Shown: positions 1-64,000, counted from the stretch's first letter. The stretch: 64,000 bases of DNA from Hadesarchaea archaeon (GCA_029259175.1 JAPDJH010000018.1:5747-69746), one strand, 5' to 3'. The notes: generated by a model from the letters alone, not told the origin. Numbers and translations are program-made.

Positions 1-711
1 GGACTGAAGTTGTCCATAGTACTGCTGTGCTCGCTCTTGCTCGATCTCCGCTTGTTCGAGCAAACTCCTGATCTCTTCCTCGAGAGCCCTCATCTGCGCT
101 AGAGAGGGGTCCTGCTTCATTATCCTCAACTCGCGATCCTTTTCTCCAGCCATGCCCTGCAACCGGTTCGCCACAGTTCCCATGTTCTTCCTAGCTTTTT
201 CGTAGCGCCTTATTCCCAGCAGTTCGTCGATGCTTTCCCGCCGCTTCCCTTTTTTTATCTCCAAGAAGAGATCCAGCTGGTTCTGCTCAGAGTATATGGC
301 TCTCTCGTACACGTCGTAAGTGATCTTCAGGAGCTCACAAACGTGTTCGGTCACGCGTTCACTGCCGTTCTCGATGAGCGAGCCGTCCGCCTTACGCAGC
401 TCGGCGAGCACCGTGCCTCTTCCGCGCTCGATCCGTCTTTTGACCACATAGTCCTCCTCCTCGGGCGTCCGGAAGGTCACTTCGACCTCAGCGTGCTGTT
501 CCGGCTGCGGCACCGCCATTATCAAGTCCTCGAGCTTGAACTTCCGGTTCTTTATCCCTGGTAGCGTCCCGAAGAGAGCGTATGCTATCGCGTCCAAAAC
601 CGAACTTTTCCCAGAACCCATGCTGCCGATTAAAACGTTTGTTCCATCGCCAAACTTCAAAACCGTCTCTCTGTGCGACTTCCAGTTCTTCAATTTCACC
701 TCTATAATCAC
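1..711 (-). CDS. rad50: DNA double-strand break repair ATPase Rad50, N-terminal part (gene continues past window start)
   Basis: Minus-strand translation from a GTG at 711 gives VIIEVKLKNWKSHRETVLKFGDGTNVLIGSMGSGKSSVLDAIAYALFG, a Rad50/SMC Walker A N-terminus, followed by coiled-coil sequence open to position 1. The start overlaps the mre11 stop (GTGA). Confidence 0.8.
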   Translation of the reverse strand, partial: MIIEVKLKNWKSHRETVLKFGDGTNVLIGSMGSGKSSVLDAIAYALFGTLPGIKNRKFKLEDLIMAVPQPEQHAEVEVTFRTPEEEDYVVKRRIERGRGTVLAELRKADGSLIENGSERVTEHVCELLKITYDVYERAIYSEQNQLDLFLEIKKGKRRESIDELLGIRRYEKARKNMGTVANRLQGMAGEKDRELRIMKQDPSLAQMRALEEEIRSLLEQAEIEQERAQQYYGQLQS

Positions 712-1991
712 CGCGTGTTCACCTCGCTCATTTTTTCGACCAATGACATCAGCTTCTTAACAGCATCCTCCACTCGATCCTCGGCCAACAGACCAAAAAG
801 ATCTCGAACGCTGACAAGTTCTATGCCCTGCACATCCTTCACGTATTCCTCCAGCAGCAACATTCCCTTCTCATCGATGGAGAGCTGTTTCTCTTTGAAC
901 TCCCTAAGTGACCGGAGTTTTTCCTCCAATCCGGGAGATACCAGAGCATCCTTGCTTATGGTCACCAGCGCCTTGTCTCGGAATTCCTCTTCTATCAGGC
1001 GCTCGTCAAAATCGGCTCTCGAGATCTCCTTGGCGAGAGTGCCCATCAGCCGGATTCGTATGATCGGGATCTTTTCCAAATTCTTCCGATGCCGAAGGAG
1101 AAGTTCCTGTATTTTACTGCGCACTTTGGTATACAATTCCTGCAAAGAAGCGTTCTCCACTTTCATCTCTTCATAAAAGAAATCTCTCGGGCTCTTCAAT
1201 TCTACAAACGTCCATCTCGGACGCCCACCCGTTTCCACCAAGTAAAACCCCTTGGGATTTCTTGCCTCGACCTCCAGCAGCTGGGTGCGCTCCGTGCTCC
1301 CAGGCATCAAAAGTGGTGCTCCGTGGGCTTCTGTTTCAGCACGATAGTGCACATGGCCGTTCAAGTAGAGATCGAATCCAGGGGGCAAATCCCCCACTTT
1401 GAGCATGGACTCCTCTTCCGTTTCCTTCGAAAAAACGAACTCCCCAATGGACTGGTGTAGAGCAAGCACGTTAAACGCCCCCGGCTCCGGCGTCGGATTC
1501 CACGTCCTGAGCTGGGCCAACACGTACTTCTCCGGCACGTAGCTGAAACCGTGAATTGCGACTCTCTCTCCCGATTTTTCAAAAACAATGCTTCCCGCCT
1601 CCAAATAGATGAGTTTTCCTGCCGATTCCAGTGCTTCCACCGGATTCTTCAACCCGCGCGTTCGTCGCTCGTGATTTCCACAAAGTGCGACCACCGGGGT
1701 GCCCTGCAAGGCCAAAGGAGGAATTGTCTCCACCGGTTTGAATTTCGTTTTAACTATTTTCAGCCGGTTTGTCCCCTCGGTCTTCGGTATGGAGAAAATC
1801 CGGAGGGCGCGATCCCATACTTCTAGTTTTGGAATACGGGTATCAAAGATATCACCTAATATAAGAATTAGATCTACATCCATTTCGAGGGCTTTACGAA
1901 TGGCCTCCTCCGCGTGATCAAACGAATCGTTTTCCCTTGGTGTTCCCCACTTGGCCCCGAGGTGGAAATCAGCCATTACCGCAATTCTCAT
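708..1991 (-). CDS. mre11: DNA repair nuclease Mre11 (calcineurin-like phosphoesterase)
   Basis: ORF 708..2009. The likely start is the ATG at 1991 (MRIAVMADFHLG..., an Mre11 phosphoesterase motif I). GDIFD, GNHE and GHVH motifs are present. It lies immediately upstream of rad50 with overlapping stop/start. Confidence 0.85.
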   Translation of the reverse strand: MRIAVMADFHLGAKWGTPRENDSFDHAEEAIRKALEMDVDLILILGDIFDTRIPKLEVWDRALRIFSIPKTEGTNRLKIVKTKFKPVETIPPLALQGTPVVALCGNHERRTRGLKNPVEALESAGKLIYLEAGSIVFEKSGERVAIHGFSYVPEKYVLAQLRTWNPTPEPGAFNVLALHQSIGEFVFSKETEEESMLKVGDLPPGFDLYLNGHVHYRAETEAHGAPLLMPGSTERTQLLEVEARNPKGFYLVETGGRPRWTFVELKSPRDFFYEEMKVENASLQELYTKVRSKIQELLLRHRKNLEKIPIIRIRLMGTLAKEISRADFDERLIEEEFRDKALVTISKDALVSPGLEEKLRSLREFKEKQLSIDEKGMLLLEEYVKDVQGIELVSVRDLFGLLAEDRVEDAVKKLMSLVEKMSEVNTR

Positions 1992-2066
1992 TTTTGTCAC
2001 CGCTACCATACATCTTCTTCAACTCATCTTCTTATAGCTGAAATGAACTTTTTTAATGGGGATGCC

Positions 2067-3281
2067 ATGCTCTGGACCGAGAAGTACGCGCCCAAGCGCT
2101 TATCCGAACTCGTTGGTCAAGACGCTGCCGTGCAGACTATGCGGAAATGGGTAGAAAGCTGGAAAAAAGGAAAGCCGTCCAAAAAGAGCTTGCTGTTATA
2201 TGGGCCTCCAGGCACGGGAAAAACAGCTGCCACCAGAGCTCTGGCAAACGAGACTGGGTGGCAACTAATAGAGATGAACGCCAGCGACAAGCGAACGATG
2301 AGCGCTCTCAGAAAAATAATAGGAGAGGCTTCGAAAACCGGAACGCTGTTGGAGGGGGTCCAAGGGAAAAAATTACTGGTGCTGGACGAGGCCGACAACA
2401 TTCACGGACGCGCTGATCACGGCGGCTATCAGGCTTTGAAAGAGATCATCGGCACCACTACCAACCCTGTAATTCTAATCGCCAACGACCGGTACTCCAT
2501 TCCCGCCGAGATCCAAGCCCAATGCGAGCTGGTAAATTTCCGGCGGCTCCGTCCCGATCAAATCGTCAAACACTTAGAACACATTGCGAAAAACGAAAAA
2601 ATCAAAGTGGATCGAAAAGCCTTAGAGATCATTGCCCGGCGTTCCGACGGAGATATGCGTTCCGCCATCGAGGACTTTCAGACACACGCTCTTGTGTTTC
2701 CACGTTTGACTGCAGAGCAAGTCCTGTTGTTTAAACGCGAACGTGAGAAAAACGTGTTCGATCTGTTGAGAGGGATCTTGTTCGCCAGCAGCGCCGATGT
2801 TGCGCGTTCTGTGCTCTGGTCAGTGGACATAGCTCCCGACGAAGCAATGGCCTGGATAGTGGAAAACGTGCCAAAAGCCATTAGGGATCCGAAAGCGCTG
2901 GCGGCCGTTTACAACACGCTCTCCAGAGCCGACATCTTCTACAGAAGAGCCAACGAGCGCCAGATTTACCGGCTCTGGTCCTACATGAGCGATCTCATGA
3001 GCGCGGGGGTGGCCGTCAAGAAGGGGAGCGAGGTGAAAGCAGCAAAATTCGAGCCTCCATCGTACCTGAAGCGATACTACCAAACAGCAAAAACCAGAAG
3101 AATGCTAAATTCTGTGGCGAGAAAAATCGCGATGGCGTGCCACACCTCTACTCACCGGGTAAAACAGGATATGATCCCTTTGCTTCCAATCTTGATCCAA
3201 AACAAGAAACTGCTCGAGAATCTGACCGCTAATCTGGAGTTAAGCGAGGAAGAGATCAACTTTCTCTCTTCTCTCCGGTGA
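2067..3281 (+). CDS. rfcL: Replication factor C large subunit
   Basis: MLWTEKYAPKRLSELVGQDAAVQTMRKWVESW...LLLYGPPGTGKTA (Walker A) and LVLDEADN (Walker B): an AAA+ clamp-loader signature. The internal ATG at 2067 matches the canonical N-terminus; the ORF track starts at 1914. Confidence 0.85.
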   Translation: MLWTEKYAPKRLSELVGQDAAVQTMRKWVESWKKGKPSKKSLLLYGPPGTGKTAATRALANETGWQLIEMNASDKRTMSALRKIIGEASKTGTLLEGVQGKKLLVLDEADNIHGRADHGGYQALKEIIGTTTNPVILIANDRYSIPAEIQAQCELVNFRRLRPDQIVKHLEHIAKNEKIKVDRKALEIIARRSDGDMRSAIEDFQTHALVFPRLTAEQVLLFKREREKNVFDLLRGILFASSADVARSVLWSVDIAPDEAMAWIVENVPKAIRDPKALAAVYNTLSRADIFYRRANERQIYRLWSYMSDLMSAGVAVKKGSEVKAAKFEPPSYLKRYYQTAKTRRMLNSVARKIAMACHTSTHRVKQDMIPLLPILIQNKKLLENLTANLELSEEEINFLSSLR

Positions 3282-4363
3282 GCGATGGAATGAGAATCCG
3301 GATCTCGAAAAAACTGGAATACGGCAAGCTTGTCACTCCGCTTCCCGACCGTCATGTCCCCGTCTACCGCTGGTTTCAAATGAAAGAATCTTTCTCGGGA
3401 GCTTTAGTCAAGATGTTGCTGGACTTGTGGGGAAGTCCTGACAAACCGCTCCTCGACCCGTTTTGCGGGGCTGGCACGACTTTGCTCGCATGCAAAGAAA
3501 TGGGCGTCAACGGAATCGGATTGGAAACACATCCGTTTTTGTTGTTTGTATCTAGGGCGAAGACTTGGAACTATGATGTTCCCAGCTTAGAAACGTACTT
3601 GTCCAAAGTCCTAGCCTCCCCCACCAAACGCACAAGTGGAGGTGTGCCTCCATTAGTCAAACGCGTATTTCCCTTGTCGATTCAGCGCGAAATCCTTGCT
3701 ATGAAGGAACCGATCAACGCCATCCCCAACGAAAAAATTCGGGATTTCCTAAAAATGGCGCTGCTCCGGACTGCGGTGCGATGTAGTTGGATGAGAAAAG
3801 ATGGTGCTGTGATCAAAACAGCTGCCCGAAAAATACCCGATTTCCGACACGCGCTAGAGTGTCTGGTCGAAGAGATGGTGAGAGATCTCATGAATTTCCC
3901 GCAGAATGAATCAGCAATTCAGCTAATCCGTGCCGACGCGCGCCACATCCCCCTCAAAGACAACAGCGTGGGAGGCGTTATTACTTCTCCACCGTACCTC
4001 TTCAAGTCGGAGTATTTGCGCGAATTCGTTGTTGAAGAATGGGTTGCAGAAGTCGAACACGCCAGCACCCCATCTGTCATCCACACGGAAGATGTCGAAA
4101 AGTATTTTTCCGACATGGAACGGGTGCTTAGCGAACTCTATCGGGTCTGTGTCCCTGGCGCCAAGCTATGTTTTGTCGTCTCCGATGGCGGAACTCGAAA
4201 GGGGGTGGTAGAAGTCGGTCCTACCTTGTGTGAGGTAGCTCACAATATCGGATTCAAAGCGAAGAAGATGGTTATCGTGAACGAGCGCTGGTGTACCACC
4301 CCTTCAAGAAAAAAAGTGGGAATTCTGCGCGAATCTCTGCTGTTTTGGGAAAAGCCCGCATGA
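3278..4363 (+). CDS. SAM-dependent methyltransferase: motif I (DPFCGAGTT) then motif IV-like (TSPPY), with a large insertion between them
   Basis: KPLLDPFCGAGTTLLA near the N-terminus and GGVITSPPY about 175 aa later. This is the Trm11 / N6-N4 amino-methyltransferase architecture. No THUMP domain and no adjacent nuclease. Confidence 0.6.
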   Translation: MSDGMRIRISKKLEYGKLVTPLPDRHVPVYRWFQMKESFSGALVKMLLDLWGSPDKPLLDPFCGAGTTLLACKEMGVNGIGLETHPFLLFVSRAKTWNYDVPSLETYLSKVLASPTKRTSGGVPPLVKRVFPLSIQREILAMKEPINAIPNEKIRDFLKMALLRTAVRCSWMRKDGAVIKTAARKIPDFRHALECLVEEMVRDLMNFPQNESAIQLIRADARHIPLKDNSVGGVITSPPYLFKSEYLREFVVEEWVAEVEHASTPSVIHTEDVEKYFSDMERVLSELYRVCVPGAKLCFVVSDGGTRKGVVEVGPTLCEVAHNIGFKAKKMVIVNERWCTTPSRKKVGILRESLLFWEKPA

Positions 4364-4390
4364 CTTAAATTTTCAACACAGAATACACAG

Positions 4391-4462
4391 ATGGATAGGA
4401 TGGCCAAGCGCAGGAAGAAAACAACTAGGAAGAAGAAAAAATGGAAAAAGAACAGACGATAG
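4391..4462 (+). CDS. 23-aa highly basic micro-ORF, eL41-like candidate
   Basis: ATG GAT AGG ATG GCC AAG CGC AGG AAG AAA ... TAG encodes MDRMAKRRKKTTRKKKKWKKNRR. Intergenic location between two co-oriented genes. Composition resembles ribosomal protein eL41. Confidence 0.3.
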   Translation: MDRMAKRRKKTTRKKKKWKKNRR

Positions 4463-4498
4463 ATTCAAAAATTTTCTATTCACAAGGTTGCGGATCAC

Positions 4499-5287
4499 AT
4501 GTCCTCCTTAGTATATCTACTGGGCCCTGCAGGCTGTGGAAAGAGTACCCTGACATCTGCACTTTCTGTCCTAATGCAGAGCAATGGTCTGAAAGTCGTC
4601 ACGGTGAACCTCGATCCCGGAGTTGAATGGCTCCCATACACTCCAGATATCGACATTCGAACACATGTCTCCCTCCGAGAGGTTATGAAAGAATTCAAGC
4701 TAGGACCTAATGGCGGACTGATAGTGGCCGTGGATCTAATGGCCGAACATCTTCCCAAACTCCGACAATTGATTGTGGAGTGGAATGCGGATTATGTTTT
4801 GGTTGACACGCCAGGCCAAATGGAATTGTTTGCCTTTCGGCGTACCGGACCAGCAGTAATCGAGGGATTGGGGGATGTGCAGAGGTCTTGTTTGCTGTTT
4901 TTGATAGACTCTTTCTTTGCAAAACAAGCCAGCTCATTCGTATCCATGCTGATGCTGGCCTCTTCAGTGTTGGCCCGTTTTCGTCTCCCACAGATAAATG
5001 TCCTGACCAAGATCGACAGGCTAACGGCCAACGAACTCCAGATGACCGCCGACTGGATGGAGCGCAAAGATTTGCTCTTGGACGCGATCCTGTCTGAACC
5101 GAACCCGTTAGACCGGGAAACGGCCATGGGAATGTTAGAAGTCGTAGAAAAAACGAGTCTGGCTGGGGAACTCGTTCCGATCTCGGCAACCGAAAACCGC
5201 GGATTGTTAGAGCTAGTTGGTGCAATAGAACGGGCACTCGCGAAAGAAACTGTGCTCGACCTAGGAGAGGAGGTCGAAAAGTATTGA
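4499..5287 (+). CDS. GPN-loop GTPase
   Basis: LLGPAGCGKSTL P-loop and a GPNGGL motif, the defining GPN loop of this family. Confidence 0.8.
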   Translation: MSSLVYLLGPAGCGKSTLTSALSVLMQSNGLKVVTVNLDPGVEWLPYTPDIDIRTHVSLREVMKEFKLGPNGGLIVAVDLMAEHLPKLRQLIVEWNADYVLVDTPGQMELFAFRRTGPAVIEGLGDVQRSCLLFLIDSFFAKQASSFVSMLMLASSVLARFRLPQINVLTKIDRLTANELQMTADWMERKDLLLDAILSEPNPLDRETAMGMLEVVEKTSLAGELVPISATENRGLLELVGAIERALAKETVLDLGEEVEKY

Positions 5288-6417
5288 CATCTCTTGAGAA
5301 GTTCCTCGGAACCATTCTTGGCGTGGCCTTGGGCGATGCGGTCGGAGCACCGTTTGAGGGTACGCCCGCGTCTCTAAGCAAGGAACTCGTAACCGAAAAA
5401 ATCGAAAATCTGCAAACGCTCACATATACGGACGACACCCAAATGACCCTCGACTTGGCTTCTTCTCTGAGCGCGCGTTCGGGTTTTGATCCGAATGACG
5501 TTGTCCAACGCTTCCTCACCAGCTACAATCCGGCTCGTCGCTATGGACAAACCACCTCGACCGTGCTCCAACTAATTAAAGACGGGACTGACTGGATCCA
5601 AGCATCCAAACAAGTGATGAATGGAGAAGGCTCCTACGGAAATGGGGCAGCTATGAGAATCGCGCCCGTTGCCCTGCTCTATCACCACGATAAAGAAAAG
5701 ATGCTGGAAATCGCAAAGGCATCGAGCGAGCTTACCCACGCACACCCCCTCGGGATCGAAGGGGCCATCATCCAAGCTGCCGCTCTAAGATTCGCAATTC
5801 TTACCTCTCCCACAGATTTTGACCCGGCAGAATTTCTGTCAGAGATAAAACAAGTGATAACTCAAGAGGTGTACGCGCAAAAAATAAACTCAATACACCA
5901 ACTGCTAGAAGAACCCATCGATCCCGTTACCATTCGGGAGAGACTTGGATGTGGAGGCGAGGCTTTCAACTCAGTTCCTACCGCCATCTACTGCTTCCTG
6001 ACCGATCCCACCGATTTTATTTCTAGCGTTAGCATAGCCGTGTCACTCGGAGGAGACACTGATACTATCGCCTCTATGACTGGCGCGCTCGTTGGCGCCC
6101 TGACTGGCAAACCCGCCCTGCCCGAAGCTTGGTTAGAAAAACTAGAAAACAGAGAGACGATCGAGCGTGTTGCCCAGTCGCTCTTTTTTACCCATGTCAA
6201 AACGGTTCTAGGACATCGATGCGAGATGTGCCTCTCTCAAGAGGGGATCAAAGCTTACAAAATAGATCCCGCTGGGCCCGATAATGTAGACAACTACATA
6301 TTGCTCTGCGCCCGATGCAAGCGAGAGAGTGAGGAGGAAGAGAAAGAGTTCTTCGCCAAGCCAAGAAAACATGGGAAGTATCGAGCGGTTTACCGGAAGG
6401 CCCACCGGAGGGCCTAA
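5284..6417 (+). CDS. ADP-ribosylglycohydrolase fused to a C-terminal degenerate HNH-type zinc ribbon
   Basis: N-terminal ILGVALGDAVGAPFEG and downstream Asp/Thr-rich metal-binding motifs (GGDTDT) typical of the ADP-ribosylglycohydrolase fold. C-terminal tail HRCEMC...AYKIDP...DNVDNYILLCARCK has the CxxC..(HH)IxP..N..LLCxxC(H) layout of HNH nucleases, but HH is replaced by YK and the terminal H by K. Confidence 0.7.
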   Translation: MTSLEKFLGTILGVALGDAVGAPFEGTPASLSKELVTEKIENLQTLTYTDDTQMTLDLASSLSARSGFDPNDVVQRFLTSYNPARRYGQTTSTVLQLIKDGTDWIQASKQVMNGEGSYGNGAAMRIAPVALLYHHDKEKMLEIAKASSELTHAHPLGIEGAIIQAAALRFAILTSPTDFDPAEFLSEIKQVITQEVYAQKINSIHQLLEEPIDPVTIRERLGCGGEAFNSVPTAIYCFLTDPTDFISSVSIAVSLGGDTDTIASMTGALVGALTGKPALPEAWLEKLENRETIERVAQSLFFTHVKTVLGHRCEMCLSQEGIKAYKIDPAGPDNVDNYILLCARCKRESEEEEKEFFAKPRKHGKYRAVYRKAHRRA

Positions 6418-6981
6418 ATGGTCTCCGAGGAGATGCGAACTCGCATAAGCAAGTGCTTGGCCTATCTTCTCCGTCACGACAAGAATCTTCCAAGAACAGA
6501 AGATGGATGGGTTCCAATCCCAGAGGTGCTAAAACTCCTGCAAAAGCGATGGCAGTGGATCAACTCTGCACTCCTCCAAGAGATTGTTGAGAAAGACAAA
6601 AAGCAGAGATACGAGATCCGCAACAACATGATACGCGCCAGGTACGGGCACAGCGTCCCTGTAAATTTACATCTTCCGGCTGCCGACGTGGACGTCCTCT
6701 ATCATGGGACCACCCCCAATGCCGCTATGCAAATTCTAAAAGAAGGGCTCAAACCCATGGGGCGCACCATGGTGCATCTCTCTACCACTCCCAGCGATGC
6801 GATGGCGGTGGGGAAGCGAAGAACCAAAACTCCGACCGTACTCAAAATAGATGCCAAAAAAGCGCAATCCATGGGAATATCGTTTTTCAAGGCGTCTGAA
6901 AGCGTTTATTTAGCTTCTTCTGTGCCTCCCGAGTGTATAAGCATATGGGGTGAAGGGAATGAAAGCCTCGAAGGAGTGTAA
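6418..6981 (+). CDS. kptA: RNA 2'-phosphotransferase Tpt1/KptA (NAD-dependent)
   Basis: RISKCLAYLLRHDKNLPRTEDGWVPIPEVL and a central YHGT motif are characteristic of Tpt1/KptA. Typical length of about 185 aa. Confidence 0.8.
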   Translation: MVSEEMRTRISKCLAYLLRHDKNLPRTEDGWVPIPEVLKLLQKRWQWINSALLQEIVEKDKKQRYEIRNNMIRARYGHSVPVNLHLPAADVDVLYHGTTPNAAMQILKEGLKPMGRTMVHLSTTPSDAMAVGKRRTKTPTVLKIDAKKAQSMGISFFKASESVYLASSVPPECISIWGEGNESLEGV

Positions 6982-7791
6982 GGAGTGTCTCTCGCAGTTA
7001 GCAGACCAAGTGGCAAAACTCTCGGCACAACAGATCTCGTTGCGCAGAAAAATTCGCAGACATATGGAGAGGGCGCTTATCCGGATAACCAAACATACAG
7101 TGCCAACCGACATATCTAATGAGCTCCACCATATCGCCAAGGTACTATCATCAAATCTCGATCCCTACAAAGAAATCAAACAAAAAGAGATGACGGTTGC
7201 AAAAGAGATTTACACTAAGCTGAAGATCGGAGACACTCTGCGGAGTCGAGTGGAGATCGCCGCTTTCGGCAATGCAATCGACTATTTTGTAGATCCAAAT
7301 GAACTCCACCAAATATTTAACTCACCTGTCAAGTTCGCTAAGGACGACATAGAGGAGCTGGCTAGAAAGCTTCGAAAAACCAGGCGCATTCTCTATCTGC
7401 CCGACAACGCAGGAGAAGTCTTTTTCGATATCCCGTTGGTGGATTACCTGAGAGAACGCGCTGACATTTTTTATGCTGTAAAAGCGGAGCCCATTCAGAA
7501 CGATTTCTCCATAGAAGAGCTAGGATTTTTAGACGGCATCAAAATCCCGGCGACAATCATAAAAGGACCTCCAACGGTTGGAGTTTATTTGAGTCAGGCC
7601 CCATAGAGTTCAGAATGGCCTTCGATGTTTCAGACCTGATAATCGCAAAGGGGATGGCAAACTACGAAACACTTTCAGAACTGGCCGGTGAAGACCGCGT
7701 CTTCTACATTCTGAGAGCAAAATGCAAACCGGTTGCCAAGTCGTTGGGGGTCAGAGTGGGCGACTACATAGCAACATTCTTAACTCGCTGA
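6950..7791 (+). pseudogene. DUF89 (ARMT1-like damage-control phosphatase) interrupted by a frameshift
   Basis: Frame +2 ORF 6950..7606 contains LYLPDNAGEVFFDIPL, the DUF89 metal-binding motif. The C-terminal remainder (MAFDVSDLIIAKGMANYETLSELAGEDRVFYILRAKCKPVAKSLGVRVGDYIATFLTR) continues in frame +1 to 7791. No stop separates the frames around 7585-7615. Confidence 0.55.
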
Positions 7792-7962
7792 TTATTCGTA
7801 ATCAAAACAACAGATACGGAACGTCAGTACTACAAGGAACTGGACCTTCCCACGCGCGTGGATCCAAAGAGCGCCAAGGCCTCCTACAAAAACGGAGTGC
7901 TAAAGGTCACCTTTGAAAAACTCCGCGAGAGCACCGAGGGCGAAAAAATCAATATCGGATAA
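7792..7962 (+). pseudogene. Hsp20/alpha-crystallin C-terminal remnant with no start codon
   Basis: Frame +1 reads ...TDTERQYYKELDLPTRVDPKSAKASYKNGVLKVTFEKLRESTEGEKINIG*, a typical sHSP C-terminal beta strand. It begins directly after the upstream stop and has no initiation codon or N-terminal domain. Confidence 0.45.
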
Positions 7963-8821
7963 AAGATGATTTTTCGCCAATCAAAAATTTCAACATCTCG
8001 CGGCTTCGAAGATCGTTCCGCTTTTTCAGGTGAGTAACAAATTTCGCGTATCCGTGTTTATTCAAATCAAACATCAACTTTCGAAAAGTGACGCGAGCCA
8101 GAAACAGGCCATCTGCGGGCGCCGGGCGAAAAGAGCGTGGCGCATTTCCATCCAGCGCTAGACGCAGCCACTCTTCCCCCACTACTCCCCGGCCGAGTTC
8201 GAGCAGGGCTTCAACCATCCGCCTGACCTGTTGCCACAAAAAGAAAGGTGCAACAAAATCAAACACCAAACCTTCATTCATATGACAGCTAGCAAAGGAG
8301 ATGGTCGCAAAAGTAGATTTTCCTTTCTCGCGTTTACAAAAACATCTGAAATCATGGGGGCCTTCAAACATCTTCACGGCTTTTTTCACTAGCTGGAAAT
8401 CGAGATCGGAAGGAGGCGCGCACACGTATCTGTAGTGTTTACTCAAGGCCTCTTTGCGCGGATTGAATCGTGACGGAACGAGGCTCCAGCCTAGAACCGC
8501 GATATCCGCGGGCAGAACCGCGTTCAACTCGTCCACGTCCGGTTCGTGCGTTATCGAAACCGCCACTACTTGACCAACAGCGCTCACACCTCGGTCTGTT
8601 CTTCCCGCTACCTGACATCTAGCGCTCTTGAAATCAGATACGAGCCCGGTCAACTGAAGGGCCTCAAGCAGCTGTCCCTCAATTGTGGGAGCGCCCGGTT
8701 GTCTGGCAAACCCAAAATAATTTGATCCGTCATAGGCCAGCAGCAAGCATGCCCGCACACATCCCACCGCTTTATTTAAAATATGGCTCTCGGTAATATA
8801 TCGCTCGGAGAAAGGATTCAA
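7949..8821 (-). CDS. truA: tRNA pseudouridine synthase A
   Basis: LLAYDGSNYFGFARQP...GRTDRGVSAVGQVV. The catalytic RTDxGV motif of TruA is present. The true start is probably internal, near 8758, because the ORF overlaps moaA. Confidence 0.75.
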   Translation of the reverse strand: MNPFSERYITESHILNKAVGCVRACLLLAYDGSNYFGFARQPGAPTIEGQLLEALQLTGLVSDFKSARCQVAGRTDRGVSAVGQVVAVSITHEPDVDELNAVLPADIAVLGWSLVPSRFNPRKEALSKHYRYVCAPPSDLDFQLVKKAVKMFEGPHDFRCFCKREKGKSTFATISFASCHMNEGLVFDFVAPFFLWQQVRRMVEALLELGRGVVGEEWLRLALDGNAPRSFRPAPADGLFLARVTFRKLMFDLNKHGYAKFVTHLKKRNDLRSREMLKFLIGEKSSFIRY

Positions 8822-9692
8822 CCATTTTCTGCGTAGATCCGCTCAACGCGTCACTCAAATCCACCAAATTATCATCGCGTAGCAGACAGGGTTTAAGTTT
8901 TCCATCCGGAGTTAGGCGTATTCTCCTACAATGGGCGCAAAACCTCGAGTTGTGCATAGGACGCACGATTTCGATTTCCGCGCCATCAACAAAATATTTG
9001 GGACGGGCGTGCATGTCTTCTCTCACAATCACTCTGTCGGCTTTTTCTCTCAGCGCCTCTTCGATATCTCGCAGATCATGGTGGTAGCGTGCATAGTCCG
9101 CACCCGTCGGCAGAAAATCAACCAACTCGATCAGCTGAAGAATAGTTCCCGTTCCTCGAACGAAATCGATCATCCGATCTATCTCATTCTCATTCACTCC
9201 TCGCAACACCACCATGTTTATCTTTACGGGCCTTAGTCCCGATTCCACAGCAGCCTTTATTCCGCGTAAAACGGCATCAAGCATCGGTGCCCCGGTGATC
9301 TGTTTGTACTTGATCGGATCTAGAGTGTCCAAGCTGATGTTGATACGATTCAGACCAGCGTCGGCCAGCTGCGATGCTATGCCGGCTAACTTAGTGCCAT
9401 TAGTAGTCATCGAAACATCGTCCATTCCAGAAGTCGCGGCAGCTTTTACTATGCCCAAAATGTCGTTGCGCAACAGCGGTTCGCCCCCAGTGATTTTCAC
9501 TTTAGTTATTCCCAGCCCCTTCGCCACTTGGAGGATTCTTTCTATCTGCTCAACCGTTAGCTCCCGAGTTGCCGGGCTAGAGCCCTCTCTGTGACAGTAG
9601 AAACAGCGTAAGTTGCATCGTTCGGTAACGGATACCCTAATACCCGTCACAGGACGGCCGAATCGATCAACGAGCATCTTGGTGCACCTCAA
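8772..9692 (-). CDS. moaA: GTP 3',8-cyclase MoaA (radical SAM, molybdenum cofactor biosynthesis)
   Basis: TERCNLRCFYCH (CxxxCxxC) near the N-terminus, with GGEPLLR and C-terminal Cys residues for the second Fe-S cluster. Confidence 0.85.
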   Translation of the reverse strand: MRCTKMLVDRFGRPVTGIRVSVTERCNLRCFYCHREGSSPATRELTVEQIERILQVAKGLGITKVKITGGEPLLRNDILGIVKAAATSGMDDVSMTTNGTKLAGIASQLADAGLNRINISLDTLDPIKYKQITGAPMLDAVLRGIKAAVESGLRPVKINMVVLRGVNENEIDRMIDFVRGTGTILQLIELVDFLPTGADYARYHHDLRDIEEALREKADRVIVREDMHARPKYFVDGAEIEIVRPMHNSRFCAHCRRIRLTPDGKLKPCLLRDDNLVDLSDALSGSTQKMVESFLRAIYYREPYFK

Positions 9693-10443
9693 TCAAAACC
9701 CGTTTTCCTCGAGCCTCTCTCAGCGAAGAAACCAGCGCACTAACCATGTTAGCAATCAAGTCTTGCACGAAAGGATTGAGAGGAATTCTGATCCCGTCCA
9801 CTATCAACACTGTCTTTTCTTTTTTCAGAACTACACAAGAATCCCATTTTCTCTCACCTTTTGCTATGGCTTGGGCGAGTTCATCGCACTTTCTGAATCC
9901 GCACTTCCCGCAATCAAGCCCGGGTGGAGGTGGAAAGGCTCTCTCTTCTACTAGGTCCGCCAGCTCAGCCATCGAGTCAAATGAAAAACTTGGTAACCCC
10001 TCCAACTCCGCGCCAACACATCCAATAACGTATCTGTCCAACAACTCCTCCGCTTCCATTTTGTTCTTCGCCACTACTACTTTCGCTATTCCTCTCACTT
10101 CTTTAAATCCCTCTAACACGAAGAAATCGAGATCTCGCAGCCGCTGCTTGATCTCCTCCCATTTCACTTTTTTGCGTTCTATGGCGCTGATTTCACCATC
10201 CGCAACGCATATTACCCGCTCAGCGCCTGCTCGCGCATGCCTCCACGTGTCTCTACCCTCCTGATCGATGGTAAATCCGGGAATGCCAACGTGCTTCACG
10301 GTTCCCACCGAATACCCGCGCTTAACTAGCTCTCGCACGAGGCCTTCAACCACCGCGGTTTTCCCCGAATCCTTGTACCCGATCACTGCGACGACCCGGC
10401 TAAAACCCAAACAGCTCCACCTCCACTTCTTCTCCTTCCTCAA
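9667..10443 (-). CDS. mobB: Molybdopterin-guanine dinucleotide biosynthesis protein MobB with a Cys-rich C-terminal extension
   Basis: VIGYKDSGKTAVVEGLVRELVKRGYSVGTVKH P-loop, followed by a CGKCGFRKC-containing extension. Confidence 0.7.
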   Translation of the reverse strand: MRKEKKWRWSCLGFSRVVAVIGYKDSGKTAVVEGLVRELVKRGYSVGTVKHVGIPGFTIDQEGRDTWRHARAGAERVICVADGEISAIERKKVKWEEIKQRLRDLDFFVLEGFKEVRGIAKVVVAKNKMEAEELLDRYVIGCVGAELEGLPSFSFDSMAELADLVEERAFPPPPGLDCGKCGFRKCDELAQAIAKGERKWDSCVVLKKEKTVLIVDGIRIPLNPFVQDLIANMVSALVSSLREARGKRVLIEVHQDAR

Positions 10444-11629
10444 CTATCTCTTTGTTCACCGGGATCACGAAGTATCCGTCCACCTTAGCGAGAGAAGCGA
10501 TAGCCCCAGAATCCTTCGCCATGGGACGGGCATACACACCGTCACTTGTCGTTTTCAGCTGCACCGGTACCATTTCCCGCCGCCCACGAACTGAAAGATA
10601 TTTTGTCGTCAAACGTGCCCTTACTTTGTTAGATTCTTTCCCGCGACCCGTCATTGTTCTGATGAGCGGAGCAACGAGTTCATTGAAAACCATGAGAGCG
10701 GACACCGGATAGCCCGGTAAGCCAATCACCAGTTTTCGTTTAAGCACTGCGATAAGGGTCGGTTTGCCGGGCTTTTGCGTGATCCCGTGCACTATCACTC
10801 CCGGCTTTCCCATCGAATTCAATATCTCTGGTACTAGATCTCCTTCTCCCGCCGATGTCCCTCCCGACAAAAGCACAATATCGTTCTCCTTTAAAGCGCG
10901 TTCAACGATCTTGCTGATTTCGTCCCGCTTGTCGGACACATGACCGTACAACCTTGGATACCCGCCCAAATTTTTCACTGCAGCAAAAAGCGTGTAACTA
11001 TTCACATCGAACACTTTTCCCTCTTTTAACCGCGTACCGGGTGTTTGGAGTTCATCACCAGTGGAGATTATCCCCACGCGCGGCTCCGCGTAAACCACAA
11101 CTGTAGAAACCCCGGCCGCGGCCAGAGCTCCGGTTTCTCTTGGACCGAAAACATGATTTTTCTCGACAAGCACTTCACCCTGTCTAACGTCGGATCCCTT
11201 TTTTATCACATTCTCACCTGGCGATACTGATTTCAATATTTCTACTCCTCCCTCCACTTCCCGTGTGTGTTCCACCATCACTATGGCGTTCGCTCCCGGT
11301 GGTAGGGGTGCTCCAGTGCCGATCCTGACGCATTCCCTCGGACCCACTTTTCTTCGAAACACCGCACCCGCCCTCGCCTCACCAATAATCCACAATTTCT
11401 TCGGAAAGCCTTCATCGGCTCCAAAAGTGTCCCTAGCTCTCACTGCATAGCCGTCGTATTGTGCGCGGTCAAAAGGAGGAATATCGATCGGTGCGCTCAC
11501 TTTCTGCGCAGCCACTCTCCCTAGGGCGTTCTCCAGCGAAACTCGTTGAAATTTCACTTTCGGCGTCCAGTACTGAAAGATCCGGCGAACAGCCTCTTCT
11601 ATCGGAACTAGTGCTAGAAACCTTGGCAT
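10400..11629 (-). CDS. moeA: Molybdopterin molybdenumtransferase MoeA
   Basis: MoeA/gephyrin-E-like length, with SGGTSAGEGD and GLPGYPVSA motifs, adjacent to moaA/mobB. Confidence 0.8.
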   Translation of the reverse strand: MPRFLALVPIEEAVRRIFQYWTPKVKFQRVSLENALGRVAAQKVSAPIDIPPFDRAQYDGYAVRARDTFGADEGFPKKLWIIGEARAGAVFRRKVGPRECVRIGTGAPLPPGANAIVMVEHTREVEGGVEILKSVSPGENVIKKGSDVRQGEVLVEKNHVFGPRETGALAAAGVSTVVVYAEPRVGIISTGDELQTPGTRLKEGKVFDVNSYTLFAAVKNLGGYPRLYGHVSDKRDEISKIVERALKENDIVLLSGGTSAGEGDLVPEILNSMGKPGVIVHGITQKPGKPTLIAVLKRKLVIGLPGYPVSALMVFNELVAPLIRTMTGRGKESNKVRARLTTKYLSVRGRREMVPVQLKTTSDGVYARPMAKDSGAIASLAKVDGYFVIPVNKEIVEEGEEVEVELFGF

Positions 11630-11686
11630 CTAATTCTCTTAACAAACAAAGTATTTAATTACAAAGAATATGTTAAGCGCTTAAGC

Positions 11687-13570
11687 TTAACGACTCGAAG
11701 GCAATTTGTTCAATCTCGCGAGTTCGTCGGCAACATCTGGTAGTGCAAGCTCTTCCAGTTTTTCTCTTGGGATCCACCCCGTATCCCAATCCCAGCCGCG
11801 GAGTTCGTAATACTCGCGCAACATCTGGTCGAGTTCCACCACCTGCCCTCTCGGAGGACCGGACGGAGCCGGTTCCTTCGTCAATCGTTCCGGCAGAGTA
11901 TCGTCCGCTCGTGTAATCCCCTCCCTGATATCAAACGCTCTTTCCAATGTGAAGATCCTCTCACCAATCAAACGAAGTTTGTTCTCCGTGTATTCGATTC
12001 CCGTTATGAGCGACAGCGCTTGTGCGTAATCCGCGAAGTAGAACACTGGAGGCCAAACCGCTCCGAACTTACAGGTCACCAGCGAGTCCACAACTGCGCA
12101 GAAGTTCTCCCCATCTCGCACCATCAACGGTTTGTACTTCGGATTCAGCCGATCCGCTGCTTCCGGCATGACCTCCTTTCCAAACCGCTCTTCGATCCCC
12201 TTTACAAAGCCAACTTCGCTCAACACTTCAAAAGAGGTCAAGTGATCTGCCCCGCGATTAGCCACAGCATGTGATAGGCCCATCGACTTCTGGGCCCTGC
12301 CGTCCTGCGCTGGCTCATCCATGCCCTTCACCACCATGGTGAAGGACTTGACCGAGTCCCCAAAGCGCTTTGCAAAACGAGCAGTTCCCTCGGCCAGCTG
12401 ATCTCCAAATCCCTCCCGGCGCGCTATGAGTTCCACGCACCGGATTATAGCGTCGGCGTTGCCCCATGTGAGCTCTATCCCGCCCGTGTCTTCTTTTGAC
12501 AGCAAACCGCGCTCATAGCATTCCATGGCAAAAGCTATCACGCCCCCGCAGGAAATCGTGTCTAAGCCGTAGATGTTGCAAAGCCTGTTTGCATAGAGCA
12601 AGGCCTCGAGATCGGAGTTTCCGCAACGACTGCCCAGAGACGACAGAGTTTCGTATTCTATTTTTCCCTCAATGTTCCAACGTTTTCCTTTTCCCACATA
12701 GGTCTCGCAGTGAAGAGGACAGTTATAGCAAGCTCGCTTTTTGACCATAAACTCGCTGATAATTCTTTCTCCCCCGATTCTCTCAGCATGCTCAAAAGTT
12801 CCACTCTGAAAATTGCGAGTTGGGAATCGTCCGATTTCATTCATGAGTTCTACCAAAATTGTGGTTCCGTATTTCATCGTCGACGGTGAAAACTCGTGAG
12901 AGACCAGGCGTTTTCGAGCTTCTTTGGTCAGCTCTTCAAATTTTTCTTCGTTTGCAATAGGCACTTTACGATCCCCTCGCACCGAGATGGCTTTCAGATT
13001 CTTAGAGCCCATCACCGCTCCTATGCCCGTGCGCGCAGCCGCTCGATAATCGTGCATGATCGCTGCAAATCTTACAAGATTCTCTCCAGCAGGCCCGATC
13101 GAAACCACTTTTGTACCATCACCATGTTTCGCAATCAGTTCCTTCTCGGTGTCAACAGTGGTCATGCCCCACAGCTCGCTAGCCGGCAAAATTTGGGCAT
13201 CGCCATTTTCGATGTGAATCCGGACCGGCTTGGACGCCTTCCCTTTTACAACCACCACATCAAATCCAGCAAATTTCAGTGCCGCGCCCCAATGCCCTCC
13301 AGAATTGGCTTCTCCATATAAATCCGTCAGCGGAGATTTCGCCGCCACCTCGTATCTTCCCGACTGCGGCCAAGACGTGCCGTTGATCGGACCGGTGGCA
13401 AAAATCAAAACATTTTGTGGAGAAAAGGGATCGATCCCTGGGGGCACCATATCGAACAACATGCGCGCGCATATCCCGTTTCCGCCTATGTACTCCACTG
13501 CAAGATCCGCCGGCAACTCTTCTATCACTACTTTCTCTTTATCCAAGTCCGCGCGCAGAATCTTTCCCAT
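11687..13570 (-). CDS. aor: Tungsten-containing aldehyde:ferredoxin oxidoreductase (AOR family)
   Basis: The ATG at 13570 gives MGKILRADLDKEKVVIEELPADLAVEYIGGNGICARMLFD, a canonical AOR N-terminus. About 627 aa. Adjacent to the molybdopterin (tungsten cofactor) genes. Confidence 0.85.
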   Translation of the reverse strand: MGKILRADLDKEKVVIEELPADLAVEYIGGNGICARMLFDMVPPGIDPFSPQNVLIFATGPINGTSWPQSGRYEVAAKSPLTDLYGEANSGGHWGAALKFAGFDVVVVKGKASKPVRIHIENGDAQILPASELWGMTTVDTEKELIAKHGDGTKVVSIGPAGENLVRFAAIMHDYRAAARTGIGAVMGSKNLKAISVRGDRKVPIANEEKFEELTKEARKRLVSHEFSPSTMKYGTTILVELMNEIGRFPTRNFQSGTFEHAERIGGERIISEFMVKKRACYNCPLHCETYVGKGKRWNIEGKIEYETLSSLGSRCGNSDLEALLYANRLCNIYGLDTISCGGVIAFAMECYERGLLSKEDTGGIELTWGNADAIIRCVELIARREGFGDQLAEGTARFAKRFGDSVKSFTMVVKGMDEPAQDGRAQKSMGLSHAVANRGADHLTSFEVLSEVGFVKGIEERFGKEVMPEAADRLNPKYKPLMVRDGENFCAVVDSLVTCKFGAVWPPVFYFADYAQALSLITGIEYTENKLRLIGERIFTLERAFDIREGITRADDTLPERLTKEPAPSGPPRGQVVELDQMLREYYELRGWDWDTGWIPREKLEELALPDVADELARLNKLPSSR

Positions 13571-13632
13571 GTATCCGCCTTTCAGAGAACCCGGCATGCA
13601 CAAGAAGGTTTTCAAACAAATCATATAAACTT

Positions 13633-14235
13633 TCAGCTCAGCATGCCGAAGAGAACGAGACACGAATTATAGAGATTGTGAGCCAAAACTGCTCCACCTA
13701 GCCCTGCTCGAAGATAACATACACCAAGCAGGAGCGAGGTCGGAAAGATCGCCAAAGCGAACGCGGGGTACGTGCCTGGATTGGATAGATGAAATATGGA
13801 AAAAAGCAGGGAGGAGAATAAAACCGCCCCCAGCCGACTCCTCTTCCAAGTGATGAACTCGTCAATCAATATCCCTCGGAAAATCCATTCCTCAAAGATG
13901 GGGAGAATGTTCACTATGAGTAGGAGAACCCAGGGATAGCGCTCTTCCAAACCCACGAAAGGATATTCTTCAGGATTGACCACTGGCACGTTTGCCTCGA
14001 TGAGAATCCAATTTACACAGAGGGCAAGAACGAGGGCGAACACCCCTGTCCAAAGTCCGATCGTCACTATCCGATATCGCTCCTTTTGGGTCAAGTGTCT
14101 CCACACCCTTCTCCAATACTTGGGGGATAGGCGATGGAAATGCCAAGGATTTTCGGCCGCAAGTCTTCCAACAACAATTCCCAGCAAAATCCCGGCAACT
14201 AGAACCCGAAGAATATTCCACAAAAAGAACACCAC
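13633..14235 (-). CDS. CPBP-family (CAAX) intramembrane metalloprotease
   Basis: Multi-pass membrane protein with an EEWIFRG motif (ExxxR) and FSIFH, characteristic of CPBP/Abi proteases. Confidence 0.65.
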   Translation of the reverse strand: MVFFLWNILRVLVAGILLGIVVGRLAAENPWHFHRLSPKYWRRVWRHLTQKERYRIVTIGLWTGVFALVLALCVNWILIEANVPVVNPEEYPFVGLEERYPWVLLLIVNILPIFEEWIFRGILIDEFITWKRSRLGAVLFSSLLFSIFHLSNPGTYPAFALAIFPTSLLLGVCYLRAGLGGAVLAHNLYNSCLVLFGMLS

Positions 14236-14241
14236 GATGCT

Positions 14242-14574
14242 CTATTTCTTCGCCCGTTCTAGAGCTTGAAGGGTGGTTCTAATGGCCTCAATCAGTTGTA
14301 AAGTCTTTGTCGGGTCTTCTTCTTTTTCGAGTTTTTCGACAAGAGATTCCAATTTTGAGTGGAGTACCCGATCTACTCGGGATAACACGTCTTCCTTGGC
14401 CTTCTCCTTCAACTGCCGGTCTTGCTCCAGTTCGCCACAAAGAGGACAAACCACTTTTCCCTCAAATTCGAAAAGGGGACTCTTGCACTTCCCACAATGC
14501 ACACCCAGCATTTTGCCTCCTGCCAACAGGGCCTCGGTTATCTTCTTGATTTTGTCTTCGTTTTCCGCCATCAA
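14242..14574 (-). CDS. Zinc-ribbon protein, UPF0148/autoantigen-p27-like
   Basis: HCGKCKSPLFEFEGKVVCPLCG, a CxxC..CxxC ribbon, followed by a coiled-coil. Confidence 0.5.
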   Translation of the reverse strand: MMAENEDKIKKITEALLAGGKMLGVHCGKCKSPLFEFEGKVVCPLCGELEQDRQLKEKAKEDVLSRVDRVLHSKLESLVEKLEKEEDPTKTLQLIEAIRTTLQALERAKK

Positions 14575-14628
14575 AAATCCTTATGAAGAGCATTCCTAAA
14601 AGGTAGATAGGCTTGAGAAGGTGATGTT

Positions 14629-14889
14629 ATGGAAGCTGAACACGAGCAAAAAATCCGTCAGGTGTTGGATATCGTGACACGCATCAGCGAGGATACAACC
14701 GTACCGCGGAATATCCGGAGGAAAGCTCAGGAAGCCAAGAACTATTTGCTCGATCAAAACTCCGATCCAGCCGTCAGAGCAGCGTCGGCGCGCATGGCGT
14801 TAGAGGAAGTTAGCGAAGACCCCAACATGCCCGTGCATGCTAGGACTCAGCTGTGGGGGGCCTTAAGCATTCTCGAAACAATCAGGTGA
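14629..14889 (+). CDS. UPF0147-family small archaeal protein
   Basis: 86 aa, conserved archaeal small helical protein pattern (IRQVLDIVTRISEDTTVPRNIRRKAQEAKNYL). Confidence 0.5.
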   Translation: MEAEHEQKIRQVLDIVTRISEDTTVPRNIRRKAQEAKNYLLDQNSDPAVRAASARMALEEVSEDPNMPVHARTQLWGALSILETIR

Positions 14890-15254
14890 GTAAGCTGACA
14901 ACACGTCTAGCACCACAAATAACGGAGGACCTCACGAGCTTTGCAGAGTCTCTCAAAAAAAGAGACCTAAAAACGGCGCGGGCGTGGTTAGAGAACAAAA
15001 GACAGACTTTGCAAACACCCAACGACTTTGAAAAGGGATTTCTCTTGGCGCTCAACGGCATGATCGTCTCACTCGAAAGCAACCAGAGTTTTTCCCTCAT
15101 GAAAAAGATTCTCGATGGTACTCCGCAGGAAGAGGTACAACAGATCTACAAAGATTTCAAAAAACGGGCAGAGCAGAGATTCCGACCCGCGTTGGAGCGC
15201 GGATTTGACACTGCATGGGCCATGGTTTTACAGCATTTCCTTCAAGCAGAATAG
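14853..15254 (+). CDS. Hypothetical protein
   Basis: ORF directly following and overlapping the stop of the upstream gene (a GTG at 14886 overlaps the TGA). No recognisable motif. Confidence 0.35.
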   Translation: MGGLKHSRNNQVSKLTTRLAPQITEDLTSFAESLKKRDLKTARAWLENKRQTLQTPNDFEKGFLLALNGMIVSLESNQSFSLMKKILDGTPQEEVQQIYKDFKKRAEQRFRPALERGFDTAWAMVLQHFLQAE

Positions 15255-15851
15255 TTACTCGATCGTGGCGTGTTTTGCCCGCAAGTCCTCCTCCTTTTTG
15301 CCCAGCTTGACCATGAGGCTGGAAATAATCGCGTCTAAGAAAACCATTGAACTTATCTCGAATAGAGTTCCAAGAGGTGTTAGCGAAGCGTATTCACCAT
15401 AGAGTTCCCTTCGGACGAATCCCTTGATGCTGGCAATCTTTGTTCTGCCCGGGAGAGTCACTACCAAATCCGCCAACTTCGCCAAGCTCGAACGCGGATA
15501 GGAGGTGATCGCTGCAACGCGCGCTCCCACTTTTTTCGCGATTTTTGCAGATTCCACTATCAAATCGGTCTCACCCGATCCGGATAACGCGACGAGCAAA
15601 TCACCGGGTCTGAGCGCTGGTGTAATTGTCTCACCGACCACATACACTTCAAAGTCCAAGTGCATCAAACGGGTCGCAAAAGCTTTTACAACCAAGCCAG
15701 AGCGTCCCGCACCAACCACAAATACTCGGCGTGTATTCAACAACGCTTGAATGAAATTCTCAACCTCTTTTGATTTCAATTTCTTTGGAAGTGTTCGGAG
15801 GAAAGCGAGAATCTCATCCATCGCGCGCAGTGTTTCTTCCATCCCCACCAT
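15255..15851 (-). CDS. SIS-domain sugar phosphate isomerase (6-phospho-3-hexuloisomerase-like)
   Basis: VFVVGAGRSGLVVKAFATRL...ALSGSGET SIS-fold motifs. Length about 198 aa. Confidence 0.7.
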   Translation of the reverse strand: MVGMEETLRAMDEILAFLRTLPKKLKSKEVENFIQALLNTRRVFVVGAGRSGLVVKAFATRLMHLDFEVYVVGETITPALRPGDLLVALSGSGETDLIVESAKIAKKVGARVAAITSYPRSSLAKLADLVVTLPGRTKIASIKGFVRRELYGEYASLTPLGTLFEISSMVFLDAIISSLMVKLGKKEEDLRAKHATIE

Positions 15852-15917
15852 TTAGGATTAAAAGTAGGGGTTTTAAAATATCCCCCTTGAGTTATCATTG
15901 TCTCCGGAGGCGCTGCA

Positions 15918-17885
15918 ATGCTTCACTTCCTTGGCTTTGTGATGTGGGTAATCGGAGGCGTGATGTTGATTCCTAGCGCGCTCGCGCCTGTTTTTGGAGA
16001 AAGCCATCTCATACCGGTATTCGTAATTCCGGCACTTGTAGCCATAGGTCTCGGTTATTATATGCGCAGAAAAACTTCTCCTCGAGAGCTGAGCCTGGGT
16101 GAAGCGATGGTGACCGCCACCGCCGCTTGGATCATTTTCGCGGTTTTTTCTTCTGCCCCATACGTGGCGGGGATGGGAATGCCCATAGAAGATGCCTATT
16201 TCGAAAGCATGTCAGGGCTCACAGCGACCGGATTGACCATGATACCGCAGGATCCGGTGGCAAACCACCTCGTAATAAGTGAGGTGGGCATTTCCGCCGA
16301 CAACGTCTCTTATATAGAACTGTACAATCCGACAGAAAGCGCGGTCGACCTTTCTTCTTCTCTTGTGTGGATAGCAACAGAAAATCGTGTAAAGTTAGAA
16401 AACATCGTTTGGTACACAAGTACCATACATTCTCACGGGTACTTTTTGCTGGCCGCTTCTGAGTCCGTATGCGGCGTTCAAGCGGATGCTCTGTTTACCA
16501 CCTCGCTGTCATCCGTTGGCGCTGTGGCCATATCCACAACCTCCGCAAGTTTTGAACACGCCACAGACCGTGTTGCTTGGGGAGGATCTACAGCGGATGA
16601 TTTTGCAGAGGGCTCCAGCTCACCCCACGTTTTATCTCCGGGCGACTCTTTGGAGCGCCGCATCTCTAAGCAGCTCTCCGAAAAGGCCACATTGAAGTAT
16701 GAATGGGGAAACGCCTATGACACAGATATGAACTCCGACGATTTTGTTTTCCATAGCGGTGTGTGCGATCCAGAAAATTCTGGCGTGCAAAAGAACCCCA
16801 TATTGAACATCGAACGCTCGCCTCGCACCATCTTGTTCTGGCGGAGTTTGACTGAGTGGGTGGGTGGACTGGGAATTATAGTGCTGTTCTTGGCGGCGCT
16901 TGTCGGTTTCGGAAAAGCGGCTCGAAAAATGTACGTGGCGGAAGCCAGGACCCAATTCGTGGAACCCAACGTCACGCAGACTGCAAGATCTCTGTGGGGG
17001 ATTTACATTATTCTTACGCTAATCGGAGCAACGCTCCTGTACCTCACGTCATTGCCTAACGCCTCACTGTTTGAATCGGTTAACCATGCCATGACAGGAA
17101 TTGCCACGGGCGGTTTTTCTGTGCGTAACGACAGTTTCGCAGGATATGCTTGGCCGGTCCTAACGGTGGCCATTCTCATCATGATCGCTGGAGCTACCAG
17201 TTTCGCTGTGCACCGCATGATCTTCCGTGGTGCTTGGCGAGAGTTCTTCAAAAATGTGGAAGTAAAATTTATGCTAGCGCTGATAGCGGTGTGTAGCGCG
17301 CTGTTGATTTTGAGCGTTGGAATAACTGATTCGTTTTTCCAAACAACCTCTGCACTCACCGGCACCGGATTTTCTACGGCGAACTTGGCACATTGGGGAG
17401 ATGGACAGAAAGGTGTGCTCATTTTGCTCATGGTGATCGGTGGCGGCTACGGCTCAACCTCGAGTGCTCTAAAACTCATTCGAGTACTCATCCTAGCGAA
17501 AGCCATTCACTGGATGATTAAAAAGAGCTTCTTGCCCGATCGAGCCGTTGTACACATGAAGCTCGGTGGTCGGATATACTCGGAACATGAAATGATGGAA
17601 GCTGCCATTTATGCCTTTCTTTACTTGCTTGTGATGATAGGCGGTGCAGTGGTTTTGATGAGCTTTGGCCACTCAGCCATCGATTCCTTGTTCGAATCTG
17701 CATCCGCACAAGGAAATGTTGGACTATCGGTGGGCATCACATCTCCCTTCATGCCCTTAGCTGGAAAGATCACTATGATCATCCAAATGCTGGTCGGGCG
17801 GTTGGAGATAATCCCGGTCATCGCTTTGCTAAGCTATCTAATAGTGGAGCTTCCTAGAAACGTTCGGCGCGCCTCGCAGGTCTGA
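15918..17885 (+). CDS. trkH: TrkH/KtrB-family potassium transporter with an inserted lamin-tail domain in an extracytoplasmic loop
   Basis: TrkH-like membrane core (MSGLTATGLT selectivity-type loops, GG motifs). About 190 aa, roughly 16240-16820, read VISEVGISADNVSYIELYNPTESAVDLSSSLVWIATEN...HGYFLLAAS, a lamin-tail-domain signature. The protein is 655 aa against about 480 for a typical TrkH. Confidence 0.75.
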   Translation: MLHFLGFVMWVIGGVMLIPSALAPVFGESHLIPVFVIPALVAIGLGYYMRRKTSPRELSLGEAMVTATAAWIIFAVFSSAPYVAGMGMPIEDAYFESMSGLTATGLTMIPQDPVANHLVISEVGISADNVSYIELYNPTESAVDLSSSLVWIATENRVKLENIVWYTSTIHSHGYFLLAASESVCGVQADALFTTSLSSVGAVAISTTSASFEHATDRVAWGGSTADDFAEGSSSPHVLSPGDSLERRISKQLSEKATLKYEWGNAYDTDMNSDDFVFHSGVCDPENSGVQKNPILNIERSPRTILFWRSLTEWVGGLGIIVLFLAALVGFGKAARKMYVAEARTQFVEPNVTQTARSLWGIYIILTLIGATLLYLTSLPNASLFESVNHAMTGIATGGFSVRNDSFAGYAWPVLTVAILIMIAGATSFAVHRMIFRGAWREFFKNVEVKFMLALIAVCSALLILSVGITDSFFQTTSALTGTGFSTANLAHWGDGQKGVLILLMVIGGGYGSTSSALKLIRVLILAKAIHWMIKKSFLPDRAVVHMKLGGRIYSEHEMMEAAIYAFLYLLVMIGGAVVLMSFGHSAIDSLFESASAQGNVGLSVGITSPFMPLAGKITMIIQMLVGRLEIIPVIALLSYLIVELPRNVRRASQV

Positions 17886-18450
17886 CGAACAGGTTGTACT
17901 TGTCCACGCCTTGGAGCTCCATCTCTATACGCTTGGCTATCAGAGACTTGGGATTGGCAAGACCCTTAACCCGCTCTTCCAGATCTTTAAAATCTGAGAA
18001 TGGTTTCTTGTTTCGCTCCTCCAAGATGGCCCACATCAGCTTCTTCCCAATCCCCGGAATGAGTTCGAGCTGGTGAAAGCGCGTCGTTACTGGACCAGCG
18101 CGGTTGAAAAACTCTACGTATTTTTCCGGTGCCTCCTCAATTATCTTCTCGATCACGGCTGGTAGCTCCGCTTTTGCGGCTGCGGTAAGATCACCGTAAC
18201 CGATTCTCCGTCGGATCCGCTCTACCTTGTCACGCCCCTCTTTCCCAATGTTTATTTTCTCTTGGGGCTGGAGCGTTACGCCCTTGAGCGGTACGACTTC
18301 AAGCAAAGTGAAGAAACCCGTTCCTATCACTTGAGCCACAGGCTCTCGCAAGTGAATGGGACGGGTATCACTTGGGCTTCCTTGGGGTAGGAAATCCAGC
18401 ACTATGGCGAAATCCTCATACTTTTTTTCAACCAAGCCAACCAGCTCCAC
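17854..18450 (-). CDS. DUF655-family RNA-binding protein
   Basis: Conserved archaeal gene order L21e-RpoF-DUF655. N-terminal OB/S1-like region and C-terminal HhH-like region. Confidence 0.6.
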   Translation of the reverse strand: MELVGLVEKKYEDFAIVLDFLPQGSPSDTRPIHLREPVAQVIGTGFFTLLEVVPLKGVTLQPQEKINIGKEGRDKVERIRRRIGYGDLTAAAKAELPAVIEKIIEEAPEKYVEFFNRAGPVTTRFHQLELIPGIGKKLMWAILEERNKKPFSDFKDLEERVKGLANPKSLIAKRIEMELQGVDKYNLFVRPARRAERF

Positions 18451-18454
18451 TTAT

Positions 18455-18790
18455 TCACTCGGTATGTTTCTTCACTATCTCCAAAATTTGATTGATTTCA
18501 GAATCCTCCAATCTGGTTCTCGTTTTTTGAAAAATTACTTCTACGTCCTGCTTTGTTTTTGGTAACAAATCGATAATCGCGACGATCTGCGCTTCGTTTA
18601 GTTTCTCGATCTGCGAGAGCTCTTCTCTCATCTTCCTCGCGGTCTCCGCGTCCACACCGGCAAATTTCTGTGCATAATCATATGCTAGCCGTTGAGAGTA
18701 CTCCATCTCCCCTTTCTTTTGTTTTTCTAAAAGCTCCAGCGCCTCTGGAATCGTGGTCGGTTTTTCTTCAACCACCCTTTTTCCGATCAC
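18455..18790 (-). CDS. rpoF: DNA-directed RNA polymerase subunit F (Rpo4/RpoF)
   Basis: About 111 aa, located between L21e and DUF655 as in most archaea. Helical HRDC-like C-terminus. Confidence 0.65.
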   Translation of the reverse strand: MIGKRVVEEKPTTIPEALELLEKQKKGEMEYSQRLAYDYAQKFAGVDAETARKMREELSQIEKLNEAQIVAIIDLLPKTKQDVEVIFQKTRTRLEDSEINQILEIVKKHTE

Positions 18791-19083
18791 TATCTCACCA
18801 CCCGGAGGTGCTCAGGCGATGCTATTATTTTCTTTATCTTACCTCCATCCTTTATCTCTACTATATAGGCACGCCCCCTTTTCTCTATTACGAGACCTAT
18901 CCTCCCATGGTATCTGTGGTGTGGTTGTCCCTTGTGAACCGATGGATTTATGAAAATGGTGACTTTTGCACCTATGGGTAGCTCTTGGGTTGCCTGAACC
19001 ACTGAACCTAGTCCTCGACGTCTCGGCGGTTTTGTGAACTTTCCTCTACCGGCGCTTCTTAGTCCGCGAGACCGTCTAGCCAT
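18790..19083 (-). CDS. rpl21e: 50S ribosomal protein L21e
   Basis: MARRSRGLRSAGRGKFTKPPRRRG...HHRYHGRIG: the L21e signature, 97 aa. Confidence 0.85.
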   Translation of the reverse strand: MARRSRGLRSAGRGKFTKPPRRRGLGSVVQATQELPIGAKVTIFINPSVHKGQPHHRYHGRIGLVIEKRGRAYIVEIKDGGKIKKIIASPEHLRVVR

Positions 19084-19136
19084 TTTTCATCCCTTCCCTC
19101 TCTAGTGTGTCGCGGGATTTTAACCTTTAACTAGCC

Positions 19137-20313
19137 GGTTCTCTTCGGAACTCTTGGCCCGCAGATACTTTCGCCCACCCCTCTCTCCCCGAAACCCTCA
19201 TAATTGGATAGAACGAACCTCGGGCGAATGCGTGTCGTCAAGACCATCCGGGCGGAGCTCTGGGCCCTCACCAAGCGCAAGCTTGAGTGCTTGCTCGATC
19301 TTGAGAGCGAGTGGAGGCGCGCCCTTGAGCTCAAACGCACGTACCGGGAGCTCAGGGAGTCGACGCGCCTGCCCTCCTACTACTGCAGGGCCCTGGCGTG
19401 GAAGGTCCGCGGGCGGCAGTCCCCCATCCTGCTCGACCGGGACTCCTTCGAGCTCAAGCCCACCTCCAACCGCCTAGCCCGCTACTTCATCAGCATTCCC
19501 ACGCCCCGCGGGAGGGTGTGGTGCCCCCTCAGGCTCTGGCGCGAGCACGAGCGGTTGCTCGAGTCGGGAGTCAGGATTAGGGACTCGAAGCTGGTCGTGC
19601 GGAAGGGGAGGTTCTTTCTCCACCTCACGGTTGAAAAGAAAATCACGCTCATCCCTCGACCCAACGTGGTCGCGGTCGACCTCGGAGAGCGCTTCCTCGC
19701 GGCGTCCGTGGCGCTTCGCGGGGGAGCAGTGGTCTCAGCGGTCCTGCTCGGGAAGGAGGCGAGAGGGGTGAGGCGGCACCACGCGTGGCTGCGCAGGCGC
19801 CTGGGGGAGCGGAAGCTCCTGCGCGTCATCAGGCGAATCGGGCAGCGGGAGCGGCGCGCGGTCGACCAGATCTGCCACCGGGTCGCGAAGCGCGTGGTCG
19901 AGTTCGCAGTCCGCCACGAGGCCGTCATCGTGATCGGGGATCTGAAGGGGCTGCGCGAGCGCTGCAGGGGGAAGGGGAAGCGCCTGAATCGCATCGTTGG
20001 CTCCATGCCCTACCACCGGCTCAGGCGCTACATCGAGCACAAAGCGGCTTGGTTTGGGATCCCGGTGTACATAGTGAGCGAGGCGCACACGAGCTCCCGC
20101 TGCCACCGCTGTGGGGCCGAGGGATCGAGGCCCAGCCAGGGGCTCTTCAGGTGCAGGGCATGCGGGCTCGAGTACAACGCGGACCTGAACGGTGCCGCAA
20201 ACCTCGGAAAGAGGTTCCTGGAGCAGCGCTCCGGGAACGGGGCCGTGTGGGTTCCGGCCCTAAAGGCGGCCTAGAGCCGCCAACTTCGGAGGTCAAGGCT
20301 TCCGAAGAGAACC
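19137..20313 (+). mobile_element. TnpB-only insertion element bounded by perfect 14-bp terminal inverted repeats and a 9-bp target-site duplication
   Basis: Left repeat GGTTCTCTTCGGAA (19137-19150) is the exact reverse complement of right repeat TTCCGAAGAGAACC (20300-20313). TAACTAGCC sits immediately outside both ends (19128-19136 and 20314-20322). The interior is about 65% GC against about 52% for the flanks. A subterminal hairpin CTTCGGA-ggtcaaggc-TTCCGAAG lies at 20282-20307. Confidence 0.8.
19204..20274 (+). CDS. tnpB: TnpB (IS200/IS605 OrfB-family RuvC-like RNA-guided nuclease)
   Basis: 356 aa. RuvC-I (VVAVDLGE), RuvC-II (VIVIGDLKGL) and a C-terminal zinc finger with RuvC-III (CHRCGAEGSRPSQGLFRCRACGLEYNADLNGAANL). 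No tnpA in the element. Confidence 0.85.
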   Translation: MDRTNLGRMRVVKTIRAELWALTKRKLECLLDLESEWRRALELKRTYRELRESTRLPSYYCRALAWKVRGRQSPILLDRDSFELKPTSNRLARYFISIPTPRGRVWCPLRLWREHERLLESGVRIRDSKLVVRKGRFFLHLTVEKKITLIPRPNVVAVDLGERFLAASVALRGGAVVSAVLLGKEARGVRRHHAWLRRRLGERKLLRVIRRIGQRERRAVDQICHRVAKRVVEFAVRHEAVIVIGDLKGLRERCRGKGKRLNRIVGSMPYHRLRRYIEHKAAWFGIPVYIVSEAHTSSRCHRCGAEGSRPSQGLFRCRACGLEYNADLNGAANLGKRFLEQRSGNGAVWVPALKAA

Positions 20314-20316
20314 TAA

Positions 20317-21663
20317 CTAGCCCATCTTTTTCAACAATTTGCTCCAAGGACCAAACCTAGGGATTCTGCCTCGTGCAAGATTTTTTATAAGCTTCTGCAC
20401 CAGCTCGTACTGCTTTAAGAGTTCTTTCACGTCGGCTTCGCTGGTCCCAGAACCGCGGGCAATCCTTTTGATCCTAGAAGCATTTAGTATGCGGGGGTTC
20501 TCCAGCTCCTCCGGGGTCATGGACTGCATAATGACCTTGAATTTCTTCAGCTTCTCTTCTCCTATTCGGAACTGCTCGTCGGGAATAGACACGCCCACGC
20601 CCGGAAGCATTTGCATGACTTTTTTCAGAGGACCCATTTTGCTTAATGCTTCTAGCTGATCATAGACATCTTTTAGGGTGAGCTTTCCCGCCAGCAAATC
20701 CTTTTTATCCGGAATCCGGATTTTCTCCTCTTTCACCACTTCCTCGATTTTTTTCAACAGAGTCTCCAAATCGCCCATGCCAAGCAAACGAGACAAGAAC
20801 TTTGCTGGGGCATATGGTTCTAAGTCTTCTAGATGTTCCCCTGTGCCGATGAACTTGATAGATGCGCCCGTCGCGGCCACAGCTGAGAGCGCGCCTCCAC
20901 CTTTGGCAGTGCCGTCGAGTTTGGTTACGAGAATAGATCCGATAGCGGTGGCCGCGTTAAAGGCTTCGGCCTGTGCCTTTGCTTGTTGACCGATGGTGCC
21001 GTCAATCACCAGCATTACTTCGTCTGGTCGGATTTGCTCCGCTAACTCTCGCATTTCCTGCATGAGATTTATCTCGCTTTTATGACGCCCTGCCGTGTCG
21101 ACGATAATGAGCTCCATTCCTTGTCTCTTGAAATGTTGCACGCCTTCCTTTGCTATTCTAACGGCGTCTTTGGTTTTGGGGTCTCCGAAAACTGGGAATC
21201 CCCCTTGCTCTCCCAGCTGAAGCAATTGTTCGTAAGCGCCCGGACGATACGTGTCGGCACAGATAATCCCCACCTTGAAGCCCTTTTTCTTGAAATAATA
21301 CGCGAGCTTGGCCACCGAAGTGGTTTTCCCACTTCCCTGCAAACCAACCATCATCAAAACTTTGGTTTTCCCCGGCTCCACTTTCAGCTCCGCGGGTTTG
21401 CCCAAAAAATCTGAGAGCTCTTCATACACCACCTTTATTATGTGGGCTCGCTTGTCTACTCCCGGCAACGGCTTTTCTTCGAGCGCTCGCTTTTCGATGC
21501 GTTTGGAAAGAGAAAGCACTAGTTTAACGTTGACATCAGCTTGGAGCAGAGCGCGCTGGACATCTCTAACGAGCTGCTTGATCGTTTGCTCGTCCACATG
21601 CGGGCTTTTCGCCAGCTTCTGGAGAGCAGAGTGTAGCGCCTTTCCCAGTCTTTCTAGCACCAT
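20317..21663 (-). CDS. srp54: Signal recognition particle protein SRP54
   Basis: N domain, G domain (GLQGSGKTTS, DTAGR) and a Met-rich M domain (MMQSMTPEELENP). Confidence 0.9.
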   Translation of the reverse strand: MVLERLGKALHSALQKLAKSPHVDEQTIKQLVRDVQRALLQADVNVKLVLSLSKRIEKRALEEKPLPGVDKRAHIIKVVYEELSDFLGKPAELKVEPGKTKVLMMVGLQGSGKTTSVAKLAYYFKKKGFKVGIICADTYRPGAYEQLLQLGEQGGFPVFGDPKTKDAVRIAKEGVQHFKRQGMELIIVDTAGRHKSEINLMQEMRELAEQIRPDEVMLVIDGTIGQQAKAQAEAFNAATAIGSILVTKLDGTAKGGGALSAVAATGASIKFIGTGEHLEDLEPYAPAKFLSRLLGMGDLETLLKKIEEVVKEEKIRIPDKKDLLAGKLTLKDVYDQLEALSKMGPLKKVMQMLPGVGVSIPDEQFRIGEEKLKKFKVIMQSMTPEELENPRILNASRIKRIARGSGTSEADVKELLKQYELVQKLIKNLARGRIPRFGPWSKLLKKMG

Positions 21664-21717
21664 GGTGTCAATATTGGTTGGTCTCCAACATTAAATAGAA
21701 CTCGCGCACAGTAGTGG

Positions 21718-22734
21718 ATGATGATCGGGCTGATTCTCGCGGGTGGTTTTGCCAAAAGACTGGGACCGATCGGGCAGCAACTACCAAAACCGCTTCTCAT
21801 GGTGGAAGGAGATCGAGCCATCAACCACCTTCTTCGAAAACTGGAATCAGCTGGTGTGAAAACCGTCTACATCACGGTCAACAAAAAGTTCGCCCCTTTC
21901 TTTAAGGACTACAAAAATTTGATCGTTGAACCATCAACCAAAGAAGAAGAAAAACTCGGTGCCGTTTCGGCTATAGCTAATGCTATCAAAAATGCAGGTA
22001 TTGATGACGATTTGTTTGTCTTGTGCGCGGACAATTATTTTTCGTCAGATTTCGAGGAATTTGTTCAAAATTTTTCTGGAGAACCCATGGTCGGACTGTA
22101 CTATGCGGGCGCCACCCCTGACTTAAAGCCAGAGGAGATGGCCACCGTCCGCTTCAAGGGTTGTGATTCGTATCCGCCCCCCACCAAGACATTCTATTTG
22201 GAAGATTTCAAGGAAAAAGTAAAGCCGCCGCTCAGCAACTATGTGGGTACCGGCGTTTACATTCTTCCGCGACGTGTGCTTCCCGTTCTAATAGATTTCT
22301 GCGAAGGGCGCAAAAGAGACGCTCCAGGCTATTTCATCCAGCACTTAATGGAACGGGGAGAGAAAATCAAGGCCTATGTGTTTTCAGGAGAATGGTACGA
22401 CATCTCACACAAAACATACTGGGATGCGTTCAGAACAGGTAAATTGGTTCGCGGTGACGAAGTCTGTGTTCAGGCCTCCAGAAACGTTGGAGCTCTAACT
22501 GTTTACATAACTATTCTCAAACCAAGGAAATCCGTGGATCTCCCTCCCAACTCTGTGCACCTCATATTGGAGGGTGCTGGAGAAATCCGAACAGAGGAGA
22601 AACACAGAACCGCCAGATCCAGAGATGTAATCCTCACCGGGCCGAGTGGAGGAATTCTCCAGAATAAAAGTGACTTGGAACTCGTCTTCCTGAGCATTGA
22701 GACAAAGAGCGGGGAACCCAATGCTGTTTCATAA
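21718..22734 (+). CDS. Sugar-phosphate nucleotidyltransferase (RmlA/GlmU-N-like) with a C-terminal extension
   Basis: MMIGLILAGGFAKRLGPIGQQLPKPLL is the canonical NTP-transferase N-terminus (GGxGxRL...K). Confidence 0.7.
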   Translation: MMIGLILAGGFAKRLGPIGQQLPKPLLMVEGDRAINHLLRKLESAGVKTVYITVNKKFAPFFKDYKNLIVEPSTKEEEKLGAVSAIANAIKNAGIDDDLFVLCADNYFSSDFEEFVQNFSGEPMVGLYYAGATPDLKPEEMATVRFKGCDSYPPPTKTFYLEDFKEKVKPPLSNYVGTGVYILPRRVLPVLIDFCEGRKRDAPGYFIQHLMERGEKIKAYVFSGEWYDISHKTYWDAFRTGKLVRGDEVCVQASRNVGALTVYITILKPRKSVDLPPNSVHLILEGAGEIRTEEKHRTARSRDVILTGPSGGILQNKSDLELVFLSIETKSGEPNAVS

Positions 22735-23728
22735 ACGAGTAATTGTGGCCAAGCTTCGCGATCCCAGAGAAGATTTCAGAGAGGTTGAACGCCCCATCGA
22801 AATTAGGCGTGATCCGCTAACTGGACGAAAGTGCAGAATAAACGTGGAGCGAGCACGCCGACCACATCAAGCGAAACGAACTAAAGAGAAAATTTCCCAT
22901 CCCACAAACTGTCCTTTTTGTCATCCGAACTTGGAAAAAATCACCCCAAAGTATCCGGATGCGATGCCTGAGAGAATCTGCGTAGGAAGAGCTACAACAT
23001 TTCCGAATTTGTTTCCCTTCGGGGAGTTCCATTCTGTAGTAGCATTTCCCTCGTTTTTCTTAGAAGTGGATGGTTTTTCTCCCAAAGAACTGCGCGAATG
23101 CTTAGAGGCTGCTTTCAAAACATTCGAACTCGCTATGAGTACACGGCCTGCCCTTCGTTACTGGTATTTGAACTGGAATCATCTTCCTCCCGCTGGAGCT
23201 AGCATAGTTCATCCACATCTCCAGTTATTGGCGACAAGAAATCCCACCAGAATGCTCAGTGAACTCATGCGGAAAAGCAAACAATACTATCAGCAGCACA
23301 AACGGAATTACTGGAAGGAACTGCTATCTCTCGAAAGGAAATTGGACGAGCGCTACATCGGAAGCACTGGAGATATCCACTGGATAGCAAGTTTTGCACC
23401 CACGGGAAATAAAGAGGTGTTGGGTGTTTCTGAAAAATGGTCCTCTTTACGAGAAGCGAAGGCATCTATATCCGACATTTGTCAGGGACTGCACAAAATC
23501 TTGAAGGGCTATGCCAAAATCGGTGTCAAAAGCTTTAATCTGTCTTCGTACTCCGGGCCGTGCGACAAAAAGCTACCGTTTTTCCGCCTTCACTTCCGTT
23601 TGATCGCAAGGCCGGACCCGGTGTCTCTTTACACCGCGGACAGGGGGTTCATGGAGATCTTCCATCACGAACCTGTGATAGACACTTTGCCCGAAACACT
23701 GGCACGTGAACTCCGCAAAGTTTTCTAA
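22697..23728 (+). CDS. Galactose-1-phosphate uridylyltransferase-family (GalT/HIT-like) nucleotidyltransferase
   Basis: CPFCHPN zinc motif and the HPHLQ active-site motif (HxHxQ) of the GalT branch of the HIT superfamily. Confidence 0.65.
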   Translation: MRQRAGNPMLFHKRVIVAKLRDPREDFREVERPIEIRRDPLTGRKCRINVERARRPHQAKRTKEKISHPTNCPFCHPNLEKITPKYPDAMPERICVGRATTFPNLFPFGEFHSVVAFPSFFLEVDGFSPKELRECLEAAFKTFELAMSTRPALRYWYLNWNHLPPAGASIVHPHLQLLATRNPTRMLSELMRKSKQYYQQHKRNYWKELLSLERKLDERYIGSTGDIHWIASFAPTGNKEVLGVSEKWSSLREAKASISDICQGLHKILKGYAKIGVKSFNLSSYSGPCDKKLPFFRLHFRLIARPDPVSLYTADRGFMEIFHHEPVIDTLPETLARELRKVF

Positions 23729-23758
23729 TTCCGGATAAAACAAAAAAGAGGGGAAAAC

Positions 23759-24706
23759 ATGAAAACCACAGTGCTATGCATCGGAGACGCGAACATAGAT
23801 GTGATTCTGCGGACTAGATTTCCTCCGCGCGGAAAACAGGTAGTCATCTCTGATTATCAAGTCTACGGTGGAGGGTGCGCAACTAATTTTGCGCTGGCGT
23901 GTAGTCGTCTCGGAGCCTCGGTTCGATTAATAGGAAAAATCGGCAAAGATCACTGGGGAGCGTTTCTGATTGAAAAACTTCGGAAAAACAAGGTGGACGT
24001 CTCAGAGATGGTGATTTCAAAATACGTCAAGACTGGGGTGACCTTCGCAATAATCGAGGACGAGGAGCGCTCTTTTATCACATTTCGCGGAGGAAATGCT
24101 TCTCTCTCCATCCAAGATATTCCGTTGAAAAAACTCATGGCGAACATTGTTCACATTCCTTCATTCTTTCTGGTCGAATCGTTGAGACCGCACTACGCCA
24201 AATTAATGAAGCTGGCTCGAAGCAGGGGCGCGATCGTCTCTTTCGATACGGGATGGGACCCCTTTGGATTGTGGAGAAAAACGCCTCATTTGCTCAGAAC
24301 AATCCAAAGTACCGATGTTTTTTTACCGAATCTCGACGAGGCCAGAAGAATAACCGGGCGGATCTCCGAGGGACCAAAAAAACTTGCAAGACGCCTTCTA
24401 ACGATGGGGCCAAAGATTGTTTGCATCAAGATGGGCTGTAGAGGCAGTGTGGTAGCAGAGGGGACACGCGTGTACAGAATTCCGGCGTTCTCGGTAGAAA
24501 CTGTTGATTCCACTGGTGCCGGTGACGTGTATAATGCGGCATTCATGTTGGCCTACTTCAAAACCCGTGATGTGTTGCGCTCTGCTCGTTTCGCGTCTGC
24601 GGCTGCAGCCATAAGTGTCACGGGGCCGGGATGGGAGCGGTACCCCTCCCGCTCGGATGTGAACGGGTTCTTGCGCACACACGGATATGCGCCTGTGGAT
24701 CTGTGA
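23759..24706 (+). CDS. PfkB-family carbohydrate kinase (ribokinase-like)
   Basis: N-terminal GDANIDV and a C-terminal DSTGAGDVYNAAF anion-hole motif (TGAGD). Confidence 0.75.
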   Translation: MKTTVLCIGDANIDVILRTRFPPRGKQVVISDYQVYGGGCATNFALACSRLGASVRLIGKIGKDHWGAFLIEKLRKNKVDVSEMVISKYVKTGVTFAIIEDEERSFITFRGGNASLSIQDIPLKKLMANIVHIPSFFLVESLRPHYAKLMKLARSRGAIVSFDTGWDPFGLWRKTPHLLRTIQSTDVFLPNLDEARRITGRISEGPKKLARRLLTMGPKIVCIKMGCRGSVVAEGTRVYRIPAFSVETVDSTGAGDVYNAAFMLAYFKTRDVLRSARFASAAAAISVTGPGWERYPSRSDVNGFLRTHGYAPVDL

Positions 24707-24783
24707 TTAACCAACATTTATAAACAAGTGAAAACGAAGAAATATGAAAGCCAGATTCACGCTCACCCGTTCTGGCTATAAAG

Positions 24784-25983
24784 GTGTGTGGCACTTTGGA
24801 AGGAAAGAATCTCGTGGAAGAAGTGGCGGGTAAAAAAAGAGAAGAGATTAAAGAAGAACTCGTCGGCACTGTCAAATACCTAATCGAAGCGGATCTCCAA
24901 GTGAACGGTGTGGTGGAACGGCCGGACGTGGTGGGCGCCATTTTCGGACAGACCGAAGGGTTGCTCGGCGAGGATTTAGACCTCCGTGAGCTTCTGAAAG
25001 CGGGGAGAATCGGAAGAATCCAAGTTGAGCTGAAAACAGACAAAGGGCGGACCACGGGCAAGATTCGTCTCCCTTCGAGCTTGGATCGATACGAAACCGC
25101 GATAATCGCTGCTGCTCTGGAAACGATTGAAAGGATCGGCCCTTGTGAGGCCAAGATCAGCGTAACAAAGATCCAAGATGTTAGGGAAGACAAGCGCCGG
25201 TTTATCGTGAAGCGGGCAAAGGAAATTCTAGAAAAGTTCGGACAAACGCTGCCGGAAACCCAAGAAATCACCGAGCGGGTGAAGGAAACAGTGAAAGCGG
25301 AGGACATAAAAGACTACCACGGGCTTCCAGCGGGGCCGGCACTAGAGGAATCCGACGCCATAATAATCGTGGAAGGGCGTGCGGACGTGCTCAATCTTCT
25401 AAAAGCAGGAATTAAGAACACCATCGCTGTGGAGGGGACAAGCATCCCCCAACCGGTGATCGAGCTTACAAAAAACAAGACGGTTACCGCGTTCCTCGAC
25501 AACGATAGGGGCGGCGATTTGATCCTTAAGGAGCTCATGCAGGTAGGCAAAGTAGACTACATCGCTCGTCCCCCTCCAGGGCGAAGTGTTGAAGAGCTCA
25601 CAAGGAAGGAAATAATCAAGGCCTTGAAAAATAAGGTGCCGGTTGAAAAAGCGATCAGCGAAAAAGCCGAGCGACGTGAGACGCGGCGCCCGAGCTTTTT
25701 AGAGATTTTGAAAAAACTGCAGGGAACTCTGAAAGCACAGCTCCTCGACGAGAACTCTCAGGTTTTGGCCGAAATCCCGGTGCGCGAACTCCGTGAAAAA
25801 CTTCGTGAAACGGAAAACGTCTGGGCGGTGGTCTTTGATGGCATAATCACCCCCGAGCTGGCCTCCATGGCTCAAGAAAAGAATGTCCGCTATTTGGTGG
25901 GGATGAGAAGCCGAACAGTTGGGGCTTCTGGAAAAGTCAAAGTGCTCACCATGACGGATCTCACTCGTCGCAAAGGCCGCTAG
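24784..25983 (+). CDS. dnaG: Archaeal DnaG-type primase (TOPRIM)
   Basis: TOPRIM core IIVEGRADVLNLLKAGIKNTIAVEGTS...FLDNDRGGD, about 400 aa, typical of archaeal DnaG. Confidence 0.8.
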   Translation: MCGTLEGKNLVEEVAGKKREEIKEELVGTVKYLIEADLQVNGVVERPDVVGAIFGQTEGLLGEDLDLRELLKAGRIGRIQVELKTDKGRTTGKIRLPSSLDRYETAIIAAALETIERIGPCEAKISVTKIQDVREDKRRFIVKRAKEILEKFGQTLPETQEITERVKETVKAEDIKDYHGLPAGPALEESDAIIIVEGRADVLNLLKAGIKNTIAVEGTSIPQPVIELTKNKTVTAFLDNDRGGDLILKELMQVGKVDYIARPPPGRSVEELTRKEIIKALKNKVPVEKAISEKAERRETRRPSFLEILKKLQGTLKAQLLDENSQVLAEIPVRELREKLRETENVWAVVFDGIITPELASMAQEKNVRYLVGMRSRTVGASGKVKVLTMTDLTRRKGR

Positions 25984-26441
25984 AGATCTCTCTCCATTGC
26001 GATGGCCGTTTCTCCGTCCTCGTAGTAGAACGGGACTTCGAAACGCTCGGCAAATCCGAGTTTTCGATAAAAGTTTTGGGCCATCACATTGCTCTTTCGC
26101 ACTTCCAGACGCGCGATTCTGGCCCCTTTGAGTTGAAATCTCTGCATGATCTCCTCCATGAGTTTTGACCCAATACCTCTTCCCTGATAAGGCGGATCAA
26201 CGGCTATCGCGAGTATGTGCCCTGTCCTAAACCATTTGATCGCGCCTATCACATACCCTACCACCTTGTCTTCGACTTCCGCTACAAGGAACATGTCGGA
26301 GTAGAGAGAGCGGAGCCTGTACAGAAGCTCCAGCGGATAGGGGTCGGGAAAACACTTGTACTCGATATCTAGCACTTCCTTTAAATCATCCTCGCGCGCT
26401 TCACGCACTAGACATGTAAACGACAGCATAGTAATCCTCAA
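25980..26441 (-). CDS. GNAT-family N-acetyltransferase (RimI-like)
   Basis: Acetyl-CoA-binding motif QGRGIGSKLMEEI in a GNAT fold of about 150 aa. Confidence 0.7.
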   Translation of the reverse strand: MRITMLSFTCLVREAREDDLKEVLDIEYKCFPDPYPLELLYRLRSLYSDMFLVAEVEDKVVGYVIGAIKWFRTGHILAIAVDPPYQGRGIGSKLMEEIMQRFQLKGARIARLEVRKSNVMAQNFYRKLGFAERFEVPFYYEDGETAIAMERDL

Positions 26442-26477
26442 ATTATGTTAGCTCATTTAATTCTTTTGAGGATATTC

Positions 26478-26891
26478 ATGAGCACCCCAAAAAAGCGTGG
26501 TACCAACTTCGAGTATCGGGTAGCGTACCTTTTTGAAGAATTCGGTTACGAGTGGGAACGCTCGGGCAGTTCGTTGGGAATTGACCTGAAAATATACTCA
26601 AAAGGTAGATTGAAATACCTGGTTAGCTGTAAAAAAACATCAAAACTCGCTCCTCTCTATATCTCCAAGTCAGAAATCGAGTCGCTGAAATTCAAAGCCA
26701 AAGAGATGCGAGCTAAAGCGTTGCTTTGCTTCGGATTTCGGCGGACCCCGATTCTGGCCTTTCCGGTTGACAAGATAACCAAGCTACCACAAAGTCGTCT
26801 TTTTTACAAACTGTTGCCTGAACACGGCACAGCATTAAAAAAAATGTTGGAGAGGGAGACTCACAGGACTGCAAAAGCTGGAGGACAGTAG
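26478..26891 (+). CDS. hjc: Holliday junction resolvase Hjc
   Basis: MSTPKKRGTNFEYRVAYLFEEFGYEWERSGSSLGIDLKIY...VSCKK: the Hjc nuclease fold with E..D..K catalytic residues, about 137 aa. Confidence 0.75.
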   Translation: MSTPKKRGTNFEYRVAYLFEEFGYEWERSGSSLGIDLKIYSKGRLKYLVSCKKTSKLAPLYISKSEIESLKFKAKEMRAKALLCFGFRRTPILAFPVDKITKLPQSRLFYKLLPEHGTALKKMLERETHRTAKAGGQ

Positions 26892-27356
26892 ACTCCCGCT
26901 TCGGGATCGTCCCAAACAAGTCTTCCCGGAGCCGCGGCACTCTTCAGCTGGATCTACATTGGGTTTGTTCCCCAAGCACGAGCTCGGCACCCAGAGCAAG
27001 TTTCTCGACAAGCCATTGCTGAGTGCTGTCTCCTGGGAGAGCCTCGCCTCTCGAAGCGCCACTAGCAAGCTGGTGTTCTTGTTGGTACTGCCAACAAATG
27101 CTGGATCTCAAGCTGCATGGTTTGACCTATAGAATACACCGAATCCCTTCGACCTGCAGCGGTTTTTTGTTCACCACATGGCAACCAACAGATAGGAGAG
27201 AAACGGCTGACAACACCAAAACCGCTGCTACAATCTCAGAAATCACCTTCATCGTCTTCCTCTACAACACCAGACGATGCGCTAGTATCGAAAATGTTTA
27301 ATCATGATTACACTAACCAGAAAAGAAAAAAATGAGAATGAAAACAAGTTTTCCAC

Positions 27357-28151
27357 GTGATACGGCCCATACCCAACACCCCCGCGCTACTGCTAGAATT
27401 TAAAAAGGAAAGGATCTTGGTGGTCGCCGATCTTCATCTAGGGATAGAGGGTGAGCTAGAAACCCAAGGCATCTCCCTTCCGAGCCAAGCTAACAAAACT
27501 TTGAAACGGCTCACCGAACTCATCTCGAAGTACCGGCCGAAACGACTGATCTTGCTAGGAGATGTGAAACACGGTGTGCCCGTCGCCTCGATGCATGAAT
27601 GGCGAGAAATCCCATCATTTTTAGAACGGCTGTCTCGACGCGTGAGGGTGGAGATTGTTCCCGGGAACCATGACGGAGACCTAGCAGGAATGATTCCGCC
27701 TGGGGTTCGGCTCCACGCAGCAAGAGGAATCGTGCTCGGAAAAAGAAAAAAAATTGGTCTCGCCCACGGGCACGCTTGGCCAGCTCAAGAGGTCTTTCAA
27801 ACTCACACACTGGTGATGGCGCACAACCATCCAGCGATCGAATTCCGAGATGCTCTCGGCGGCAGAGTAATCGAGCCAGTATGGCTAAAGCTGAACATCA
27901 GGTTGGAACGTTTGCCGTCCGAGATTCGACAGAACCTGCGTTCTTCTCCGCCCGAGCTTATAGTGATGCCTGCCTTTGGAGAGCTTGTGAGTGGTGCGCC
28001 GGTTAATCGCGTTATGCCAGAAGAACTGATTGGGCCGCTATTCAAATCGGGAGCGGCCGATCTCCAAGATGCAGAGGTCTACATGTTGGATGGCACGTAT
28101 CTCGGTAAGGTGAAGATGTTGAGAAAGTTGCTCGAAAAACGTCCGAGGTGA
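27357..28151 (+). CDS. Calcineurin-like metallophosphoesterase
   Basis: VVADLHLG, GDVKH and GNHD motifs of the metallophosphatase fold. Confidence 0.7.
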   Translation: MIRPIPNTPALLLEFKKERILVVADLHLGIEGELETQGISLPSQANKTLKRLTELISKYRPKRLILLGDVKHGVPVASMHEWREIPSFLERLSRRVRVEIVPGNHDGDLAGMIPPGVRLHAARGIVLGKRKKIGLAHGHAWPAQEVFQTHTLVMAHNHPAIEFRDALGGRVIEPVWLKLNIRLERLPSEIRQNLRSSPPELIVMPAFGELVSGAPVNRVMPEELIGPLFKSGAADLQDAEVYMLDGTYLGKVKMLRKLLEKRPR

Positions 28152-28152
28152 A

Positions 28153-28902
28153 GTGGTGAGAAAATCCCTGGTGGCGAGCGCGGTAGTAATCCTGGCTGCT
28201 GTAATCTTAAGCGGAGCATTGGAGTGGGTTCCACATGAAAAAGAGTCAGAGCTCTATTATCCCGAGACCTCCGCGCCTCCTGTTCTTGAGTTTGAGTGGG
28301 GCCCTCCACCTCTCATCTTGGATCCCGAAAACTCCGAAATCTACTCCTGTGGCCATCCCAGTGTGAACCCGGAGACGGGCGAGCTAAATCAGGAAATGTC
28401 GATCTTCTTTGTTCATAGGAGCCGTGACCCCATCTATGCTTTCTGTGATGGTGTGGTCACCTATCTCGTAGAGTGGGAAAACTTTGAGGATGCGGCTGAA
28501 CCGGGGCTGGGAGGCGAGATATGGATAAGATACGGGAAAAATTATGCCATAGGATATCGACACGTTGTCACTGCGGGGCTGAACCTTGCTAAGGGTATGA
28601 TTGTTAAAACAGGCGATATAATAGGGTACGGAGCCGATTTGAAGCTCCAACACCCGGTGGAGAACAAGATAGAAAACGGTCAATTCTTCGAATTCGTTTT
28701 GGTCGAACGAGCGGATGGACATTATTACTATCTAAATCCGTTCTATTTCTTTGACGATGAATCGCGAACAAAACTGGTAGAAATCTGGAACGCCGCTATT
28801 CGCAGAGAGGGAATGGAAAACACTCCTTGGGGAGAAAACCAGAAGTTCAGCAGTATGGGAGGAAATCTTGAGATACCGTTCAAAGCTGGATTTGCTGATT
28901 AG
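28153..28902 (+). CDS. Membrane-anchored/secreted hypothetical protein with a degenerate M23-peptidase-like region
   Basis: N-terminal hydrophobic segment (VASAVVILAAVILSGA). YRHVVTAGLNLAKGMIVKTGDIIGYGAD resembles the M23 hybrid motif, but the HxH is not conserved. Confidence 0.35.
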   Translation: MVRKSLVASAVVILAAVILSGALEWVPHEKESELYYPETSAPPVLEFEWGPPPLILDPENSEIYSCGHPSVNPETGELNQEMSIFFVHRSRDPIYAFCDGVVTYLVEWENFEDAAEPGLGGEIWIRYGKNYAIGYRHVVTAGLNLAKGMIVKTGDIIGYGADLKLQHPVENKIENGQFFEFVLVERADGHYYYLNPFYFFDDESRTKLVEIWNAAIRREGMENTPWGENQKFSSMGGNLEIPFKAGFAD

Positions 28903-28939
28903 TATTTATAGGATAAAGATGTAGGCATCCGAGGGTGGA

Positions 28940-30310
28940 ATGAAGAAGAATGTGGTGATCATTGGAGCTGGACCAGCGGGGCTCTTCGCCGCCCGCGAAT
29001 TATGCCAGAGATCCGATTTTTCCGTTACGGTTGTGGACTGGGGGCCAGATATCAAGGATCGCAAGTGTCCGGCCGTTGAGACCGGGACGTGTATTGGGTG
29101 TCGGCCCTGTAACATCATGTGTGGTTTGGGGGGTGCCGGAGGAATGTCTAGTGGAATTCTCAATCTGCGATACGACATCGGGGGAGATCTGAGTGAACTC
29201 GTCGGTAGTCGCGGTGCTGCGGATGCGCTGGTAAAAGAGGTGGATCAAATATTTTTGGAACATGGGGCGCCTCGGGAAGTTTCTGGAACCGATATCGACG
29301 GGATTGCGGAACTCAAACGAAAGGCAGCGGCAGCGGGGATTTCGTTCATCCCTATCGTTCAGCGACACATCGGAAGCGAACACCTACCAGCCGTGATCAC
29401 CTCATTTCGCCAATGGCTGGAAAAGCGCGGAGTCAGATTTTTGCTGAACACCAAAGTAAACCAGATCAAACCGGGAAGAGTGATAGCCAACGGTCGCCCC
29501 ATTGATGCTGATTATATAATTGCTGCTCCGGGAAGAGTCGGTGCGAAGTGGTTTGCTGAGGAAGCCAAGCGGCTCAATGTGAAATTGCGGCACGGCCCCA
29601 TCGACATTGGAGTGCGAGTTGAAATCCCCGCTGTAGTGTACGAGCCACTGGTGTCGATAAACCGAGATCCCAAGTTCCACATCCGCACCAAAACTTTCGA
29701 TGATTTTGTCCGCACATTCTGTACGAATCCGAACGGGTACGTGATGGAAGAACGCTACGACGGGCACGTGGGAGTGAACGGCCACTCTTTGCGGGGGGTG
29801 AAATCGGAAAACACCAACTTTGCATTCTTGGTGAGGATAGAGCTGACGCAACCGGTTACTGATACAACTGCCTATGGGCGATCGATTGCGTATCTCGCAA
29901 CGACCATTGGCGGAAACCAGCCCATATTGCAAAGACTGGGTGATTTACGCGCTGGTAGACGGTCCACATGGGAAAGAATTCGGAGAAGCCATGTTGAGCC
30001 GACTCTGAAAAGCGTGACACCGGGAGACATCTCCATGGCCTTGCCCGCGAGAATAGTCACGGACATCCTTGAGGGCCTCGACATGCTGGACCGGGTGGCT
30101 CCAGGCGTAGCATCGGACTCCACCCTGCTCTACGCTCCAGAAGTAAAGTTCTATGCGATGCGGATCGAGGTCAACGAATTGATGGAAACGAGCATGCCGG
30201 GGCTCTTCGTGGCGGGAGACGGCGCGGGTCTGTCCCGGGGCATAGTGACTGCGGCCGCGACCGGTCTGCTAGCAGCAAGAGGCGTGCTCAAAAAAGCAGG
30301 GCTAGCTTAA
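28940..30310 (+). CDS. FAD-dependent oxidoreductase (Rossmann GxGxxG)
   Basis: VVIIGAGPAGLFAAREL dinucleotide-binding N-terminus, and a C-terminal GDGAG motif. Confidence 0.65.
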   Translation: MKKNVVIIGAGPAGLFAARELCQRSDFSVTVVDWGPDIKDRKCPAVETGTCIGCRPCNIMCGLGGAGGMSSGILNLRYDIGGDLSELVGSRGAADALVKEVDQIFLEHGAPREVSGTDIDGIAELKRKAAAAGISFIPIVQRHIGSEHLPAVITSFRQWLEKRGVRFLLNTKVNQIKPGRVIANGRPIDADYIIAAPGRVGAKWFAEEAKRLNVKLRHGPIDIGVRVEIPAVVYEPLVSINRDPKFHIRTKTFDDFVRTFCTNPNGYVMEERYDGHVGVNGHSLRGVKSENTNFAFLVRIELTQPVTDTTAYGRSIAYLATTIGGNQPILQRLGDLRAGRRSTWERIRRSHVEPTLKSVTPGDISMALPARIVTDILEGLDMLDRVAPGVASDSTLLYAPEVKFYAMRIEVNELMETSMPGLFVAGDGAGLSRGIVTAAATGLLAARGVLKKAGLA

Positions 30311-32392
30311 GATCCGGTCGACCGAGTAGATTCTGGCATGAAGCTTTCCTTCTTGATTATAGAACTCAGCCGTTGCCTCGAACTTGGCACCGCGTCGAAT
30401 GAGGTCTCTGGGGCCGGAGTACTCTTGGGGGATAAGCACAGAGCGCCACTTATTGTCGACAATCAGAATCGCTTTGCCCATCATGACCTTCTCAACCTCG
30501 AAAAGATAGCGCTTGGAGCCGAGAGTGCGACCAAGAGAACTTCCGGCTGGCATCAGTCGGTCGTCCTCTTTCACGATCTGTCCGCTGCCGAGAAGATTGT
30601 GAATCGCCCTCTCCACCACATCGGAAGGAACTCCATCATCGGCCATCTCCGAAACAATTTGCTGAAAATCGGCTTCTCCATGTTCCAGAATCTTTCTATA
30701 AATGTGTCTCGAGGCACGAGCAATCTCACGATTCAACCGTCTGGTTCGAAAGCGCTCCTGATCCTCAAGTTCTGAAATACTTGGCATCTCGTCGGCGGGT
30801 GCGAGTTCTTCCGGTCTCATGGGGTTGGGTTTTGGAGGCTCGCCCAATCTAAGAATGGGGTGAAGCTCCAGATTCAGTTTTCGGATTTCCCTTTTCATTC
30901 GCCTCAATTTGTGACGGCTGCTCCACAGGTAGGTTTCGTCCAAGGTCTTGCTGGCTGCAAGAATTACGACGCGGCCGAATCTCCGCCTTCCCGTGCGCCC
31001 CTTCCTCTGGATATAACGGATCTCGCTGGGAACTGGCTCATAAAATATGACGAGATCCACCGAGGGGATGTCCAAGCCCTCCTCACCGACACTGGTGGCG
31101 ACGAGAACTCTGATGTCGCCATCACGAAATCGCTCCAGAATGGCTGCCTGTTGCTCCTGTGACATGCCCGCTTCGCCCTCTTTGCTTGCTTGACCAACAA
31201 AACGCTCGGCCCGGATACCCTTCTCTTTCAATTTCTGGCAGAGGAGTCTCGAGGTCTCGCGGAAATGAGTGAAAACAATGACCCTAGAATCGGGGTTTCT
31301 GGCGAACTCCTCGGTGAGCACGCGCATGACTTTTTCCAGCTTTGGATGATCGATGCCTTCTGTGCTCAAGATCTTTTCCAATAATCCGTTTTTCCGGAGT
31401 TCGGAGATCACCGACTTGTGGCTTCGCTTGGTACTGTGCAGCAAACGCTCGACGAATTTTTTGAGTGCAAACATTCCTTGGGTTTCTAGGAGTTCTAGTG
31501 CGTGAGAAAGGGTCATTGCCGATGCCTGCAGAAGCAAGATCCCAAACAGCTCTCCCCGTTTTTCTTGATCCAGCTGTCTGGCAATTTTTTCTCCCAGCTC
31601 TATCAAATCGCTCCTTCGAACGTAGCGCGGCTTTTTTCGGATAAACCCTGTCTCGACCAACGACGACAACCTCTGCTCCAAGATCTGTTTGATTCCTTCC
31701 CGGATCTGCTGGTACGCGGGCGGCAGTTCGACGTAAACCCATTCAACACCCACCGGGGCAAGATATGATCTAACATCGGAGTCTTCCTCCGTTCTGACTT
31801 CGATGTTTTCAATATACAAAGCCCTGCAGAGCTCCAAGATGCGGGAGCGCTCGGAGCCCGGACTCGCCGTCATGGCCAGAATCATCGGATAGGGAGACTC
31901 GCGTACGTACGCCTGTGCAACTTTGGTGTAGGCATAGTTTTTCCTAGCCCGGTGGCACTCATCAAAAACAAGCAGGCTGAAATCTGAGAGGCGGAGACCT
32001 CGCTCATGATCGTTTGCTACGACCTGTGGTGTGCAGAAGTAAAGTCTGGCCTGGCTGTTCCATGCGTTCATCCGATACTGGGGCGGATTTTTACCAGTAA
32101 GAACCACCACATCCGATGGGCGCAGTCTCAAAAATTTCAGAAATGTTTGCCAGTGCTGAAGAACCAGAGGGCGGGTGGGAGCCATCACGAGGACCTTCTT
32201 ATCGGAGTAATTGTAGAGGAAATGAGCGGCGGTTATTACCGCGATGACGGTCTTTCCGAGAGCCGTGGGCAGAACCACCAACGTGTTCTTTTTGACAGCG
32301 TTGCATGCAATGCCGAGCTGGTAGTCTCTTCTTTCGATCAGATCGGTGCGCAACAACGGATTATCGAGCAAGCTCTCTGGAGAGAAATTCAT
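30302..32392 (-). CDS. hef: Hef/FANCM-type SF2 helicase with a non-ERCC4 C-terminal domain
   Basis: Helicase motifs I (LPTALGKT), II (DECH) and VI (QRKGRTGR). The C-terminal 200 aa lack the ERCC4 nuclease motif (GDxnERKx3D) and HhH2. Confidence 0.75.
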   Translation of the reverse strand: MNFSPESLLDNPLLRTDLIERRDYQLGIACNAVKKNTLVVLPTALGKTVIAVITAAHFLYNYSDKKVLVMAPTRPLVLQHWQTFLKFLRLRPSDVVVLTGKNPPQYRMNAWNSQARLYFCTPQVVANDHERGLRLSDFSLLVFDECHRARKNYAYTKVAQAYVRESPYPMILAMTASPGSERSRILELCRALYIENIEVRTEEDSDVRSYLAPVGVEWVYVELPPAYQQIREGIKQILEQRLSSLVETGFIRKKPRYVRRSDLIELGEKIARQLDQEKRGELFGILLLQASAMTLSHALELLETQGMFALKKFVERLLHSTKRSHKSVISELRKNGLLEKILSTEGIDHPKLEKVMRVLTEEFARNPDSRVIVFTHFRETSRLLCQKLKEKGIRAERFVGQASKEGEAGMSQEQQAAILERFRDGDIRVLVATSVGEEGLDIPSVDLVIFYEPVPSEIRYIQRKGRTGRRRFGRVVILAASKTLDETYLWSSRHKLRRMKREIRKLNLELHPILRLGEPPKPNPMRPEELAPADEMPSISELEDQERFRTRRLNREIARASRHIYRKILEHGEADFQQIVSEMADDGVPSDVVERAIHNLLGSGQIVKEDDRLMPAGSSLGRTLGSKRYLFEVEKVMMGKAILIVDNKWRSVLIPQEYSGPRDLIRRGAKFEATAEFYNQEGKLHARIYSVDRILS

Positions 32393-32421
32393 GTAAAATC
32401 ACCGCAGCGCACAGGGGTTCG

Positions 32422-32757
32422 CTAGAGTTCGATGACGTCTGCCTTTCCCGGTTCGCCACGCTTTTGACTCGGTGGATTTATTTTTTCGAGGGTGCCCACC
32501 AAGTTGTCGAGCTTTTGATTTGTGAAGAGTTTTCGGTAGTTCTCCAGCTCAGCCAGGTTGCGTATCAATACTCCGCGTTTCTTGGTTGGATTGCCGTACG
32601 CATCGACCGGATTTATCTCTGCAGCCAGCTTGGATGGAGACCTACGGTACCCTGGAAGCTTCATTATGAATATGCCTGGAACAGATGTTGGTTTGCGCTC
32701 CCAGTCTTTACCACTTTCCAGAAATCTGCGCAACGACTGAACCAGTTTCTCCTCCAT
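32422..32757 (-). CDS. Small basic hypothetical protein, co-oriented immediately upstream of hef
   Basis: 111 aa, Lys/Arg-rich, no recognisable motif. A 30-nt gap to hef suggests an operon. Confidence 0.4.
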   Translation of the reverse strand: MEEKLVQSLRRFLESGKDWERKPTSVPGIFIMKLPGYRRSPSKLAAEINPVDAYGNPTKKRGVLIRNLAELENYRKLFTNQKLDNLVGTLEKINPPSQKRGEPGKADVIEL

Positions 32758-32854
32758 TCAGTTCACCGCCATTCTCTACGGGGTTCTGAGATAAATAAGC
32801 GATGGCGAGGGACCATTTTTTATATCGTACTTCCAATATCTCCCCGGTCGTTAG

Positions 32855-34054
32855 ATGAAAAAAACAATCGTGGTTGTTCTATTCGGACTTTTGATGACGA
32901 CGGGCGGGGCGCATGCCGACGAATGGCTTCAATACAAATTCGCTCCGACTCGCAACGGATATTCGGAAGCAGGAATGCCAGAAACCCTCCAAATCGCTTG
33001 GAGTTTTAGGAAGGATGGATGGTTCTCATCCCCCGTTGTTGAAAAATTGTTGGTTTTCGTCGGATCGGAAGACGGGAAACTCCGAGCACTTTACGCGTAT
33101 AATGGGAAGACAGCGTGGGAGCTAGAGGTCGGGGCGGAAGTCTATTCTCCCGCGCTTTTCGCAGGGCGCTTGTACTTCGGAGCCGCTGACGGGATGATTT
33201 ACTGCGTGGACGCCGAGACTGGAGAGAATGTATGGAGATACCGCACTGGCGATGCGGTAAGGGCTTCTCCGCTCGTTGTTGACAACCGGGTGATAATCCC
33301 TTCTACTGACAACTGGCTGTACGTGCTCGACGCTTCCACTGGTGGGTTGCTGTGGAAGCTGGATCTCGGAAGCATGAGCACTTCTTCGCCAGCACTGTAC
33401 GAGAACACCCTTTTTGTTCCCACGTGGGCGGGGAAGGTGTATGCATATGACCGCTCCCAATTCGGCCTGCGATGGGTGAAGCAACTGGGAGAGCCGGGTA
33501 TGCTTGAAAACTATGCAATAGTAACCACCCCTGCTGTGGGAGATGGGATTCTCTATGTAGGGTCTAATGATCGGAGAGTTTATGCGTTGACGGTGGATGG
33601 AGAAGTGGTGTGGTCATTCTCCGCAAACGAAAAGCCGAGCGATCCGGTTACGGACAACCAGCGGGTATATTTCGGAACCCGGAGTGGCACGTTCTATGCG
33701 CTAAACGCGGAAACGGGTGAGCTCGTGTGGTCTGTGGACTGTGACGGGCCAATTCTTTCTTCCCCTACGGTTACGGACCAACATGTGGTCTTCGGCACGT
33801 CTAAAGGCAAGTTGTATGTGGTGGACAAACAAAATGGTCAAGTCATTGGAAGCACCAAATTGGATTCGATCATCTCGGAGCCCGTGCTGGCCTACAACAA
33901 GATCTTTGTTGCTGGCGATGGTGTGCTCTACTGCTTGGGGAGCTGGGGGAAAACGGGAGAAACCGGTGCTGAACAGGGTTGGATCTACTTGGGAATTGCC
34001 GCCCTGCTCTTTTTAATCCTTTTAGGGCTAAGCCGTGTGAAACCAGAACGATGA
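32855..34054 (+). CDS. Secreted PQQ-repeat beta-propeller protein with a C-terminal membrane anchor
   Basis: Signal peptide MKKTIVVVLFGLLMTTGGAHA. Repeated ...YA..G...W....G....SP.. PQQ-like blades. C-terminal hydrophobic helix plus a basic tail. Confidence 0.7.
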   Translation: MKKTIVVVLFGLLMTTGGAHADEWLQYKFAPTRNGYSEAGMPETLQIAWSFRKDGWFSSPVVEKLLVFVGSEDGKLRALYAYNGKTAWELEVGAEVYSPALFAGRLYFGAADGMIYCVDAETGENVWRYRTGDAVRASPLVVDNRVIIPSTDNWLYVLDASTGGLLWKLDLGSMSTSSPALYENTLFVPTWAGKVYAYDRSQFGLRWVKQLGEPGMLENYAIVTTPAVGDGILYVGSNDRRVYALTVDGEVVWSFSANEKPSDPVTDNQRVYFGTRSGTFYALNAETGELVWSVDCDGPILSSPTVTDQHVVFGTSKGKLYVVDKQNGQVIGSTKLDSIISEPVLAYNKIFVAGDGVLYCLGSWGKTGETGAEQGWIYLGIAALLFLILLGLSRVKPER

Positions 34055-34066
34055 TAGACTGACGGA

Positions 34067-34101
34067 GCCGCGAGGATTTGAACTCAACCTGCGGGTTTCG
34101 C
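34067..34101 (-). repeat. Degenerate copy of the tRNA-Trp 3' half (att-site remnant)
   Basis: gccgcgaggatttgaactcaacctgcgggtttcgc aligns to 41165-41200, the T-arm to anticodon-stem region of tRNA-Trp. Same orientation, about 75% identity. Does not fold as a tRNA. Confidence 0.55.
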
Positions 34102-34153
34102 TGACCTAGGATAAAGCCGTCAGAGAAAGGTCTACCCGGACTCCATGCAAGTC

Positions 34154-34177
34154 GCAAGGATTTGAGCCGGGTTTTGC
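34154..34177 (-). repeat. Second degenerate copy of the tRNA-Trp T-arm region (att-site remnant)
   Basis: gcaaggatttgagccgggttttgc against gccaggatttgaacccgggtttgc (41168-41191), about 85% identity, same orientation. Confidence 0.55.
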
Positions 34178-34181
34178 TAGC

Positions 34182-34574
34182 TTATCCAAATCTCGGTTTC
34201 AAAATCTGAAAGTAAATGAGGGCGGGAAGGCCCCACGTGATGAACCACCATCCACAAGAGACTAACATGCCCCCCACACTCTCGCCGAACTGCCCACCCA
34301 GCAAGTCCCGCAGCCATTCAGGCTTCGCATAGAGGTACTCCATAAAAAGCATCCCCGTGAGCAAAGAAAGAATTCCCATCCGCTTGGGGGTCAGCTCACT
34401 TAAGAAGAAAACGGCGCAACCAATAAGATTGAACACCACATAGTCTCTCACGACTCCGCTCACCGTTTTCTCTTCAGGAACGGGAATAAGCATCTCCAGC
34501 GGAACGTTAAAAAGCAACGCTGTGAGCATAAAAATTCCTAGAATTGCGAAGAGTTTTTCCGCCGATTTCAACAT
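34182..34574 (-). CDS. Small multi-pass membrane protein
   Basis: 130 aa with about four hydrophobic helices, inside the putative integrated region. Confidence 0.4.
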   Translation of the reverse strand: MLKSAEKLFAILGIFMLTALLFNVPLEMLIPVPEEKTVSGVVRDYVVFNLIGCAVFFLSELTPKRMGILSLLTGMLFMEYLYAKPEWLRDLLGGQFGESVGGMLVSCGWWFITWGLPALIYFQILKPRFG

Positions 34575-34738
34575 TTCTGCCCCCGTTGTTTTTCGATTTT
34601 TGCTCTATTAACCTCACTCTCGTGCTGGTGGCGACTTGGCTCAGTGCCACAGACCTCCCAAACACCTCGGGATTTCTGAATCCGGACCAACAAGCCAGAG
34701 CTGAACTAGCGAAAGTGGGTTCGGCTGTTTCTCGTGAG

Positions 34739-34990
34739 TCATCTGCGATAGGTCTTCTTTCTGTGCCTCACGTACTGGATCTCAACCTCATTCTCACTCT
34801 TTATTTTGTAAATAATTCTGTAATCTCCGGCTCGCAGTTTCCAATATCCCTCCCAATCGCCATGGAGCTTGTGCCCTGCCCGGATATCATCGAAAAGTTC
34901 ATCAATTGCGACTTCTATTCTATAACGAACACTTTTTGGAAGCTTTTTTATGTCTCGCATTGCCCTTCGCGTAAACGTGATTTTTATCAT
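34739..34990 (-). CDS. relE: RelE/ParE-family toxin
   Basis: 83 aa. MIKITFTRRAMRDIKKLPKSVRYRI...GDYRIIYKI...VEIQYVRHRKKTYR is the RelE/StbE fold pattern. Directly downstream of the antitoxin. Confidence 0.75.
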   Translation of the reverse strand: MIKITFTRRAMRDIKKLPKSVRYRIEVAIDELFDDIRAGHKLHGDWEGYWKLRAGDYRIIYKIKSENEVEIQYVRHRKKTYRR

Positions 34991-35009
34991 CCAAAATCAA
35001 CCTGAAATT

Positions 35010-35297
35010 CTATTTGCCTCGTTTCAGCCGTGGGGGCGGGTGACCGAAGACCTCCTCATAGCTGTAAACCCTGCCGGCAGAAGAATCGGCTTGGGCCTCC
35101 CTGAGCGCTCGTAGTGCTCCGGGGTCTGCCATTTCCTCGAGCGTTGCCATTATGCTGTTGTACTCCCGAACTCCGATCACCACTGCCACCGGCTTTCCTT
35201 TTCTACTGACAACTATTTGATTCCCTTTCTCTGCCTGACGGAGAAGCTTCGGGAGATTCCGGTGGGCCTCTTTCACTCCTACAAGGTGTCTAACCAT
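35010..35297 (-). CDS. Phd/YefM-family antitoxin
   Basis: 95 aa. VGVKEAHRNLPKLLRQAEKGNQIVVSRKGKPVAVVIGVREY is the Phd/YefM signature. 19-nt spacing to relE. Confidence 0.7.
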   Translation of the reverse strand: MVRHLVGVKEAHRNLPKLLRQAEKGNQIVVSRKGKPVAVVIGVREYNSIMATLEEMADPGALRALREAQADSSAGRVYSYEEVFGHPPPRLKRGK

Positions 35298-35492
35298 GAA
35301 TACCTCTGTTCAACTATCTGTCGTTCTTGCATTTATAGGTTTGTACCTCGGTTTTAACCTTGAGACATACTTCAAAAAATGATGGGCCGCCAAGATTTGA
35401 ACCCGTATTTACGGAATCTTCAAAAACGGCTCGCGTTCAAAAGTTTGACCTCAAGTGATAAAAGCCGCGGCCGAGAAAGTGTGGTGAGAAAC

Positions 35493-35808
35493 ATGAAGAG
35501 CCCCACCAAAAAAAACACTGGCAGAGATAATCTCCATTTTAAGAAACCACAAGGCTGAACTGAGGGAAAAGTACAGGATCAAAGAAATCGGTGTTTTTGG
35601 CTCCTATGTGCGGGGGGAAGCGGAGCACACGAGCGATGTCGATATCTTGGTCGAATTTGAAGAAAACGCCGATGTTGGACTCATCAAGTTCGTGAAAATT
35701 GAAAACTACCTAAGCGACCTGCTCGGGATCAAGGTGGACTTGGTGGAAAAGAGCGCCCTAAAGCCCAAGATCGGCGCACACGTCGTGCAAGAGGTGATTC
35801 ACGCTTGA
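35493..35808 (+). pseudogene. Minimal nucleotidyltransferase (antitoxin-type) split by a frameshift in an A8 tract
   Basis: ATG at 35493 gives MKSPTKKNTGRDNLHFKKPQG*. The +1 frame from 35515 reads TLAEIISILRNHKAELREKYRIKEIGVFGSYVRGEAEHTSDVDILVEFEE..., carrying the GS..RGE..DxD nucleotidyltransferase motif. The A-run at 35508-35515 is 8 long; 7 A's would give one intact protein of about 104 aa. Confidence 0.6.
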
Positions 35809-35882
35809 AACGGGAAATCGAAGATTATCTCCGCGACATTCTCAACGCAATGGAAAAGCAAGCGAGTTCACCGCAGGGATGA
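35805..35882 (+). pseudogene. HEPN (DUF86) toxin remnant, truncated after 25 codons
   Basis: The TTG at 35805 overlaps the stop of the nucleotidyltransferase (TTGA). LKREIEDYLRDILNAMEKQASSPQG* matches the conserved HEPN/DUF86 N-terminus and then terminates. Confidence 0.5.
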
Positions 35883-35883
35883 G

Positions 35884-36138
35884 TTGCGAACACTCAAAAA
35901 CACAAATTTAAGGAAAGTGTTCCAAGTAATGATGGGAAAACACATGGCCGAATCCCTAACTCTTCAAGATCTCCAAGAAGAGATAATAAAGCTCAAAGCG
36001 GAAATTGAGAAGATAAAACGTGACTTGATTGAAAATCTCGAGCTATCTGATTGGGCAAAGAAACGCTTGAAGAGATATGAAAAAGGGAAGGAGCGGATCG
36101 TGGAGCATGAAGAAGTAAGGAGAGAAATCCTCAAATGA
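35884..36138 (+). CDS. Putative antitoxin (small helical, Lys/Glu-rich) upstream of a RelE-like gene
   Basis: The likely start is the ATG at 35944 (MAESLTLQDLQEEIIKLKAEIEKIKRDL...). Its stop TGA overlaps the ATG of the downstream toxin (ATGA at 36135-36138). Confidence 0.5.
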   Translation: MRTLKNTNLRKVFQVMMGKHMAESLTLQDLQEEIIKLKAEIEKIKRDLIENLELSDWAKKRLKRYEKGKERIVEHEEVRREILK

Positions 36139-36391
36139 GCTTTATCATCAAGTGGACCTCCGGTGCCAGAAAGACATTTTGAGCCTGGACAAAGAAGTCG
36201 CTAGGCGGATTCTGAGAAAAATTGAATCGATAACCGATTCCCCTTTTCGTTTTCTTGAACCGCTTCGGGGCCACCCGTACTACAAGCTCAGAGTCGGAGA
36301 CTACAGGGTGATTTTTGACGTCAACAGGGAGAAGAGGATTCTGATCGTAGTGGTGGTAGGACATCGAAAGAAGATTTATCGAGGACTTTAA
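36135..36391 (+). pseudogene. relE: RelE/ParE-family toxin with a possible N-terminal frameshift (or GTG start at 36152)
   Basis: The ATG at 36135 gives MSFIIKWTSGARKTF*. The +2 frame from the GTG at 36152 continues VDLRCQKDILSLDKEVARRILRKIESITDSPF...GDYRVIFDV...VVVGHRKKIYR. Joined, these give a canonical RelE N-terminus. A single-nucleotide indel lies near 36170. Confidence 0.55.
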
Positions 36392-36446
36392 TCTCGGATC
36401 ACTATCTAAACGCGCCGCTTGGATAGATCACATTAAATTAACAGTT

Positions 36447-36463
36447 CGAGTGGTGGGGCCGCC
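36447..36463 (-). repeat. Direct repeat of the tRNA-Trp 3' terminus (att core)
   Basis: cgagtggtggggccgcc matches cgaatggtggggccgcc at 41154-41170 (16/17). That stretch is the acceptor stem plus CCA of the tRNA at 41158-41291. Confidence 0.65.
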
Positions 36464-36511
36464 TACCATCTGGAATGCTCAACTGTCTCCCCGCAATCAG
36501 TCGGGCCAAGG

Positions 36512-36829
36512 ATGGAAGAAGAGGTCATCGAGGGCATCAGGGACATTCTGGAACGGCTGGCGAGGAACGAGTCCTTCAACCGGCTGGTACGGGAGTACTT
36601 CCGCATCTTGGCCCAGCCAGCGCTGAGGCGCGAACTCAAGGCCTCCAGAGCGTTCGAGGGATTCTCGGACGTCACGTGGTTCGCCCACCGGCTGGGCAGG
36701 TGGCGGACCAAGGGGGCGCGGGAGTGCCTGTCGCTACTCAGGCGGATCCACGAGAGCGTGAGGCGATTCGGCGTCGTCACGACGATGGATGCGCTGATGG
36801 AGGTGATGAGAAAGACAGAGCTGAGATAA
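36512..36829 (+). CDS. Hypothetical helical protein in a GC-rich block
   Basis: 105 aa with a regular helical-looking sequence. Local GC is above 60%, unlike the surroundings. No recognisable motif. Confidence 0.3.
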   Translation: MEEEVIEGIRDILERLARNESFNRLVREYFRILAQPALRRELKASRAFEGFSDVTWFAHRLGRWRTKGARECLSLLRRIHESVRRFGVVTTMDALMEVMRKTELR

Positions 36830-36867
36830 GCGCTGTCAATTTATTACCTAACGCACAATATGAGAAT

Positions 36868-37680
36868 TTGGTGAAGTATGTGAAAGAGAAAATTAGTGGA
36901 CTTTTGAGAAAGTTTGAGAGCATAAAAGCAAACGTTTGGCAGGTTTACGGGACATTGGAAGAACTTGGAAAATTGCGAATCAGAGCCCAACAATCTTTGG
37001 ATAGACACTATCTCATGGACGAGATAGAAAAACTGGAAAAAGCAAAAGTAAAAGAAACCCAGATGATCTTGGAGGAATACCATAGTACCTCTTCAGATGT
37101 TTACAGTCTTCTCAACATGTCTCTTTCTTATTTCTCCCCTCCTAAAACAACAGAGGAGGCAAAGGGGATATTGCGTCGAATCGCGATAGAATGTGATGCC
37201 CTAATAGGTGCCCTAAATGTGTTAATTACGCCGCTCTCGCCTGAAGAGGTTGACCGACTTAATCAATTACGTTCCGAGGTCAAAAAACTATCCAGCAAAC
37301 TTGAGATAGGCTATGAGAAAAACTTGAATGAGGCAATAAACGAGTATGAGAAAGGACATTATTTGGCATCTGCGCTTATCACAGGCAGAGTAATCATCTA
37401 CATTCTAGACCAAGTTGAGGGGGGAACTGAAGAAGAGAAGATTAAATTTCTGCAAGATCACAACGTGATTCCTAGAGGGAGAAAAGATATTAAGGAGTTT
37501 ATAATGAAAGCCAGCCGAAAGGCGCGTCATTTCTTTGCTCATGATATAAAAATTTTTGCCACGGCTTCCGATGCTTTGAGCCTCCTAGGTGATTGTGTAA
37601 AGCTAGTGGAGATACTGGCTAAGTTAAAAAACTCTTCTCAAAAAACAAGCCTGCAATATCGTCACATGTTTAAGAGATAA
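36868..37680 (+). CDS. Hypothetical coiled-coil protein; C-terminus reminiscent of R-M-associated helper domains
   Basis: AT-rich gene starting at a TTG/GTG at 36868-36873. The upstream in-frame extension to 36475 is GC-rich junk. C-terminal KARHFFAHDIKIFATASDALSLL. Immediately upstream of the methyltransferase. Confidence 0.4.
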   Translation: MVKYVKEKISGLLRKFESIKANVWQVYGTLEELGKLRIRAQQSLDRHYLMDEIEKLEKAKVKETQMILEEYHSTSSDVYSLLNMSLSYFSPPKTTEEAKGILRRIAIECDALIGALNVLITPLSPEEVDRLNQLRSEVKKLSSKLEIGYEKNLNEAINEYEKGHYLASALITGRVIIYILDQVEGGTEEEKIKFLQDHNVIPRGRKDIKEFIMKASRKARHFFAHDIKIFATASDALSLLGDCVKLVEILAKLKNSSQKTSLQYRHMFKR

Positions 37681-37693
37681 AAGTGAAAAGAGT

Positions 37694-38704
37694 TTGGACA
37701 TGACAGCAAACAAATTACATTATGAGTGTAAGCATGGCGTGAAGATCTATAACAGTGATGTGCTAGATGTCTACGAAGAGTGGGAGAGCCCAGATGTGAT
37801 AATATCGGATGGACCGTATGGTTTGAATGCTTTCTATGGTGATTGCAAGGTACCAGATGAACTTCCAGCTTGGTATGAACCCCATATAAAAGTTTGGTCT
37901 GAAAAAGCTAGGCCGGGCGCTACTCTATGGTTTTGGAATAGTGAAATAGGATGGGCGTTAGTACATCCTGTTCTAGTGAAGCATGGTTGGACTTATGTTC
38001 GCTTTAATGTCTGGGATAAGAGTATAGCACACGTAGCTGGAAACACCAACACAAAAAAATTGAGGGAGTTCCCCTGCGTCACAGAAGCATGTGTTCAGTA
38101 TGTAAAGGAGGCAAAAATAGGAAATAAAACGCTTAAGGAATGGCTAAGGAGCGAATGGGAAAGAACTGGACTTCCACTCTATGAAGCTAATAAGGCGGCG
38201 GGTGTAGCCAACGCTGCAACTAGAAAGTGGTTGACTAAAGATCATCTTTGGTATACTCCACCACCAGAACAGTTTGAAAAGTTAGTAGAATACGCTAACG
38301 CTCATGGTAGGTCTACAGGAAGACCATATTTTTCGATAGACGGCAAGAAGCCAATTACAAAAGAAGAATATGCGAGATTGTTGCCTAAATTCCATTGTAA
38401 AGTGGGAATAACCAACGTCTGGAAAGAGCCACCACTTCATGGTCCTGAGAGGATAAAAATAAAAAAAGGAGGAAAGTCTGCACATCTAAATCAAAAACCA
38501 TTAAAGCTTATGAGACTCATTATTGAAGCCTCTTCAGATAGAGGCGATGTAATTTGGGAACCATTTGGTGGCCTATGTTCGGCCACTGTGGCTGCCCATC
38601 AATTAGGTCGTAAATGTTATGCTGCTGAGATAGAAAAAGAATTTTTCGAAATGGCTATTAATCGTCTAAAATGTATATGTTCGGAGGGGTCTTTGCGTGT
38701 CTGA
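37694..38704 (+). CDS. DNA methyltransferase, beta-class order (motif IV-like at the N-terminus, motif I at the C-terminus)
   Basis: N-terminal VIISDGPYG, a DPPY-like catalytic motif with Pro-to-Gly substitution. C-terminal VIWEPFGGLCSATVAAHQLGRKCYAAEIE, the FxGxG SAM-binding motif. An 8-nt overlap with the downstream nuclease gene. Confidence 0.6.
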   Translation: MDMTANKLHYECKHGVKIYNSDVLDVYEEWESPDVIISDGPYGLNAFYGDCKVPDELPAWYEPHIKVWSEKARPGATLWFWNSEIGWALVHPVLVKHGWTYVRFNVWDKSIAHVAGNTNTKKLREFPCVTEACVQYVKEAKIGNKTLKEWLRSEWERTGLPLYEANKAAGVANAATRKWLTKDHLWYTPPPEQFEKLVEYANAHGRSTGRPYFSIDGKKPITKEEYARLLPKFHCKVGITNVWKEPPLHGPERIKIKKGGKSAHLNQKPLKLMRLIIEASSDRGDVIWEPFGGLCSATVAAHQLGRKCYAAEIEKEFFEMAINRLKCICSEGSLRV

Positions 38705-39506
38705 GAAAGAGCCCCAACTTAGGGAACCGTCCAAAGAATGGCCCCACTACGAGTTGTGGATGAGAACCAGAAATTTGCTAAAAGAATTGCCTACGTATTT
38801 TAAAAGCACATTGAATATAACATCTGCCGTTAATGTAACTGAAATATATGCCTTCGGCACAGCTCTTAGCTATACGATTGAGGAAGAGGTTGTGAACACT
38901 CTCAACAAGGAAAAAGAACTGCTAGATCCTGATGGAAAATATTGTGAATACTCCTTTACTAGACAGGCACAATCATTCCCCGATGTGTTATTTCTAAATT
39001 CAGAAAAAGGTGACATAATAATGGGAATAGAGCTAAAATCGTGGTATCTCTTGGCGAAAGAGGGTGAACCGAGTTTTCGTTATAAAGTCACGCCTAGCGC
39101 GTGCGCCTTACAAGACTTGTTAGTTGTGGTACCTTGGGCCCTATCCAACGTGGTAACCGGGAATCCTATAGTTTTTGAACCATTCGTAATATCTGCTAGA
39201 TATGCGGCGGAATATCGAAATTATTGGTGGAAGCACTTGAGAAAGGCAGAGGGCAACACGGATATTTCCTCGCCCGACGGAGTCAGTTCTTATCCTTCTA
39301 GCCGTGAAAGGATAGACGATGAACCTGCTTATGATCCTGGTAGAAACTTTGGAAGATTAGCAAGGACAGAAATTATGGATAAATGGGTAAAGAGATGTAA
39401 AAAGGAAAAACTACTCGGAATAGAGATAGAAAAATGGATTGAATTCTTCAAAACGGGTAAAATCAGACATAAGGAAATTTGTGAAAAACGGCTGAAGTCA
39501 TCATAG
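38697..39506 (+). CDS. PD-(D/E)XK restriction endonuclease candidate
   Basis: FPDVLFLNSEKGDIIMGIELKSWY carries PD...(E)LK. Translationally coupled to the methyltransferase. AT-rich. Confidence 0.55.
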   Translation: MSEKEPQLREPSKEWPHYELWMRTRNLLKELPTYFKSTLNITSAVNVTEIYAFGTALSYTIEEEVVNTLNKEKELLDPDGKYCEYSFTRQAQSFPDVLFLNSEKGDIIMGIELKSWYLLAKEGEPSFRYKVTPSACALQDLLVVVPWALSNVVTGNPIVFEPFVISARYAAEYRNYWWKHLRKAEGNTDISSPDGVSSYPSSRERIDDEPAYDPGRNFGRLARTEIMDKWVKRCKKEKLLGIEIEKWIEFFKTGKIRHKEICEKRLKSS

Positions 39507-39515
39507 CACCTGCTC

Positions 39516-40961
39516 TTAGGGGCCCCCTGTTTCAGTCTCCTTTGTCCAACATTGTACTTTCATGACAATTAGGACAAGAATTATGCTAGCGATTGAGAGG
39601 ATAGATATCGAAGGACCAATTATGAAACCAATCCCACCATAAAAAAATATGAAAAATAAGCCGATCAACCCGGATGTACTCACCACGCCGATCATATTAC
39701 GGAACTGTCTATTTTCCATAAATTGTATCCCGCAGATACAACATCTAATTCCTCTTTCGGCAAAAAATATCAAAGACATCATAACAAAGATTGCCCAAAT
39801 ATTTTTGTCCAAGTTTTGTAGAAGAGCCAAAATTATATAAAGACCAGAAGTGATGGTTGCAACATAAATAAAAGTGAGAATGCCTAGAAGAGCGGAAGAT
39901 ATAGATTTTGATGTAAGTTTATACTGAAAAATTTGCAAGATTGCGCGCTTTGCTGTTTCCTTTTCTTTTGGGAAGAAAATTGATAAAACCACATAAAAGA
40001 GAAGTAAAAATACAAACCAAACCAAAATGTTAGTGATGAGGACCTTGAAAGACGATAAGAAAGTAAACTCGCTTAGAAAAACATTTTCGTAACTCGTTTT
40101 ACCTGCGGTTACTTTAACTACCTTCTCGGCTCGATATCCAATCATTCCCCCCGATTCAATGATTATTTTGTATTCGCCTTCACCCAGATTGAAAACGCAC
40201 GCACCGTTCTCATCAGTCAAGAATGGTGCCGAACTCCGCGTTCTCACCACACGTACTCGTGCGTTTGGCACAGGTTCGTTTTCCTTTCTAACACTGATGA
40301 TTAACTTGCCGGTTCTCTTTACGTACCGAGTGGTAACATCATGTGCTGTGCCAGAGTCGTCAACGGCGTATACGAAAAAGAGTTGTTCTCCTCCTCCATT
40401 TTCATTCTCTGGACGCTCGTAAAATGCAGGATCGTTAATAATGCCTCTCTTCCCAGTTGCTGGATTAGTTTTGCTTGGGTCAACATGTATCCAATCTCCA
40501 TTAATTTTTACCTCAGCCCAAGCATGATCCAGACCCAAATTGTACACAACCCGGGCATTATCTATGCCTGCTGTTTTTGCCAATTCTACGAACAGCCTTG
40601 CAAACTCTTCACATGCGCCGTGTTTGAAGAACATTATCCATTGTGGATGCATAAGTCGAAGGTACGTGACAGGGATCCTATCTAATAGAAAATATAGCGG
40701 CGGTATGGAGCTATGCGGACGCTTGTAAATGATTTTCCCCTCAAAATTTCTATCCTCCCACTCAATAATCGCATTGATAATGGACAAATGATTCGAATTC
40801 TTGCTACCGATTTCAGTCCCGACTTTTTGTATTTCCGCCTCTCCCAATATTTGGACGACAAAGTAGGGAAGCCAGAAGGTAGATAGAACGGTTAGTAATA
40901 GAAGCGCTGTCGCTAGATAGGTCTTGAACTTTTTCCACTTTCTTTCTGTGTTTGATGGCAT
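39516..40961 (-). CDS. Membrane-anchored transglutaminase-like cysteine protease-fold protein
   Basis: GACEEFARLFVELAKTAGI...DHAWAEV...GDWIHVDPS is a Cys-His-Asp transglutaminase-like core. An N-terminal TM, a beta-sandwich region, then more than six TM helices. Confidence 0.6.
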   Translation of the reverse strand: MPSNTERKWKKFKTYLATALLLLTVLSTFWLPYFVVQILGEAEIQKVGTEIGSKNSNHLSIINAIIEWEDRNFEGKIIYKRPHSSIPPLYFLLDRIPVTYLRLMHPQWIMFFKHGACEEFARLFVELAKTAGIDNARVVYNLGLDHAWAEVKINGDWIHVDPSKTNPATGKRGIINDPAFYERPENENGGGEQLFFVYAVDDSGTAHDVTTRYVKRTGKLIISVRKENEPVPNARVRVVRTRSSAPFLTDENGACVFNLGEGEYKIIIESGGMIGYRAEKVVKVTAGKTSYENVFLSEFTFLSSFKVLITNILVWFVFLLLFYVVLSIFFPKEKETAKRAILQIFQYKLTSKSISSALLGILTFIYVATITSGLYIILALLQNLDKNIWAIFVMMSLIFFAERGIRCCICGIQFMENRQFRNMIGVVSTSGLIGLFFIFFYGGIGFIIGPSISILSIASIILVLIVMKVQCWTKETETGGP

Positions 40962-41157
40962 GTCCCACCAATTGTATCGTTTTTCATTTAGTTAGAAGAA
41001 TGTAACTCCGCAATTATCACGAAGCATTTTTAGAATGCAACGTGTTCTCTCATTTTTATCAACGATGATCCTCCACCAGCCTGCTCATCAGCTCGTCCAC
41101 CACTGTACACGGCATCTTCGTAATTCAGCGACACGGTAGACCATTGAGCAATCCGAA

Positions 41158-41291
41158 TGGTGGGGCCGCCAGGATTTGAACCCGGGTTTGCGGGTCTCAC
41201 CGCGCCAGTGGGTCATCATCTCCACATCAGCAGACCCACAATCTCTCGGCCCACTGGAGCCCGCCGTGATACCAGGCTACACTACGGCCCC
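41158..41291 (-). tRNA. trnW: tRNA-Trp(CCA) with a 58-nt intron and encoded CCA
   Basis: Reverse complement reads GGGGCCG...GCGGG-CTCCAG[intron]A-CCCGC...CCGGGTTCAAATCCTGG-CGGCCCC-A-CCA. The acceptor pairs 7/7, the T-loop is TTCAAAT, and the anticodon is CCA. The intron (41196-41253) sits at the canonical 37/38 position. Confidence 0.85.
41196..41253 (-). ncRNA. tRNA-Trp intron carrying box C/D-like motifs
   Basis: The intron contains CUGA and AUGAUGA (41213-41219) flanked by a GUGGG/CCCAC stem, resembling the box C/D guide found in archaeal tRNA-Trp introns. Confidence 0.5.
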
Positions 41292-41327
41292 ACCAACGCT
41301 ATTTACTCTCGGTCAAGTTATTAAACT

Positions 41328-42512
41328 TCACCAGCTCGGGCCGAAGATGAAGAGAACAGCGAAGATGATGACGAAAACTCCAACCCCCATGATTCTCCAC
41401 AGGATGTGGGGCTTCGGCTTCTCCTCGATCTCGTAGTAGTGCTCCTGCTCCATCATGCCCATCATGCCTTCAGTAGCAACCAGACCCACTGCTCCCTCGG
41501 GGGGTGCGAAGATCTCATATGGTTTTTGTTCCTTGGTCTTCTGCCTCCACCAGTAGTAGATGGCCCCTATAATCGACCACGGCACCGCAATCACGAAGAA
41601 GAGGTATGGAATGAGACCGAGCGAGCTGATCGCCGGTACGGTGTAGCTGGTGCTCACTTCAGCATTGTACATGTTCATGTTCCACAGGATGATAGCTATA
41701 CAAGAGTAGACCGTGAAAGCGTTCCAGTAGGGGTTCGCCGCGCTGACCAGATACAGTCCGCTGGTGCGGTGTTTGGTGATGGGCCAGAAAAGATTGTTCC
41801 CCAAGTGCCCGAAAGAGTCCAGCACGATGTGCATGAACCAGCCAAGAAAGATGACGGCGCCCAGCTGCCACATTCCGGAAATCAGCCAGCCGAGCAGGGC
41901 GAAAACTATTCCGAGGGTCAGACTGTGGGCCCACTGGCGGTGGAAAGGTATGAAAACAACCTCAACTGCTCCGTCCTTTCGTTTCAGGAACCCGAACGAT
42001 GGCCCGCTGAAACCTTTGATCTCGGTGGGTCTGCCATACGTCTCTATCAGTTTGGGTTTGAACTTGGCCACGCCAACCGCCTTTTCGGCTGGGGGTTCGG
42101 TGCCAAACACTGGCACGCCGGACATGGTCACGTGGGGGCCCACGCGCACCTCGACCTGTTTCTGAGCCTTGTTGAAGTTGATTGCGTACGACTGCCAGAG
42201 ATCTGGTCCTATCTTCAGGGTGTGGAGCTTGACCTTCCGCATCTGCCCGGGCTGGAGATTGGCTGCCGCATCGATTTCGGCCGCTATTTTTTCTGCGATT
42301 TCTTGCGGGCGCATGTCGTACGGATTAGGATCGATTACTGTGTGGTGTTGCTCCATGTAAACGGCAAATTTGAAGTCCAGCGTGTCGGGGAGCAATCCGA
42401 AAATTCCGCCGAGCACGATGAGCCACCAGTCCTCCAGCAGGGCGCCCACCATCAGACTCTTGAAAAACGTCGCGACCGTGATTCCCATTATGAAGTGAGT
42501 CACCCCGCGCAT
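41328..42512 (-). CDS. Membrane-bound metal-dependent hydrolase-like protein (DUF457/YdjM-like core) with a large insertion
   Basis: Multi-pass membrane protein with His-rich motifs (HIVLDSFGH, HRQWAHS). Confidence 0.4.
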   Translation of the reverse strand: MRGVTHFIMGITVATFFKSLMVGALLEDWWLIVLGGIFGLLPDTLDFKFAVYMEQHHTVIDPNPYDMRPQEIAEKIAAEIDAAANLQPGQMRKVKLHTLKIGPDLWQSYAINFNKAQKQVEVRVGPHVTMSGVPVFGTEPPAEKAVGVAKFKPKLIETYGRPTEIKGFSGPSFGFLKRKDGAVEVVFIPFHRQWAHSLTLGIVFALLGWLISGMWQLGAVIFLGWFMHIVLDSFGHLGNNLFWPITKHRTSGLYLVSAANPYWNAFTVYSCIAIILWNMNMYNAEVSTSYTVPAISSLGLIPYLFFVIAVPWSIIGAIYYWWRQKTKEQKPYEIFAPPEGAVGLVATEGMMGMMEQEHYYEIEEKPKPHILWRIMGVGVFVIIFAVLFIFGPSW

Positions 42513-42513
42513 C

Positions 42514-43830
42514 TCAGTACACCCCCAGCACCTTCAACACGTCTGCACGCAGTCCGCACATGTTTAAGAAAATGGGGAAGAAGAACCCGATTATCATGTT
42601 GAGCCTTCGGGTCCGGAAGAGTGGTGGTATGAGACCGAGTCCCGTGCAGATGGTCATCAAGATGAGCCCCTCGATGCCCGCAAAACCATAAACGAGCGCG
42701 ATTATGCAGACCAGAACGCCCAGCGAAACCTTGGTATAACTGAAGCCCGAGATTATCCTAGCTATGAACCTCGATATCAAATACATCAGCACGAATGCCG
42801 CTACCGCCGAGACAGCAATAGCAGAGACGAGAAGCCAGAAATCGCTCTCTGCTCGCGGCTGGTAGACAACGCTGGTTATCCACGCCATTCCGCCGCGCGT
42901 CAAGTGAAGCAGTGGTACCCAGAACAGGAAGAACGCCCCCACGTAGTATGCAAACCTGCCCGCTGCTCCCGAGACCATGAACTGGATATCTCCCTGAGTG
43001 CCTGTCGAGTGACCAGCTAGAACTCCTCCCACACCCGCTGTGACAATCGGCTCAAATGCCGCAAACATTCCACCCAAGAAGCCGGCGGATGTGCCACGGA
43101 GCAAGTCCATTTTTCTGACATACATGTCCTTCCCGATATGTTGCTTCGGGATGGTAGCTCTCGATACCAGATTGGTGAGAACCCATGGAACGGCGAAGAA
43201 TCCTACAAACACTGGCATGATGTTCTGAAACGCCCGGTCTGCTGGGGTGACGGGAGTATTGAGCACTATGAATCCCAGCAACATGGAGAGGATAAATGTG
43301 AGCCAACCGGCACTCAAACTGGCCCACCCGTCCTTCAAGCGACCCAACCTAGTTTTTGCACGACTGCCCCAGTCCTTCGGCCACTCCGATTGCAACAGAT
43401 AAGCGGCAACGCCGATGAGGATCCAACCCATGTGTGGGGTTGTGATCTTGCGGAAGATTGGGAAAAGAGTGGGAGAGATGGGTGCAATTAGTATCAACAG
43501 GAGCGCGGCACCAAGAGCGCCCACGCCCGTTATGACCGAGGCCTCGTGGCCGCGACCGTAAACGAGAAACTTCTGGTTCGGGAACGCCATGTACATGGTG
43601 CTGTCGTCCGGTGAGCCCATGTAGGTGGTGGTTATGGTTCCGATTACGGCGTACGCCACCAGCATTCCGGCGAAGAGCAACGCGAGACCGAGCGGATCCA
43701 TCGGGAACGTCAAGTAGACGAACACGCCAATCCCAGCAAAGTTCAGCGGGTGAAGTCCTGGCAGAATGGAAAGAACACCACCAAAGAGCACCCCAACCAG
43801 CGCGTATATCAGGTACACTACAGGCATCAT
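42514..43830 (-). CDS. TctA-family (DUF112) transmembrane permease
   Basis: 438 aa polytopic membrane protein with Gly-rich repeats typical of TctA/DUF112 (GAALLLILIAPISP, GGVLAGHSTG). Confidence 0.6.
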   Translation of the reverse strand: MMPVVYLIYALVGVLFGGVLSILPGLHPLNFAGIGVFVYLTFPMDPLGLALLFAGMLVAYAVIGTITTTYMGSPDDSTMYMAFPNQKFLVYGRGHEASVITGVGALGAALLLILIAPISPTLFPIFRKITTPHMGWILIGVAAYLLQSEWPKDWGSRAKTRLGRLKDGWASLSAGWLTFILSMLLGFIVLNTPVTPADRAFQNIMPVFVGFFAVPWVLTNLVSRATIPKQHIGKDMYVRKMDLLRGTSAGFLGGMFAAFEPIVTAGVGGVLAGHSTGTQGDIQFMVSGAAGRFAYYVGAFFLFWVPLLHLTRGGMAWITSVVYQPRAESDFWLLVSAIAVSAVAAFVLMYLISRFIARIISGFSYTKVSLGVLVCIIALVYGFAGIEGLILMTICTGLGLIPPLFRTRRLNMIIGFFFPIFLNMCGLRADVLKVLGVY

Positions 43831-45275
43831 ATCACCTCGATATCACTCATTGTGCCCGGCTGGATCACTCTGGAACCAATATAGGACATGTCGACGACTT
43901 GACCCACGACTCGAACATTTTCTCCTTCGGTGGGTGGATCGGTCAACCGCTCATAAATAAAGTTCGGCATGTAAATCTGGACATCGTTGCCGTGCGTGTC
44001 CTCTACTGTGAGAACACGATCCGGCGGAAGCGCTCCTTTATATCGTTCGGTTATTGACACCACCCGCCCTGACAGAGAAACAAGGCGATCGGTCCACGAA
44101 CTGTCTATTAGGGCGAAGTTCTCCACAGAATCCGGGCTCCACGTTCCGTTCTCGATTAGCGGTGTTTGTGGGCCGACCCATGAAATCACGATAGACCCAC
44201 CGTAACGTGCGACTTTACCGATGGCCTCCAGCTGTGCTCCGCGCTGAATCAACAGTCTGGTTTCACGGGGGAGCTGCTCAAACTTGTCTTCGCTTATCAC
44301 CAGCTTGGGGTATTGCTCGTTATCGAGCCACAAGAACCTGCTCGCGATTTCTAGATCTGTACCGGTACCCTCCAGCTCAACGAACAAAATCTTTCCGCTG
44401 ACTCGAACGTAGTTGTCCAGCAAGTTCTCGTTTATCTCGCTCAGAGCCACCGACGGAACATTCTCGTGAGAGAGAACTTCGATCTCGTCGAAACGGGCAA
44501 TCGCAAGCTGTGGTTGCCCACTATACTCCGAAAGACCCGCCTCGATTCTTACCCGATCCAGCACTTGGAGATCCAAAGAACGCTTTTCTAAGTATGATCC
44601 AAGCCCATTGTGGACATACACTTGGATTTCTTGATCATCATCGCGCAGGTAGTACACGTTGGCAGAACTCAAGGGGCGAATGTCCGTTATGGTTCCCTCC
44701 ACGATCACTCGCCGGTAGAGAAGCGAATCCGGCGTATCCCATGTGCTAAGGATTTTAGATATAGTAGTAGACACAGGCTGTGCTTCAGTTATTTGTAGGT
44801 CTTCCGGGAAGGAAATACGTATCTCACGGTCCGTGCTGGATGGAACGCGAAGCTGACCGAAAATTACAACATGATCACCCACTCGCGGTATTCTGTTCTC
44901 TAGCAGAAGTTCTTCAAACGCTGGTGAATAGACTTCGGCGGTTATGGTCGCTTCACTCGGATTTTCGGAACTCCCATCCCATACATCAAATGAGAAAGAG
45001 GTTGGACCATACCGCGGGCCGGAAACCACCGTGCCTTCGATCCACACGTACGAGTAATCTAGCCAGCTGTCAATGTTTGCTATTGGTGTGGGTGAGACCG
45101 CGGAGGTCGCCAGATGGAGATAGAAAAAGATTCCGCCCAAGACCAAGATTGACGCACAAAACGCCCAAACATAACGCATCGACACTTTGCTCCTAGGGTC
45201 TGCTCCACAGTGGGGGCACGGGACGAATCCACCCGTTGGCTTTCCACAACTGGGACAGACCTGTTCTTCCGTCAT
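43827..45275 (-). CDS. Zinc-ribbon / single TM / extracytoplasmic OB-fold-like repeat protein (paralog A)
   Basis: N-terminal CPSCGKPTGGFVPCPHCGA ribbon, then a TM (VWAFCASILVLGGIFFYL), then repeated beta-rich modules. 4-nt overlap (ATGA) with the paralog upstream. Confidence 0.5.
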   Translation of the reverse strand: MTEEQVCPSCGKPTGGFVPCPHCGADPRSKVSMRYVWAFCASILVLGGIFFYLHLATSAVSPTPIANIDSWLDYSYVWIEGTVVSGPRYGPTSFSFDVWDGSSENPSEATITAEVYSPAFEELLLENRIPRVGDHVVIFGQLRVPSSTDREIRISFPEDLQITEAQPVSTTISKILSTWDTPDSLLYRRVIVEGTITDIRPLSSANVYYLRDDDQEIQVYVHNGLGSYLEKRSLDLQVLDRVRIEAGLSEYSGQPQLAIARFDEIEVLSHENVPSVALSEINENLLDNYVRVSGKILFVELEGTGTDLEIASRFLWLDNEQYPKLVISEDKFEQLPRETRLLIQRGAQLEAIGKVARYGGSIVISWVGPQTPLIENGTWSPDSVENFALIDSSWTDRLVSLSGRVVSITERYKGALPPDRVLTVEDTHGNDVQIYMPNFIYERLTDPPTEGENVRVVGQVVDMSYIGSRVIQPGTMSDIEVI

Positions 45276-54961: not shown

Positions 54962-55306
54962 GTGTTTACCGGATTTTTTTCGCTAGAAAAAGTAGAAATC
55001 GTTGACGAAAATACCCTTAAAATAACTGTCAAATATGTGGGTGAGGAGTCGGGCGAATATGTGCGCGTCCACTCGCGTTTTTTAATCTCAGTATGGAAGG
55101 AAAATCAAAGCGCAGAAAATTACACCCCTGTGATGGTATATGCACCGGGAGATCTGTTGACCTTTTATGTTTATATGCCGGATGCTCATTTTAGCCCCGG
55201 AGACAATGTATCAGTCAGTTTAGGAGGGGCGAAGTATTTCGTTTCGGGTGCTGAAGATATAGAAAATTGGCGTAAGTGGCGTTATTCCCTTACGGTAACG
55301 CTTTAA
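54962..55306 (+). CDS. Hypothetical small protein in an AT-rich islet
   Basis: GTG-start ORF of 114 aa inside a markedly AT-rich stretch (54590-55400). No recognisable motif. Confidence 0.3.
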   Translation: MFTGFFSLEKVEIVDENTLKITVKYVGEESGEYVRVHSRFLISVWKENQSAENYTPVMVYAPGDLLTFYVYMPDAHFSPGDNVSVSLGGAKYFVSGAEDIENWRKWRYSLTVTL

Positions 55307-55582
55307 GGCCGTGATGGTGTGCCGATTTTCCACCTCTAGCTCATATTTCCCCATCGACGTGAGCGTGGTATAAGCATACATCGCAATAACTTCACGCCCA
55401 CCAGCTTCAGAATCTGCTTCTGGGTTTTCGTTGTTGCGATTAGCTTCTCGACCCATCTTTGGTTGTTACCTTGTACACGTACCTGAGCTCGTCCAAGGCT
55501 TGGAGCACCGAGATCTCTTTCTTCACGAGCTTCCGCTGAAGCAGGATCAGGAAAAGGTAGGCCAGATAGCAGATGTGGAGGT

Positions 55583-55655
55583 GGCCGTGTGAGTTCCGGC
55601 CCTAGAAACAGCCTGGAACTGCCAACTTCGGAGGTCAAGACTTCCGAAGAGAGCC
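55583..55655 (+). repeat. Solo copy of the TnpB element right end (tnpB 3' terminus, hairpin and terminal repeat)
   Basis: ggccgtgtgAgttccggccctaGaAAcAgccTGGAActgccaacttcggaggtcaagActtccgaagagaGcc aligns to 20241-20313, about 85% identity, with the hairpin conserved. No adjacent tnpB or left end. Confidence 0.75.
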
Positions 55656-55682
55656 TTATCCCAAGCCTGATTTATTGGTATT

Positions 55683-56654
55683 TCACTCTTTTGCTAGATC
55701 GTGTTGAAACACTTCTTGGATGATCTCCATGACTTCACGCCTCGTTGGTCTGCGCGGAAAGTTGTAGATGGGACCTCGGGGAGACTCGTTGTAAAAGGGA
55801 CGATTACATCCAGGACAGCCAGAAGTACGGAAGGGTTCGCCTGATTCGATGGTGCTAAGCAAGACTCGTTCACTTACACCAAAACTCGTGAGTTGGCCAT
55901 TCTCGAACACCATTTCACCAACGGAACTCACATCTGCTTGGATGAGGTAGTGGGCGAGCTGGATGCGCCGATAGCTGGCGAGATCCGGGCGCGGATGATC
56001 CGCAAGAGCGGTGCCGGGGATGGGAGTGAAAGCGAATAAGCCGACGGTGATCCCGCGATCGTGAAGCCACTGAATCATCCTGACCGCCTCCTCCTCGGTT
56101 TCACCCAGCCCAATGATTAGGTGAGTGGTGACCGCCCCGGGGAATTCGTCGGAGGCGAGCTGGAGGGCCCGGAGGTGGGCTTCCCAGGAGTACCCCTCTT
56201 TTACTTGGCGGAAGACCCTCGGGGTGCAGGCGTCGAGCGGAAAACATATTCGATCAGCGCCAGCGCGTTTCAGCTCCCGCATCTCGCCTCGGGACAGCGG
56301 TCTTATAGACACAGAGGTGGGCAGATCCGCGGATCGCTTGAGTTTAGAAACTATGAGCTGGACATCCTCGACCACCCTTGGATAGTTCACACTTTGCACG
56401 CACACCCGGTCAAAGCGATTGACACGCCGCTCCATGCGCTCTAGAACGCGGTTGAAATCACACGGAGGCCACAGAACACGAGAGAGCATATGCGGATCCG
56501 AAGAACTGCGATTGGCTTGGGGGCAGAACTTGCAGTTGGCATGACACCGTCCCTCATAGTAGGTGAGAAAGTGGGCGGTCGTGGGAGGTACGTCGACGCG
56601 GCCATTCCACAGACCGAGCAGGATTCCCGTACCAAATGCCACACGGACTCTCAC
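55683..56654 (-). CDS. Radical SAM protein, LipS2/BioB-like candidate
   Basis: CHANCKFC (CxxxCxxC) near the N-terminus. Translationally coupled to a second radical SAM gene and next to LplA. Confidence 0.55.
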   Translation of the reverse strand: MRVRVAFGTGILLGLWNGRVDVPPTTAHFLTYYEGRCHANCKFCPQANRSSSDPHMLSRVLWPPCDFNRVLERMERRVNRFDRVCVQSVNYPRVVEDVQLIVSKLKRSADLPTSVSIRPLSRGEMRELKRAGADRICFPLDACTPRVFRQVKEGYSWEAHLRALQLASDEFPGAVTTHLIIGLGETEEEAVRMIQWLHDRGITVGLFAFTPIPGTALADHPRPDLASYRRIQLAHYLIQADVSSVGEMVFENGQLTSFGVSERVLLSTIESGEPFRTSGCPGCNRPFYNESPRGPIYNFPRRPTRREVMEIIQEVFQHDLAKE

Positions 56655-57520
56655 GAGAACTCCTCCAAGAGAGATCTAGGCAAGGAACAGCAAGCGTTGA
56701 TGGTTTTTATTTTGAAGCCGCTTCTGCGCGCTTCCTTAACGGTGAGGGGAGAGGGCAACACCACGCGGCTCGCCCCTGCGCGGAGGACAGCTAGCTCTAG
56801 TCTGGAGCGGCCGTTCCCGCGCGGGCGCATGCAGCCCAGAGCCAGTTCCGTGCGAGGCATGCGTTCGCGTGCATAACGAACAACTTTCACGACATCTGAG
56901 GTGGACGGAGGCTTTGCGGCAAAGAGGGGGGTTCCGGGAGTGGGAGTGAGAATCAAAAACACCAGCACTTCCGGCCCGACTTCGCGCGCGATCTCTACCG
57001 CCCGGAACTCTCCAGAAATCTTGCCGGCATTCAGACCAATACAGATGTGTGGCACCACATGGGGGACATGCTTTGACATGGTGCGCAGCGCTGAGGAATA
57101 GTGGTCGGTCGTCTTTTCGCTCCCCAAGATGGTCGATATTGTCTGGTCATCACCAATTAGATCAAAATCCGCAATGTCCACACCGGCGCGCCCAAGTTCG
57201 CGGATCAGCCAGGATGGGGGGAGACCCGGATGGATGCTCACGATCAAATTCGTTCTTTGTTTAATGCGCTCAATCGCGTCGAGAAAGGGTTCGAACGGCA
57301 CATAGCCTTGGCGGTTGAAACCGCCGCTCAACAAAACACCGCGCGCTCCTTTCGAGGCGAAACGCTCGCACAGCTCCAAGAGCTTACGAGGATCTGAACA
57401 CGGAATCATGCCGGAGAGATAGTGAGCGTTGCAGTGCTTGCAGCGGAAGGCGCAGCGCGTTCCAGTGATTGAAATGGTCGGAAAGGCCGGGTGGGGACGA
57501 AAGATAAGCAACCGTGACAT
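56651..57520 (-). CDS. Radical SAM protein, LipS1-like candidate
   Basis: CAFRCKHC (CxxxCxxC) near the N-terminus. A 4-nt overlap with the downstream radical SAM gene. Confidence 0.55.
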   Translation of the reverse strand: MSRLLIFRPHPAFPTISITGTRCAFRCKHCNAHYLSGMIPCSDPRKLLELCERFASKGARGVLLSGGFNRQGYVPFEPFLDAIERIKQRTNLIVSIHPGLPPSWLIRELGRAGVDIADFDLIGDDQTISTILGSEKTTDHYSSALRTMSKHVPHVVPHICIGLNAGKISGEFRAVEIAREVGPEVLVFLILTPTPGTPLFAAKPPSTSDVVKVVRYARERMPRTELALGCMRPRGNGRSRLELAVLRAGASRVVLPSPLTVKEARRSGFKIKTINACCSLPRSLLEEFS

Positions 57521-57560
57521 CCATCTCGTATGGGGTCAACAACACAAATAAGTAACGCGG

Positions 57561-58364
57561 TCAGCGTTTTCTTAACCACTCGCTAGATGCGTACTTGGAG
57601 CGGAGCTGGGCGGCGAGTTCGAGCTCCTCCTGTGAGAGCTCTCCCTCGACCAAGCGAACGCCGAAAGCGTCCTCGAATCCCCTCACCATCGCCCGGTGCA
57701 CCTCCTCGAAATCTGGTCTCCGCCCGAGTTCGCGCTCAATGGTCGTCACGCGTTCGAAAATCGAGCTGACGAACTTGTCCGAGATCTTCTCGGGGCTCAC
57801 GCGCAGAAGTTCAAACATCCGGCGCACGTCCGGGCTGATCAGGATTGTGCCGTGCTGGAGGACAGAACCCCAGCGGCGGGTTTGAGCGCTGCCGGAAATC
57901 TTTTTTCCTTTCACCTGGACGTCGTTGACCGGCCTGAATTCCGCATCCACCCCTAGGTTTCTAAAACCACTCACCAAGCCCCCGCAGATCAGCCTGTAGG
58001 ACTCGATGATGTCGCCGGGCACGTCCGATTCCTTGCACACGACGCTGTAGGTCAATTCGCCGTGATGGTCGTGGAAGACCGCCCCCCCTCCGGTTATCCG
58101 GCGAACCACATCGACACCGTAGCGCCTGGCCGCATCGAGAGCCACTTCGCGCTCAAGGCTCTGAAAGTACCCAATCGACACGGCCGAGGGGCTCCAGCGG
58201 TAAAAACGCACGGTGTTCGGGACTTTTCCCTCCGCGTTGAGCTTGAGGATCGCCTCGTCCAGCGCCATCGCCGTAAAGGCATCGTCGACTCTGAGCGGGA
58301 GAAGGCGCCACTCGGATTTTGGAGAGCCTCCTGCATTTGTTATATTTATAACAACTGAACTCAT
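57561..58364 (-). CDS. lplA: Lipoate-protein ligase A, catalytic N-terminal domain protein
   Basis: BPL/LPL catalytic domain pattern RRITGGGAVFHDHHGELTYSVV, with the lysine-containing C-terminal loop. Confidence 0.75.
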   Translation of the reverse strand: MSSVVINITNAGGSPKSEWRLLPLRVDDAFTAMALDEAILKLNAEGKVPNTVRFYRWSPSAVSIGYFQSLEREVALDAARRYGVDVVRRITGGGAVFHDHHGELTYSVVCKESDVPGDIIESYRLICGGLVSGFRNLGVDAEFRPVNDVQVKGKKISGSAQTRRWGSVLQHGTILISPDVRRMFELLRVSPEKISDKFVSSIFERVTTIERELGRRPDFEEVHRAMVRGFEDAFGVRLVEGELSQEELELAAQLRSKYASSEWLRKR

Positions 58365-58654
58365 TTCTGCCCACCGCGCGCTGCTCGCAAAATCGCTTCC
58401 ACCCAGTGCTCCGGCTCCACCATGGGGGTCTGCACACCGCCACTATAGAACTCTTTCACAACGGCCAACAGGTTTTCACGACCAACGGGAACACCGATCA
58501 GCTTCTGTTCGAGCTGTTCAAGCGCGTCTTCTGGGTACATGAAAAAATCGCCGCCCAAAGAAATCCGGACAATACGATCGTTCTCGGTTTCGAGCTCGAC
58601 TTTGATCACGCCTTTTGGGGCCTTAAACTCGGCGTAGCCCATCAGATTTTCCAT
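58361..58654 (-). CDS. Lipoate-protein ligase C-terminal domain protein (LplB-like)
   Basis: 97 aa, overlaps the lplA stop, consistent with the bipartite archaeal LplA-N/LplA-C arrangement. Confidence 0.55.
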   Translation of the reverse strand: MENLMGYAEFKAPKGVIKVELETENDRIVRISLGGDFFMYPEDALEQLEQKLIGVPVGRENLLAVVKEFYSGGVQTPMVEPEHWVEAILRAARGGQK

Positions 58655-58758
58655 AACTATCCACGACTAAAAGCATTATTCAATCAACAAAAATTGAAAT
58701 TTTCCAAATTTGGTGCACAAACAAATATAAAGTGATTGGGTCCCGAAACGCGGTGTTC

Positions 58759-59391
58759 CTAAAAGCTGCCTTTTTCACGACACTTGCCTGAACTGCACCA
58801 TTCCTTGACTGGACAGTCACCACATGCCCTGCGCTTACAGAACTCCAACCCCACTCTAACGAGGGCTGACTCAAACTCGCTCACTTCTGAAAGCTCGAGT
58901 TTCTTCGCTACCCGCTCTGCAAGCGCACATGGCTTTGTCTTCGCTTTCGGCCAAACTCCGCGGAGCTCTCGAAGAAAGATGTTGACCGCTACTGGACCTA
59001 TACCTTTCAGCCTCATCAGATCACGCTCGAGTTCACTGGAGTTTCGGGCTTGTCGATAAATGTGCTCAAGCCCTCCGCGTTCCTGCAGCGCCTTAACAAG
59101 ATCCAGAAGAATGGATGCCGTCGAGAAATCATAGCGCACGTAGCCCCCGGCATCGAGGGCATCGACGAGCGCATCCCACCCGGCTCGCTGGATGGACTCG
59201 GGCGTCGTGTATCCCCGACGCTCGAACTCGCGGAAGGTGCGCTTGGCGATCTCGGCCGAAATCCGCTTGGCGAAGAGGACCGATGCGAGCAGCCACTTGA
59301 AGCGGTCGGCGGGCTTGCGCAGATCCAGACCCAGCTCCTGCGAATAGGTGGGGATCCGGGCGAGCGCTACGCGCAGTCCTCTGCGAACCAC
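58759..59391 (-). CDS. HhH-GPD-family DNA glycosylase-like protein with a C-terminal 4-Cys loop
   Basis: LKGIGPVAVNIFL hairpin-helix-hairpin and a C-terminal CKRRACGDCPVKEWCSSGKC. Confidence 0.55.
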   Translation of the reverse strand: MVRRGLRVALARIPTYSQELGLDLRKPADRFKWLLASVLFAKRISAEIAKRTFREFERRGYTTPESIQRAGWDALVDALDAGGYVRYDFSTASILLDLVKALQERGGLEHIYRQARNSSELERDLMRLKGIGPVAVNIFLRELRGVWPKAKTKPCALAERVAKKLELSEVSEFESALVRVGLEFCKRRACGDCPVKEWCSSGKCREKGSF

Positions 59392-59856
59392 TCACCTCAC
59401 CAGCTCGGGGGTCACTGCCCACACCAAAGCCCACCTGCCAGCTTCGTCACGCTCAAAGCAGAAGACCGCGCCCTGGGTGAAGCGCACGGGCTGGCGCTCG
59501 GGATCGCCTGTTAGCAGCAGCCCTGCGAGCTTTGCCAAGTGAGGAAGATGACCAACAAGCATCAGATCGGATTGCTCCGTACGTAGTTTCTCAGCCCAAG
59601 GCCTCGGATCGTCGAGCGGAGTCAAACCAGTGGCCTCCTGCACTCCTTGTTCAGAGTTCAAGGCACCAGATAGAACCTCAGCCGTTTGTTTAGCACGGAG
59701 CTTCCCGCTGTGCACGATTCTGGAAACGCTTAACGACAGTGGTTTGAGGAAATTTGCAATGCGCTCGATGTCTCTTCTGCCCTCATCAGAAAGCGGGCGA
59801 GCGGGGTCTTCTTGTTCTGGTTTTGCCTTCGCGTGTTGAACAAGGTAAAGCTTCAT
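59392..59856 (-). CDS. sixA: Phosphohistidine phosphatase SixA
   Basis: MKLYLVQHAKAKPEQEDPARPLSDEGRRD: the RHG-family histidine phosphatase N-terminus. Confidence 0.7.
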   Translation of the reverse strand: MKLYLVQHAKAKPEQEDPARPLSDEGRRDIERIANFLKPLSLSVSRIVHSGKLRAKQTAEVLSGALNSEQGVQEATGLTPLDDPRPWAEKLRTEQSDLMLVGHLPHLAKLAGLLLTGDPERQPVRFTQGAVFCFERDEAGRWALVWAVTPELVR

Positions 59857-59984
59857 AGTGTACCACCCTTTTCTTCTTGGGAAAGAAATCAAAAAAAGGC
59901 TGGTTCTGGGCTGGAAATGTTTTATTACCTCAGCGGATTTTTCATGTGGTCCAGAAAAATCGAGTGTTCAAAAGCTCTGGTCTT

Positions 59985-60767
59985 CTACCTCCAACGCACT
60001 AGGATTTCTTCTCGTCCAAACCGTGCTCTGCCCAGCGCCAAAAGACCGACACTCAAACACGCCAACAGCGCACCGAAAATCACTATCGAAAGCCAGTTCA
60101 GTCTCACAATACCAGCAGTAAAGAGAAAGTAGAAACCCATCGGGGGTAGGACACTCAGCGCTCCCAACTGCATAGCGGCGCGCACATCGCTCACCTTAGC
60201 CGAAATCACAACACAGAAAGAAGTCGCTGCCAAACCCACCAGCGGGCAGAAGACCAGCAAAACCACCAGCGAAATCCAGTCGGGGAGAAGCAGGCGTCCG
60301 AAGAGCGGGAATGTCAGTGCGTCGACGATCACCACAAAACCCGCAAAGGAAATTAAGGTTGAAAGCATTGCTGGAACGAACGCGCCCATGAGTTTACCCA
60401 CCAGCAGTTCGGCATCGGTGGTGGGTGTTGCGAGGAGGGGCTCGAGCTGCCGGTTCACCTTCTCTCCAACGAATGTGTATGAAGAGATGACCGACGGGAT
60501 GATCGCCGGTAGAAGCATAAACATAAGCACCGACATTTGAACTAGACCTAGTGCCATGGCCTGCTTTGGCTCCAGTCCCGGCACAGCAAAGGAGGGCAAG
60601 TCGTTTTCCGTTATCTGTTCGCCCAACAGCACCGGGTAGAGCATGGAAAGGGGGATCAAAACTGCAAAAATAAGCGGGATTCCTATCAGGCCATATAACA
60701 CGTAGCGGTGCTTGCGCGCACTTGCTATGTCCTTGCGCGCGATGGTCCAAACCCGATCCATCCTCAT
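59985..60767 (-). CDS. ABC-2 type transporter permease
   Basis: Six-helix ABC-2 permease pattern. The likely start MRMDRVWTIARKD overlaps the stop of the ATPase (ATGA at 60764-60767). Confidence 0.65.
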   Translation of the reverse strand: MRMDRVWTIARKDIASARKHRYVLYGLIGIPLIFAVLIPLSMLYPVLLGEQITENDLPSFAVPGLEPKQAMALGLVQMSVLMFMLLPAIIPSVISSYTFVGEKVNRQLEPLLATPTTDAELLVGKLMGAFVPAMLSTLISFAGFVVIVDALTFPLFGRLLLPDWISLVVLLVFCPLVGLAATSFCVVISAKVSDVRAAMQLGALSVLPPMGFYFLFTAGIVRLNWLSIVIFGALLACLSVGLLALGRARFGREEILVRWR

Positions 60768-61687
60768 GTTGATTCCACCACCTTGAGATAAGCCTCCTCT
60801 AAGGAACTCGCTTGCTTCATCCACACGATTTTTCCGCCAGCTTTCACAATGGCGCTTGCTATCCGCGGATTCACTTCGCTCGAGTCGTCAACTTCCACCG
60901 TCAGCGTTCTTTTCCCTCGTTTTACCTTTCGCACCCCGCCGATCCGCCTCACAGCCTGTAGAATACGGGCGGTTATGCGTTTCAGCTGAATCTCCACCCT
61001 CTGGGTGCCGAATTCGCGCTCGAGTTCAGTGGGGGAGCCAACGGTGAGAAGAGAGGTTTTCAAAATCGCGACACGATCACAGAGCTGCTCCGCCTCGTGC
61101 AGATTGTGAGTGCACAACAATATGGTCCGTCCCTTTCGCCTTAGCTTCCGGATGAACTCGCGCACCACCTTGGCTGACTCGGGTGCAAGAGAAGCCGTTG
61201 GTTCGTCTAGGAACAGAACCTCTGGATCGTGTACAAGCGCTCTTGCAATCGCCACCTTCTGTTGCATCCCCCTCGAGAACCTGCCCACGGGTTCGTTCCG
61301 GCGCTCCCATATGCCCAAGAGCTCAAGCAAATCTCGGATTCTCCTCTTTCGCTCGCTGGCTGGTACGCCGTAAAGCTTGGCGTAGAAGTCGAGCGTGTAA
61401 TACGCGCTGAGTTCTGGGTAGAGCCCTGGATTCTCCGGCAACAGCCCGACCACCTCGCGGATCTTGAGCGCATCTTGGATGATATCGTTGCCAGCAACGA
61501 GCGCGGTTCCGGCCGATGGGCGTATCAGGCAGCTCAGCATGCGCACGGTGGTGGTTTTCCCCGCGCCGTTGGGGCCGAGTAGCGCAAAGACCTCCCCGCG
61601 CCGGACCCGGAGCGAGAGATCACGAACGGCCACCGTGTTGCCGAATTTCCTTGTGAGAGCACGCGTCTCGATTGCGGGCTGTGTCAT
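60764..61687 (-). CDS. ABC transporter ATP-binding protein
   Basis: Start at MTQPAIETRAL. Walker A GPNGAGKTT, signature FSRGMQQKV, Walker B LFLDEPT. Confidence 0.85.
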   Translation of the reverse strand: MTQPAIETRALTRKFGNTVAVRDLSLRVRRGEVFALLGPNGAGKTTTVRMLSCLIRPSAGTALVAGNDIIQDALKIREVVGLLPENPGLYPELSAYYTLDFYAKLYGVPASERKRRIRDLLELLGIWERRNEPVGRFSRGMQQKVAIARALVHDPEVLFLDEPTASLAPESAKVVREFIRKLRRKGRTILLCTHNLHEAEQLCDRVAILKTSLLTVGSPTELEREFGTQRVEIQLKRITARILQAVRRIGGVRKVKRGKRTLTVEVDDSSEVNPRIASAIVKAGGKIVWMKQASSLEEAYLKVVEST

Positions 61688-61999
61688 CTCTAGAACCTGC
61701 ACTTTTGAAGTAAAAAGGAAATCGAGCAGGGCAAGGTCCAACACAGTGCCCCTGTGTCCAAATCCACCTACGAAAAAGTTTATGAGAAATATGACAAAAA
61801 ATCGAACGAAGCGCAAGTAACCGTGTGGAAGGAGTTGGGGTCTTACCCCGTTGGTAGAAAAAATGTGACATCCACCACTGTGTAAGCGCGGTTATGCCCA
61901 CATCCCGTTTGATACCAAATTAGCACTCCATTTCCACAGATGTCAGCCTCTATTAGTTGGGGCCCCGACTCCTTCTGCTCGCACGGGCGTCCAAACTGA

Positions 62000-63061
62000 T
62001 CAGCGCGTGGTGCGGCATTCGCCCACCACGGGGATCCGCCGGCGGCACTTAGGACAGCGCTGGTTCTCTAGCCTGACCCTGATCACGTCGAAGCCGAAGC
62101 GCTCAATCAATAGGGTGCCACAGTCCGGGCAGTAAGTGTTCTCGTAGGGGTGGCCCGGAACATTTCCCACATAGACAAAATGAATGCCTCTCGAAACAGC
62201 GAGTTTCCGGGCACGCTCGAGGACTCCAACCGGAGTGGGCGGGGCCGCAAACCGATAGGCGGGGTAGTAGGCGGTGAAGTGCAACGGGGTTTCGGCCCCA
62301 GCGTAGCGCAAGTGGGATTCGACCACATCCTCGAGCTGTTCGGGGCGGTCGTTGACCCCGGGGATGACCAGATTCACCACCTCGACGTGCATGCCCAGCC
62401 GCCTCGCCTCGCGCACGTTGCGCCACACCGCGCGCACGTCGGCTCCGCAGTACCGCCGCACCGCCTCCGCGTCGCCTTTCACGTCTACGTTCAGTGCGTC
62501 CAGCCCGGCGTCTCGGAGAGCGCGCAGAGCCTCGAGCGTCATGTAGCCGTTGCTCACGAAGGTGTTCTGGAAACCGCGCCGGTGGGCCAGTCTGAAGACG
62601 TCCAAGGCCCATTCGAAAAGCAAAGTCGGCTCGTTGAAGGAAACGCTCGTGGAGGAACACCCTGCGTCTTCCACCATCTGAACGAACCGCTCCGGGCTCA
62701 CGTACTCCCCGAGTGACGGATCGGGGGCCCGCTTGGAGATGTGCCAGTTCTGACACCAAGGGCACTCGAAAGTGCACGAAAAGCTGCCGATGGTGAGTGA
62801 GCGGCTCCCCGGCCAGAAGTGGAAAAATGGCTTCTTCTCGATGGGATTGGCCGAGATCCCGCTCGAGAGGCCGTACTGCAGGGTGAAGAGGGTGCCCCCG
62901 GAATTCCGCCTAGTCTTGCAGAAACCCACTTGGCCTTCCGGGATCACGCAACGCCGTTCGCAGAGCTCGCAGCGCACTTTTGATCCTTCCAATCTGCGGT
63001 AGAGAAGAGCCTCGCGAACGTAGGGTGGGGGTGATGTCCCGCTCGCGGTTGGCATACACAT
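62000..63061 (-). CDS. Radical SAM activating-enzyme-like protein (PflA/AmmeMemoRadiSam-type)
   Basis: CTFECPWCQNW (CxxxCxxC) plus an upstream CELCERRC cluster. GC-rich gene. Confidence 0.6.
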   Translation of the reverse strand: MCMPTASGTSPPPYVREALLYRRLEGSKVRCELCERRCVIPEGQVGFCKTRRNSGGTLFTLQYGLSSGISANPIEKKPFFHFWPGSRSLTIGSFSCTFECPWCQNWHISKRAPDPSLGEYVSPERFVQMVEDAGCSSTSVSFNEPTLLFEWALDVFRLAHRRGFQNTFVSNGYMTLEALRALRDAGLDALNVDVKGDAEAVRRYCGADVRAVWRNVREARRLGMHVEVVNLVIPGVNDRPEQLEDVVESHLRYAGAETPLHFTAYYPAYRFAAPPTPVGVLERARKLAVSRGIHFVYVGNVPGHPYENTYCPDCGTLLIERFGFDVIRVRLENQRCPKCRRRIPVVGECRTTR

Positions 63062-63067
63062 TCCTTT

Positions 63068-63586
63068 CTACTTTCTGACCAGCGCCTCCCGCCACGCTCG
63101 AACCATCGGTTCGCTTAGATCGCACAGGACGACGCGGGTGAGAGAACTGGCAGTCGGCTCGAACTCGCGGATTGCCCGCACCATAGCTGCCGCGGCCTGG
63201 TCTGCCGGAACCCCTCCAACCCCTGTGCCCATTCCGGGGATGACTATGCTCTCTGCTCCCAGTTCATTGGCACATCGGAGGGCAGCGAGTGTGGCCTTGT
63301 AGACCTTTTCGGCCGTGGTCGCCATTGCGGGCCGTTCCATCGTGGGGGCGTGGACGACCCAGCGGGCTTTCAGCCGCCCTGCCGTCGTTGCCACGGCGCG
63401 TCCCACTTCAAGCGGAGCGTGCTTGCGCGCCTCGCGCTCGATTTGCTCGCCGCCCGCACGCTTGAGAGCTCCGGCCGCTCCCCCACCCATCCACAGCTGC
63501 GAGTTGGCGGGGTTCACGATTGCATCCGCTTCTTGCTGGGTCAGGTCTCCCAGCCTCACCTCGACTTCGAGTTTACCTACTCGCAT
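63068..63586 (-). CDS. Macro-domain protein (ADP-ribose binding/hydrolase)
   Basis: ADAIVNPANSQLWMGGGAAGALKRAGG...IPGMGTGVGG: the Af1521-type macro-domain signature. Confidence 0.8.
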   Translation of the reverse strand: MRVGKLEVEVRLGDLTQQEADAIVNPANSQLWMGGGAAGALKRAGGEQIEREARKHAPLEVGRAVATTAGRLKARWVVHAPTMERPAMATTAEKVYKATLAALRCANELGAESIVIPGMGTGVGGVPADQAAAAMVRAIREFEPTASSLTRVVLCDLSEPMVRAWREALVRK

Positions 63587-63662
63587 CCAAGTGTAAGAAG
63601 ACTGACTCCTCTGAAAAAGCTTTTACCTGGACCGGCAGCCCAGCCCGTTGACAAGTTCCGTT

Positions 63663-63794
63663 TTACTTTTGGTGATTGTTGGGAGTCCCGCAGCGGGGGC
63701 AACGGTTCCGATCGTAGTCGAGATCGAGCGGGTATTCGTAGTAGAGACCGCAGTTGGTGCACACAGTGGGTAAGGATTTCACTTCCGCCGTCAC
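63663..63794 (-). CDS. 43-aa zinc-ribbon micro-protein candidate
   Basis: GTG at 63794. VTAEVKSLPTVCTNCGLYYEYPLDLDYDRNRCPRCGTPNNHQK*, with CxxC..CxxC. Below the ORF-track length cutoff. Confidence 0.3.
   Translation of the reverse strand: MTAEVKSLPTVCTNCGLYYEYPLDLDYDRNRCPRCGTPNNHQK

Positions 63795-64000: not shown

Follow-up and report, generated by a model that had tools for sequence, protein, structure and literature searches.

The closest described counterparts of the gene pair studied here are the beta-class N6-adenine DNA methyltransferases of the PF01555 family (CcrM, M.BceJIV, M.MboIIA, DpnA and M.RsrI) and the EcoRV-like type II restriction endonucleases (EcoRV, HincII, SwaI and SfiI). 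The methyltransferases are built in the order motif IV, target-recognition region, motif X and motif I, with an HxxQKP sequence before motif I and an acidic residue in motif II. In the DPPY enzymes, three groups perform the chemistry: the side chain of the Asp, the main-chain carbonyl of the second residue and the Tyr that stacks. Motif IV typically begins with Asp in enzymes that modify N6 of adenine and with Ser in those that modify N4 of cytosine. The EcoRV-like nucleases are proteins of ~240-270 residues in which the E...PD...(D/E)XK residues are placed on a helix-strand-strand core. The textbook consensus for the methyltransferases is (D/N/S)PP(Y/F/W) for motif IV and FxGxG for motif I (PMC7544214).

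The window, that is, the whole 64-kb stretch of DNA that was analysed, carries a pair of this kind among the genes listed in Table 1. With a probability of roughly 0.8, the methyltransferase and nuclease genes comprise a mobile two-gene type II restriction-modification (RM) module that is predicted to be active and probably to target N6 of adenine. Lodged beside a tRNA gene of an uncultured archaeon, in an island that is AT-rich and strain-specific, it appears to be an ordinary-looking two-gene RM defence system.

Table 1. Features of the island and its boundaries (window coordinates)
Feature	Position	Strand	Evidence or remark
Degenerate direct repeat matching the 3' part of the tRNA gene	35379-35405		Left island boundary; ATGATGGGCCGCCAAGATTTGAACCCG versus ATGGTGGGGCCGCCAGGATTTGAACCCG at the tRNA
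Strain-variable island	35406-41154		5749 bp; replaced in sibling strains by a 771-bp MazE + PIN cassette
MNT-type nucleotidyltransferase fragment, truncated	35608-35808	+	PF01909, E = 1.6e-10; profile positions 25-81 of 93 only
64-aa ORF, putative antitoxin	~35944-36138		Precedes the ParE-family toxin
ParE-family toxin	36152-36391	+	PF05016, E = 3.9e-12; gene calls in L001
Perfect 13-nt match to the tRNA 3' terminus	36451-36463		TGGTGGGGCCGCC; splits the island into two segments
105-aa ORF	36512-36829	+	GC 0.615, GC3 0.85
All-helical protein, long N-terminal helices and C-terminal domain with HEPN-like RNxxxH (R220, H225)	36868-37680	+	
Beta-class DNA amino-methyltransferase (M subunit), 336 aa	37694-38704	+	PF01555; PADLOC MTase_II
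Candidate PD-(D/E)XK type II restriction endonuclease (R subunit), 269 aa	38697-39506	+	PADLOC REase_II; invariant residues
Membrane protein, transglutaminase-like Cys-His-Asp core and CarboxypepD_reg-like domain	39516-40961	-	PF01841, PF13620
Intron-containing tRNA gene, read as tRNA-Trp (CCA)	41161-41291	-	Rfam RF00005, 49.6 bits

A methyltransferase family with modified motifs IV and I

An earlier interpretation of this DNA, made from the sequence alone (hereafter the sequence-only reading), described the 336-aa protein as a methyltransferase with beta-class motif order, and profile searches agree, assigning it to a DNA methyltransferase family and not to a non-DNA one. The PF01555 (N6_N4_Mtase) match scores 76.8 bits against a cut-off of 26.7 (E = 3.2e-21), with residues 34-322 aligned to profile positions 2-220 of 221, and the PADLOC MTase_II match has E = 2.7e-23; the relatives in the PDB are CcrM, BceJIV, MboIIA and DpnA. 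The motifs follow the beta order (DGPYG at residues 39-43, HLNQKP at 264-269 and EPFGGLCS at 289-296) and align with those of CcrM and BceJIV. The ORF is intact and full-length compared with its homologues, with the start placed by gene callers at ATG 37700. The protein shares with the CcrM-type enzymes the fold family, the succession of motifs, the HxxQKP sequence, the acidic motif II residue (E312) and the aligned Asp and Tyr of motif IV, but identity to the solved enzymes is limited to short segments, and a strongly conserved central region of ~130 residues has no counterpart in them.

The two families also differ in both signature motifs. The catalytic tetrapeptide was correctly read as DGPY (residues 39-42), which aligns with the DPPY of CcrM and BceJIV, whereas the identification of EPFGGLCSAT as FxGxG does not hold because a Cys occupies the last Gly position (F291-G-G-L-C295); family-wide, this position is C, F or A and only rarely G. 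Measured against the published consensus, the protein thus departs from both the canonical motif IV and the canonical motif I, and the sequence-only reading asked whether the Pro-to-Gly change might impair activity. If the methyltransferase were dead or weakened by this change, the pair would be a decaying or non-restriction remnant, as the two off-consensus motifs might suggest, but the distribution of the motif argues strongly against such an interpretation. Residues D39, G40, Y42, H264, N266-P269, F291-G293 and E312 are invariant in 51 sequences (47-79% identity); DG[PAG]Y is found in 120 of the 120 closest methyltransferase clusters and, among the 99 50%-identity cluster representatives that cover the motif, DG[APG]Y is present in 85 and DPPY in none. 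The only variable position of motif IV is the second Pro (P/A/G), with D39, G40 and Y42 fixed. Because the Pro-to-Gly change is invariant across the family, loss of activity is predicted to be very unlikely. Furthermore, both ORFs of the pair are intact and full-length, linkage to an intact nuclease (77 of 80 genomes) would be lethal without protective methylation, and the pair spreads via plasmids and viruses, all of which renders a decayed pair highly improbable. Judged by sequence conservation, DG[P/A/G]Y is neither a defect nor a trace of decay but the hallmark of an unstudied family that is both large and widespread, and the F-G-G-L-[C/F/A] SAM loop is a second conserved signature of the same mobile methyltransferase family. 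The DG[P/A/G]Y loop retains all three groups that perform the chemistry in the DPPY enzymes.

The enzyme is expected to transfer methyl groups from S-adenosylmethionine to an exocyclic amino group in a particular DNA sequence, and the evidence leans towards N6 of adenine as the probable target. Profile scores are 1e-12 to 1e-14 for N6-A enzymes, compared with 6e-7 and 5e-4 for N4-C enzymes, although profile similarity is a weak guide to the target base because it lies mostly in the SAM-binding half. An RM system in which the methyltransferase makes N4-methylcytosine, the altered motif IV reflecting the different target base, is a less likely but not negligible alternative: many N4-C methyltransferases belong to the beta class, the family profile still finds the N4-C enzymes 8s9m and 1boo, and rules based on DPPY and SPPY may not apply to a non-canonical motif IV. 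However, the first residue of motif IV is an invariant Asp rather than Ser, N6-A enzymes lead by 5-9 orders of magnitude in profile score, and the best partial NCBIfam matches are to CcrM and YhdJ-type adenine methyltransferases.

The nuclease and the two-gene module

The PD-(D/E)XK constellation (PDVLFL...IELK) that was recognized earlier in the 269-aa protein is well founded: both the PDVLF and IELK motifs are present, and the predicted catalytic residues E62, D96, E112 and K114 are invariant in 63 relatives. In the AF2 model (pLDDT 92.7), E62 is located on helix 47-71, D96 before or at the start of strand 97-101, and E112 and K114 on strand 106-117, the same helix-strand-strand arrangement as in the EcoRV-like enzymes. 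The PADLOC REase_II profile PDLC03583 matches the nuclease with E = 2.4e-10, over core residues 85-172 only, and matches 63 of the 63 family members (best E = 3e-12). The fold search is headed exclusively by EcoRV-like enzymes, which are of similar size: the first 36 Foldseek matches are all EcoRV, HincII or SwaI, with SfiI at rank 43. The scores themselves are weak, the best being for EcoRV (E = 9.1e-3, probability 0.96, TM 0.31-0.34), with no match at E <= 1e-3. Unlike the described enzymes, the nuclease has no detectable sequence similarity to solved structures and belongs to no family in Pfam or NCBIfam; relatives of it on RefSeq plasmids are labelled 'hypothetical protein'. An EcoRV-like nuclease of this type would bind Mg2+ through E62, D96, E112 and K114 and cut its target sequence when unmethylated, presumably as a dimer with blunt-type cleavage.

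The 8-nt overlap between the two genes (GTGTCTGA, 38697-38704), also noticed before, is kept in the closest homologue as ATGTCTGA. Relatives occur in 472 species genomes, and in 77 of 80 loci from species genomes the methyltransferase gene lies directly upstream on the same strand; the neighbourhoods of the pair loci contain no third conserved gene. The pair is also found on plasmids of Cupriavidus, Cutibacterium, Micrococcus, Gordonia and Rhodococcus and in 14 viral contigs. The proposal of a type II RM pair is therefore sustained by the Pfam and PADLOC matches, the invariant catalytic residues, the predicted EcoRV/HincII-like fold and the adjacency of the genes. The conserved overlap suggests that the two genes are translationally coupled, methyltransferase first, an order that would favour protection before restriction, and the module probably has two roles, defending the cell from foreign DNA and acting as an addiction module.

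Neighbours in the low-GC block

The four genes between 36868 and 40961 had been singled out as having a GC content far below that of the flanks, and this is indeed the case: GC is 0.406 at 36840-41000, compared with a mean of 0.517±0.021 and a minimum of 0.485 in same-size windows elsewhere in the 64 kb, which puts the block 5 SD under the mean. Each of the four genes has a GC of 0.40-0.42, and their GC3 is 0.34-0.41, as opposed to 0.58-0.73 in the flanking genes. The description of the block as a four-gene cargo is only partly accurate, however, because the four genes do not make up one system: relatives of the upstream protein and of the transglutaminase-like protein are found beside the pair in none of the 83 other loci.

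The upstream protein, for which GTG 36877 is an equally possible start, was thought to be a coiled-coil protein with a helper-type domain. Its AF2 model is all-helical (pLDDT 93), and an RNxxxH motif is conserved among its relatives, with R220 in 43 of 44, N, D or H at position 221, and H225 in 38 of 44, but the helper domain is a lead only, given that there is no significant match in Pfam, among PDB sequences or in Foldseek searches of the PDB and BFVD, and that the neighbouring genes vary. The protein resembles the HEPN superfamily, DUF4145-like members in particular, in its all-helical C-terminal domain with R-N-x-x-x-H, which conforms to the R-x(4-6)-H pattern of HEPN domains, and in its variable, defence-type neighbourhoods; it differs in the lack of a significant profile, sequence or fold match, PF13643 (DUF4145) matching 5 of the 44 relatives only faintly (best E = 0.003, below threshold), and in a long helical N-terminal half with no assigned family. 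The gene is co-directional with the pair and similarly GC-poor, with its stop codon 13-19 nt before the methyltransferase start. Together with the conserved RNxxxH and the location of relatives next to type IIG-like methylases (7 of 58 loci) and solo Cas1 (5 of 58), this could point to a functional third component, namely, an RNase-type abortive-infection arm coupled to RM in a three-gene operon. Such an operon is improbable: not only is the upstream protein missing from the other pair loci, but neither the methyltransferase nor the nuclease of the pair is encoded in any of the 58 loci of its relatives, and it is no more than a candidate HEPN protein. The upstream protein is not part of the RM system, nor is it a conserved partner of the pair.

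The opposite-strand membrane protein was rightly credited with a Cys-His-Asp transglutaminase-like core, given the PF01841 (Transglut_core) match of 47 bits against a cut-off of 23 (E = 3.4e-12); PF13620 matches with E = 2e-6. Metagenome contigs yielded no close relative. This protein is co-cargo, outside the RM system.

The tRNA-Trp hot spot and the variable island

Archaeal tRNA-targeted integrative elements and islands consist of variable DNA between direct repeats of the tRNA 3' end; their cargo is foreign in GC content, and sibling strains carry alternative cargo. All these features are found here. In four sibling contigs (L093, L094, L095 and L099) compared with the window using blastn, the flanks are 99.2-99.8% identical and the island segment is missing, the homology stopping at 35405; the window and L001 differ at 43 positions, none of them within the island. 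The tRNA gene, which was not detected by ARAGORN, has its CCA encoded at 41158-41160. On the right, the island is delimited by the 3' end of this gene (attachment site), and copies of the tRNA end are located at the left boundary, inside the island and at 41158-41184. The internal 13-mer recurs only at 41158-41170, within the tRNA end; a given 13-mer would be matched by chance ~2e-4 times over the two strands of 5.7 kb. DNA that is missing in related strains is thus enclosed by direct repeats of the tRNA end. The RM module would have arrived within the low-GC block at this hot spot bounded by tRNA-Trp 3'-end repeats.

Unlike the described elements, the island has no integrase gene: profile searches and gene calls detected no integrase domain, integrase fragment or transposase among its ORFs. 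It is also composite, with three tRNA-end copies and segments of 45%, 61% and 41% GC, and looks like an eroded accretion rather than one intact element. The missing integrase and transposase are the one feature that would fit a native block of locally unusual composition that was never acquired. There is hardly any room for this interpretation, considering the GC 5 SD under the window mean, the tRNA 3'-end repeats on both sides, and the nearest homologues of the pair, which share 79-83% identity with it and have transposases and an integrase as neighbours in an archaeal genome of 38% GC; the comparison with sibling strains, which lack the block despite being 99.5% identical in the flanks, rules it out. 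The view of the block as foreign low-GC cargo is borne out by its composition, its absence from siblings and the tRNA-end repeats.

Searches of Pfam, PADLOC, PHROGs and viral contigs gave no significant match for the 105-aa ORF in the island. Neither the integration hot spot linked to tRNA-Trp nor the different cassette of the siblings figures in the sequence-only reading. Toxin-antitoxin cassettes are present at this same hot spot both in the host strain and in the sibling strains.

Motifs of the methyltransferase family

The overlapping methyltransferase and nuclease genes are a genuine type II restriction-modification module, mobile, mechanistically ordinary and borne on a tRNA-linked island in an uncultured archaeon; family matches, linkage and spread bear out what the sequence-only reading had proposed. 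The finding is ordinary for the host genome, and the point of interest is at the level of the family, which is large, mobile and unannotated and has altered motifs IV and I.

The 336-aa methyltransferase matches the Pfam family PF01555 (N6_N4_Mtase) with an E-value of 3.2e-21 and 76.8 bits (cut-off 26.7), covering nearly the entire model; further matches are to PADLOC models of type II methyltransferases (best 2.7e-23) and to a family of phage DNA methyltransferases; PF01555 and PADLOC thus identify it as a DNA methyltransferase. The beta-class order with DGPY as motif IV stands because, in alignments with solved structures, the N-terminal VIISDGPYG corresponds to LIFADPPYN of CcrM and LIVADPPYG of 8urk, and the C-terminal HLNQKPL...WEPFGGLCSAT corresponds to HPTQKP...DPFFGVGTTG. 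The SAM motif is at the C-terminus, as originally read, but its description as FxGxG does not hold: Cys replaces the last Gly, so that motif I is non-canonical.

The published consensus of motif IV is (D/N/S)-P-P-(Y/F/W) (PMC7544214), and no mention of a DGxY variant (DGPY/DGAY) of the methyltransferase motif was found in the literature. All 120 closest protein clusters, at 56-79% identity, have DGPY (62), DGAY or DGGY, and in a 51-member alignment that took in plasmid genes of cultured bacteria, D39, G40, Y42, H264, N266-P269, F291-G293 and the motif II acid E312 are invariant. Searching 1.84 billion representative proteins exhaustively yields 140 clusters (50% identity) at E <= 1e-30; in the 99 clusters that cover motif IV, it is DG[A/P/G]Y in 85 and DPPY in none, and motif I of the family is (E/D)PFGG[L/T/V][C/F/A][S/T]. 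Compared with the DPPY/FxGxG DNA amino-methyltransferases, the family has DG[P/A/G]Y and FGGL[C/F/A] instead, and DGPY is a family signature rather than a mutation. The chemistry of the DPPY enzymes is credited to the side chain of the first residue, a backbone carbonyl and a stacking aromatic residue, and Gly at the second position of motif IV is compatible with all three.

With respect to the target base, the family profile matches the N6-adenine enzymes MboIIA, BceJIV (8urk), DpnA and CcrM at 7e-14 to 3e-12, compared with 6e-7 (8s9m) and 5e-4 (PvuII) for N4-cytosine enzymes, and the partial NCBIfam matches of the methyltransferase are CcrM and YhdJ-type adenine methyltransferases. These matches and the invariant Asp lean toward N6-adenine; the similarity resides chiefly in the cofactor half, so that N4-cytosine retains some likelihood. 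More remotely, a different target atom or transferred group might underlie the changes in the catalytic and cofactor loops. The family-specific central region contains an invariant W186-Y187-x-P189-P190 (residues 186-190, window ~38249-38263), and its conservation is unusually high for a target-recognition domain, which hints at a single specificity common to the family.

The partner nuclease and the spread of the pair

No Pfam or NCBIfam family was found for the 269-aa nuclease, and a PADLOC type II restriction enzyme model covers only its core (residues 85-172) with an E-value of 2.4e-10; the same model is matched by all 63 aligned relatives, none strongly (best 3e-12). The relatives number 1192 clusters; in the 63 that were aligned, E62, D96, E112, K114 and some further positions are invariant. 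In the AlphaFold model (pLDDT 92.7, pTM 0.89), a long helix carries E62, a strand begins at D96 and the following strand bears E112/K114; this predicted layout is that of the classical PD-(D/E)XK core. In a Foldseek comparison with the PDB, the top 36 matches are all EcoRV, HincII and SwaI, with SfiI at rank 43, and they score weakly (best E 9e-3, probability 0.96, TM 0.31-0.34); the nuclease profile finds no relative among PDB sequences, where its matches are designed repeat proteins and spurious. Given these weak scores and the lack of a PDB sequence relative, the model supports the PD-(D/E)XK fold, but the kinship to the EcoRV lineage is tentative. The initial assignment to PD-(D/E)XK nucleases is therefore upheld by the invariant residues, the modeled core and the PADLOC match, whereas the similarity to solved structures is weak.

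The methyltransferase and nuclease genes overlap by 8 nt as first described (GTGTCTGA), with GGAGGGG ~10 nt upstream, and the closest homolog of the pair keeps the same overlap, ATGTCTGA. In a scan of one genome per species, nuclease relatives are present in 472 species, from Chloroflexota, Planctomycetota, Verrucomicrobiota, Poribacteria, Acidobacteriota, Nitrospirota, Desulfobacterota, Proteobacteria, Armatimonadota and Latescibacterota, and from a small number of archaea. Of the 80 loci fetched, 77 have a DGxY methyltransferase gene immediately upstream in the same orientation, and clustering of all flanking ORFs reveals no third conserved gene beside the pair. The pair is also carried by plasmids of Cupriavidus pauculus, Cutibacterium acnes and C. 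granulosum (pTZC1-type), Micrococcus sp. 28, Gordonia and Rhodococcus, where the methyltransferase is annotated as ‘DNA methyltransferase' and its partner as ‘hypothetical protein', and by 14 IMG/VR viral contigs. Cultured carriers are C. pauculus FDAARGOS_1472 (plasmid NZ_CP082867), C. acnes TP-CU389 (pTZC1), Micrococcus sp. 28 (pSD10), Gordonia rubripertincta and Rhodococcus sp. WAY2. This tight, widely transferred linkage of the methyltransferase to an intact nuclease argues strongly for a catalytically active methyltransferase. In the C. acnes multidrug-resistance plasmid pTZC1 (L090, NZ_LC473083.1:28156-30160), the pair adjoins tet(W). Palindrome avoidance in 0.88 Mb of host loci, taken without control genomes, amounts to the usual general depletion only (CTAG, CTCGAG) and gives no pointer to the specificity.

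Tentatively, with a probability of about 0.3, the DG[P/A/G]Y/FGG-L-[C/F/A] methyltransferases and their PD-(D/E)XK partners form a widespread type II family that has no characterized member; the range of relatives spans at least 472 species in more than 10 bacterial phyla as well as archaea, plasmids and viruses. Were this the case, DNA amino-methylation would need neither proline of the ‘PP' catalytic loop, and the strongly conserved recognition region might carry one new specificity common to the family. According to textbooks and annotation rules, DNA amino-methyltransferases have (D/N/S)PP(Y/F/W) as motif IV; this large family, clearly under selection, retains the Asp and the Tyr but has Gly throughout at the second position and varies at the third, so that motif-based calls (‘eroded motif means inactive') would misjudge it. 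Likewise, because the nuclease family lacks a Pfam or NCBIfam model and is labeled hypothetical also where the plasmid host is a cultured bacterium, as with the C. acnes resistance plasmid pTZC1, the restriction barrier is invisible to current annotation.

The low-GC block and its other genes

The much lower GC of the four genes, all present and intact, is evident from measurement: 40.6% at 36840-41000, against a whole-window mean of 51.2% and a mean of 51.7% (SD 2.1, minimum 48.5) for same-size windows outside the island, and GC3 of 0.34-0.41 in the four ORFs compared with 0.58-0.73 in flanking genes. Elsewhere in the window, GC below 44% is found only in one 500-bp window near 54751.

Features of the island and its boundaries (window positions)
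Feature	Position	Strand	Remark
Phd/ParE pair	34739-35297	-	just outside island
Degenerate copy of tRNA 3' end	35379-35405		left boundary; sequence comparison
Truncated MNT fragment and second ParE module	35608-36391	+	inside island
Third copy of tRNA 3' end	36451-36463		exact 13 nt; ~2e-4 expected by chance
105-aa ORF	36512-36829	+	GC 0.615, GC3 0.85, far above host; between 13-nt copy and low-GC block
Upstream protein ORF	36868-37680	+	intact
Methyltransferase ORF	37694-38704	+	intact
Nuclease ORF	38697-39506	+	intact
Transglutaminase-like membrane protein ORF	39516-40961	-	intact
Intron-containing tRNA gene	41161-41291	-	anticodon read as CCA (Trp); Rfam

The upstream protein is predicted to be all-helical (pLDDT 93) and has only 52 relatives, all of ~250 aa, the two organism-named ones being from Bathyarchaeia and Hadesarchaea. 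Its C-terminal region contains A-R-N-x-x-S-H, where 43 of the 44 relatives compared have R220 and 38 have H225, a HEPN-type Rx4H pattern. DUF4145 is matched below threshold by five of the 44 members, no match was found among PDB sequences, and Foldseek against PDB and BFVD yields nothing significant, only generic helical bundles. The neighbors of the relatives are a solo Cas1, an MmeI-like enzyme, an IS91 transposase and housekeeping genes, with an Eco57I/TaqI_C-type methylase in seven of 58 loci; a methyltransferase or nuclease of the window type never appears in this neighborhood survey. The suggested likeness to helper domains found beside restriction systems stands as a lead, and HEPN support beyond the motif is faint. 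The upstream protein is outside the restriction-modification system and is plausibly a defense-island gene, which may be co-transcribed with the pair in the window because the gap is only 13-19 nt. Among L100, L105, L155 and related loci, the relatives are convergent to a stand-alone Cas1 and a 113-115-aa ORF in at least five, and in 10 loci they adjoin a 351-aa uncharacterized protein.

Pfam confirms the polytopic membrane protein with a transglutaminase-like core. It is never found beside the pair in other loci and has no close relative in the metagenome scan, which thus yields no donor for the four-gene block.

The tRNA-linked island

Contigs of sibling strains, which come from related samples, are 99.2-99.8% identical to the window on both flanks of 35406-41154, lack this segment and have a 771-bp MazE and PIN toxin-antitoxin cassette instead (L093:9357-10127). 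The source sample ERZ25515786 has the island, whereas ERZ25515360 and ERZ25515408 are samples without it. The right boundary of the variable segment is the 3' end of a tRNA gene that was missed by ARAGORN, which reports no tRNA in the window; the copy of this 3' end is longer in the sibling strains (~45 nt). The tRNA-Trp intron of ~60 nt has a weak box C/D likeness (Rfam sR3: 19.8 bits, E 0.004, below the gathering score), in keeping with the guide-RNA intron that archaeal tRNA-Trp genes are known to carry.

The island is composite, consisting of a 45%-GC part that holds a truncated MNT gene and a ParE module, the 61%-GC 105-aa ORF and the 41%-GC four-gene block. With toxin-antitoxin genes both inside and just outside the island, the tRNA-linked hot spot seems to gather addiction-type modules. 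For the 105-aa ORF, neither a family match nor a relative in viral contigs was found; a reading of this ORF, next to the 13-nt repeat, as a fragment of an SSV-type split integrase was considered and discarded for want of a supporting family match. No integrase is present in the island, and the 4.8-kb Logan contig L002, considered as an excised circle, merely spans window 36362-41182, and its ends do not overlap.

Against the near-identical contig L001, the window shows 43 differences; none is inside the island, where ~12 would be expected, which fits a recent arrival. The closest pair (79-83% identity) comes from an archaeal contig of 38% GC, where its neighbors are transposases and an integrase and its own GC agrees with that of the host, which points to a low-GC archaeal lineage as the donor. 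Several Logan contigs end precisely at position 41169, the 3' end of the tRNA, suggesting that several variants coexist in the populations. Strains that carry the island and siblings that lack it occur in the same metagenomes, a natural experiment from which the methylated motif could be read.
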